From: Macrostomum lignano | Lineage: Eukaryota | NCBI GenBank assembly: GCA_002269645.1 | Contig: NIVC01004288.1 | Span: 1-51,615, forward strand | DNA length: 51,615 nucleotides | Reading direction: 5' to 3' | Part shown: positions 1 through 51,615 of the stretch, in pieces | Layout of the letters: each line of letters opens with the position of its first letter | How positions within the stretch are numbered: position 1 is the first letter of the stretch | Notes under the pieces: generated by a model | What the model was told of the DNA's origin: nothing | Seen by the model: only the letters and a program-made list of their open reading frames with translations | Databases searched by the model: none | Translations under genes and position numbers: made by a program

Positions 1-9
1 TGATTATTC

Positions 10-760
10 CAAATGGCAGTCCCTGCTAGATACAAATGGCAGTCCCTGCTAGATACAAATGGCAGTCCCTGTTAGTTACAAATGGCAGTCCCTGCTAGTT
101 ACAAATGGCAGTCCCTGCTAGTTCCAAATGGCAGTCCCTGCTAGATACAAATGGCAGTCCCTGCTAGATACAAATGGCAGTCCCTGCTAGATACAAATGG
201 CAGTCCCTGCTAGTTACAAATGGCAGTCCCTGTTAGTTACAAATGGCAGTCCCTGCTAGTTACAAATGGCAGTCCCTGCTAGTTCCAAATGGCAGTCCCT
301 GCTAGATACAAATGGCAGTCCCTGCTAGATACAAATGGCAGTCCCTGCTAGATACAAATGGCAGTCCCTGTTAGTTACAAATGGCAGTCCTGCTAGATAC
401 AAATGGCAGTCCTGCTAGATACAAATGGCAGTCCTGCTAGATACAAATGGCAGTCCCTGCTAGATACAAATGGCAGTCCTGCTAGATACAAATGGCAGTC
501 CCTGCTAGATACAAATGGCAGTCCCTGCTAGATACAAATGGCAGTCCCTGTTAGTTACAAATGGCAGTCCTGCTAGATACAAATGGCAGTCCTGCTAGAT
601 ACAAATGGCAGTCCTGCTAGATACAAATGGCAGTCCTGCTAGATACAAATGGCAGTCCTGCTAGATACAAATGGCAGTCCTGCTAGATACAAATGGCAGT
701 CCTGCTAGATACAAATGGCAGTCCTGCTAGATACAAATTGCAGTCCTGCTAGATACAAAT
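10..760. repeat. Minisatellite, 23/22-bp unit ATGGCAGTCCCTGCTAGATACAA, about 33 copies
   Basis: Direct; the 23-bp variant dominates 5' and the 22-bp variant 3'. Confidence 0.97.
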
Positions 761-1644
761 CCAACGTGAAAAAAACTGCATTGTCTGTGCTAAGCTTAAG
801 TTAAGCTGAGTTGCTGAGGGATAATAGTATATAATTTGAGTCGTTCTACTCAAAGCGCATGAGCTATTATTCGTAGTGCCCGCAAGCAGGGCTCAAAGCA
901 GCAGTTGGTTCACCTGATCGCGGCTTTGAGAGCGAACTCTTCGCTTATTAAGCTGGCTGATGCAGTGCCAGATGCATGTATGCAGCCCAAGCTAATCAAG
1001 GGAAGACACGCTGACATGTTCTCCTGATCTTAGGGATAAAGCCACAAGGGAAAATGCACAGGAGCTGCGGCTCAGGACAGTCAGAAAGGTCGCATCTGGG
1101 ATCGGATGGCCTTGCTCTTCCTTTCTGAACTCCCCACACCTGTCGCGAGGACAGGTAGAGCTCTCTTTGATTCTTCATTTGTGGAGATGCCTTTAGCATA
1201 GTAACTAGGGTCGGGGTTTGAGCCCCAGGCTCCCTTAACCCTTCATCTTTGCTCACTCAAACCAAGGCCCTGTGCAATCTGTATCATTCCGCCTATTTGC
1301 TCGGCGAGATTCTGAACTAGCTGATGAGGTCAGATTAAAATGATCGGGCAATTGGATAGAAGCAGAAATGGCCGAATACTCGAAGTTTTCGGATTGCCAA
1401 AAATCTATTTTGAGCTAAGCAGCGATTGGGGGTCGACTTAGCTTGGGGTCAGTGTTGTGTCGCCAAGACTTGAGGTTTCCAGTTGTAGTTGAAAGTAAAA
1501 GTGCCAGGTCCAAGGAGACAACCTGCATCACTTCTAGAGTAGAGACAGCCTCAATAAATTCTGGAGGGAATGACAGCCTCAATGCGAGCGTAAACTGATG
1601 TACAGAGCTTCCGATATGGACAGTTTAGCATAGTGCTCCGTGCG

Positions 1645-2405
1645 ATTCTCGTGCCTGACAACCTACAGGGCCGAGGAAGGACAACCTACATGGCCGAGGG
1701 AAGGACAACCTACATGGCCGAGGGAAGGAAAACCTACATGGCCGAGGGAAGGACAACCTACATGGCCGAGGGAAGGACAACCTACATGGCCGAGGGAAGG
1801 AAAACCTACATGGCCGAGGGAAGGACAACCTACATGGCCGAGGGATAGACAACGTACATGGCCGAGGGAAGGACAACCTACATGGCCGAGGGAAGGACAA
1901 CCTACATGGCCGAGGGAAGGACAACCTACATGGCCGAGGGAAGGACAACCTACATGGCCGAGGGAAGGACAACGTACATGGCCGAGGGATAGACAACGTA
2001 CATGGCCGAGGGAAGGACAACCTACATGGCCGAGGGAAGGACAACGTACATAGCCGAGGGATAGACAACGTACATGGCCGAGGGAAGGACAACCTACATG
2101 GCCGAGGGAAGGACAACCTACATGGCCGAGGGAAGGACAACCTACATGGCCGAAGGAAGGACAACCTACAAGGCCAGGGAAGGACAACCTACATGGCCAG
2201 GGGAAGGACAACGTACATGGCCGAGGGATAGACAACGTACATGGCCGAGGGAAGAACAACCTACATGGCCGAGGGAAAGACAACACCATGGCCGAGGGAA
2301 GGACAACCTAAATGACTGGAAGGACAGCCTACATGGCCGGAGGAAGGACAACCTACATGACCGGAAGAAGGAGAACGTATATGGCCGAGGGAAGGACAAC
2401 CTACA
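1645..2405. repeat. Minisatellite, 24-bp GGCCGAGGGAAGGACAACCTACAT, about 31 copies
   Basis: Direct. Confidence 0.97.
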
Positions 2406-2988
2406 CACGTTTCCCATGCGGTGGATCCACTGACTCCCTGCCCAGCAACATCAGCGCAAGCGAATCCCCGCGGCAAATAAAATAATCAGATCCCCGATAT
2501 TTTCAGTCGCCGGGCTGCTTGAGGGTTTACGAGGAGGGTGATGGATTATGAGTAGTGGAGACGGGCCCGATAAGAAAGACGCCAGCGGGTCGGTAGCCTT
2601 ATCAAGATGGGCGCAGACTGCTGGGCCGTTGCGGTTCTTGTCTCTAAAGAACAAGCCCAGCCCTGCAACCCGACAAGCCGACGTGAAGCGCCCTAAAAAA
2701 CCCTCCCTTGGCAAGAGGGGTGACTTGCCGCATCAATTGCCCCAGACTCTGATTCACGGGGTGCGGCGGGCGCCGGTCTTTAGTCTAGCAGCTCCCCGTA
2801 ACTGATACCAGGTTTACGTTTCTGATTTTTAATAGGGGGGGGGGGGTTTGGCTCCGGGATACAGTTGAAGCCCTTCAGGGTTCACAAGCATGCATTGGGC
2901 GCGCGTACTTTGTTTGACGCACAAAGAGGGGCACCAATTAAGGGGCTGTCTGCTTCAGCGGGAAGAATTATTCTAGTAGCTATATCTG

Positions 2989-3002
2989 GTTGCCATAGCG
3001 AC
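2989..3002. promoter_or_regulatory. RFX X-box-like motif
   Basis: GTTGCCATAGCGAC fits GTTNCC-AT-RRNRAC. Confidence 0.35.
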
Positions 3003-3119
3003 ACACTGTGATTAGTAATCCGCACTGCCTCTTCCAAATCAGGCCTGGTGAATCTGCCTTCTGTTTCCTGCATTCGCTTTCTTTCCTAGAAAAGAATTTC
3101 CAATTGCCCATTTTAACTC

Positions 3120-4050
3120 CTGAGTTCCCCATTCCCAATTGCAGTTCCCCATTCCCCATTGCAGCTCCCCATTCCCATTGCAGCTCCCCATTCCCCATTG
3201 CAGTTCCCCATTCCCCATTGCAGTTCCCCATTCCCCATTGCAGTTCCCCATTCCCCATTGCAGTTCCCCATTCCCCATTGCAGCTCCCCATTCCCCATTG
3301 CAGCTCCCCATTCCCCATTGCAGTTCCCCATTCCCCATTGCAGTTCCCCATTCCCCATTGCAGCTCCCCATTCCCCATTGCAGCTCCCCATTCCCCATTG
3401 CAGTTCCCCATTCCCCATTGCAGTTCCCCATTCCCCATTGCAGTTCCCCATTCCCCATTGCAGTTCCCCATTCCCATTGCAGTTCCCCATTCCCCATTGC
3501 AGCTCCCCATTCCCCATTGCAGTTCCCCATTCCCCATTGCAGTTCCCCATTCCCCATTGCAGTTCCCCATTCCCCATTGCAGTTCCCCATTCCCCATTGC
3601 AGTTCCCCACTCCTCATTGCAGTTCCCCATTCCCCATTGCAGTTCCCCATTCCCCATTGCAGTTCCCCATTCCCCATTGCAGTTCCCCATTCCCCATCGC
3701 AGTTCCCCATTCCTCATTGCAGTTCCCCATTCCCCATTGCAGTTCCCCATTCCCCATTGCAGTTCCCCATTCCCCATTGCAGTTCCCCATTCCCCATTGC
3801 AGTTCCCCATTCCCCATCGCAGTTCCCCATTCCCCATTGCAGTTCCCCATTCCCCATTGCAGTTCCCCATTCCCCATTGCAGTTCCCCATTCCCCATTGC
3901 AGTTCCCCATTCCCCATCGCAGTTCCCCATTCCCCATTGCAGTTCCCCATTCCCCATTGCAGTTCCCCATTCCCATCGCAGTTCCCCATTCCCCATTGCA
4001 GTTCCCCATTCCCAATTGCAGCTCCCCATTCCCAAATTGCAGTTCTCCAG
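3120..4050. repeat. Minisatellite, 20-bp TTCCCCATTCCCCATTGCAG, about 45 copies
   Basis: Direct. Confidence 0.97.
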
Positions 4051-4494
4051 AGCCCATTCCTATTCCCAATCTTCCCGATTCTAAATTTCCCAAAAACAGA
4101 AATTGACGCACAAATGCTGCCAAGGACTGCTAGACAGCATCAATACTATATACTACTATCTAGAAGTCCTTGGCTGCTGCTGTTTTCCAAATTCCAGACA
4201 GTTTTATGAGGCTTCAGTCTGTCAGTCTGTCTGCCTGTTTTTCCCTTTTTGTTAGCCGCCTTTTTTATCAGTGAAATCTGCCGCTTTCAGTGGACGCCCG
4301 CCCAGACAGTTGGGCTGGTGGGCTGCCCGTCTCCTTGCCTGTGAGCTTTATTTTAGTGTGGGCGATCTCCAAGTCGCCAAGGAGCTCTGGAAGCAGCTAT
4401 CTGGAGTGAGGACTGGACTGACCCGGGGTCCCCTGACTCGCTTCATAAGACCTGGGGCGACCAAAGGTTTAGAATTTCAAATTGACAAACAGCT

Positions 4495-5290
4495 GATAGA
4501 AGGCTGACAGAGAGAGCTGACAGACAGCTAGTTGGCAGACAGAGCTGACAGACAGACCTGTCACCTGACAGACAGAGCTGACAGACGGTTGACAGATAGC
4601 TGACAGACAGAGCTGACAGACAGAGCTGACAGACGGTTGACAGACAGCTGACAGACAGAGCTGACAGACAGAGCTGACAGACAGAGCTGACAGACAGAGC
4701 TGACAGACAGAGCTGACAGACAGAGCTGACAGACAGAGCTGACAGACGGTTGACAGACAGCTGACAGACAGAGCTGACAGACAGAGCTGACAGACGGTTG
4801 ACAGACAGAGCTGACAGACAGAGCTGACAGACGGTTGACAGACAGCTGACAGACAGAGCTGACAGACGGTTGACAGACAGCTGACAGACAGAGCTGACAG
4901 ACAGCTGACAGACAGCGCTGACAGACAGAGCTGACAGACGGTTGACAGACAGCTGACAGACAGAGCTGACAGACGGTTGACAGACAGCTGACAGACAGAG
5001 CTGACAGACGGTTGACAGACAGCTGACAGACAGAGCTGACAGACAGCTGACAGACAGCGCTGACAGACAGAGCTGACAGACAGAGCTGACAGACAGCTGA
5101 CAGACAGCGCTGACAGACAGAGCTGACAGACAGAGCTGACAGACAGAGCTGACAGACAGAGCTGACAGACGGCTGACAGACAGAGCTGACAGAAAGAGCT
5201 GACAGACGGCTGACAGACAGAGCTGACAGAAAGAGCTGACAGACGGCTGACAGATAGAGCTGACAGACAGAGCTGACAAACGTCTGACAG
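4495..5290. repeat. Minisatellite, about 13-bp GCTGACAGACAGA with variants
   Basis: Direct. Confidence 0.96.
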
Positions 5291-6440
5291 AGTCCTCGCG
5301 GAGCTCGGGTACATGGACTAGTTTATAGACTGGAAACCCTATCTGCAGCTCCTAAGTTCCATAATTGGGGTCCATGGCCTGGGCTAACCCGATCCCTATC
5401 ACGCTCCGTGGGCAACTGATACGATCGGGAACGCACGCTGCCGCGGTGTCTGGTTGCCTGGCGGGAGGCTCGGCTTTACGCTGGCGCCGTTGCTTCTATT
5501 GTGTCGCTTTGCGTACGCAGCGCCTCCACTATGAGCGGTTATGGTGCTTTTTGCCCCACATTTTGCTGTGTGTGACTCACGGTGCAACCGTTTTAGAGGA
5601 GTTAGTTAGTACCACGAATAATAATAATCCGAGTGTTCATGTCAAAGTGCTACACAAGGACAACTTAAGTAGAAGGACGCTACACTCGAAGTCAATTTGT
5701 TAAATTGGTCTGTCACTTGAAAAAACGTTTAAAATAATGACAAGACCAATTTAACATAAAAAATCGATTAATGCGTCGTTAGAGCAGCATGTGAGGCACA
5801 AAATAGTGTGATTAGAACTTTCTCTGACACTGCTAAGAGACCCAATCACTGTTTATAGTGTTGAAAATCGTGTAGTTTCCTATCTCCGCAGTGTATTTTT
5901 CCGGTTAAACCTGCCTTTAAAACTATTTCTGAACGAAAAGCTTTATGAATATCGATAGAGCAATAAAGAAGGCACAACATATCAAAAGATGAACACTGAA
6001 TCTGCCTCCTATCGAAAGCAATAACAATTTTTGTGCTGAAAAAATTAAAACCTCCTATCTCTGTAGTGTATTTTTCGGCGAAAAGTTGCCTTCAAAACAT
6101 TTACCATGGATTTCGAGTGTAGCGTTCTATATATATGTTACTGGAGTAGTCCTTGGTGCTACATCATTGGAGAATTGGCTAATAACTGATATAGGCTCCC
6201 GTTGAAAACGATACCGTGACATGCACATGAATCGCTAAAGAGTCATTGCAAACAGCTCACTAGTGACTTTAGTGACTCTGGGCGACTGCTGCGACAAAGA
6301 GGCGACTGTTGCGTCACAAGCGCATCACTTGAGTCGCAGAATCGTAAAAGAGTCGCGTATGAGTCGTCCAATAATCGTTTTGTTCTACTAACTCATTAGG
6401 CTAGTTAGAGTATTTAAATAACAACTCGGTGACCCTAGAG

Positions 6441-6555
6441 CAGGGTAGGCTTGAAACTCCGGCCCGTGGGCCACATGCGGCCCTCAAAACCTCTCTATGC
6501 GGCCCATCGGGTCCTTTGAAACTTCACAATGTCAATCCAGCCCGCTCAAGATTTG
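6441..6555 (+). mobile_element. hAT-Charlie-like terminal fragment
   Basis: AAACTCCGGCCCGTGGGCCACATGCGGCCC...CGGCCC resembles the GGCCC-rich 5' ends of Charlie/MER58-type elements. No matching right TIR or TSD found. Confidence 0.5.
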
Positions 6556-6564
6556 TCTCTTCTC

Positions 6565-7400
6565 AGCTCTCTTCGATCTCTAATCTCCTTTCTCCTCTCT
6601 CTTTTTCTTCTTTTCTCTCCTCTCCTTTCCTCTCCTCTCTTCTTGTCTCCCTTCTCTCCTCTTCTCTTCTCTCCTTGATCCCTTCCTCTCCTCTCTTCTT
6701 GTCTCCCTTCTCTCCTCTTCTCTTCTCTCCTTGATCCCTTCCTCTCCTCTCTTCTTGTCTCCCTTCTCTCCTCTTCTCTTCTCTCCTTGATCCCTTCCTC
6801 TCCTCTCTTCTTGTCTCCCTTCTCTCCTCTTCTCTTCTCTCCTTGATCCCTTCCTCTCCTCTCTTCTTGTCTCCCTTCTCTCCTCTTCTCTTCTCTCCTT
6901 GATCCCTTCCTCTCCTCTCTTCTTGTCTCCCTTCTCTCCTCTTCTCTTCTCTCCTTGATCCCATCCTCTCCTCTCTTCTTGTCTCCCTTCTCTCCTCTTC
7001 TCTTCTCTCCTTGATCCCTTCCTCTCCTCTCTTCTTGTCTCCCTTCTCTCCTCTTCTCTTCTCTCCTTGATCCCTTCCTCTCCTCTCTTCTTGTCTCCCT
7101 TCTCTCCTCTTCTCTTCTCTCCTTGATCCCTTCCTCTCCTCTCTTCTTGTCTCCCTTCTCTCCTCTTCTCTTCTCTCCTTGATCCCTTCCTCTCCTTTCT
7201 TCTTGTCTCCCTTCTCTCCTCTTCTCTTCTCTCCTTGATCCCTTCCTCTCCTCTCTTCTTGTCTCCCTTCTCTCATCTTCTCTTCTCTCCCCTCCCTTCT
7301 CTTATTTCATCCATCCTCTCCTCTCGTCCGTCTCCTCTCCTTTATTCCCTCACCTCTACTTTGTCCTATCTCTCTTCTCTTATCTATTCCCTATTCTCTC
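6565..7400. repeat. Polypyrimidine minisatellite, 56-bp unit, about 12 copies
   Basis: TTGATCCC recurs every 56 bp from 6675 to 7235. Confidence 0.95.
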
Positions 7401-7802
7401 CCCCATCCACTGGCCCGCAGTCTGAGCTAGGTTTTTTAGAGTCATTTTAGAGTCGCAGACAATAAATACGCTTCAAAGTGACTCTTGGGCGAGTTTTTTT
7501 GGCGACTTTTACCGTGACATATCTTAGTTTTTGATTCATTTAAAGTCACATCTTTTTTATTTTAACTGTGTCATCTGCGAATCCAAGAACTGACAACTCT
7601 GAAACGACTCTGGGGCGACACAGACTCAGCACTTGAGCAGCACGGGGAAGGCATCACTGCTGGGAGAAATCAAGCCGTTGTTCAAAACATTTTTCAAGGC
7701 AGCGAGTGAGCAAGGGATACGAGAGCTGTTGGCAGCTCGGAGCGGGCAGTCAGGGAGTAAAATGAATGCGCTTGCGCTCGGAATGGAACCAGGGGTCGCG
7801 GC

Positions 7803-8752
7803 GCGAGACTCAAACTGCAACTACGAGAGTCAGACTGCAACTACGAGAGTCAAACTGCAACTATGAGAGTCAGACTGCAACTACGAGAGTCAAACTGCAA
7901 CTACGAGAGTCAAACTACAACTACGAGAGTCAGACTGCAACTACGAGAGTCAGACTGAAACTACGAGACTCAAACTGCAACTACGAGAGTCAGACTGCAA
8001 CTACGAGACTCAAACTGCAACTACGAGAGTCAAACTGCAACTACGAGAGTCAGACTGTAACTACGAGAGTCAGACTGCAACTTCGAGAGTCAGACTGCAA
8101 CTACGAGAGTCAGACTGCAACTACGAGACTCAAACTGCAACTACGAGAGTCAGACTGCAACTACGAGAGTCAAACTGCAACTACGAGAGTCAGACTGTAA
8201 CTACGAGAGTCAAACTGCAACTACGAGAGTCAGACTGCAACTACGAGACTCAAACTGCAACTACGAGAGTCAGACTGCAACTACGAGACTCAAACTGCAA
8301 CTACGAGAGTCAAACTGCAACTACGAGAGTCAGACTGTAACTACGAGAGTCAGACTGCAACTTCGAGAGTCAGACTGCAACTACGAGAGTCAGACTGAAA
8401 CTACGAGAGTCAGACTGCAACTACGAGACTCAAACTGCAACTACGAGAGTCAGACTGCAACTACGAGACTCAAACTGCAACTACGAGAGTCAAACTGCAA
8501 CTACGAGAGTCAGACTGCTACTACGAGAGTCAGACTGCAACTACGAGAGTCAAACTGCAACTACGAGAGTCAAACTGCAACTACGAGAGTCAGACTGCAA
8601 CTACGAGAGTCAGACTGCAACTTCGAGAGTCAGACTGCAACTACGAGAGTCAGACTGTAACTTCGAGAGTCAGACTGCAACTACGAGAGTCAGACTGTAA
8701 CTACGAGAGTCAGACTGCAACTTCGAGAGTCAGACTGCAACTACGAGAGTCA
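7803..8752. repeat. Minisatellite, 20-bp GAGAGTCAGACTGCAACTAC, about 47 copies
   Basis: Direct. Confidence 0.97.
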
Positions 8753-9154
8753 GCTGCTCTGCCCCCCCATCCCGAGTCCCGAAAAGGTAAAAAACTTTAT
8801 TTTAAAGGCCGAATCATAGCTCGCCAAGTTTTAATTATTCCATTATCTTTCGCGGAATTATTTGTACGTTTTTAAATCAGAGTAATAATTGGTTAGTTAG
8901 TTAGTAAGACTGAGTTAATTTAGCAATATCTAGTACTTACGAGTATGATTTCGAGTTTAAATATCAGTTTAAATATATGCCAGTCACAGCATAATATAAC
9001 AAAATAACAATTTTAAAGACAACACTATAAGTTCAGAGGGGTTTGCCAATTGATTAAAACGATTTAATTAACTGCTTCGATGCAAATCAATAAGTAAGCT
9101 GCGTGCCTATAAATTACCAATGCGTTCAATGCGGGCGCTGGCTTGCAATAGACT

Positions 9155-10146
9155 GAAGGAGAGGGGGCAGACTGACTGAGGGAGAGGGGGCAGACTGATT
9201 GAGGGAGAGGGGGCAGACTGACTGAGGGAGAGGGGGCAGACTGATTGAGGGAGAGGGGGCAGACTGACTGAGGGAGAGGGGGCAGACTGACTGAGGGAGA
9301 GGGGGCAGACTGATTGAGGGAGAGGGGCAGACTGACTGAGGGAGAGGGGGCAGACTGATTGAGGGAGAGGGGGCAGACTGACTGAGGGAGAGGGGGCAGA
9401 CTGACTGAGGGAGAGGGGGCAGACTGACTGAGGGAGAGGGGGCAGACTGATTGAGGGAGAGGGGGCAGACTGACTGAGGGAGAGGGGGCAGACTGACTGA
9501 GGGAGAGGGGGCAGACTGATTGAGGGAGAGGGGGCAGACTGACTGAGGGAGAGGGGGCAGACTGATTGAGGGAGAGGGGCAGACTGACTGAGGGAGAGGG
9601 GGCAGACTGACTGAGGGAGAGGGGGCAGACTGACTGAGGGAGAGGGGGCAGACTGATTGAGGGAGAGGGGGCAGACTGACTGAGGGAGAGGGGGCAGACT
9701 GACTGAGGGAGAGGGGGCAGACTGATTGAGGGAGAGGGGGCAGACTGACTGAGGGAGAGGGGGCAGACTGATTGAGGGAGAGGGGGCAGACTGACTGAGG
9801 GAGAGGGGGCAGACTGACTGAGGGAGAGGGGCAGACTGATTGAGGGAGAGGGGGCAGACTGATTGAGGGAGAGGGGGCAGACTGACTGAGGGAGAGGGGG
9901 CAGACTGACTGAGGGAGAGGGGGCAGACTGATTGAGGGAGAGGGGGCAGACTGACTGAGGGAGAGGGGGCAGACTGATTGAGGGAGAGGGGGCAGACTGA
10001 TTGAGGGAGAGGGGGCAGACTGACTGAGGGAGAGGGGGCAGACTGACTGAGGGAGAGGGGGCAGACTGATTGAGGGAGAGGGGGCAGACTGATTGAGGGA
10101 GAGGGGGCAGACTGACTGAGGGAGAGGGGGCAGACTGACTGAGGGA
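9155..10146. repeat. G-rich minisatellite, 23-bp GAGGGAGAGGGGGCAGACTGACT, about 43 copies
   Basis: Direct. Confidence 0.97.
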
Positions 10147-10349
10147 GAAAAAGTCTAACATGAAGATCCTAAATCTGCCAAAAATCGGCAGAATTTCTAT
10201 CTATAATAATAAGCGCAGTATCGGTATAAACTTTCCGTTTAATTAATATTTTGTTAAAACGAATCGGAGAAGCAAAGCAAGACAGGTATCCGGCGGTCGT
10301 GCGGAGGCTCAAAAAAAGTTGATGCAATAAAATATTTGCAAAATTTCTT

Positions 10350-13300
10350 CTACAAGCCGCTAGCCTTCTGCCTGATAAAGGACTTGAAATCGTCAAGATT
10401 GTGCGCAATCCAGTTAATGTTTGCCTTCACCGACTCGAGGCTCTGGAAGGCGCTGCGCCAACCAGACTGCAGGTCTCTGTTCGCGAAGAAGCTGGACAGC
10501 TGGCGGAGTTTGAGAAGGGGTGGGGATTTGCTTGCACCACTTTGGTGACGATTCAATTGTGCCACATTTCTCTGATAAAGTGACTTCTCACTCACTTAAA
10601 AGCCTGACACAAATCTAGCGAAAACATAACATAAGTCTGACACAAAGTTGACACCTGACACAAACCTGACACCTGACACAAAATTGACACCTGACACAAA
10701 CCCCACTGCACACCTGACACAAACCTGACACCTGACACAAAATTGACACCTGACACAAACCTGAAACCTGACATTTGAAACAAACCCGAAACCTGACACA
10801 AAATCCGACATCTGAAACAAAATCCGACATCTGACACAAAATCCGACATCTGACACAAAATCTGACATCTGACACAAAATCCGACATCTGACACAAAATC
10901 CGACATCTGACACAAAATCCGACATCTGACACAAAATCCGACATCCGACACAAAAATCTGACATCTGACACAAAAATCTGACATCTGACACAAAATCCGA
11001 CATCTGACACAAAATCCGACATCTGACACAAAATCCGACATCTGACACAAAATCCGACATCTGACACAAAATCCGACATCTGACACAAAATCCGACATCT
11101 GACACAAAATCCGACATCTGACACAAAATCCGACATCTGACACGAAATCCGACACCTGACACAAAGCCCGACACCAGATGCAGACCTGACACATGACCCC
11201 CAGGTAAACTCACCCGCTGATAATCGTATTCGGTGTGGAATTCAGCCGGGAATTTGGTGACCTCAGTGAGAGTAAACGCCATGTCATATCGCTCCATCAT
11301 GATGTCCCAGTTGCGCTCGAAGTAGCTCCACACCAGCTCCCTGAGGCCGCTCCGCCTGCAAAGCTTGGCCGCAATGCTGAACGCTTCTTGCGAATTCAAG
11401 TTGAGCAGACTTTGAATTAGCCTAAAATTAGGGGATATTGGGGGCGCTGACGTCTCACACTTCTGCTGACTGACTGACGTCTCACACCACTGCTGACTAA
11501 AATCTCATACCACTCCTAACTGACTGACATCTCACACCACTGCTGACTGACTGACATCTCATACCGCTGCTGAGTGACTGACATCTCATACCACTGCTGA
11601 CTGACTGACATCTCATACCACCGCTGACTGACTGACATCTCACACCACTGCTGACTGAAATCTCACACCACTGCTGACTGACTGACATCTCACACCACTG
11701 TTGACTGAAATCTCATACCACTGCTGATTGACGTCTCATACCACTGCTGACTGACTGACATCTCATACCACCGCTGACTGACTGACATCTCACACCACTG
11801 CTGACTGACTGACATCTCACACCACTGCTGACTGAAATCTCACACCACTGCTGACTGACTGACATCTCACACCACTGCTGATTGACATCTCACACCACTG
11901 CTGACTGACTGACGTCTCACACCACTTCTGACTGACGTCTCATACCACTGCTGACTGACTGACATCTCATACCACCGCTGACTGACTGACATCTCATACC
12001 ACCGCTGACTGACTGACATCTCACACCACTGCTGACTGACATCTCATACCACTGCTGACTGACTGACATCTCATACCACCGCTGACTGATTGACATCTCA
12101 CACCACTGCTGACTGACTGACGTATCACACCACTTCTGACTGACGTCTCATACCACTGCTGATTGACATCTCACACCACTGCTGACTGACTGACGTATCA
12201 CACCACTGCTGACTGACTGACGTATCACACCACTGCTGACTGACTGACGTATCACATTACTTCTGACTGACGTCTCATACCACTGCTGACTGACTGACGT
12301 CTCACCCATATATAGATGAGTCATCGCATCTCTCTCCCACCCCAGTGGTCTGAGTCATCGCATCTCTCTCCCACCCCAGTGGTCTGAGTCATCGCATCTC
12401 TCTCCCACCCCAGTGGTCTGAGTCATCGCATCTCTCTCCCACCCCAGTGGTCTGAGTCATCGCATCTCTCTCCCACCCCAGTGGTATGAGTCATCGCATC
12501 TCTCTCCCACCCCATTGGTCTGAGTCATCGCATCTCTCTCCCACCCCATTGGTCTGAGTCATCGCATCTCTCTCCCACCCCATTGGTCTGAGTCATCGCA
12601 TCTCTCTCCCACCCCATTGGTCTGAGTCATCGCATCTCTCTCCCACCCCAGTGGTCTGAGTCATCGCATCTCTCTCCCACCCCATTGGTCTGAGTCATCG
12701 CATCTCTCTCCCACCCCATTGGTCTGAGTCATCGCATCTCTCTCCCACCCCATTGGTCTGAGTCATCGCATCTCTCTCCCACCCCATTGGTCTGAGTCAT
12801 CGCATCTCTCTCCCACCCCATTGGTCTGAGTCATCGCATCTCTCTCCCACCCCAGTGGTCTGAGTCATCGCATGTTTCAATTCACTGGGAAAAGGCGCAC
12901 CGGTAGTTAGTGTCCACATCGGAGGACATGGCCAAGGCTGAGCACACGTGCTTGGCCTCAGAATAGGATTCAATCTCGTTCAGCCGGTTCTTGAAGAACT
13001 GCCAGTCGCTGGTGTTGCCTTTGTAGACGCCAATCTCATAGATGAGTTCGATTTCGTCTGGTGGCAGGCTGTGGGTGAGGATCCAGGTGGGTGAGGATAT
13101 ATATGGGTGAGGATCCAGGTGGGTGAGGATACAGGTGGGTGAGGATCCAGGTGGGTGAAGATATATATGGGTGAGGATCCAGGTGGGTGAGGATACAGGT
13201 GGGTGAGGATACAGGTGGGTGAGGATACAGGTGGGTGAGGATACAGGTGGGTGAGGATACAGGTGGGTGAGGATCCAGGTGGGTGAGGATATATATGGGT

Positions 13301-16300
13301 GAGGATATATATGGGTGAGGATACAGGTGGGTGAGGATCCAGGTGGGTGAGGATATATATGGGTGAGGATATATATGGGTGAGGATACAGGTGGGTGAGG
13401 ATCCAGGTGGGTGAGGATACAGGTGGGTGAGGATACAGGTGGGTAAGGATACAGGTGGGTGAGGATCCAGGTAGGTAAGGATATATATGGGTGAGGATCC
13501 AGGTGGGTGAGGATATATATGGGTGAGGATCCAGGTGGGTGAGGATACAGGTGGGTGAGGATACAGGTGGGTGAGGATACAGGTGGGTGAGGATACAGGT
13601 GGTTGAGGATACAGGTGGGTGAGGATACAGGTGGGTGAGGATACAGGTGGGTGAGGATACAGGTGGGTGAGGATACAGGTGGGTGAGGATACAGGTGGGT
13701 GAGGATACAGGTGGGTGAGGATACAGGTGGGTGAGGATCCAGGTGGGTGAGGATATATATGGGTGAGGATATATATGGGTGAGGATACAGGTGGGTGAGG
13801 ATCCAGGTGGGTGAGGATATATATGGGTGAGGATATATATGGGTGAGGATACAGGTGGGTGAGGATCCAGGTGGGTGAGGATACAGGTGGGTGAGGATAC
13901 AGGTGGGTAAGGATACAGGTGGGTGAGGATCCAGGTGGGTAAGGATATATATGGGTGAGGATCCAGGTGGGTGAGGATATATATGGGTGAGGATCCAGGT
14001 GGGTGAGGATACAGGTGGGTGAGGATACAGGTGGGTGAGGATACAGGTGGGTGAGGATACAGGTGGGTGAGGATACAGGTGGGTGAGGATACAGGTGGGT
14101 GAGGATACAGGTGGGTGAGGATACAGGTGGGTGAGGATCCAGGTGGGTGAGGATCCACGTGGGTGACGATTCAGCTGGGTGAGGATACAGGTGGGTGAGG
14201 ATCCCAGTGGGTGAAAATACAGGTGGGTGTGAATCCAGGTGGGTTAGGATACAGGTGGGTGTGAATCCAGGTGGGTGAGGATACAGATCGGTGAGGATCC
14301 TTAAAAAGGCAGCGCTGGTCACTTACGGGAAGCTGGTGTTGGCTCTCCACTGCTGATACATCTTAAACAGCTTGTTGGTTACCAGGGGCTCGTCCACCAT
14401 CACGGCTATCTGGTTGAGTGTCTGTCGCTTAATACTGGAAGTCAAAAATGGGGGTTATGCGCGCAGAGATAATCTAACGTTGATTGAAGAATCTCACCCT
14501 GAAAATCTCCTACCGAATCTTACAATTTTTTGAGAATCTCACCCTGAGAAGCTTGCATTACAATCTCACACTATTTGAGAATCTCACCCTGAGAATCTAC
14601 TACTGAAAGCTCACACTATTTGAGAATCTCACCCTGAGAATCTACTACTGAAAGCTCACACTATTTGAGAATCTCACCCAGAGAATCTACTACTGAAAGC
14701 TCACACTATTTGAGAATCTCACCCAGAGAATCTCCTACTGAAATCTCATACTATTTGAGAATCTTACCCTGAGAATCTACTACTGAAAGCTCACACTATT
14801 TGAGAATCTCACTCTGAGAATATTGCATCGAATTCTCAAAATTTTTGAAAATCTCACCCTTCAATAAATGAGACAAAAAATCCCAACCCTAAGAATCAAA
14901 TCGAATGAAAATCTCTAGGTGAGAAGTTTTGGATCGGAAACAGAACAGCATTTCCCCAAATAATTTTCGAACGCTCACCGCTCCATGTGAGTGAGTTCCG
15001 CCTCTTTCTTGCTAAGAATATTTCTCAGCGGCCGGTTAAGAATTTTCACAATGAATTTGGACAGATCGGTCATGGCCTGCTGGTCGCCAGCGATCATCGG
15101 CCCGATCTCGCTGATCTTGTGCATCGCGATCGACCAGGGCGTGGCCGAGCTCAGGTGATCGTCTTGCAGAGTTTCGAATAGCTCGATGGGCACGGAGATG
15201 TTCAGCCGGTTGATGCTGCGGGTGCAGCAAAGAGAGGCGACAGTGAACCCGCAGCCAGTGAGGAGGCGGCCAGTCAGGCCCTGAGCAGGCACACGCTCAC
15301 ACAGGGTGTACACTGACAGTGAACCCGCAGCCAGTGAGGAGGCGGCCAGTCAGGCCCTGAGCAGGCACACGCTCACACAGGGTGTACACTGACAGTGAAC
15401 CCGCAGCCAGTGAGGAGGCGGCCAGTCAGACCCTGAGCAGGCACACGCTCACGCAGGTTGTACACTGACAGTGAACCCGCGGCCAGTGAGGAGGCGGCCA
15501 GTCAGGCCCTGAACAGGCACACGCTCACACAGGGTGTACACTCTCAGTGCCTTGGGGCTGGCCCTCATGAGTGTAAACTGCACGACAAACCACCTCAGGC
15601 CAATTTTTGTGCACACGTTTCATAATTTACAAAAAGTTTGCTGGTTTCTCTACTATGAGTAGCGAAAAGCGAAATCACTTACTAGGCAAGAGTGAAGGCG
15701 TCGTTCAGGAGGCCCGCTACGTCTGTGCTGTCAAAGTAGCCCTGCCGTGCAGAAATATTGCTGATAGATTCTCAAATACATATCTCAGATAGATCTAAAG
15801 TAGATCTCAGATAGATTTCAGATTTCAGATCTTTCATAAATCTCATATAGATCTCATAGATCTCAGATAGATCTCATAGATCTCAGATAGATCTCATAGA
15901 TCTCAGATAGATCTCATAGATCTCAGATAGATCTCATAGATCTCAGATAGATCTCATAGATCTCAGATAGATCTCAAATGGATCTCAAATAGATCTCAGA
16001 TAGATCTCAGATAGATCCCAGATAGATCTCAAATAGATCTTAGATCACACAGGGTCTCATCTTATACCAATTATTATCTCTTATCTCTCTTATCTCTTAT
16101 CTTATCTCTTATCTTATCTCTAATCTTATAGATCTCATACCAACTCAGATAGATCTCAGATAGATCTCAAATAGATCTCAGATAGATCTCATACCAACTC
16201 AGATAGATCTCTTATAGCTAGCTATCTATAACAGATCTACTTTACAAAATTTAATCCATTAAGTTACGCTGTTAATGCTCGATAGATCTAACGCATTTTA

Positions 16301-19300
16301 TGTATCCATCTAAGTCTCAATTCCAGTGAAATCTCATCTCAAGCTGACGGTTCACCTCTCTGCTCAGGCGGATGAGCTCACGCCAGTTGGACTGCTCATA
16401 GCTGCACCGGTACAGCCCAGTCTGGTTGAAGTTGATCTTCACGAATTTCGGCTGGTGATCCAACTCGATGGTCTTCTCCTCCTCAAGATCCATCCAGACC
16501 CAGCGGGGCTCGGAAATCCGGTCTGTCACGTACCAGATGGGGACTATCCACCTGAAGCCGAAGCGGCTGCTCGGCGCGTGTGAGAGAAAAACAGTTTGAG
16601 AGAATTCGAACTACAATTACCAACTCGATTCTACAATCACCAACTCGATTCTACAATCACCAACTCGATTCTACAATCACCAACTCGATTCTACAATCAC
16701 CAACTCGATTCTACAATCACCAACTCGATTCTACAATCACCAACTCGATTCTACAATTACCAACTCGATTCTACAATCACCAACTCGATTCTACAATCAC
16801 CAACTCGATTCTACAATCAACAACTCGATTCTACAATCACCAACTCGATTCTACAATCACCAACTCGATTCCACAATCAACAACTCGATTCCACAATCAA
16901 CAACTCGATTCCACAATCACCAACTCGATTCTACAATCCCCAACTCGATTCTACGCTCGTACAACCAACAACTCGATTCCACAATCACCAAGTCGATTCT
17001 ACAACCAACAACTCGATTCCACAATCACCAAGTCGATTCTACAACCAACAACTCGATTCCACAATCACCAACTCGATTCTACAACAAACAACTCGATTCC
17101 ACAATCAACAACTCGATTCTACAATCACCAACTCGATTCTACAATCACCAACTCGATTCTACAATCACCAACTCGATTCTACAATCAACAACTCGATTCT
17201 ACAACCAACAACTCGATTCTACAATCACCAACTCGATTCTACAATCAACAACTCGATTCTACAATCCCCAACTCGATTCTACAACCAACAACTCGATTCT
17301 ACAACCAACAACTCGATTCTACAATCACCAACTCGATTCTACAATCAACAACTCGATTCTACAATCACCAACTCGATTCTACAATCAACAACTCGATTCT
17401 ACAACCAACAACTCGATTCTACAATCACCAACTCGATTCTACAATCAACAACTCGATTCTACAATCACCAACTCGATTCTACAATCACCAACTCGATTCT
17501 ACAACCAAAAACTCGATTCCACAATCAACAACTCGATTCTACAATTACTAACTCGATTCTACAATTACTAACTCGATTCTACAATTACTAACTCGATTCT
17601 ACAATCAACAACTCGATTCTACAATCACCAACTCGATTCTACAATCAACAACTCGATTCTACAATTACTAACTCGATTCCACAATCAACAACTCGATTCT
17701 ACAATTACTAACTCGATTCTACAATCACCAACTCGATTCTACAACAAAAAACTCGATTCCACAATCAACAACTCGATTCTACAATCACCAACTCGATTCT
17801 ACAACCAACAACTCGATTCTACAATCAACAACTCGATTCCACAATCGCCAACTCGATTCTACAACAAAAAACTCGATTCTACAATCACCAACTCGATTCT
17901 ACAATCCCCAACTCGATTCTACAATCACCAACTCGATTCTACAATCACCAACTCGATTCTACAATCCCCAACTCGATTCTACAACCAACAACTCGATTCT
18001 ACAACCAACAACTCGATTCCTCAATCACCAACTCGACTCTACAATCAGATTCACACCTAGTCTGGTTGGACTTCCAGATGCTGGTAGCGTTGGGCACCAA
18101 GAGGAATCGCTCCTGCCGAAAGTGCAGCTTGTTGCCTCGAATTCGAACGGTGACCAGGGGGTAGTTCACCTGTGTGGTCCACGTGTCCATCACTCTGGTC
18201 AGGTTTCGCACAGGGCTGTTCGCGTGCGGTCCGGAGTCGCCGTTCTCTAGCATGTAAGCCTGCATTCCGCGGGGTCACGTGATGTAGTAAATATCAAATC
18301 ATCAATACATTAAAGTCACGTTTAATTTAAAAAACCAAACAGCATCTCTCTCCCACCCCATCGGTCTGAGTCATCGCATCTCTCTCCCACCCCAGTGGTC
18401 TGAGTCATCGCATCTCTCTCCCACCCCATTGGTCTGAGTCATCGCATCTCTCTCCCACCCCAGTGGTCTGAGTCATCGCATCTCTCTCCCACCCCAGTGG
18501 TCTGAGTCATCGCATCTCTCTCCCACCCCAGTGGTCTGGTGAATCTTTGGTTCTCCCACTAAGATGAAAGTCGCGTTTCAACCGCAAAATTTATCAAGCC
18601 TCTGTTTGATTGCTAAAGTGCCAGTTAGATATATTTTTGCACTGTAAAATTATGAGCCATAAGTTCGATTTTCTAAGAAACGAATCCACCGAACCTCGCT
18701 GAAGGCGGCGAACAGATCGCTACTGGCCGCGTTTCTCCAGGCGAACCGGTTCAGGTAGATGATGAGGCCTCTCTTCAGCGTCCGCCTGCCGATGACGGCG
18801 TCCAGCATGCGGATCAAGGCGCTGCCTTTGAAGTAGCTGATGTCGTCGAACATTGACTCGATCTCGTTCGGGTCGGACAGCCCGGGCACGATGATCGGGT
18901 GCGAGTGCAGCAGGCTGTCCGTCTGCAGAGCCGAGGCTACGAACTCCACATAGCAACGGTCCATCTGAGTTGATGGAATTGGAAGCGCGTTGCTGGCTTT
19001 GAGCCTCTCCGATATTTCCCACTGTGGCTTCCCTTCTCTTCCCTGCTCTTCTCTTCCCTTCCCTTCCCTTCTCTTCCCTGCTCTTCTCTTCCCTGCTCTT
19101 CTCTTCCCTTCCCTTCCCTTTCTTTCTATTCCCTTCTCTTTCCTTTAAGTTCCTTCCCTTCTCTTCCCTTTTTGCCTTTCCTTTCCGTCTATTATTTTTC
19201 TCGCTCGCCTCTCTCTCCCTGCCTTTTCACTCCTCTCTCTACTCTCTCACTGTCTCTCTATCCCCTCAGAGCTCGAACCCCGGACTCACCATGCTCCAGC

Positions 19301-19466
19301 CGGGCTTGAATGCGTCCACGCCGATGTACTGCGTGAACACTGCGAATGCTTCGTTCAGCCACAGTTCGTCCCACCATTTCATTGTGACAATGTTTCCGAA
19401 CCACTGCGGCGGGGCATGAGAGAGCGATCAGAGAATGGTTAGATCTGTTCAGTCTATCAATCAATT

Positions 19467-19497
<31 letters not shown>

Positions 19498-19601
19498 TAA
19501 ATCAATCAACCAATCAATCAATTAATCAATCAACCAATCAATCAATCAAATAAATAAATCAATCAATCAATTAATCAATCAACCAATCAATCAATCAAAT
19601 A

Positions 19602-19660
<59 letters not shown>

Positions 19661-19670
19661 TAAATAAATA

Positions 19671-19708
<38 letters not shown>

Positions 19709-19709
19709 C

Positions 19710-19761
<52 letters not shown>

Positions 19762-19795
19762 TAATCAATCAATCAATCAATCAAATCAAATAAAT

Positions 19796-19854
<59 letters not shown>

Positions 19855-20124
19855 CCAATCAATCAATCAATCTGTGACATAGTGACACGATGAACTTTGC
19901 TATAGGTTGCATGCACTGTAGTGTTGACTCACTAGCAGTGGAGATGGTTATTAACCGCCTTAGAGATTTGTATGGTATTCAACCCCCACCCCATGCGCAC
20001 GCGATTGAATCGCACCCACCACCTCATTGCTAACTAATAAATGTTGTCAGCCTAGCTCTCAAGCGAGCACCCTTTTTTCACTCCTGCAATTCCACACTTC
20101 TGCCTCGCTTAACAAAGTTATCAC

Positions 20125-20176
<52 letters not shown>

Positions 20177-23065
20177 CCAATCAATCAACCAATCAATCAG
20201 TTTTTGGTGGAAATTCGCTTGGTCCCCCTTTAATTTTTTTCCGGTCTCTGCCTAAGGGAAGCGACCGCCCCCCGCATCCTGGTTGCGCCTCTGTGGGGCA
20301 TATAAATTTATGCTTTGAATCACACCGAGGTTTGGACATAGACTGAGAGTAATTTTCCATGAAATTTCCATTTTATCCCATTTAAATATCAGTTCGAAGC
20401 CTTTTTTGCGCACATTACGAAATATTTGCTTCATATTCTTTCTTTGCTACTCTTCAGTAGGCGATCTTTCTAGATCTTTCTAGATTTCTGGAGGTCGGCC
20501 AATAAAGACCATTTTCAGTCTTAATGGGATCATATTATGTCAGCAACAGGATTTAACATCCGTTCTGTTGCTAGATTAGACTTTGGAATGCCTGCCCCAC
20601 AAGGAGTTTTCAGGGAGACAGCTTCATGATGTCTATGACCTAATACTCATCGATTTTTATGGTTAAGTCCTTATCAATTTCTATGGTCAAATTATTACTG
20701 ATGTCTATGGTCAAATCCTCAATGTTGTCTATGGTGAAAGTCTCACTGATGTCCATGGTCAAATCCTCAACGGTGTCTATGGTCAAGGCTTCAATGATGT
20801 CTATGGTCAAAGCCTCAAGGGTGTCTAAGGTCAGGTCCTCAATGGTGTTTATGGTCAAATCCTCAATGGTGTCTATGGTCAAATCCTCAATGGTGTTTAT
20901 GGTCAAATCCTCAATGGTGTTTATGGTCAAATCCTCAATGGTGTCTATGGTCAAAGCTTCAATGATGTCTATGGTCAAAGCCTCAAGGGTGTCTAAGGTC
21001 AGGTCCTCAATGGTGTTTATGGTCAAATCCTCAATGGTGTCTATGGTCAAATCCTCAATGGTGTTTATGGTCAAATCCTCAATGGTGTTTATGGTCAAAT
21101 CCTCAATGGTGTTTATGGTCAAATCCTCAATGGTGTCTATGGTCAAATCCTCAATGGTGTTTATGGTCAAATCCTCAATGATGTCTATGGTCAAATCCTC
21201 AATGGTGTCTATGGTCAAATCCTCAATGGTGTTTATGGTCAAATCCTCAATGGTGTTTATGGTCAAATCCTCAATGGTGTCTATGGTCAAATCCTCAATG
21301 GTGTTTATGGTCAAATCCTCAATGGTGTTTATGGTCAAATCCTCAATGGTGTTTATGGTCAAATCCTCAATGGTGTCTATGGTCAAATCCTCAATGGTGT
21401 TTATGGTCAAATCCTCAATGGTGTTTATGGTCAAATCCTCAATGGTGTTTATGGTCAAATCCTCAATGGTGTCTATGGTCAAATCCTCAATGGTGTTTAT
21501 GGTCAAATCCTCAATGATGTCTATGGTCAAATCCTCAATGGTGTCTATGGTCAAATCCTCAATGGTGTTTATGGTCAAATCCTCAATGGTGTTTATGGTC
21601 AAATCCTCAATGGTGTCTATGGTCAAATCCTCAATGGTGTCTATGGTCAAATCCTCAATGGTGTCTATGGTCAAATCCTCAATGGTGTCTATGGTCAAAG
21701 CTTCAATGATGTCTATGGTCAAAGCCTCAAGGGTGTCTAAGGTCAAATCCTCAATGGTGTTTATGGTCAAATCCTCAATGGTGTCTATGGTCAAATCCTC
21801 AATGGTGTCTATGGTCAAATCCTCAATGGTGTCTATGGTCAAATCCTCAATGGTGTCTATGGTCAAAAGAGCTTCTAGCAATCGATCCAATTCTTTCGTT
21901 CATTCAGTGAGGAATTCGCATTGGATGATTCCAGTGGATAATTGCTTGACTTGATCAGTCTCATTATTAACTTGACTGACAAAAAGCCCCATCGCCTCAC
22001 CTGGTGAGCGATCTCATGCGAAATTACTTCGGCGATGGTCTGCTTGTCAATGGTGGTTGTGTAGTTTGGATCGTACAGCAGCGTTGAGAATCTGTAGATG
22101 ATGAGGCCCCAGTTCTCCATAGCGCCAGCGGCAAACTGCGGCACTCCTATCATGTCTGGGAATTGGAGAGGAATATTTCTCAAGCTTCAATTTATTGGAA
22201 TTTCGCCCCCTAGCAACTGGATCAAAATTCCGGTTATTTCCTGTCAGCAGCCATTTGGTTAATCTCAAACGAACCCAAGCCAATTATATATGAGTTCATC
22301 CCAATTAGTGGCGCTCTTAGTGAAATCTAGTTCAGCTTGTAAAATTTGTGTAGCGAACCGAGTTTCGGCAGCGGGTAGGACAGGTTGAACAGGTCCTCGA
22401 AGTACGGCAGCACCTTCTCCGTGACGCTCATGGCGAAGTCCAGCTGGTTCTGCGAGCTTGAAGGCGCCCAAATGCCGACCTGCAAGTTTGAGGAGGCCGC
22501 CGCTGCTCTGCCTTCGCGTTCTCTCTTCTCAACTCTCATCTCTGCTCTCTTCTCTGCTCTCTTCTCTGCTCTCTTCTCAACTCTCTTCTCTGCTCTTTTC
22601 TCTGCCCTCTTCTCAACTCTCTTCTCTGCCCTCTTCTCAACTCTCTTCTCTGCTCTTTTCTCTTCTCTCTTCTCTCTTCTCCCTTCTCCTATCTCTCACC
22701 TCATCTCCTCTCAGTCTCTCAATATTCATCTCCTCTTTCCTCTCTCACCTGGCCCGGTGAGACCGATTGGCTCACACTCACCTGGATAGAGCCTCTGCTA
22801 GTTTTCACCACCTTCTGCAGGGACACGTAGTCCATAGGCAGTACAGCATACGCCACCAGGTAGGTGCTCATGACCACCGAGGTCTGGAAGATGTCCCTGT
22901 GGCAGCCAGACTGATTAGTGAGGTGACTGCACCGAGTGTCCGGGACCGTTCTTGCCTGGTCAGAGTTGTCAAGTTCGAATATTGTTTATGTATTACTGAG
23001 GGACAACTAGAAAAGCCTCTTCTCATATCTCATTTCTTCTAAGAAAAGCTGTCCCTGGTATTACT

Positions 23066-23110
<45 letters not shown>

Positions 23111-23133
23111 TTGACTAACTAACTAACTGACTG

Positions 23134-23212
<79 letters not shown>

Positions 23213-23225
23213 GACTAACTAACTG

Positions 23226-23258
<33 letters not shown>

Positions 23259-23281
23259 TTGACTAACTAACTAACTGACTG

Positions 23282-23372
<91 letters not shown>

Positions 23373-23373
23373 G

Positions 23374-23416
<43 letters not shown>

Positions 23417-26400
23417 GACTAACTAACTGACTAACTAACTGACTAACTAACAAACATAGCTGATATACGTTTGTATTTACTCAAAAAGTACATTTTGCAC
23501 TCAGATTGACAGCTGTCCATTACCAGAGGCATGTTGAACAGACTCTTGTACCGCCAGTCGCGGATCACTTCCAGGTCAAAGGTGGCTTTCATTTCCGGCT
23601 CGTCGAAGCAGGGGAAGGCCTTGCGAGCGGACACAGGCTCCATGTGGGTGGAGGCCATGTACCTGAGGGGATGGAAGAAGTGACTCGTGGATTGAGTAAA
23701 TAAGAGTTGTTAGTAGGAAAGTAATTCCAGTTGCAGAATTAGAGGGACAAATAGTTGGAGTGACAAATAGTTGGAGTGACAAATAGAGTGACAAATAGTT
23801 AGAGTGACAAATAGTTGGAGTGACAAATAGTTGGAGTGACAAATAGTTGGAGTGACAAATAGTTGGAGTGACAAATAGTTGGAGTGACAAATAGTTAGAG
23901 TGACAAATAGTTGGAGTGACAAATAGTTAGAGTGACAAATAGTTAGAGTGACAAATAGTTAGAGTGACAAATAGTTGGAGTGACAAATAGTTGGAGTGAC
24001 AAATAGCTGGAGTGACAAATAGTTGGAGTGACAAATGGCAGAAGTGAAAATCTGGCATAGGGAAATTGCATAGAGCGGCAGGGTAGCTACTCAAGTTGAT
24101 TCCAGTTGAGAATGCGCAGCAACTCGAGCTGGCTCAAGGCGCAGATTTCTCGGTTACTACAGCCCAGCGCCACTTCAGCAGTGTTACACCCACCGCGTCA
24201 AGAGCCGAGGCCAGCTGGCGTGGATGTGGGGAGAACGGGACACCCCCTGACCTGGCCTGAATAAGGGAAAGCATTGGTTAAAACTTCCCAATCCCCCACA
24301 CAAAAGCTGAAGCTCCAGTCCAGCCGGTGTATTTCAGCAGGGTCGGGGGGGGAGCGACGACTGCAGCAAAAAAGGAAAAGATTTGCGCAGAACTTTTGCA
24401 ACGGGGAAAAGTTTCATAGAAAATAAATATTAGTGCCCGTTGCAGTTTTCCTGGGGCTGCCAGCTTAAACTGCCAGCCAGGTTTAGCGAGTCAGGAAGGT
24501 GAAGGATTGCGGCTGGTTTCAGAGACTTTCGAATGAACGGCAGCAGCGACCATTCAGAGAGTGACATTCAGAGAGTGACATTCAGAGAGTGACATTCAGA
24601 GAGTGACATTAAGAGTGATATTCAGAGAGTGACATTCAGAGAGTGACATTCAGAGAGTGACATTCAGAGAGTGACATTCAGAGAGTGACATTCAGAGAGT
24701 GACATTCAGATAGTGAAATTCGGAGAGTGACATTCAGAGAGTGACATTCACAGAAAGGGAGAAACGAAGTCACTATTGAGATACAGTGTGGCAATGCTGC
24801 ACTGATCAAACCCTTCAGCTTTTACTGAGCAAACAGCAGGCGACACAAAATGGCGGCAAGAACCGGGACTGGGCAATGAAATCGTCCCGTGAACTGAAGT
24901 CAAAGAGCGACTGGGATAGCGGGGGTTTTTGCAGACTAGTCTGACACTTCATCATGGTGTAGGAGGCTGAGGGGAGGCGTCAGCTGCCGGCGAAATCGGA
25001 ATGGCTCTGACAGGACCGGCCCGGTGTGTTTGCGTTGCTACGCAGTTTTAGGTGGCAGATTGCCCACGTCGAAATGCGAGAAATGCTAGAGGGGGGGGCA
25101 GCATTAGGGAGAAAAATAAAGACACAGAAATCTGGATTAATGCTTTTTGGCCTTTCTGCTCGTGCATTATTGAATAGCAAGGAATTCAATCAGATTCTCT
25201 GGTACATTCCTGCATTCCCGGCCGTGAATAAAAAGGAAATGCCATTACGTGCTTAAGCCTCCGCGCACTTTTGAATGCAGTCAGCTTTATGTTTGGTTTT
25301 CTTTTTATCTTTCCACTGTACTAAAAATCTGTGTGCTCGCATTAGCAGCACTGATAGTTTCGCTGTGTGCTCACACTAGCAGCACTGATAGTCCCACTGT
25401 GTGCTCACACTAGCAGCACTGATAGTCCCATTGTGTGCTCACACTAGCAGCACTGATAGTCCCATTGTGTGCTCACACTAGCAGCACTGATAGTCCCATT
25501 GTGTGCTCACACTAGCAGCACTGATAGTCCCATTGTGTGCTCACACTAGCAGCACTGATAGTCCCATTGTGTGCTCACACTAGCAGCACTGATAGTCCCA
25601 TTGTGTGCTCACACTAGCAGCACTGATAGTCCCATTGTGTGCTCACACTAGCAGCACTGATAGTCCCATTGTGTGCTCACACTAGCAGCACTGATAGTCC
25701 CATTGTGTGCTCACACTAGCAGCACTGATAGTCCCATTGTGTGCTCACACTAGCAGCACTGATAGTCCCATTGTGTGCTCACACTAGCAGCACTGATAGT
25801 CCCATTGTGTGCTCACACTAGCAGCACTGATAGTCCCATTGTGTGCTCACACTAGCAGCACTGATAGTCCCATTGTGTGCTCACACTAGCAGCACTGATA
25901 GTCCCATTGTGTGCTCACACTAGCAGCACTGATAGTCCCATTGTGTGCTCACACTAGCAGCACTGATAGTCCCATTGTGTGCTCACACTAGCAGCACTGA
26001 TAGTCCCATTGTGTGCTCACACTAGCAGCACTGATAGTCCCATTGTGTGCTCACACTAGCAGCACTGATAGTCCCATTGTGTGCTCACACTAGCAGCACT
26101 GATAGTCCCATTGTGTGCTCACACTAGCAGCACTGATAGTCCCACTGTTAAGCTATGAAAAGTATGAATCACACTCACCTGAGCGCCCTATTCTTGTCCT
26201 TGTACTTGGCCATGTAGAAACCGTCAAGTTTGTCTCCCTCAATTTCGCGTTCGAAACTCAACGACACGTTGAGCAGTTCTCCGGTTGTGCACTGTCGGCT
26301 GACCCTGATGTAAAGCAGGTCCAGGCTGGGGCAGCGCTGTCTGGACACTTCGTCTAGCCGCTGGGCCGCCGTCACAGTCAGGTCGGAGATGCGGATGCCG

Positions 26401-26849
26401 GCACCGACATGGAAGATGATGGCGTCTGTTGGCCTTGAGCAGTTTAGCATCATCTTTACGCGACCAAAGTTGACAGATGTCTTCTGACCCTGGCTGGGTA
26501 GAACCGGCCTCACCAGCAGTTGGTAGCTGATGGGCAACAGCGATTTCGGCAACCGGATGTCCTGGTGCTGGCAGGCTTTTCCCGATTCGTCAAGGTAAAC
26601 TGCCCGAGTTAGAGATTTAGGCGACCTGCGCGACTGCAGCCCGTCCGACTCTGAGGCGCCGTTGTCGCAACTTCTCGACGCTAGGAGGCCGAGAAGGATA
26701 ACGATGGTGATGACAGCGATAAGGAGCAGCAGGAACGCGAGTGCCAGCAGGCGCTTTGATGAACTCGGCTTTGCCTGACTTGACTGCTGCTGCTGCGGTT
26801 TGTCTGCGGGAGGGGCAGCGGCGAGACTTCCGTCTGATTTTGCGATGCA
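10350..26849 (-). CDS. M1-family zinc aminopeptidase (aminopeptidase N/ERAP-like), type II membrane protein, 15 exons; N-terminal Met not in these exons
   Basis: Exons (minus strand): 26849-26179, 23662-23524, 22955-22782, 22479-22359, 22155-22001, 19403-19290, 18964-18695, 18259-18057, 16566-16356, 15741-15683, 15215-14979, 14434-14327, 13068-12901, 11409-11214, 10499-10350. All have GT/AG ends and consistent phases; total 2976 nt = 991 aa + TAG. Motifs: TM anchor [24 protein letters not shown] (26750-26679), [35 protein letters not shown] (22126-22112), [49 protein letters not shown]-terminal ERAP1_C-like LNDAFTLA...VKANINWI. The 22955 and 10499 acceptors are best guesses among nearby AGs. 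Confidence 0.93.
10632..11190. repeat. Minisatellite, 19-bp CTGACACAAAATCCGACAT, in the last aminopeptidase intron
   Basis: Direct. Confidence 0.95.
11447..12305. repeat. Minisatellite, 23-27-bp CTGACTGACTGACATCTCACACCACTG
   Basis: Direct. Confidence 0.95.
12317..12872. repeat. Minisatellite, 34-bp GAGTCATCGCATCTCTCTCCCACCCCAGTGGTCT, about 16 copies
   Basis: Direct; same unit as 18341-18538. Confidence 0.97.
13070..14300. repeat. Minisatellite, 16-bp GGGTGAGGATACAGGT, about 77 copies
   Basis: Direct. Confidence 0.97.
14490..14860. repeat. Minisatellite, 45-bp unit, about 8 copies
   Basis: ATCTCACCC recurs at 14581, 14626, 14671. Confidence 0.9.
15241..15545. repeat. Tandem 76-bp unit x4
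   Basis: CAGTGAACCC at 15241, 15317, 15393, 15469. Confidence 0.95.
15780..16250. repeat. AGATCT-rich minisatellite (20-bp AGATAGATCTCATAGATCTC) with a degenerate tail
   Basis: Direct. Confidence 0.9.
16610..18045. repeat. Minisatellite, 20-bp ACTCGATTCTACAATCACCA, about 72 copies
   Basis: Direct. Confidence 0.97.
18341..18538. repeat. Second array of the 34-bp unit, about 6 copies
   Basis: Direct. Confidence 0.95.
19030..19260. repeat. CT-rich low-complexity tract
   Basis: Direct. Confidence 0.85.
19455..20200. repeat. (ATCA)n microsatellites at 19455-19872 and 20126-20200
   Basis: Direct. Confidence 0.95.
20655..21866. repeat. Minisatellite, 24-bp GGTCAAATCCTCAATGGTGTCTAT, about 50 copies
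   Basis: Direct. Confidence 0.97.
22520..22745. repeat. CT-rich 12/24-bp repeat
   Basis: Direct. Confidence 0.85.
23065..23452. repeat. (CTAA)n microsatellite, about 95 units
   Basis: Direct. Confidence 0.97.
23742..24036. repeat. Minisatellite, 16-bp GAGTGACAAATAGTTG, about 18 copies
   Basis: Direct. Confidence 0.95.
24550..24750. repeat. Minisatellite, 14-bp GACATTCAGAGAGT
   Basis: Direct. Confidence 0.95.
25330..26148. repeat. Highly homogeneous minisatellite, 34-bp GTGTGCTCACACTAGCAGCACTGATAGTCCCATT, about 24 copies
   Basis: Direct. Confidence 0.97.
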
Positions 26850-26909
26850 CTTTGTAAAGAATTTTAGTGTTTTTTAAGTGTTCCTATGGTAACTGACAGA
26901 ATGCATACC

Positions 26910-27935
26910 ATTGGTGTCTATGGGTGTTGTTGGTGTGTCTATGGGTGCCATTGGTGTGTCTATGGGTGCTGTTGGTGTGTCTATGGGTGCTATTGGTGTG
27001 TCTATGTGTGCTGTTAGTGTGTCTATGGGTGCTATTGGTGTGTCTTTGGGTGCTATTGGTGTGTCTATGGGTGCTGTTGGTGTGTCTATGGGTGCTGTTG
27101 GTGTGTCTATGGGTGCTATTGGTGTGTCTATGGGTGCTATTGGTGTGTCTATGGGTGCTGTTGGTGTGTCTATGGGTGCTGTTGGTGTGTCTATGGGTGC
27201 TGTTGGTGTGTCTATGGGTGCTATTGGTGTGTCTATTGGTGCTATTGGTGTGTCTATGGGTGCTGTTGGTGTGTCTATGGGTGCTATTGGTGTGTCTATG
27301 GGTGCTATTGGTGTATGTATGGGTGCTATTGGTGTGTCTATGGGTGCTATTGGTGTGTCTATTGGTGTTATTGGTGTGTCTATGGGTGCTATTGGTGTGT
27401 CTATGGGTGCTGTTGGTGTGTCTATGGGTGCTATTGGTGTGTCTATTGGTGCTATTGGTGTGTCTATGGGTGCTATTGGTGTGTCTATGGGTGCTATTGG
27501 TGTATGTATGGGTGCTATTGGTGTGTCTATGGGTGCTATTGGTGTGTCTATTGGTGCTATTGGTGTGTCTATGGGTGCTATTGGTGTGTCTATGGGTGCT
27601 GTTGGTGTGTCTATGGGTGCTATTGGTGTGTCTATTGGTGCTATTGGTGTGTCTATGGGTGCTGTTGGTGTGTCTATGGGTGCTATTGGTGTGTCTATGG
27701 GTGCTATTGGTGTATGTATGGGTGCTATTGGTGTGTCTATGGGTGCTATTGGTGTGTCTATTGGTGCTATTGGTGTGTCTATGGGTGCTATTGGTGTGTC
27801 TATGGGTGCTGTTGGTGTGTCTATGGGTGCTGTTGGTGTGTCTATGGGTGCTGCTGTTGGTGTGTCTATGGGTGTTGCTGGTGAGTGTGTCCATGGGTGC
27901 TGTGGGTGAGTGTGTCCATGGGTGCTGTAGGTGAG
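26910..27935. repeat. Minisatellite, 21-bp GGTGTGTCTATGGGTGCTATT, about 47 copies
   Basis: Direct. Confidence 0.97.
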
Positions 27936-27968
27936 TGTGCCTGCATATTGCCTGTACGAGCTGCATAC

Positions 27969-28016
27969 CCCATATTGGCAAAGCGAGCTGGCTTCATAAA
28001 TTAGCCAGTTCATCAT
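27969..28016 (-). CDS. Possible first coding exon of the aminopeptidase (MMNWLIYEASSLCQYG)
   Basis: ATG at 28016; GGG|GTATGC donor in phase 0 matches the phase-0 acceptor at 26850. No homology support. Confidence 0.25.
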
Positions 28017-28954
28017 CCCGTGGGAAGCAGTCGAGCCCCTTTAGACAGCAGGCAAGCAAACTCAGATTGGCTACTCGTCAGTCAGCTGGGCCAACTCGCA
28101 CTACTTAAACAAAACAGGTTGAGCACAAGCAATCAGGCAGATGAAAGTCTGAGCAGCTTACTGCCGCCCAGTGCCTGAGCGCAAACACACGCTGCTCGGC
28201 GAAAAAGAGAGTGGCAGGACTTACTCTCAGATTTCTGGGTCAAACAGAAGTAAAGTTTTTTCTTATTTTCGTGCTCAACCGACTGAGCCTAGCTTTCATC
28301 ACGCGCTGTTGTCATCGAAATATTTACTAATGCAGTCTTGAACAATGGAAGCTGCATATAATTTATTCTGATAATTAACGGTGGAACTGGCTAATGAAGA
28401 GGAACCGGGACCTCCCTAATTACATTTCTCTGTTGCACGCAAAACTCCTGGACACACTGGGCTGACTGGAGGAAGTTTATTAGCGCGTTTTAAAAGAAAA
28501 GTTTCTTAATTTCCACAGTTTGGTGAAATAGTTTGGTGTAGGATCGTAAAAATTTATCATTTTATTAATAGGCTTTTGAACTTTCGTAGGATTCTGACTA
28601 CTTAAAACTCGCTGCTATAAGTGAATGCGAATTACAAAATCTGCGTAGACAAGTCTGGAAGAAGATTTATGCAAGTCTTGTCTGCCTACGAGGTTGAATT
28701 TTTCTGCAGCAATACATAAGGTGTGTCTGTTCATACGAAAATAAATCATCTTGGAGGCATCACTATTGTGCAGCTTGTTGGCTAGAGGCCATATGCAGTC
28801 GGGTTCCACCTTTGAACTGCGCTCTTAGCTGGGAGAGGGGAGAGGGTAAAAAAATCGCGAATCGGCCCAGTTGAACAAACAGAAACTGCGACTAAACCGT
28901 GCAGTAGGCCCTAAGATTTCCAAGAGGTTTGGCTGTGCGGAGCCCCTGTGTTGG

Positions 28955-29245
28955 CATCCGGGTTTCATCTGATTAGCATCCGGGTTGCATCTGATTAGCA
29001 TCCGGATTGCATCTGATTAGCATCTGGGTTGCATCTGATGTGCATCCGGGTTGCATCTGATTAGCATCTGGGTTGCATCTGATGTGCATCCGGTTTGCAT
29101 CTGATTAGCATCCGGGTTGCATTTTATTAGCATCTGGGTTGCATCTGATGTGCATCCGGGTTGCATCTGATTAGCATCTGGGTTGCATCCGGGTTTCATT
29201 TGGGTTTCATTCGGGTTTCATTCGGGTTTCATTTGGGTTGCATCC
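28955..29245. repeat. Minisatellite, 22-bp GTTGCATCTGATTAGCATCCGG
   Basis: Direct. Confidence 0.92.
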
Positions 29246-29333
29246 AAATCTAAGACTTCCAAGGACTTGCGCACGTCCGAAAGGGGAACTGTATAAATTC
29301 GAAGTCGTGTGCATTCACAAATCGATACGAAAT

Positions 29334-31294
29334 TCACTTTTTTGGCGCACCAAGCGGATTAGCATGGATTTTCTCTATCACTGCTGCCCCAGCAGCTGCA
29401 CAAATGCTGATGCTATTGTCCAAACCGCGAACGGTGGCTTGTTTAAAATACGAATTCATCACTGCATCTGCATTGTGGGTGCAGATTGTCCAATTCATAG
29501 ACAACCCTTGCTCTCGGTGAGGTGAATAATGCAAGGTCGAGCAATGACAATAATGATTGGCGAGCCCCGGAGAGGGGACGAGGCAGACAGTTGCACTTTG
29601 AGGAGATTGCTGAGTAGTTGTTGCAATCAAGGTTTGCAGCACGCGGCTCTGCCCCAGAGATTGGCGTCTTCTCGTCCACTCCGAGTCTCTGTCTACTCGG
29701 TCCTCTCCCCAGCTCATTGATGAGGCTTGCACTGCCGTCGTGGACTCAAGGCGTAACCTTTTAGTATCCGCATCAGGTCGAGTTTCGCACCTGAGGCTCC
29801 CTTTGCACACAGGGGTTGAGCTTGGGGCTCAGCCCGACTGAATTTATGAGTTTCCCAGCTATCAAATTTCGGACAGATTTTTCAGGTTCCGGTACATTAA
29901 AAAGAAAAAATGCAAGTAGTAATAAGATTAAACCATATTTAGCGAAATATTCGTAAAAAAAATGTATGAGGATTTGAGTTGGATAGATATTTGAATCATG
30001 GAAGCATTTCTCAATTGACTAGAAACAGTAGCTTATGCGTGAGACTGGTGATACCATGAATATTTTAATTATTTGTTTGAATCCATATATATCCCACAAT
30101 GAGTCGGTTTCTTTTCTTTGGGCATTTCATTTGAAATATCAAAAAATTAAGAAACTACCCCAGTTTCAATTAAATATTTTTTTTGGTTTTCTAGAAGTTA
30201 AATTCCATTTTATCTCATTTAAAAAGAAATAAACACTTTTTTTAATTAAAAATTAAATAAGTTTTTCTGTGTGCATTAATTGACATAAAAATAGCCACAA
30301 ATAAACTCTCACCTGATGAAGAAACATGGTTCTCGCAGCCATCTGAAATAAAACATCCATAGTTCTTAGAGTTTTTGGACTAGCTTTGTTAGTAATATGA
30401 ATAGCCAATAAAATTATGTCTTTATTGGAGGGTGAAATTGGATTTTAGATTCATTTTTAATATAGAATAAGGTGCAAGACCAAGATGGCCACAGCCACAA
30501 CATTAAATCTCCATTATAACTGCTTTCTCTCTAACAATAATTAGCAACCTAATAGCTATTGTTTTATTATCATGCATTATTTTGTTTTAATCAATCATAT
30601 TTATAAATATTGATACAATAATAGATTTGAAACGATTTATTCATAATATAAAAACTTTAATCTTTTTAGTGTTTGTGCCAATTTATTCCCATAAGGCCAT
30701 ATATATCAAATATATCACTATCAGTTTATTAAGAAACCATTGCTAATAATAATGCTATGCAAAAATGAGATAAATATGCAACAAGGTATTTATTATATGC
30801 TTGGCTACTTGCTTTATTTAGTAAATAAACATCTATAGGTCAAGCTACAATAAAAGCTAGGCCTAAAAACAAAGTGACTGATTATAATGTAATATAATTC
30901 CATTTTAGCATCTATCTCCCTAATTATTACCAAAAGGAAAATGGAAATGAGTGAAATATATAGACCTATACTTAATATTATTTATTTTAATTTAGACATT
31001 TAGATCTGTGGCCATCTTGGTGTGTGGCCATCTTGGTGTGTGGCCATCTTGGTCATGTGCCTAAAATAATGTCATTTTTGTTTTTTCTTTTCTACCAGTA
31101 AAGGTTGTGTGGCAATGATAATTAATGCTTGTTGAGAAAATGCAGATGGCTAAACACTAATTTATATTTTGAAATTAAAATTATTTAAATGACAATTCTA
31201 TCAATAATTAACAGCCTTAAGCTTCCATGTACAACGATATCTTACCTGAAGCTGACTTTAAAGGTAAAATTTGCACTTCTTCTACATTTTCCAT
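29334..31294 (-). CDS. Hypothetical spliced gene (181 aa) between PPIP5K and the aminopeptidase
   Basis: ATG 31294 to CAG|GTAAG donor 31246 (phase 1); 30-nt micro-exon 30342-30313 with TTTTATTTCAG| and CAG|GTGAG; terminal exon 29800-29334 (weak AAG acceptor). The total of 546 nt is in frame. No recognisable domain. Confidence 0.3.
30471..31061. mobile_element. PIF/Harbinger (Tourist-like) MITE, 591 bp
   Basis: 23-bp TIRs 20/23 identical (GGTGCAAGACCAAGATGGCCACA / TGTGGCCATCTTGGTCATGTGCC); TAA on both flanks (30468-30470, 31062-31064); AT-rich non-coding interior; right subterminal 17-bp unit x3. Confidence 0.75.
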
Positions 31295-32680
31295 TGTGAG
31301 TCCTCAGTTATTGAACAGCTTTAAAATTTTTATTCTGGAGAATTGTGCTACAAGCTTACATATTTTACTGTGTGAATATGGTTTTGTATAAAATAATTTT
31401 TTAGATGATGCCTGTAATTAAAAAAATTGCGTTTCGGGCAAATCCTTGAAACGCTGCAATCTTTTTATTTTCGTCCGATACTTACTTACTATAACAAAAG
31501 TTATTTGAAATCGAAACTGCACTTACGAGTAGTACCTAATGTGAATGGTATTTCCGATAAAAGTCTCTTTTTTAGATTTTTTGAAAGAACCTAGTTATGC
31601 TTTTTTGTTTTTTAGTAGCCATATATCATTTACGACTGCGTTAACTTCCCAATCAAAATCTAGTGCAGCCTATTCACGGATCAAAGGATTCTATCATTCT
31701 ATTGCTCTCATTTAAATTAACTTCACTGTAAAATACTAGCAGCATGAAAATATCAATTGTTATTATTCTCATAGTACCGTATTGTAGTATTCTTAGAACC
31801 TTAGTTAACCATAACCTTAAATTAGTTTTGTAAGATCGAACTGAAGTGTCTGTAATGCGGCTTGATTAAAAAAGGACAAAGTGATTAGTGTGATCATATT
31901 AATTATTGGCATTTCAAAAAGCTACACCTATGCTAGTAGTAAGAAGTGAAACTTAATTCAGAAGTAGACCTGGAACTTCAGCTTGTCTTTTACCAAGAGT
32001 TGAAAAAGCGAGTTTGTTTAAAAGAGGCCCAAACTAGCTGAAAATAAAGTGAAATTATCCATAGAAATAAATAACGCTTTGAAAGTCGTATTTGCAAAGC
32101 ATGCTTGATTTATGTCAGTTTCATGTAGTACAGAAATTACTGTGGTGATTACCACCTATATGCGTACGGTTGCAACGCTTCATCTCTCCTCCTCTTGTTT
32201 TGAAATAGTCACGACTCTTCCTAGCACCAATATATGACACAATGAGTTGCAAATAAGCAAATGAAAATTATATTAACATGCCGTGGCTGTGTTACCTCAC
32301 AAAACATCAGTCTGACACAAACTGGTTTTAGCATTAGCCGAGCCAAAGAAAGACTAATTTATTTACTAAATACTATATGGATGAAGGAAAATAAAGTATC
32401 GATTTAGCATCGCAAATCTGCTAAATGTCTGCTATTTAATAAATTTTGGGTGTATCCATCTATAAATTTCAGTGGTGTCGTTGATGCTTAATTAAGTTTT
32501 TTCTGCCATGAACTTTTCAACGAATATGACTCACAATGGAAATAATGATAACATGCCTAATTTTTTTCGGAATGAGTTTACCCTGAAATTCGAGAAAACT
32601 TTCAAAAGCTGTCATTTTTTAAATAAGCATCTCCACTATTATCTTTCCTCCACCTGTCAAGCTTCAGTGCTGGCGCTTCA

Positions 32681-32686
32681 TTTATT
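32681..32686 (-). terminator. Putative poly(A) signal of PPIP5K
   Basis: AATAAA on the minus strand about 205 nt after the stop. Confidence 0.5.
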
Positions 32687-32697
32687 GAGCTGGAAAC

Positions 32698-32838
32698 TCA
32701 GGCACTGGGACAAGGGCCTTTTGTAAGGCCAAGTTGAGAATTCAGGGACTGGGACAAGGGTCTCTTGATGAGGCTGAGCTGGGAACTCAGGAACTGGGAC
32801 AAGGGTCTCTTGATGAGGCTGAGCTGGGAACTCAGATA
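32698..32838. repeat. 44-bp unit x3 in the PPIP5K 3' UTR
   Basis: ACTGGGACAAGGG...GAGCTGGGAACTCAG repeated. Confidence 0.85.
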
Positions 32839-32891
32839 CCAGGATGGGGATCGCAGGGATTTCACGCAAGTCTGACTAAGTGCCTTGGCAA

Positions 32892-35800
32892 TCAGTTGGT
32901 GTCGGAGTGACAGGACTGGCTCCGGCTGGTGCAGGGCGCGCGCAGCTGGCCGCTGGTAAAGGCGTGCAGGAAGGCCTCCAGCTGGTGCAGAGTGAGCGAG
33001 TTGTGCAGCGTCTCCAGCGGATAAATCTCTGGAACCCGCGGCGCGGCGGCCAGCTGCTTCGTCTGCTCGACTCCACCAGCTGTGATGGTCGCCGCTCCGT
33101 CGCTGGCTGTCGGCGAAGACGACAACGATGGAGCCGTGGCGAAGGAAGCGACGGACTTGAAGGCGGACTGCTCGGCCGGCTGAACGTCCGGGTCGGAGCC
33201 GCGGATGAGGCTGGTGGAGATGAGATTCCTGGAATAGGCGCTTGCTGAGGGGCCTGGAATACATAGAGAGGAGATTCGCTCGTTAGATGGTTTGCAACGG
33301 TAACTTATAGCGCTTATTGAATAAGGCATGTCGATTCCGCTGAACCATGAGCACTGACACAGGAGTGCACTTTGACATTGTGAAGTCTCGATGATACTTC
33401 GTACCTACAGATTGTTCTCACCTGGCCTCAACAGAGACTTGGGGATGATGTTGCCGAAAATACGTCGAAGGTCTTCCGACCCGTGATAGGTTCCGTAGTT
33501 GAAGGACAACTCAGGAGTCAACTCGCTCTCGCTGATGGTTCGCTGCTGTTGCTGCTGCTGTTGCTGCTGCTGTTGTTGTTGCTGTTGCTGTTGCTGCTGA
33601 TGTTGCTGCTGGTGTTGTTGCTGAAGCTGCTGTTGCTGCTGCTTCTGCTCCTGTTGCGGTGTCCAATCAGTTTTGACAGCATCGTCTAACGCAGGCGCCT
33701 TGCGCAGCTGCCGGTGAGACCAGGTGTTCTGCCGGTGACGCATGGCTGTGCCTGGACAGGCGATGTTCGGGGTGAATTAACTGAAGCACAGCTAGCTTCG
33801 TATTTTAGTATTAAAATATAGCTTCAGAATTTAATTTAAACGTCTTTTATCAGCCGAGTTTCGGGAGTTCAGTGGACTTAGAACCCATGCCTAGAGAAGA
33901 GTGGATCCCGATCAACAATCAATTATATTTTAGCTAGTTAAAATGTCAAAACGATCGAAAGTTACTAGCCGTGAATTTTTCTCATTTTTAAAAATTCTAA
34001 AGATGAAGATGAGCTTCGGCAACTGGATTTTGAACCACAGTTGCCAACTAGCAGCTGAAATTCCGACCCTAAAACCCTGGCGATTTTTATATTATAAATG
34101 TAACTGGGATTCGAACTTTGGCCCTCGGAGCTCTCACCGCCAGCGGTCGCATCAAATTGCGCAGGCAACGGCGGCGGCTGCGGCTGCGTCGGCAACTCCG
34201 CCGTTCGCGACATCTCAAATCGTCCCACTCGAACCACGGGCGGATCCGATGGAGAAGCCGGCGGGGGCGGCTGAGGCTGAGGCGGAATCTGCACGGTCTG
34301 CACAGCTTCTTCTTCCAGAACGGGCAAGGATCGATAGACGTTGCCTGGGGACAGGTGCAGCTCCACGTGGTAGCGGCCTCGGGAGCCGGTGGTCTGGGTC
34401 GGGTCCTCGTAGATCATGAACACGATCTGGGTGAGGTAGCCCAGCTCCGGCACCGAGTCGCAGAACTCCAGCGCCCGGGCCCACTGCTCGTCTGAGGCCG
34501 CGTTGGCCAGGCCGCCGAAGCGCAGAGCAGCTAGCAGGGTGTGCAGGTGCGACTCCGAGGTGAAGTAGAGCCTGGTGCGCACGAACCGCTCAGGTGAGGC
34601 CACATTTAATGAGTAACTGCGATTTAACGGTTTAGGATGGGGCAGCTGAGGTTTGCTGTCACGTTTGTGAAGCATCTTGAGCCATCGTGTTTACCGAGAT
34701 CTTCAAGCATCTTAAATCTGTTTACCCAGACCCGGAAACATCCTAGGGATATCAAGTGAAACCTTAAAGTGTCTTGAAGTTATGAAGCCATAATTCCACA
34801 TCCGGAATGTCTTGACTCACTCAGTGTTCAGTCTGGTACTGCCGCACTCGTCAAAGTCCAGGTTGCTGGTGTACTGTGTGTCGGCCAGTATTTTCCTTAG
34901 CAACGGGCTGCACACCTGCTCCGCAATGGCCAGCTTCTCCTCTCTTGTGATGCCATATTCGCTGGGCACGACAATGTCGGCCATATTTTTCGCCAGCAGG
35001 TACAGCTCCTTGGCTTGTGAAAGGTCGGCGAAATGTTCCTGATTGTGCAGCAGGTCGTACTTGATGTTGTCGTAGATATCTGGCACTTTGGAGAAGGCGA
35101 ATCTGGACTCCCCGTTGACCGCGTCGCCGGTTGAACAAACGTTCGATTGGTGAAAGTCCTTGGCCAGCTTGCGCCATCGTCCCAAGGCCAGGTCTATGCT
35201 TTCTCCGTGGTAGAGCAGCTTCTGGTGCTGCTGCTGCTGCTGCTCTGCCAGCTGCGCCAACTTGCCGCAGATCGCCTCCATGCAGGCGCTCATTCTCTTG
35301 CAGGCTCTGGCCGGATTGCCGATGCGGTACATCGCCCTCAACACCGAGGTGGGCCCGGTTGGCGCGATGCGCTGCAGGTCCGCCTCGTTCCATTCGCGGT
35401 CGCAGCTCAGACAGGCCTGGATCCGCGCCTTCACCACGGCCATGAACCGGCGCCACTCGCTCGCCCCGGAGTCCAGCAGGCCGTCAGTGTTCGCGGATTT
35501 CACCATCTGCACCAGGATAGGCGTCAGCGGGCCCTCCAGATCGAGGAAGCCCTTGGCAAAGGCGGCAGCCGTTGTCTGGACTCGGCCCTCGTCGCTGGCG
35601 TAGATTTTCAGATCGTGCCGGTAGGTTGAGTGCAGGCGCAGCAGGCCCAGCCCGTCCTGCTGCGAGTAGCTCTCGCCACCCGGGTAGATCACCCTGGAGT
35701 GTTTTGGGACTTTGGTTTGATTGTGGGATTTTTGCTAAAAATCATGATTTCAACTTTATTCAGAGTGGGTGATCGTCATCGACAACTGAATTACTCGTAG

Positions 35801-38800
35801 CAGGACGCTACCACTCGCAGGGGCGTCGCCAACGGGGGGACAGGTGCGCTAAAATGAGTGCCTGCGGCGCTAAAATGAGTGCCTGTGGCGCTAAAATGAG
35901 TGCCTGCGGCGCTAAAATTAGAGCCCGTGGCGCCAAACTGAATGCCTACGGCGCTAAAATGAGTGCCTGCGGCGCTAAAATGAGTGCCTGTGGCGCTAAA
36001 ATGAGTGTCTGCGGCGCTAAAATGAGTGCCTGCGGCGCTAAAATTGCGGCGCTAAAATGAGTGCCTGCGGCGCTAAAATTGCGGCGCTAAAATGAGTGTC
36101 TGCGGCGCTAAATTGCGGCGCTAAAATGAGTGCCTGCGGCGCTAAAATGAGTGTCTGCGGCGCTAAAATTGCGGCGCTAAAATGAGTGCCTGCGGCGCTA
36201 AAATGAGTGCCTGTGGCGCTAAAATGAGTGTCTGCGGCGCTAAAATGAGTGCCTGCGGCGCTAAAATTGCGGCGCTAAAATGAGTGCCTGCGGCGCTAAA
36301 ATTGCGGCGCTAAAATGAGTGCCTGTGGCGCTAAAATGAGTGTCTGCGGCGCTAAAATGAGTGCCTGTGGCGCTAAAATTGCGGCGCTAAAATGAGTGCC
36401 TGCGGCGCTAAAATTGCGGCGCTAAAATGAGTGCCTGCGGCGCTAAAATTGCGGCGCTAAAATGAGTGTCTGCGGCGCTAAATTGCGGCGCTAAAATGAG
36501 TGCCTGCGGCGCTAAAATGAGTGTCTGCGGCGCTAAAATTGCGGCGCTAAAATGAGTGTCTGCGGCGCTAAAATTGCGGCGCTAAAATGAGTGTCTGCGG
36601 CGCTAAAATTGCGGCGCTAAAATGAGTGCCTGTGGCGCTAAAATGAGTGTCTGCGGCGCTAAAGTGAGTATCTGCGGCGCTAAAATAAGTGCTGACGACA
36701 TTGATTCTGAAAATAATGTACATGTAAGAATTTAGTGTATATTTACATGTATATCTATAATTATTGGCTTTGCCCCCCCCCACCATAAAATCCATGGCGA
36801 CGCCCCTGACCACTCGGTTTTCTTAGAAGTGAGCTAGAATATTTGTCGTATCGCAATTGCATTCAAAAATCACATTTTTCTCGACCAATTATGTCTATGG
36901 CCAAACCTCACTAAGCGCTATGCTTTCTCTAGAGCATTTTCCCATCTCCGTTGTGCATCTTCGCATGAAACTCAGGAGCGAAAAAAATTCTAAGAAACGA
37001 AGTTTCCCGTCTTTCTACTCAAGCCGTCCTTTGGCTGAGTCTCACCTGAAGGCCCTGCCGAGCCGTTCCGCCTGCTCCCGGCCCTCCTGGGTGAGCTCGC
37101 CGCCCCACTTGAGCACCAGCAGGAGGGGACTGGACGGCTTGACCGCGGACTCGGAGGCGGAACCTCCGGCGTCGCCAGAGGTGGGTGGCGGAGAAAGCAG
37201 TTTAAGCTGAGCCTTGCGATTGATGCCCCGGAACCTGCCGTGCCGCTCCAGCACCTAGGAGAGTTGAAGGAGTTTGTAAACTAAACAGCATTGGGCTTTG
37301 GGCTGCAGCTGATATTTACGTGGGTGACAGAGTTGCTAGTAGTGGACAGGGGGGCTAGTAGTGGACAGGGGGGCTAGTAGTGGACAGGGGGGCTAGTAGT
37401 GGACAGGGGGCTAGTAGTGGACAGGGGGGCTAGTAGTGGACAGGGGGCTAGTAGTGGACAGGGGGGCTAGTAGTGGACAGGGGGCTAGTAGTGGACAGGG
37501 GGCTAGCTGGGGACACCCGGCTAGCAGGGAACAGGGGGTCTAGCAGGGGACAGGGGGCTAGCAGGGGACAGGGGGTCTAGCAGGGGACAGGGGGGCTAGC
37601 AGGGGACAGGGGCTAGAAGGGGACAGGGAGGCTAGCAGGGGACAGGGGGGCTAGCAGGGGACAGGGGCTCAGGGGCTAGAAGGGGACAGGGAGGCTAGCA
37701 GGGGACAGGGAGGCTAGCAGGGGACAGGGAGGCTAGCAGGGGACAGGGAGGCTAGCAGGGGACAGGGAGGCTAGCAGGGCACAGGGAGGGTAGCAGGGGA
37801 CAGGGAGGCTAGCAGGGGACAGGGGGACTAGCAGGGGACAGGGAGGCTAGCAGGGGACAGGGAGGCTAGCAGGGGACAGGGAGAGTAGCAGGGGACAGGG
37901 AGGCTAGCAGGGGACAGGGGGGCTAGCAGGGGACAGGGAGGCTAGCAGGGCACAGGGAGGCTAGCAGGGGACAGGGAGAGTAGCAGGGGACAGGGAGGCT
38001 AGCAGGGGACAGGGGGGCTAGCAGGGGACAGGGAGGCTAGCAGGGCACAGGGAGGCTAGCAGGGGACAGGGAGAGTAGCAGGGGACAGGGAGGCTACCAG
38101 GGGACAGGGGCTAGAAGGGGACAGGGAGGCTAGCAGGGAACAGGGAGGGTAGCAGGGGACAGAAGGGCTATCAGGAGTCCCCACCGCATTCTCACCTGCC
38201 GCAGCTGCTCCAGTTTCAGCCGATTCTCTCTCGGCTTCTCTTCCTCCCCGTCAGCAACAGCAGCGCCAGCGGTTGTCGGCAGCTGCACCAGCAGCTCCCT
38301 GGCGATGTCCAGCAGCTCCTGCAGCGCGGCCGGCTTCTTCAGTTTCACATCGACAGCCTTCGGGCCGGCCCGATGGCGCTGGAACAGCCGGTGGAAAGCC
38401 GCGTTGTAGACGGGCATCTTCAGCTTCTGCTTGGGCGTTCGATCGCCGTGCCGGATGACCGCCACGACGCAGCGCAGCTCCATGACGGTGCCGAAGGTGG
38501 TGAGGATGAGCGGCGGCTTGTCCATGGTCGGATAGCTGATGGACAGCGATAAGGATGGCGCAATGGCTTGCGTCACCATGACGCCCAGAATGTAGGCGAA
38601 GTCGTCGTAGTATTTCTCTGAGCTCTTCACGAAACTGAAGCCGTTGACGTCGCAGACGTAGGAAGCGTCGTTGGTGCGCAGCAAGTCGAAGCCGCATACG
38701 GTCTGGCTGAAGGCTTCCACCACCTGTAATGGGTCAGGTGAAAGATATATTATAATAATATTAGTATAAAGTTTTTGCATCGACAGGAGGAGAGGGGAGG

Positions 38801-41800
38801 AGAGGAGAGGGGAGAGGAGAGAGGAGAGGAGATAGGAGAGGAGATAGGAGAGGAGAGGAGAGAGGAGAGAGGAGAGGAGATAGGAGAGGGGAGGAGAGAG
38901 GAGAGGAGATAGGAGAGGGGAGTAGAGGAGAGAGGTGAGGAGAGAGGAGAGGGGAGGAGAGGAGAGGAGAGAGGAGAGGGGTAAAGAGGAGAGGAGAGGA
39001 GAGGAGAGAGGAGAGGAGAGAGGAGAGGGGAGGAGAGGAGAGGAGAGAGGAGAGGGGTAAAGAGGAGAGGAGAGAGGAGAGGAGAGAGGAGAGGAGAGAG
39101 GAGAGGAGAGTGGAGAGGAGAGTGGAGAGGAGAGAGGAGAGGAGAGAGGAGAGAGAGGAGAGGAGAGAGGAGAGGAGAGAGGAGAGGAGAGAGGAGAGGA
39201 GAGAGGAGAGGAGAGAGGAGAGGAGAGGAGAGGAGAGAGAGAGGAGAGAGAGAGGAGAGGAGAGGAGAGAGGAGAGGAGAGAGGAGAGGAGAGAGGAGAG
39301 GAGAGAGGAGAGGAGATAGGAGAGGAGAGAGGAGAGGAGAGGAGAGAGGAGAGGAGATAGGAGAGGAGAGGAGAGAGGAGAGGAGAGAGGAGAGGAGAGA
39401 GGAGAGGAGAGAGGAGAGGAGAGGAGAGAGGAGAGGAGAGGAGAGAGAGAGAGGAGAGAGGAGAGGAGAGAGGAGAGGAGAGGAGAGAGGAGAGGAGATA
39501 GGAGAGGAGAGGAGAGAGGAGAGGAGAGGAGAGAGGAGAGGAGAGAGGAGAGGAGAGAGGAGAGGAGAGAGGAGAGGAGAGAGGAGAGGAGAGAGGAGAG
39601 GAGAGAGGAGAGGAGAGAGGAGAGGAGAGGAGAGGAGAGGAGAGGGAGAGAGGAGAGGAGAGGAGGAGAGGAGAGAGGAGAGGAGAGAGGAGAGGAGAGA
39701 GGAGAGGAGAGGAGAGGAGAGAGGAGAGAGAGAGAGGAGAGGAGAGGAGAGAGGAGAGGAGAGGAGGAGGAGAGGAGAGAGGAGAGAGAGAGGAGAGAGG
39801 AGGAGAGGAGAGAGGAGAGGAGAGAGGAGAGGAGAGAGGAGAGGAGAGAGGAGAGGAGAGAGGAGAGGAGAGGAGAGAGGAGAGGAGAGGAGAGAGGAGA
39901 GGAGAGGAGAGAGGAGAGGGGTAAAGAGGAGAGGAGAGAGGAGAGGAGAGAGGAGAGGAGAGGGAGAGGAGAGAGGAGAGAGAGAGGAGAGGAGAGAGGA
40001 GAGAGAGAGAGGAGAGGAGAGAGGAGAGGAGAGAGGAGAGGAGAGGAGAGAGGAGGAGGTAAAGAGGAGAGGAGAGAGGAGAGGAGAGAGGAGAGGAGAG
40101 AGGAGAGGAGAGGAGAGAGGAGAGAAGAGAAGGGGGGAGCAGATGAGAGAGAGGAGGAGAGGAGACGAGAGGAGGAGAAAAGAGAGGAGAGAGGAGATTA
40201 GAGAGAAAAGACCTGAGAAAAGACACAAACCTTGAGCGTGGCGGATTGCTATTGTTAATTTTTCAAAGGACCCGAGGGCCGAATAGAGACCCTGATTTAG
40301 ACTAGTGAGCCATCGGACAAGTGAGTTTTTCAGTATGTACAATCCAAACTGGCTACTTAGACTCAGTAGTGAGTGAAAAGTATGCTGAGACATACAATAT
40401 ATGGTAGAATTAGTCAAGTGAGAAATACCTTCTTGGCGATAATTTTCTCCCTGGCGGTGAGTATGATTGGGCAGCGCATCTCCTTGCCCTCCGAGTCGCG
40501 CTCCACTTTGCCATCCAGGGCTGGCGACTTACGGGCCTCGGCGTGAGCGTAGTCCTTGCCGATGGCGTACACCTGGGCAAGGCGGTTAGAGCGTTAAACT
40601 TGGAAGTTTGTTTGCATTATCAGAGCCAAGCAGATTAGCCCTCGATGACAGTGCAAGCCAGTTTGTATTCACCAGCCCGACTGGCATGCGATTGAAAGTA
40701 TCAAGTTTACAATAATTTTCCAACTGGAAATTGTAGCATCACAGCGGGGGGGGGGCAGCGACCCGACTGCATTTGCATAGCAGCAAACCGGCAACAGCCA
40801 CTTCCACTGCTGGTTCAAAGTCAAAAGTACGCAAACTCGATTGTGGAAAATATTTTTGGGGTTTTTTTCATAGCGCCTGCTGTGCGAAACAGACTGGAGA
40901 GATGCTGGTTGCCCGGGCATATGAACACCTGTTTGTCTGAACTTCACTTTGTATGCGGGAATTCCGCGCTAAATTTGGATTGCAATTTATGCGTCCGTAC
41001 TTGAAGAAATACTGATTCTGCCTGATCTGAGGGTCACGTGGGGTTGCTAGCTTATTCTGAGGTTGTAATAAAGTTCTAAATAGTCTCATATGAGAGTCCT
41101 TGGGGTTGGTAGCCTCATCTGATGGTCATATGAGGTTCTAGTTAGCTTCACCTGTGGGTCATGTGCAGCGTTAAACCAAAGGGTCATGTGAGGTTCTAAT
41201 TAGCCTCACCTGAGGGTCATATTGTGAGGTTCTAATCAGCCTGAGGGTCATGTGAGGTTCTAATCAGCCTCACCTGAGGGTCATGTGAGGCTCTAATCAA
41301 CAAACGCCAGCCCAGCTAACCTTGATGTCCGTGCCGTCAGTGAGCATGAAGTCTTCGTACAAGAAGCTGCCCTGGCGCCGGACCCGACTCTCGCCACTCA
41401 GGTAGACGCTGCTGCAGTTGCCAATCTTGCGAAACAGCTTCACGCAGCCGCCGCCAGCTGAGCTGGGAAAATAAATTCTAATGTTGTGATCCTCGGCATC
41501 AATTGGCTTCTCAACAAACGGCTTGTGAAACACCTGGCCGAGCACGCTGATCTGATCATCTGATTCTGTCAGAGCGGACTCGCTGCTACGGTCAACTTCG
41601 TCTACCGCCGTATGACAGTCTTTGCTGTTACTGTCATTACTGCTACTACTATTATTAGTATCATTATTATTATTATTATTACTATTCTGGCTGGTGTTTC
41701 TGGCACAGCGCTGCAGCACAGCGTAGCGCACCACAGGGATGTCTCGCTCGCGCAGGCGCTCGTACACCAGCCGCCGGTCCATCAGGAGCCGCTGGGCCGC

Positions 41801-42049
41801 CAGATCGTTGACCAGAAACGGCTTTCGGAGCTGAGCGTAGGCGATGGCTTTGTCCAGAGGGAAGCCGTGCGAGTAGAACGCGATGAGGGCGTCCACGGCC
41901 GGCCAGTGGTCGACTGGCTCGTTCAGGATGACGGACTCCGGGAATGGCACAATCTCGATGTGCTCGAAACGGTGCAGCCGGCCGAGGATAGCCGTCATGG
42001 GCTTCGACTTCACTTTCTTATCCATGGCGCAGAGGCCGAGGCGAATCAT
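32892..42049 (-). CDS. PPIP5K: Inositol hexakisphosphate/diphosphoinositol-pentakisphosphate kinase (PPIP5K/VIP1): ATP-grasp kinase + histidine-phosphatase-like domain, 8 coding exons
   Basis: Exons: 42049(ATG; acceptor at 42059)-41321, 40572-40429, 38723-38196, 37254-37046, 35693-34821, 34616-34138, 33751-33422, 33253-32892; 3654 nt = 1217 aa + TGA, phases consistent. Diagnostic motifs: [141 protein letters not shown]. Confidence 0.96.
35818..36808. mobile_element. Non-autonomous hAT-type transposon (MITE) with internal minisatellite, in PPIP5K intron 4
   Basis: Perfect 14-bp TIRs CAGGGGCGTCGCCA (35818-35831) / TGGCGACGCCCCTG (36795-36808); perfect 8-bp TSD ACCACTCG (35810-35817 and 36809-36816). 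Confidence 0.92.
35845..36695. repeat. 21/12-bp GGCGCTAAAATGAGTGCCTGC minisatellite inside the hAT MITE
   Basis: Direct. Confidence 0.96.
37335..38160. repeat. G-rich 19-bp minisatellite CTAGCAGGGGACAGGGAGG
   Basis: Direct. Confidence 0.95.
38787..40200. repeat. (GGAGA)n-type polypurine tract, about 1.4 kb
   Basis: Direct. Confidence 0.97.
41090..41298. repeat. Degenerate 33-bp repeat TGAGGTTCTAATCAGCCTCACCTGAGGGTCATG
   Basis: Direct. Confidence 0.85.
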
Positions 42050-42109
42050 GATCTCTGGCTGTGAGCGGTAATTGGAGAGATCAGATGAGGCGAGGCTAAG
42101 ATGAGGTTA

Positions 42110-42725
42110 GCTAGTTGATAAGACTCAACAGGTGTGTTTAATGATAGCTGGCTGATAAGACTCAACAGGTGTGTTTAAAAGAATAGCTAGCTGATAAGAT
42201 TTAACAAGTGTGTTTAATAATAGCTAGTTGATAAGACTCAACAGGTGTGATAAACAATAGCTAGCTGATAAGACTCAACAGGTGTGTTTAATAATAGCTA
42301 GCTGATAAGACTCAACAGGTGTGTTTAATGATAGCTGACTGATAAGACTCAACAGGTGTGTTTAATGATAGCTGGCTGATAAGACTCAATAGGTGTGTTT
42401 AATGATAGCTGGCTGATAAGACTCAACAGGTGTGTTTAATAATAGCTAGCTGATAAGACTCAACAGGTGTGTTTAATGATAGCTGACTGATAAGACTCAA
42501 AAGGTGTGTTTAATGATAGCTGGCTGATAAGACTCAATAGGTGTGTTTAATGATAGCTAGTTGATAAGACTCAACAGGTGTGATAAACAATAGCTAGCTG
42601 ATAAGACTCAACAGGTGTGTTTAATGATAGCTGACTGATAAGACTCAACAGGTGTGTTTAATAATAGCTAGCTGATAAGATTCAACAGTTGTGTTTAGTA
42701 ATAGCTAGCTGATAAGACTCGACAG
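42110..42725. repeat. Minisatellite, 37-bp ATAAGACTCAACAGGTGTGTTTAATGATAGCTAGCTG, about 16 copies
   Basis: Direct. Confidence 0.95.
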
Positions 42726-43642
42726 GTAGGCTAATATGGCAGATAATAGTTGATAAGAGTATTAAACAGGCTCTCGGTCGGTTTGCTTGCTCAAAATCTC
42801 TAGCAGGAGAGATTGATGTTTTCAACTCTGTGAGCCCTATTCTAAATAGTTATTCCTCCTATGCATTGCATTTCACAGCTACGCTTGCCTTTTAAATTTA
42901 AATACCCTCTCCGCCTCTGACATTAACTGTTGGGGATTTTCCATGCGACCATTGGGGCGACACTTTTCGCATAAGTATGAGTCAGGAAGTGAGAAATAGA
43001 AGCGGGAATCAAGACGCGACTTGGCGAAGCTTTTGACTGAAGTTCCTCACAAAGCAACACGTGTACGCCTGTTGCTGGGGGGAGGAGGGGGTTATTGTGT
43101 AGAGCTAGTATTTTCAGAAGCAGAGAACTTACTGTGCCGGCAATTTTACTATCAAACGTACGAACCAGTTAAGAGCAGTCAGCTCTGGTCTGTGACTGGC
43201 ATTTTCTAACCGGGGCTGCTCGCAGCCTATTGAACAAATCAGCTAACACTGCGCCTGCAGCTGCATCGTGTGAGCTTGGATGGAGAGAAAAATGGGAAAG
43301 GCCCAGCAAACAGGCCGGTCTTAAATACAAGAGAAGAGCCGCGGCGTGGAGGGTGGGAGCGAGACACAATTAGAACGGAGCGGAGAAGAGGGGCTGAGAG
43401 AGAGAATTGAAGCGAGGCCAAGAGCTGTGGGGGTGGCTGGGGTTGCACGTACGGTCGGGAGCGAGGCTGAGCTCCGGTACAAAGCCAAGCGGGAGAGAGG
43501 CTCGGCTGCGTACAGAGAGAGGTACGGGTGCCTTTAGACAGAGGCCAGAGGTCAGGAGAGGACAGTCCAGCGTCAGCTGACTGGATGGTCGATGCCCAAT
43601 CGCTGTACGTTATCTTAATGCATGGTGATGCGTGTTATTGTG

Positions 43643-44300
<658 letters not shown>

Positions 44301-44646
44301 ATTAATATTACAATAGGCTCTCAAGCGCAAATATTTACTGAACTTAACAGGAATAAGTGAGCAGTTGCGCTGCTCTTCACATTAGTATTATTCGATGTGT
44401 CGCAAAGCATACATTTCTGGGTTTTCGGACGAAGCGCAACTTCAGTGGAAACTTTCAATCATCAATCAATAATACAAAATGTTCCGCAATTCAAAACACA
44501 GGTTGATTGGTTACGAATTAAGCGTGAATAAGTAAACGAAGAAGCCATCTCGAATTGGCAGCCATGAATAAAATGAATTTTCCGGTGTCGAATCTCGTTT
44601 GAAGGAGAATGCTGCAGTGTTGCGGGCGGTCAGGGGGTGCCGGCAG

Positions 44647-45642
44647 TCACGGTGGGTCCACTATTGAGTCGCCCTCCCCGTGCAGCCAGTAGGTCAGCTG
44701 CCGGCCCTTGCCCTGCATGATGGGAGGGGGAGAAGTGCTTCAACCATTAACTCATGAGCTCACTCATGAACTCACTCAAGAACTCACTCAAGAACTCACT
44801 CAAGAACTCACTCAAGAACTCACTCAAGAACTCACTCAAGAACTCACTCAAGAACTCACTCAAGAACTCACTCAAGAACTCACTCAAGAACTCACTCAAG
44901 AACTCACTCAAGAACTCACTCATGAACTAATGAACCACTCATGAACTCACTCATGAATTCACTCATGAATTCCCTCAAGAACTCACTCATGAACTCACTC
45001 AAGAACTCACTCAAGAACTCACTCAGGAACTCACTCATGAACTCACTCATGAATTCCCTCAAGAACTCACTCATAACTCATAAACTCATGAAGTTTCACC
45101 GCACCTTCATTTCCACTTCGCCCCGCACAGTGGTGACGAAGCCGCCAAGGCTCTGCAGAATGGTGAATGTGCTGGCACTAATGTGGATCTTCAACGGCAG
45201 GCCGTTGCTCTCCATCCGGGAGGCTGTGTTCACCGTGTCGCCGAATAGGCAGTAACGAGGCATCTTCAGGCCGACCACTCCAGCGCACACGGGACCTGCG
45301 GTGTTTTGGAAACTCTTACTGGTACTTTTTATAAATCCTATTCCTAATCCCCTCAGAATGCAAACATTAGCGCAATTCAAGAGAGCAAAACAACCTACCG
45401 GAGTTGATGCCAATGCGCAGTTTGAGTTTCTCCTCCGGCTTGTGCCGAATTCGAAAGGTGGAAATGTGCTCCAGAAAGTTGAGCGCCATTCTGGCAATCT
45501 CTCTGGCATGATTGATACCGTTTCTCACTGGCAGGCCAGACACTACCATGTAGGCGTCTCCGATGGTCTCCACTTTGTAGCAATCGTAGCGTTCGATGAT
45601 ACAGTCGAATAAGGTGTACAGATCGTTCAGTAGGGTCACTAC
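44647..45642 (-). CDS. Guanylyl cyclase catalytic domain, last three exons (receptor/natriuretic-peptide-receptor-like; 5' part outside window)
   Basis: Exons 45642-45399, 45295-45105, 44712-44647 (stop TGA), phases 0/1/0. [75 protein letters not shown]. The E of KVET and the C of YCLF are the guanine-specifying residues. Confidence 0.93.
44750..45090. repeat. 12-bp AACTCACTCAAG minisatellite, about 25 copies, in the last guanylyl cyclase intron
   Basis: Direct. Confidence 0.95.
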
Positions 45643-45696
45643 CTGTAGACATGGAGAGGAGAAGAGAGGAAAAAGTGTTTAGCGTTCGGCGGTCAG

Positions 45697-45983
45697 TGTG
45701 AGGGGTGGTGGGTGTGAGGGGTGGTGGGTGTGAGGGTTGGTGGGTGTGAGGGGTGGTGGATGTGCGGGTTGGTGGGTGTGAGGGGTGGTGGATGTGCGGG
45801 TTGGTGGGTGTGCGGGGTGGTGAGTGTGCGGGGTGGTGGGTGTGCGGGTTGGTGGATGTGCGGGGTGGTGGGGTGAGGAGTGGTGGGTGTGCGGGTTAGT
45901 GGGTTGCGGGGTGATGGGGGTGAGGGGTGATGGGTGTGCGGGTTAGTGGGTTGCGGGGTGATGGGGGTGAGGGGTGGTGGGTA
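45697..45983. repeat. G-rich 16-bp GGGTGTGAGGGGTGGT repeat
   Basis: Direct. Confidence 0.9.
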
Positions 45984-47030
45984 TGAAGGGTGGTCATTTC
46001 AATGCATAGCTGGCTTGAGAGTGGTTCAAGAATTTAGCAATCTCTCATATAGGTCAAGAATGCCTATGTTTACGATTGATACTTTCTTTAAATGGATCAT
46101 TAAGGATATAGTGAATACGAGCTAAGTTCTACTACAAGTACTGTAGTGAGAAGCTATGATCATAAAATATTCGGACTTCTCTGTAAATCAGAAATGCTGA
46201 AATCAATGCCATTAAAATCAAGCAAAAGTGCAGCTTTCCCATTAAACGCTGCTGTCAATCGCGTATTATTTATTCCGTTAGAGTGAGGACTTCTAACCAC
46301 ACGAGAGACGGATTACCCATCTGTCAATCTTAGTTGCAAATTTCGGGTTTTGCATTAGGGAATACGATTAAGAATTTCGGACATCTGTCTACGATACAGC
46401 ATGCTCATTTATGCTGATTTTCCTGCTTTCCTTATGTAAAATTATGCACCTCAAACCGCTAAATTCATAGAAACAGCTTCCTAACTGACAAGTTGCTGAA
46501 TTCACTAAAATGACTGAGGAAATTTTGAGTGTCATCAAGGGGGAACTGAAAAAGTCTCTTAATGTGCTCATGCTCAGGCGAAGAAATCTGATTCCACTAT
46601 TCGGGCTTCTGATGACGTTCTAATGAATTTTTTCAGGAGAGTGTTGACAGACTTTTACTTGTTCGAGAGACACGACTGCTATTTTTGAGCAGTCCACTCC
46701 GCTCGACATTCAAGTAGTTTCTCAAGGCTGCACGAATTTCACTTTGGCTCAGATTTCTTCATTTGAAAACTGCTTGAGTCGATTGGAAGGCTGATTTCGG
46801 CTGAAAGTGACGGACTGAAGTACTTCTGGTGTGACATGACTGTCTTATGGAATGGGGGTCTGAATTAAGGTGTCTGTTGTGAGGCGTGTGCCTGCATGCA
46901 ATGGCGGGTACAGCACGCCTGTGTAGCATGAGACAGATTAGGCCTACGGGCTAAGGTCTGCGATCCTACACACCTGCACCCCCTCTATTCTGGTGCAGGA
47001 ATGGCAGGAGAACTCTCTCCAAGCTGACTC

Positions 47031-47099
47031 GCAAGCCGACCCAGGGGTTCACGCCCCGCATGTGTTCAAGGCAGCTCTAGGGCTGCTGGACTGACTGGG
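47031..47099 (+). ncRNA. Candidate HDV/CPEB3-like self-cleaving ribozyme in the retrotransposon 5' UTR
   Basis: P2 CCCAG(47040-44)/CUGGG(47095-99); P3 GGG/CCC; L3 UUCACGC; P1' GCAUGU + GU; P4 47066-47090; J4/2 CUGA. See findings for weaknesses. Confidence 0.5.
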
Positions 47100-47496
47100 C
47101 TCCGGCGGCGGCAACCCATCCGTGGCCTTTTGGCCAAGTTGGGTACGGGCTCCGCCCGGAAGTGCACCTGTGCGTATCAGGTACCTCTGGCCACGGCTCT
47201 GAGGAACAGGTACCACCCTCTGACCTTAACAGGGTATGCGGCCAGTCCGCAGGCTCCGGAGGCAGTCCTCCTGCTTCCCTCAAGGGCCCAGTGTAGTACC
47301 GTGCTGATGGTCCTTTGGTTCGGCCTCTGGTTTTTCCAAGCCGGGCTCTTAGCCGGGGAGTTTCTCGGTTGCTAGCGGTCGGGCCGGTACGGGCTTAAGC
47401 CACCCCCCGGTCGCTACCTCTTGGCCTGGTTGTTGGGTTTGGGGTTACGGCCCAGCGGCTTCTCACCTTTAGTCCCCACTCGCCTTTCAGCGACTC

Positions 47497-48793
47497 ATGG
47501 AGTATTCATTTACCTCCGACACGTCCGAGGCTGCTGGAGCACCAACCGAGGTTGGCACCGCGGCCCAGCCGGACATTCGCAACACCGGAACCCCCGGTGC
47601 CTCTCAATCTGCCGCTGCCGCCGCTCAGGATAATACCGGAGTGGCTGGACAAGACAGCGGACCTCAGATTTCAAAAAAGAAGGCCCGTAGCATTGCTCGC
47701 TACAAAGCCTTTCTCCAGCGCAAAGCGGAGGAACGGAGGAATGCGAAAGCCGCCCCTCCGGCCACCTCCGAGGAGGATGCCGGTAACTCTGCGAACCCCG
47801 CGGAGGAGCCGACATCCGACAAGGGGGTGGACCCCGCGCGCCGGTCTGATGCGTCAGGTGCCGCCGAAGCTCCTGGTGCGGCTGGCCCCTCCCGTGACCG
47901 GACCTCTGCCCGTGTGGAAGCTCCCACGGCCGTGGAGGGATCCAAAGCGGGGGGCGCTGGCCAAACCACAAAGCCGAAGCGAACCTACGCGGCTATGGCC
48001 AAAAGGCAGCCGGCCCTGGTTATCCAAGGCCAGGAGACGCCTCTTACGGCCGAACAGCTCGACCTTATCTGGCGCAGGTTGGACTCCCACCTGGTCAAGA
48101 TGGCCTTGAGCGGCACTACTATTCGAGTCCAAAAGACGAAAGTCGAGGACCAAGCCCTCTATATCCAGCCCACCGACAGCCAGTCAGGACAGCAGCTCCT
48201 CGAGCTGCTGAAAACCTTCGACTGGAGTACGGAGCTGGAGAACCTGTTCATCTACAGGGAGGACGAGCGACCCCGGACACACCGGCACCGTGCCTGGATC
48301 CCGGCTCGCAGCTGCATCACCAAGGCCGACGAGCTGCGTCACCTGCTAGTGGCTTCCAACCCGGAGCTACCGGCCAACGGTGTCGTAGTCCAAGCCGGGC
48401 GGAGACGGTTTCACGGCTATTCTTGGACTGTCGGATAGCTGGATGCTCCGCTACCCGGACATGTCCATCATCTCTGTCGGGCTGTTGCAGATTCAGCTCT
48501 TTAGAACAGGCGGACGTGGAAAGGGCCGGAAACCCGCCCGGAACACTATCCGCTCTGGTCTGACTCAGCGCGCGAAGCAGCTGCTGGACACCGCCAAGGC
48601 CCCCAACCCAGCCACCCCCAGCCCAGTGTCACCACTGCGGCCCCCCCCGGAAAACCGGGCCGAGAGCGAGAATGCCGCCCAGGTAGCGACCTCGCCCTCG
48701 ACCATGGAATCCATCCGGGAGGAGCCCATGGAGCTGGAGCCGGGAGCTATCGGCGAGGCAGAAGAGGCAGCTCTCCTGCACAACTCGCCTTGA
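47497..48793 (+). CDS. Retrotransposon ORF1 (about 430 aa, one frameshift near 48398), resembles DUF4780-type LOA ORF1
   Basis: ATG 47497; low-complexity N-terminus, then TYAAMAK...RAWIP...LLVASNPEL. Continues in the +1 frame (GDGFTAILGLSDSWMLRY...LLHNSP*) to TGA 48793. Confidence 0.7.
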
Positions 48794-51615
48794 GCCGGCA
48801 GGAAGCTGCGCGGACCACTTGTGGAATTCCCGGAGTGGACATCCTGCAGCTTAACCTGCACCACTGCATCGCGGCCTCGACCAACCTGATGCGGGTGGCA
48901 AACTTTGCGAAACCGGGCATCATCCTACTCCAGGAGCCCTGGACAAAGAAAGGTAAGATTCCGAATATTCCTGCTGGTTTTGACTGTTTTCAAGACCCCC
49001 AAAACCCCAGAGCAGCCATTTTCGTATCTACCCACCTCAAAGCTTGGCACAGACCGGACCTCTCTGACAGAGACCTCTGTGTCATTCAGTCCAACCACAT
49101 TATCACCAACCGCACAGTCATCATCGCCTCGATCTATATCCCTGGCGATGGCCCCGCGGTTCCACCCAACCTCACCTCCCTCGTGGACTACTGCTCTAAC
49201 CGTAGGTTCGAGCTGCTGGTGGCGGGCGACATCAACGCTCACCACACCCACTGGGGCAGTAATACTGGTACTTCCAATAGCAGAGGCGAGGAACTCCTTG
49301 CTTACATCTGCACCACCAACACTGAGTTTTGCAACATTGGTGGAACCCCCACCTTTGACAACGGGCGATGGACGGAGGCCCTCGACGTTACCCTCGTCTC
49401 CATGGCTTGGCTCCTTTAGTCAAGGTCTGGGAGGTGTGGGACGAAGAGGAGTCTCTGTCTGACCATCGCTTCGTTCGTTTTCGTTTGCAATCCTCTTGCC
49501 CCAAGCCTAACATTCTGTGGAAAAGGAACGTCCGGAACACTGATTGGACGGCTTTCACGGAAACCCTGAAATGCCAGACAGATCAGCTGACTACCGTCGC
49601 TGCAACCACCTGTCAGGAAGTGGATGACCTTGCAGACTTGCTCAGCAAGACCGTCCTGACAGCCCATAAGGCTTCCTGTCCTCTTAAAGCCTACAAAGGC
49701 AAAAAATCCGCCCCCTGGTGGCACCCGGCGCTCGGATCCCTCCGGCGCAAGGCAAAGTGCCTCCAATGGAAAGCTCGCAAGAGCAAGGACCCAGCTGACC
49801 TGGCCGCCTATCAAGAAGCGATCCGCGACTTTAAGCGTGAAAGCAGGAAAGCCAAGTCCGACAAATGGCGCCAATACTGCGCGGAGTTAGAAGGCACCCG
49901 CCCTACTTCGCGCGTAGTTAAGGCTCTCACCCTCGACAAAATGTCAAAGCTCTCAGTCATTAAAAGACCGGACGGCCGGCTCGCTGAGAACCCTGGGGAA
50001 TCGCTGGACATTATGCTCACCAGCTCTTTCCCACGTGCCGCACCGCAGCTAGGCCCACCGGACCACTCTCCGGGCGGACAGATCCTGGCTTCGACCATCA
50101 TTACTAGAGAGAGGACGGCTCGCGCCGCAAAATCCTTCTCTTCTTTCAAGTCCCGGGTCCTGACAACATTTATCCTGCCTTCCTTCATGAGGCAGTTAAA
50201 AATGACAGGTTTCTCGGCCTCCTCTGCAACCTCTTCAAGGCCAGCATTACCCTCGGTACGTGCCAAAAGCCTGGCAAGAGGCTACGGTAGTCTTCATACC
50301 CAAGCCAGGAAAGGGAGACTATCACTCCGCCAAAGCTTACCGCCCTATCAGTCTGACGTCCTTCTTCCTCAAACTGATGGAACGGCTGGTGCTCTGGCGC
50401 CTTCTCCTTGTTAAGCTGAGGAACTCCCCGCTCTCCCCTAATCAGCACGCCTTTCGTCCTGGACGTTCCATCGAAAGTGCGCTGCACGCCATTGTCGACA
50501 AGCTGGAGCGCGCCGTGCTTGGCAGTGGATACGCGCTGTCGCTTTTCCTCGACATTGATGGTGCTTTTAACAATGTGCTCTTTGAAGCCTTTAAGCGAGC
50601 CCTGGAATCCCGGGGCACGCACGAGCACCTCACCCGCTGGATCATGTACATGGTCTCCCATCGTACTGCCACCTCGCACCTCCTGGGACACTCACGCTCC
50701 GTGGAAGTCCAGAAAGGCGGACCGCAAGGTGGAGTCCTCAGCCCGATCCTCTGGAACTTAGTCATGGACGAGCTGCTTTGCAGCCCGCATCCGGACCCTG
50801 TTCAGAAGGTCGACTATGCGGACGATGTTACCGCCACTGTGGCTGGACCATCGCCCACGGTCCTCAGGGACCTCCTTCAAGCCTTCATCCACCGTGCCGA
50901 GCGCTGGGCACATAGCTGCGGTCTCAGGTTCTCTGAGTCTAAAACCGTGGCTATCATGTTCACCAGCCGCCGAAACTGGAGGATCGAACCGCTCTCCCTC
51001 TACGGAAAACCTGTTGCCATGGAGAAACAATTTAGATGTCTGGGCGTCACCCTCGACCACAGGTTGAGCTGGACCCCGCACGTCCAAACCAAAGCCCGCA
51101 AAGCTCTCGCGACTCTCGCGCAGATCCGCAGAGCTTTCGGTGCTACCTGGGGCCTCACCCCCCGCCGCCTCTGGTGGATTTACACTGCCATTGTTAGACC
51201 GGCCATCTCCTTCGCCGGCTTCATTTGGAACAGTGCCCTAGAGGTGAAAGGGGTTCTTGAGGTTTTAAATAGGGTGCAAGGCCGCGCTTGTCGAGCTATC
51301 ATGAGCGCGGCTCCCTCAACGCCCTTCGCTGGCATGAACTCCTTCTTGGACATTCCCCCCCTCGACCTCTTTGTTAGAGGGGAGGCAATGAAAACCACCC
51401 GTCGTCTGCTTGACGCGGGTGTCCAAATCCAGACGCAGTTTGCCTTCAGAAAGCGGAACCTCCGGCCGCATGGCGACCTCAGCCTGCGAGACCTGGAAGC
51501 AGCGGAGGCCTGCTGACCTCTCGGACGGAATCCCGTCACGCTCTGCCCCCGCTCAAATTCAAAACCAGCATTCCACCACGCCATGAAAGCGAGAGACAAC
51601 TGGAAACCCATGAAA
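48790..51615 (+). pseudogene. Retrotransposon ORF2 (APE endonuclease + reverse transcriptase), broken by four -1 frameshifts
   Basis: APE motifs ILQLNLHH, LLQEPW, IASIYIP, AGDINAHH..WGS, SDHRFV; KS(P)GPDNI; RT core. Frameshifts at about 49401, 50152, 50257 and 51503; no in-frame stops in the reconstructed path. Confidence 0.85.

What the first reader, a model, noticed from the sequence alone, without database searches (positions are those of the whole stretch)
47031..47099. CPEB3/HDV-like self-cleaving ribozyme fold in the 5' UTR of the LOA-like retrotransposon
Seen: the elements occur in exact HDV nested-double-pseudoknot order. P2 CCCAG (47040-44); P3 GGG (47045-47); 7-nt L3 UUCACGC (47048-54); P3' CCC (47055-57); P1' GCAUGU (47058-63); GU (47064-65); P4 UC..GGCAGC/GCUGCU.GA (47066-90); then C-U-G-A (47091-94, putative catalytic C47091) directly before P2' CUGGG (47095-99). 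Known: the CPEB3 ribozyme has L3 UUCACGU, a U-G reverse wobble, a single C-G P1.1 pair beside a U-U mismatch, and CNRA before P2'; all are reproduced here. HDV-like ribozymes are established at the 5' ends of several non-LTR clades (R2, RTE, L1Tc/ingi), where they process the transcript. Inference: the P1 5' strand is either GCAAGC at 47031 (G1-U wobble, one A-A mismatch, 3-nt J1/2, compact 69-nt ribozyme) or the perfect GCAUGC at 46894 with a structured J1/2 of about 135 nt. Weaknesses: P1 is 6 bp rather than the usual 7, and this copy may be mutated.
Basis: partly seen in the sequence, partly recalled or inferred. Interest (0 to 1): 0.85.

Follow-up and report, generated by a model that had tools for sequence, protein, structure and literature searches.

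The report
HDV-like ribozyme heading a flatworm LINE
The start of a decayed jumping gene (a non-LTR retrotransposon) in this Macrostomum lignano sequence folds like the hepatitis-delta-type self-cutting RNAs that several such elements use to trim their own transcripts, so it is a new example of a known trick, and it is about 206 bases long, not the 69 first proposed.

Summary
Within the window alone the motif is only weakly above chance: the core descriptor is expected 1.3 times per window, and the full descriptor about 0.1 times. No Rfam HDV or CPEB3 model matches.

One diverged homologue decides the case. It is a full-length element on a Logan contig (L001), and its 5'UTR is about 55% identical to the window's. 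All 16 pairs of P1, P2, P3 and P1.1 fall in the same columns of an unguided alignment, and 31 of 32 cells pair. Three pairs show compensatory double changes. One U.U becomes C-G, and one G.U becomes G-C. P2 gains a coordinated extra A-U pair. The neutral expectation for this is about 8e-5.

L3 keeps U1 and G6 in both sequences, and a C follows P4 in both. P4 is a hairpin of unrelated sequence in each.

Covariation picks the distal P1 strand (GCAUGC, 46894-46899). It rejects the compact GCAAGC at 47031, whose GC lies in the helix that closes a structured 140-nt J1/2 domain. L001 begins exactly at the predicted cleavage-site G.

Verdict: a large HDV-like ribozyme spanning 46894-47099, a new member of a known kind. 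Catalysis is untested, and this copy of the element is degenerate.

The parts
46893..46894 (+). Predicted scissile bond between U46893 (-1) and G46894 (+1). It is also the inferred 5' end of the element.
   Evidence: G46894 is the first nucleotide of the covarying P1. The homologous contig L001 starts at exactly this aligned base. GC content rises from about 42% upstream to about 64% downstream.
46894..46899 (+). P1 5' strand, GCAUGC.
   Evidence: It pairs without interruption with 47058-63, with G.U at the cleavage site. L001 has GCCUGC/GCAGGC: an A-U to C-G double change and G.U to G-C. Plain MFE folding of both sequences predicts this helix.
46900..47039 (+). J1/2 peripheral domain of 140 nt (163 nt in L001). 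It has conserved linkers AAUG (46900-03) and AAGCCGA (47033-39), and a closing helix 46904-46909 with 47027-47032.
   Evidence: RNAalifold gives 31 pairs, 12 with compensatory changes. All 62 cells are paired, against 34-48% when partners are slid. The closing helix also appears in the window's own MFE fold. The internal helices are less certain, because the MFE and alifold structures differ around 46973-47009.
47040..47044 (+). P2 5' strand, CCCAG.
   Evidence: It pairs with 47095-99. L001 has CUCAG(A)/(U)CUGAG: a C-G to U-A double change plus one extra A-U pair inserted on both strands.
47045..47047 (+). P3 5' strand, GGG.
   Evidence: It pairs with CCC 47055-57 and is invariant in L001.
47048..47054 (+). 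L3, UUCACGC. U47048 and G47053 are the candidate reverse-wobble pair. C47050 and U47049 are the P1.1 partners.
   Evidence: L001 has UCUCCGU. U1, C5 and G6 are kept while 4 of 7 positions differ. The roles of the L3 U and G are taken from PMC3774820 and PMC4836649.
47055..47057 (+). P3 3' strand, CCC.
47058..47063 (+). P1 3' strand, GCAUGU.
47064..47065 (+). J1/4 nucleotides GU, forming P1.1: G47064-C47050 plus U47065.U47049.
   Evidence: L001 has A195-U181 and G196-C180. That is one double compensatory change and one mismatch turned into a pair.
47066..47090 (+). P4 hairpin: U66-A90, C67-G89, an AA/G internal loop, GGCAGC/GCUGCU, and loop UCUAGG.
   Evidence: Its fold energy is -9.8 kcal/mol. 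L001 has a longer hairpin of unrelated sequence at the same place (-24.5 kcal/mol) that also has an AA bulge near its base.
47091..47094 (+). J4/2, CUGA. C47091 is the candidate catalytic cytosine, equivalent to HDV C75 and CPEB3 C57.
   Evidence: A C directly after P4 is kept in L001 (C228, J4/2 CUGC). The role of this C is taken from PMC4836649 and PMC13635239.
47095..47099 (+). P2 3' strand, CUGGG. This is the 3' end of the ribozyme.
47100..47496 (+). The rest of the 5'UTR. It is 62% identical to L001 and has conserved blocks, for example CAGGTACCTCT at 47178-88.
47497..48745 (+). ORF1, with a frameshift near 48390.
   Evidence: It is 91-97% identical to ORF1 segments embedded in Macrostomum lignano UniRef gene models.
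48844..51606 (+). ORF2 fragments (AP endonuclease, then reverse transcriptase) in frames 1, 3, 2 and 1. It is cut by the window end at about residue 928 of 1232.

Best explanation
Window 46894-47099 encodes a large HDV-like self-cleaving ribozyme at the very 5' end of a degenerate EN-RT(-RNase H) non-LTR retrotransposon of Macrostomum lignano.

The RNA folds into the nested double pseudoknot:
- P1, 46894-99 with 47058-63
- P2, 47040-44 with 47095-99
- P3, 47045-47 with 47055-57
- P1.1, 47050 (and 47049) with 47064 (and 47065)
- P4, 47066-90

A structured 140-nt domain is inserted in J1/2.

The remaining steps are inferred from what is known of the family. C47091 in J4/2, together with a Mg2+ ion held by the L3 U47048.G47053 pair, would cut the chain 5' of G46894. 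That releases the element RNA from whatever upstream transcript it rides on and leaves it with a 5'-OH. The whole ribozyme lies downstream of the cut, so a full-length cDNA carries it to the next insertion site. The J1/2 domain probably holds P1 and P2 together, the 'pinch' effect shown for large mosquito ribozymes.

Shown here: the fold, its covariation, and the 5' end of the related contig. Inferred: catalysis and biological role.
For: - All strands are present in canonical order. The strict core descriptor finds this site as the only hit on the + strand.
- L001 is a full-length relative: ORF2 67-77% identical, ORF1 about 46-49%, 5'UTR about 55%. It matches a descriptor relaxed only at J4/2, at the homologous place, with P1 at contig base 1.
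- In a MAFFT alignment made without any structure, all 16 core pairs share columns.
- 31 of 32 cells are paired and 3 pairs changed on both sides. Slid controls give 22-48% paired and no double changes.
- Neutral simulations give P = 8e-5 that all 16 pairs survive. This holds with the UTR-wide substitution spectrum and when conditioned on the 9 substitutions seen at paired sites.
- Unpaired core positions are only 14/34 identical, against 23/32 for paired positions.
- The catalytic-site letters are kept in both: G+1, L3 U1 and G6, and a C right after P4.
- P4 is a stable hairpin of unrelated sequence in each.
- MFE folding predicts P1, P3 and P4 in both sequences independently.
- The J1/2 domain covaries.
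- Position -1 is U, the most favourable -1 nucleotide for the genomic HDV ribozyme (PMC1874588).
- Context fits. 5'-terminal HDV-like ribozymes are established in R2, R4, Dong, baggins, RTE and L1Tc (PMC3774820, PMC6765202), and large J1/2 domains activate such ribozymes (PMC4908430).
Against: - Only two independent sequences exist, so every covariation count rests on one comparison.
- P1 is 6 bp in both sequences, one short of HDV and CPEB3.
- L001 has G-C rather than G.U at the cleavage site, and C rather than A at the fourth J4/2 position.
- No Rfam HDV-type model matches the window at E<=10 or L001 at E<=1.
- Within the window the motif is only about a 1-in-10 chance event. The relaxed descriptor hits 12% of L001-sized shuffles.
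- The window copy is a dead element with at least four frameshifts, so its ribozyme may also be impaired.
- L001 starting at G+1 could be an assembly accident.
- More distant relatives (33-37% ORF2 identity) show no such motif in the upstream DNA available.
Confidence: 0.78

Rival explanations
1. A conserved, structured 5'UTR domain that keeps an HDV-like shape but does not cut. It could be a protein-binding or translation-initiation platform, or a ribozyme that has died in this decayed copy.
For: The element in the window is degenerate. P1 has 6 bp, and P1.1 has only one Watson-Crick pair in the window. The R2 5' ribozyme region is also bound by R2 protein and has been proposed to act like an IRES (PMC6765202). 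Weak P1.1 has been linked to slow CPEB3 cleavage (PMC13635239). The covariation shown here proves a fold, not chemistry.
Against: The letters that matter only for catalysis are kept although the surrounding unpaired positions are about 60% diverged. These are G+1, L3 U1 and G6, and the C after P4. The related contig starts at the predicted cut site. CPEB3 has the same one G-C plus U.U P1.1 and still cleaves (PMC4836649).
Confidence: 0.12
2. A chance constellation of short complementary strings in a GC-rich UTR, with the L001 match arising from shared ancestry of the sequence alone.
For: The core descriptor is expected 1.33 times per window and the full one 0.10 times. The relaxed descriptor hits 12% of L001-sized shuffles. 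The shuffle control has no power with two sequences (56/500).
Against: Nine substitutions at paired sites all preserve or create pairing (P = 8e-5). Slid controls collapse to 22-48% paired with no double changes. A one-pair insertion is matched on both strands of P2.
Confidence: 0.05
3. One reading: P1 formed by GCAAGC 47031-36, a 3-nt J1/2, and cleavage 5' of G47031.
For: GCAAGCCG is conserved in both sequences. In the window it can form 5 of 6 pairs with GCAUGU.
Against: It needs an A.A mismatch in the window and two central mismatches in L001 (GCAAGC against GCAGGC). The U47061-to-G change is compensated at 46896, not at 47033. The no-mismatch descriptor with a short J1/2 finds nothing. G47031 and C47032 pair with 46904-05 in the J1/2 closing helix in the alifold structure and in the window's MFE fold. 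P1 mismatches are uncommon and are associated with inactive ribozymes (PMC3774820). L001 extends 160 nt upstream of this site with homology throughout.
Confidence: 0.03

Closest known systems
HDV-like ribozymes at the 5' ends of non-LTR retrotransposons (Drosophila baggins, RTE, R2, R4, Dong, Trypanosoma L1Tc)
   Same: The fold is the same nested double pseudoknot. It sits at the extreme 5' end of an EN/RT element. The cleavage site appears to coincide with the first nucleotide of the element, as reported for R4, Dong, baggins and L1Tc (PMC3774820, PMC6765202, PMC3185411). The inferred job is also the same: freeing the element RNA from a co-transcript.
   Different: The host is a free-living flatworm (Macrostomum). 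A full-text search of the held library for Macrostomum with ribozyme gave nothing relevant. P1 is 6 bp. There is no detectable sequence similarity to any Rfam HDV-type model. Whether the element belongs to the same clade as baggins (LOA) was not tested.
Large HDV-like ribozymes with a structured J1/2 ('P1.2') peripheral domain, for example the Anopheles drz-Agam-2 family and the R2 ribozymes
   Same: A long insertion between P1 and P2 is closed by a helix next to the core (46904-09 with 47027-32). [quoted passage not shown] R2 ribozymes also carry long J1/2 loops (PMC3774820).
   Different: Here the insertion is 140-163 nt and appears to be a multi-helix domain with conserved single-stranded linkers (AAUG, AAGCCG). 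Its effect on activity is unknown.
Mammalian CPEB3 ribozyme
   Same: L3 TTCACGC matches TTCACGT at 6 of 7 positions (mouse primer sequence in PMC10919898). P1.1 has one G-C pair beside a U.U, and J4/2 is 4 nt starting with the catalytic C (PMC4836649).
   Different: These likenesses belong to the window copy only. The homologue L001 has L3 UCUCCGU and a two-pair P1.1. CPEB3 is a compact 68-nt intronic ribozyme, a length I give from my own knowledge. This one is about 206 nt and heads a transposon. The Rfam CPEB3 model does not match.
Caenorhabditis briggsae HDV-family ribozyme (crystal structure)
   Same: Its P1.1 is built from a U:A pair plus a non-standard pyrimidine pair (PMC13635239). This shows that the P1.1 variants seen here (U-A plus C-G in L001, C-G plus U.U in the window) are within what active family members tolerate.
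   Different: There is no sequence relation, and it was not compared directly here.

Membership tests
HDV-like self-cleaving ribozymes | Nested double pseudoknot with strands in the order P1, (J1/2), P2, P3, L3, P3', P1', P1.1, P4, J4/2, P2' | tested here: met
   The window strings are in this order. Descriptor hits occur in the window and, independently, at the homologous place in L001.
HDV-like self-cleaving ribozymes | The helices are real, meaning they are maintained by compensatory change | tested here: met
   31 of 32 cells are paired and 3 pairs show double changes, against 22-48% and none in slid controls. Neutral P = 8e-5. Only two sequences are available.
HDV-like self-cleaving ribozymes | An uninterrupted P1 whose first nucleotide (G+1) is the cleavage site | tested here: met
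   The window has GCAUGC/GCAUGU and L001 has GCCUGC/GCAGGC. Both have no mismatch and G at +1.
HDV-like self-cleaving ribozymes | P1 length of 7 bp with a G.U wobble at its base (typical of HDV and CPEB3 rather than strictly defining; from my own knowledge) | tested here: not met
   P1 is 6 bp in both, because A46900 faces C47057, which is used in P3. The window has G.U but L001 has G-C. PMC4035085 notes that the original search rules for the family were too restrictive.
HDV-like self-cleaving ribozymes | A catalytic cytosine as the first nucleotide of J4/2, directly after P4 | tested here: met
   C47091 (CUGA) in the window and C228 (CUGC) in L001. The fourth J4/2 position is A in the window but C in L001.
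HDV-like self-cleaving ribozymes | L3 of about 7 nt carrying the U and G of the reverse wobble that seats the catalytic Mg2+ | tested here: met
   L3 is UUCACGC in the window and UCUCCGU in L001. U1 and G6 are kept while 4 of 7 positions differ. The importance of the L3 G is described in PMC3774820.
HDV-like self-cleaving ribozymes | A 3-bp P3 and a 1-2 bp P1.1 between L3 and the nucleotides after P1' | tested here: met
   P3 is GGG/CCC in both. P1.1 is C-G plus U.U in the window and U-A plus C-G in L001.
HDV-like self-cleaving ribozymes | Mg2+-dependent self-scission giving a 5'-OH and a 2',3'-cyclic phosphate | not testable with these tools
   This needs an in vitro transcription and cleavage assay.
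HDV-like self-cleaving ribozymes | A match to a curated Rfam model (HDV, CPEB3, drz-Agam and others). This is not defining, because the models are narrow and cannot encode pseudoknots. | tested here: not met
   There was no match at gathering score on the window, none at E<=10 on 46600-47500, and none at E<=1 on L001.
Retrotransposon 5'-terminal processing ribozymes (R2 / RTE / baggins / L1Tc type) | [quoted passage not shown] | tested here: met
   The ribozyme is at 46894-47099 and ORF1 starts at 47497. EN and RT lie downstream on the same strand.
Retrotransposon 5'-terminal processing ribozymes (R2 / RTE / baggins / L1Tc type) | Full-length copies begin at or near the cleavage site | tested here: inconclusive
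   L001 starts exactly at G+1, and the window's base composition shifts there. This is one contig only, and no other genomic copies could be fetched.
CPEB3 ribozyme (mammalian) | A conserved compact sequence in the CPEB3 intron that matches Rfam's CPEB3 model | tested here: not met
   There is no Rfam match. It sits in a flatworm transposon, and its CPEB3-like letters are not conserved in L001.
LOA clade of non-LTR retrotransposons | RT phylogeny placing the element with LOA/baggins | not tested
   Only the domain order was shown: AP endonuclease, RT and RNase H, with a separate ORF1. No reference set of clade sequences was available.

The most novel reading that the evidence does not exclude
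The 140-163-nt J1/2 insertion may be more than a passive clamp. It could be a conserved multi-helix regulatory module that gates self-cleavage, or that recruits the ribosome to the uncapped 5'-OH RNA. Its covarying helices and invariant single-stranded linkers (AAUG, AAGCCG, GGGCUAAGGUCU) would bind the element's own ORF1/ORF2 protein or a host factor. That would make this a natural allosteric HDV-like ribozyme that works with a 6-bp P1.
Probability: 0.2. Interest if true: 0.6.

Novelty: new member of a known kind. Interest (0 to 1): 0.38.

Why it matters
If it cleaves, HDV-like 5'-processing ribozymes extend to a non-R2 LINE family of a free-living flatworm that is a laboratory model for regeneration. 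It would also be a natural ribozyme with a 6-bp P1 and a large, covarying J1/2 domain, useful for studying how peripheral domains tune this fold.

The case also shows that Rfam covariance models miss such ribozymes completely. Descriptor searches combined with comparison of homologues are needed to annotate them. Beyond that it is an expected feature of this class of element, not a surprise.

Tried and rejected
1. Rfam on the whole window at gathering score found nothing. At E<=10 on 46600-47500 it gave only three chance-level hits, none an HDV-type model. At E<=1 on L001 and six related loci it gave no HDV-type hit.
2. No other copy of the element or its UTR lies in the window.
3. The metagenome scan with the conserved 17-mer GGGCTAAGGTCTSCGAT gave 55 loci.
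4. Protein-guided scans of genome contigs and viral contigs with the L001 ORF2 found nothing.
5. The closest other relative (P0004, 56% ORF2 identity) has no DNA available, and its contig lacks the 5'UTR.
6. More distant relatives L002, L003 and L059-L062 (33-37% ORF2 identity) show no UTR homology. The relaxed descriptor found nothing in them. A still looser one gave only an unconvincing hit in L060.
7. M. lignano UniRef gene models identify the species but carry no usable UTR information.
8. An alternative P2' (UUGGGU, 47139-44) with a 69-nt P4 is rejected because L001 does not keep it.
9. Weaker P1 5' strands at 46884 and 46886 need three G.U pairs.
10. One relaxed descriptor hit lies on the minus strand near 33134. 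It has J4/2 CAAC and no homologue to test it against. It fits my length-scaled expectation of about 2 chance hits per window, extrapolated and not simulated separately.
11. Ruminski 2011 and Webb 2009 could not be read. Their content is cited only through papers that describe them.

Full report
**What is in the sequence**

- GCAAGC at 47031-36, and the alternative P1 strand GCATGC at 46894-99
- CCCAG at 47040-44, GGG at 47045-47, TTCACGC at 47048-54 and CCC at 47055-57
- GCATGT at 47058-63 and GT at 47064-65
- a hairpin at 47066-90
- CTGA at 47091-94 and CTGGG at 47095-99

The nucleotide before 46894 is U.

Downstream on the same strand lie ORF1 (47497 onward) and fragments of an ORF2 with AP-endonuclease and reverse-transcriptase domains. 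tblastn with an intact relative shows frameshifts near 48390, 49401, 50195 and 50287. The element runs off the window at about ORF2 residue 928 of 1232, so this is a decayed copy.

ORF1 is 91-97% identical to segments embedded in UniRef gene models of Macrostomum lignano. The window is therefore from that flatworm or a very close relative.

**Is it more than chance?**

Rfam gives nothing. There was no match at gathering score on the whole window and no HDV, CPEB3 or drz model at E<=10 on 46600-47500.

I wrote a descriptor for the core: P2 of 5 bp, P3 of 3 bp, L3 of 7-8 nt with U at position 1 and G at position 6, CNRA, and P2'. It finds this site as the only + strand hit. However, 200 composition-preserving shuffles give 1.33 such cores per window.

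Adding P1.1, a P4 hairpin and a mismatch-free P1 within 200 nt gives 0.10 per window, with 9% of shuffles hitting. The compact form (J1/2 of 10 nt or less, no mismatch) is not matched at all.

On the window alone the finding is therefore suggestive, not significant.

**The homologue**

A protein search with ORF1 returned a single relative (P0001, 49% identity). It is encoded on a 6492-bp Logan contig (L001, run ERR14788467) that carries a full-length element with ORF1 and an intact EN-RT-RNase H ORF2.

ORF2 is 67-77% identical to the window's fragments. The 5'UTRs align at about 55-62% identity. L001 matches a descriptor relaxed only at the fourth J4/2 position, at the homologous place, with P1 at contig base 1.

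**Covariation**

In the MAFFT alignment A1, made with no structural information, all 16 pairs of P1, P2, P3 and P1.1 fall in the same columns. Counting on that alignment gives 31 of 32 cells paired.

| Helix | Window | L001 | Change |
|---|---|---|---|
| P1 | GCAUGC/GCAUGU | GCCUGC/GCAGGC | A-U to C-G; G.U to G-C |
| P2 | CCCAG/CUGGG | CUCAG(A)/(U)CUGAG | C-G to U-A; an extra A-U pair from matched one-base insertions on both strands |
| P3 | GGG/CCC | GGG/CCC | invariant |
| P1.1 | C-G plus U.U | U-A plus C-G | one double change; one mismatch becomes a pair |

Sliding the 3' partners by 1-3 columns drops pairing to 22-48% and removes every double change. The tool's own shuffle control has no power with two rows (56/500).

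I therefore simulated neutral change. With the substitution spectrum of the whole UTR alignment, all 16 pairs end up as standard pairs in 8e-5 of a million trials. Conditioning on exactly the nine substitutions seen at paired sites gives the same 8e-5.

Paired positions are 23/32 identical, and unpaired core positions only 14/34. Even so, the letters needed for chemistry are kept in both sequences:
- G at +1
- U1 and G6 of L3 (UUCACGC in the window, UCUCCGU in L001)
- a C immediately after P4 (C47091 and C228)

P4 is a stable hairpin in both (-9.8 and -24.5 kcal/mol) with unrelated sequence. That is the usual behaviour of this peripheral helix.

Plain MFE folding cannot see pseudoknots. It still predicts P1, P3 and P4 in each sequence on its own.

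**Which P1?**

Covariation decides for the distal one.
- The U47061-to-G change in P1' is compensated at 46896 (A to C).
- GCAAGC at 47031 is unchanged in L001. It would have two central mismatches there and one in the window.
- G47031 and C47032 instead pair with 46904-05. This is a six-pair helix (46904-09 with 47027-32) that closes the J1/2 insertion. It appears in the window's MFE fold and in the RNAalifold consensus, with two double changes.

P1 mismatches are uncommon and are associated with inactive ribozymes (PMC3774820).

The ribozyme is therefore about 206 nt long (46894-47099), not 69.

The J1/2 insertion is 140 nt here and 163 nt in L001. It shows 31 consensus pairs, 12 with compensatory change. 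All cells are paired, against 34-48% in slid controls.

That structure was derived from these same two sequences, so the count is generous. The inner helices also differ between the MFE and consensus predictions.

**The 5' end**

L001 starts at the base aligned with G46894. A de Bruijn-graph contig of a multi-copy element tends to break where the copies' flanks diverge. On that reasoning, which is my inference, the start suggests that full-length copies begin at the predicted cleavage product's first nucleotide. This has been reported for R4, Dong, baggins and L1Tc (PMC3774820).

In the window, GC content jumps from 42% to 64% across this point. This is one contig, so I call it supportive, not proof.

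**Mechanism**

Shown: the fold and its conservation.

Inferred from the family (PMC4836649, PMC13635239, PMC4908430, PMC6765202):
- C47091 acts as the general acid, and a Mg2+ ion is positioned by the L3 U.G pair.
- The backbone is cut 5' of G46894 during transcription.
- The element RNA is released from an upstream co-transcript with a 5'-OH.
- The ribozyme lies entirely downstream of the cut, so it is copied into every full-length insertion.
- The closing helix of J1/2 probably pinches P1 and P2 together. [quoted passage not shown]

**Deviations and doubts**

- P1 is 6 bp in both sequences.
- L001 has G-C instead of G.U at the cleavage site, and C instead of A at the end of J4/2.
- P1.1 in the window has one Watson-Crick pair plus U.U. 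CPEB3 has the same arrangement (PMC4836649), and the C. briggsae ribozyme has U:A plus C:U (PMC13635239).
L3 matches the mouse TTCACGT at 6 of 7 positions (PMC10919898). It is absent from L001, so it is not a family trait.
- The window copy is dead as a transposon and may be a weakened ribozyme.
- The clade label 'LOA-like' was not tested.

**What could not be obtained**

No further homologues of this UTR were reachable.
- The one metagenome scan returned only chance matches.
- Scans of the prokaryotic and viral collections found nothing.
- The next closest relative has no DNA on hand.
- Elements at 33-37% ORF2 identity share no UTR homology and show no convincing motif.

**Comparison and novelty**

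HDV-like ribozymes at the 5' ends of non-LTR retrotransposons are well established: R2, RTE, baggins, R4, Dong and L1Tc (PMC3774820, PMC6765202, PMC3185411). Long structured J1/2 domains are also established (PMC4908430). A full-text search of the held library for Macrostomum together with ribozyme found nothing relevant.

This is a new member of a known kind. It has a short P1 and a large covarying peripheral domain as points of modest specialist interest.

I put 0.78 on the lineage carrying a genuine HDV-like self-cleaving ribozyme at this position, and about even odds that this particular decayed copy still cleaves efficiently.

Noticed in passing
window 1555-44400: A large share of the window upstream of the element consists of minisatellite arrays, roughly 30-40% by eye from the repeat table. 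Unit lengths run from 8 to 34 nt, for example 16-nt units from 12943, 20-nt units at 3007, 7664 and 16452, 34-nt units at 12215 and 25194, and 9/12-nt units from 43493. Many have extreme strand skew: GC skew reaches 1.0 at 39001-40000.
   Followed up: no
L002 283-369 and L003 111-197: A more distant LINE (ORF2 37% identical to L001's; NCBI assembly GCA_003704835.1 and Logan SRR7614709) carries a stretch upstream of ORF2 that matches the Alu domain of Rfam's metazoan SRP RNA model. The score is 42.9 bits, E 7e-8, below the gathering score of 70. It may be an SRP-Alu-like module in a LINE 5' region.
   Followed up: no
window 47100-47496: The 5'UTR downstream of the ribozyme keeps several blocks identical to L001 despite about 40% divergence overall. 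Examples are CAGGTACCTCT at 47178-88 and TAAGCCACCCCC at about 47396-47407. Their function is unknown. A role as a translation-start or protein-binding element is possible.
   Followed up: no
window 46900-03, 46949-46966 and 47033-39: Within J1/2 the predicted single-stranded linkers AAUG and AAGCCG(A/C), and the block GGGCUAAGGUCU(G/C)CGAU, are invariant between the two elements while neighbouring helices covary. This suggests tertiary contacts or a binding site.
   Followed up: partly
window 47135-47144: An alternative P2' (CAAG followed by UUGGGU) could pair with ACCCAG 47039-44 and enclose a 69-nt P4. It is not conserved in L001, so it was judged fortuitous. It could still compete during folding in this copy.
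   Followed up: yes
window 48390, 49401, 50195 and 50287: Frameshifts in ORF1 and ORF2 show this copy is a dead element. M. lignano UniRef gene models (P0002, P0005, P0006, P0008, P0011, P0017, P0034) are chimeras that fuse pieces of this LINE family to host genes.
   Followed up: partly
L001 5954-6492, minus strand: The contig's 3' 540 nt, beyond ORF2, carries two antisense ORF calls of 142 and 37 aa. The 142-aa ORF has no Pfam match. It is unclear whether this stretch is a long 3'UTR of the element or flanking DNA. That bears on how to read the contig's 5' end.
   Followed up: partly
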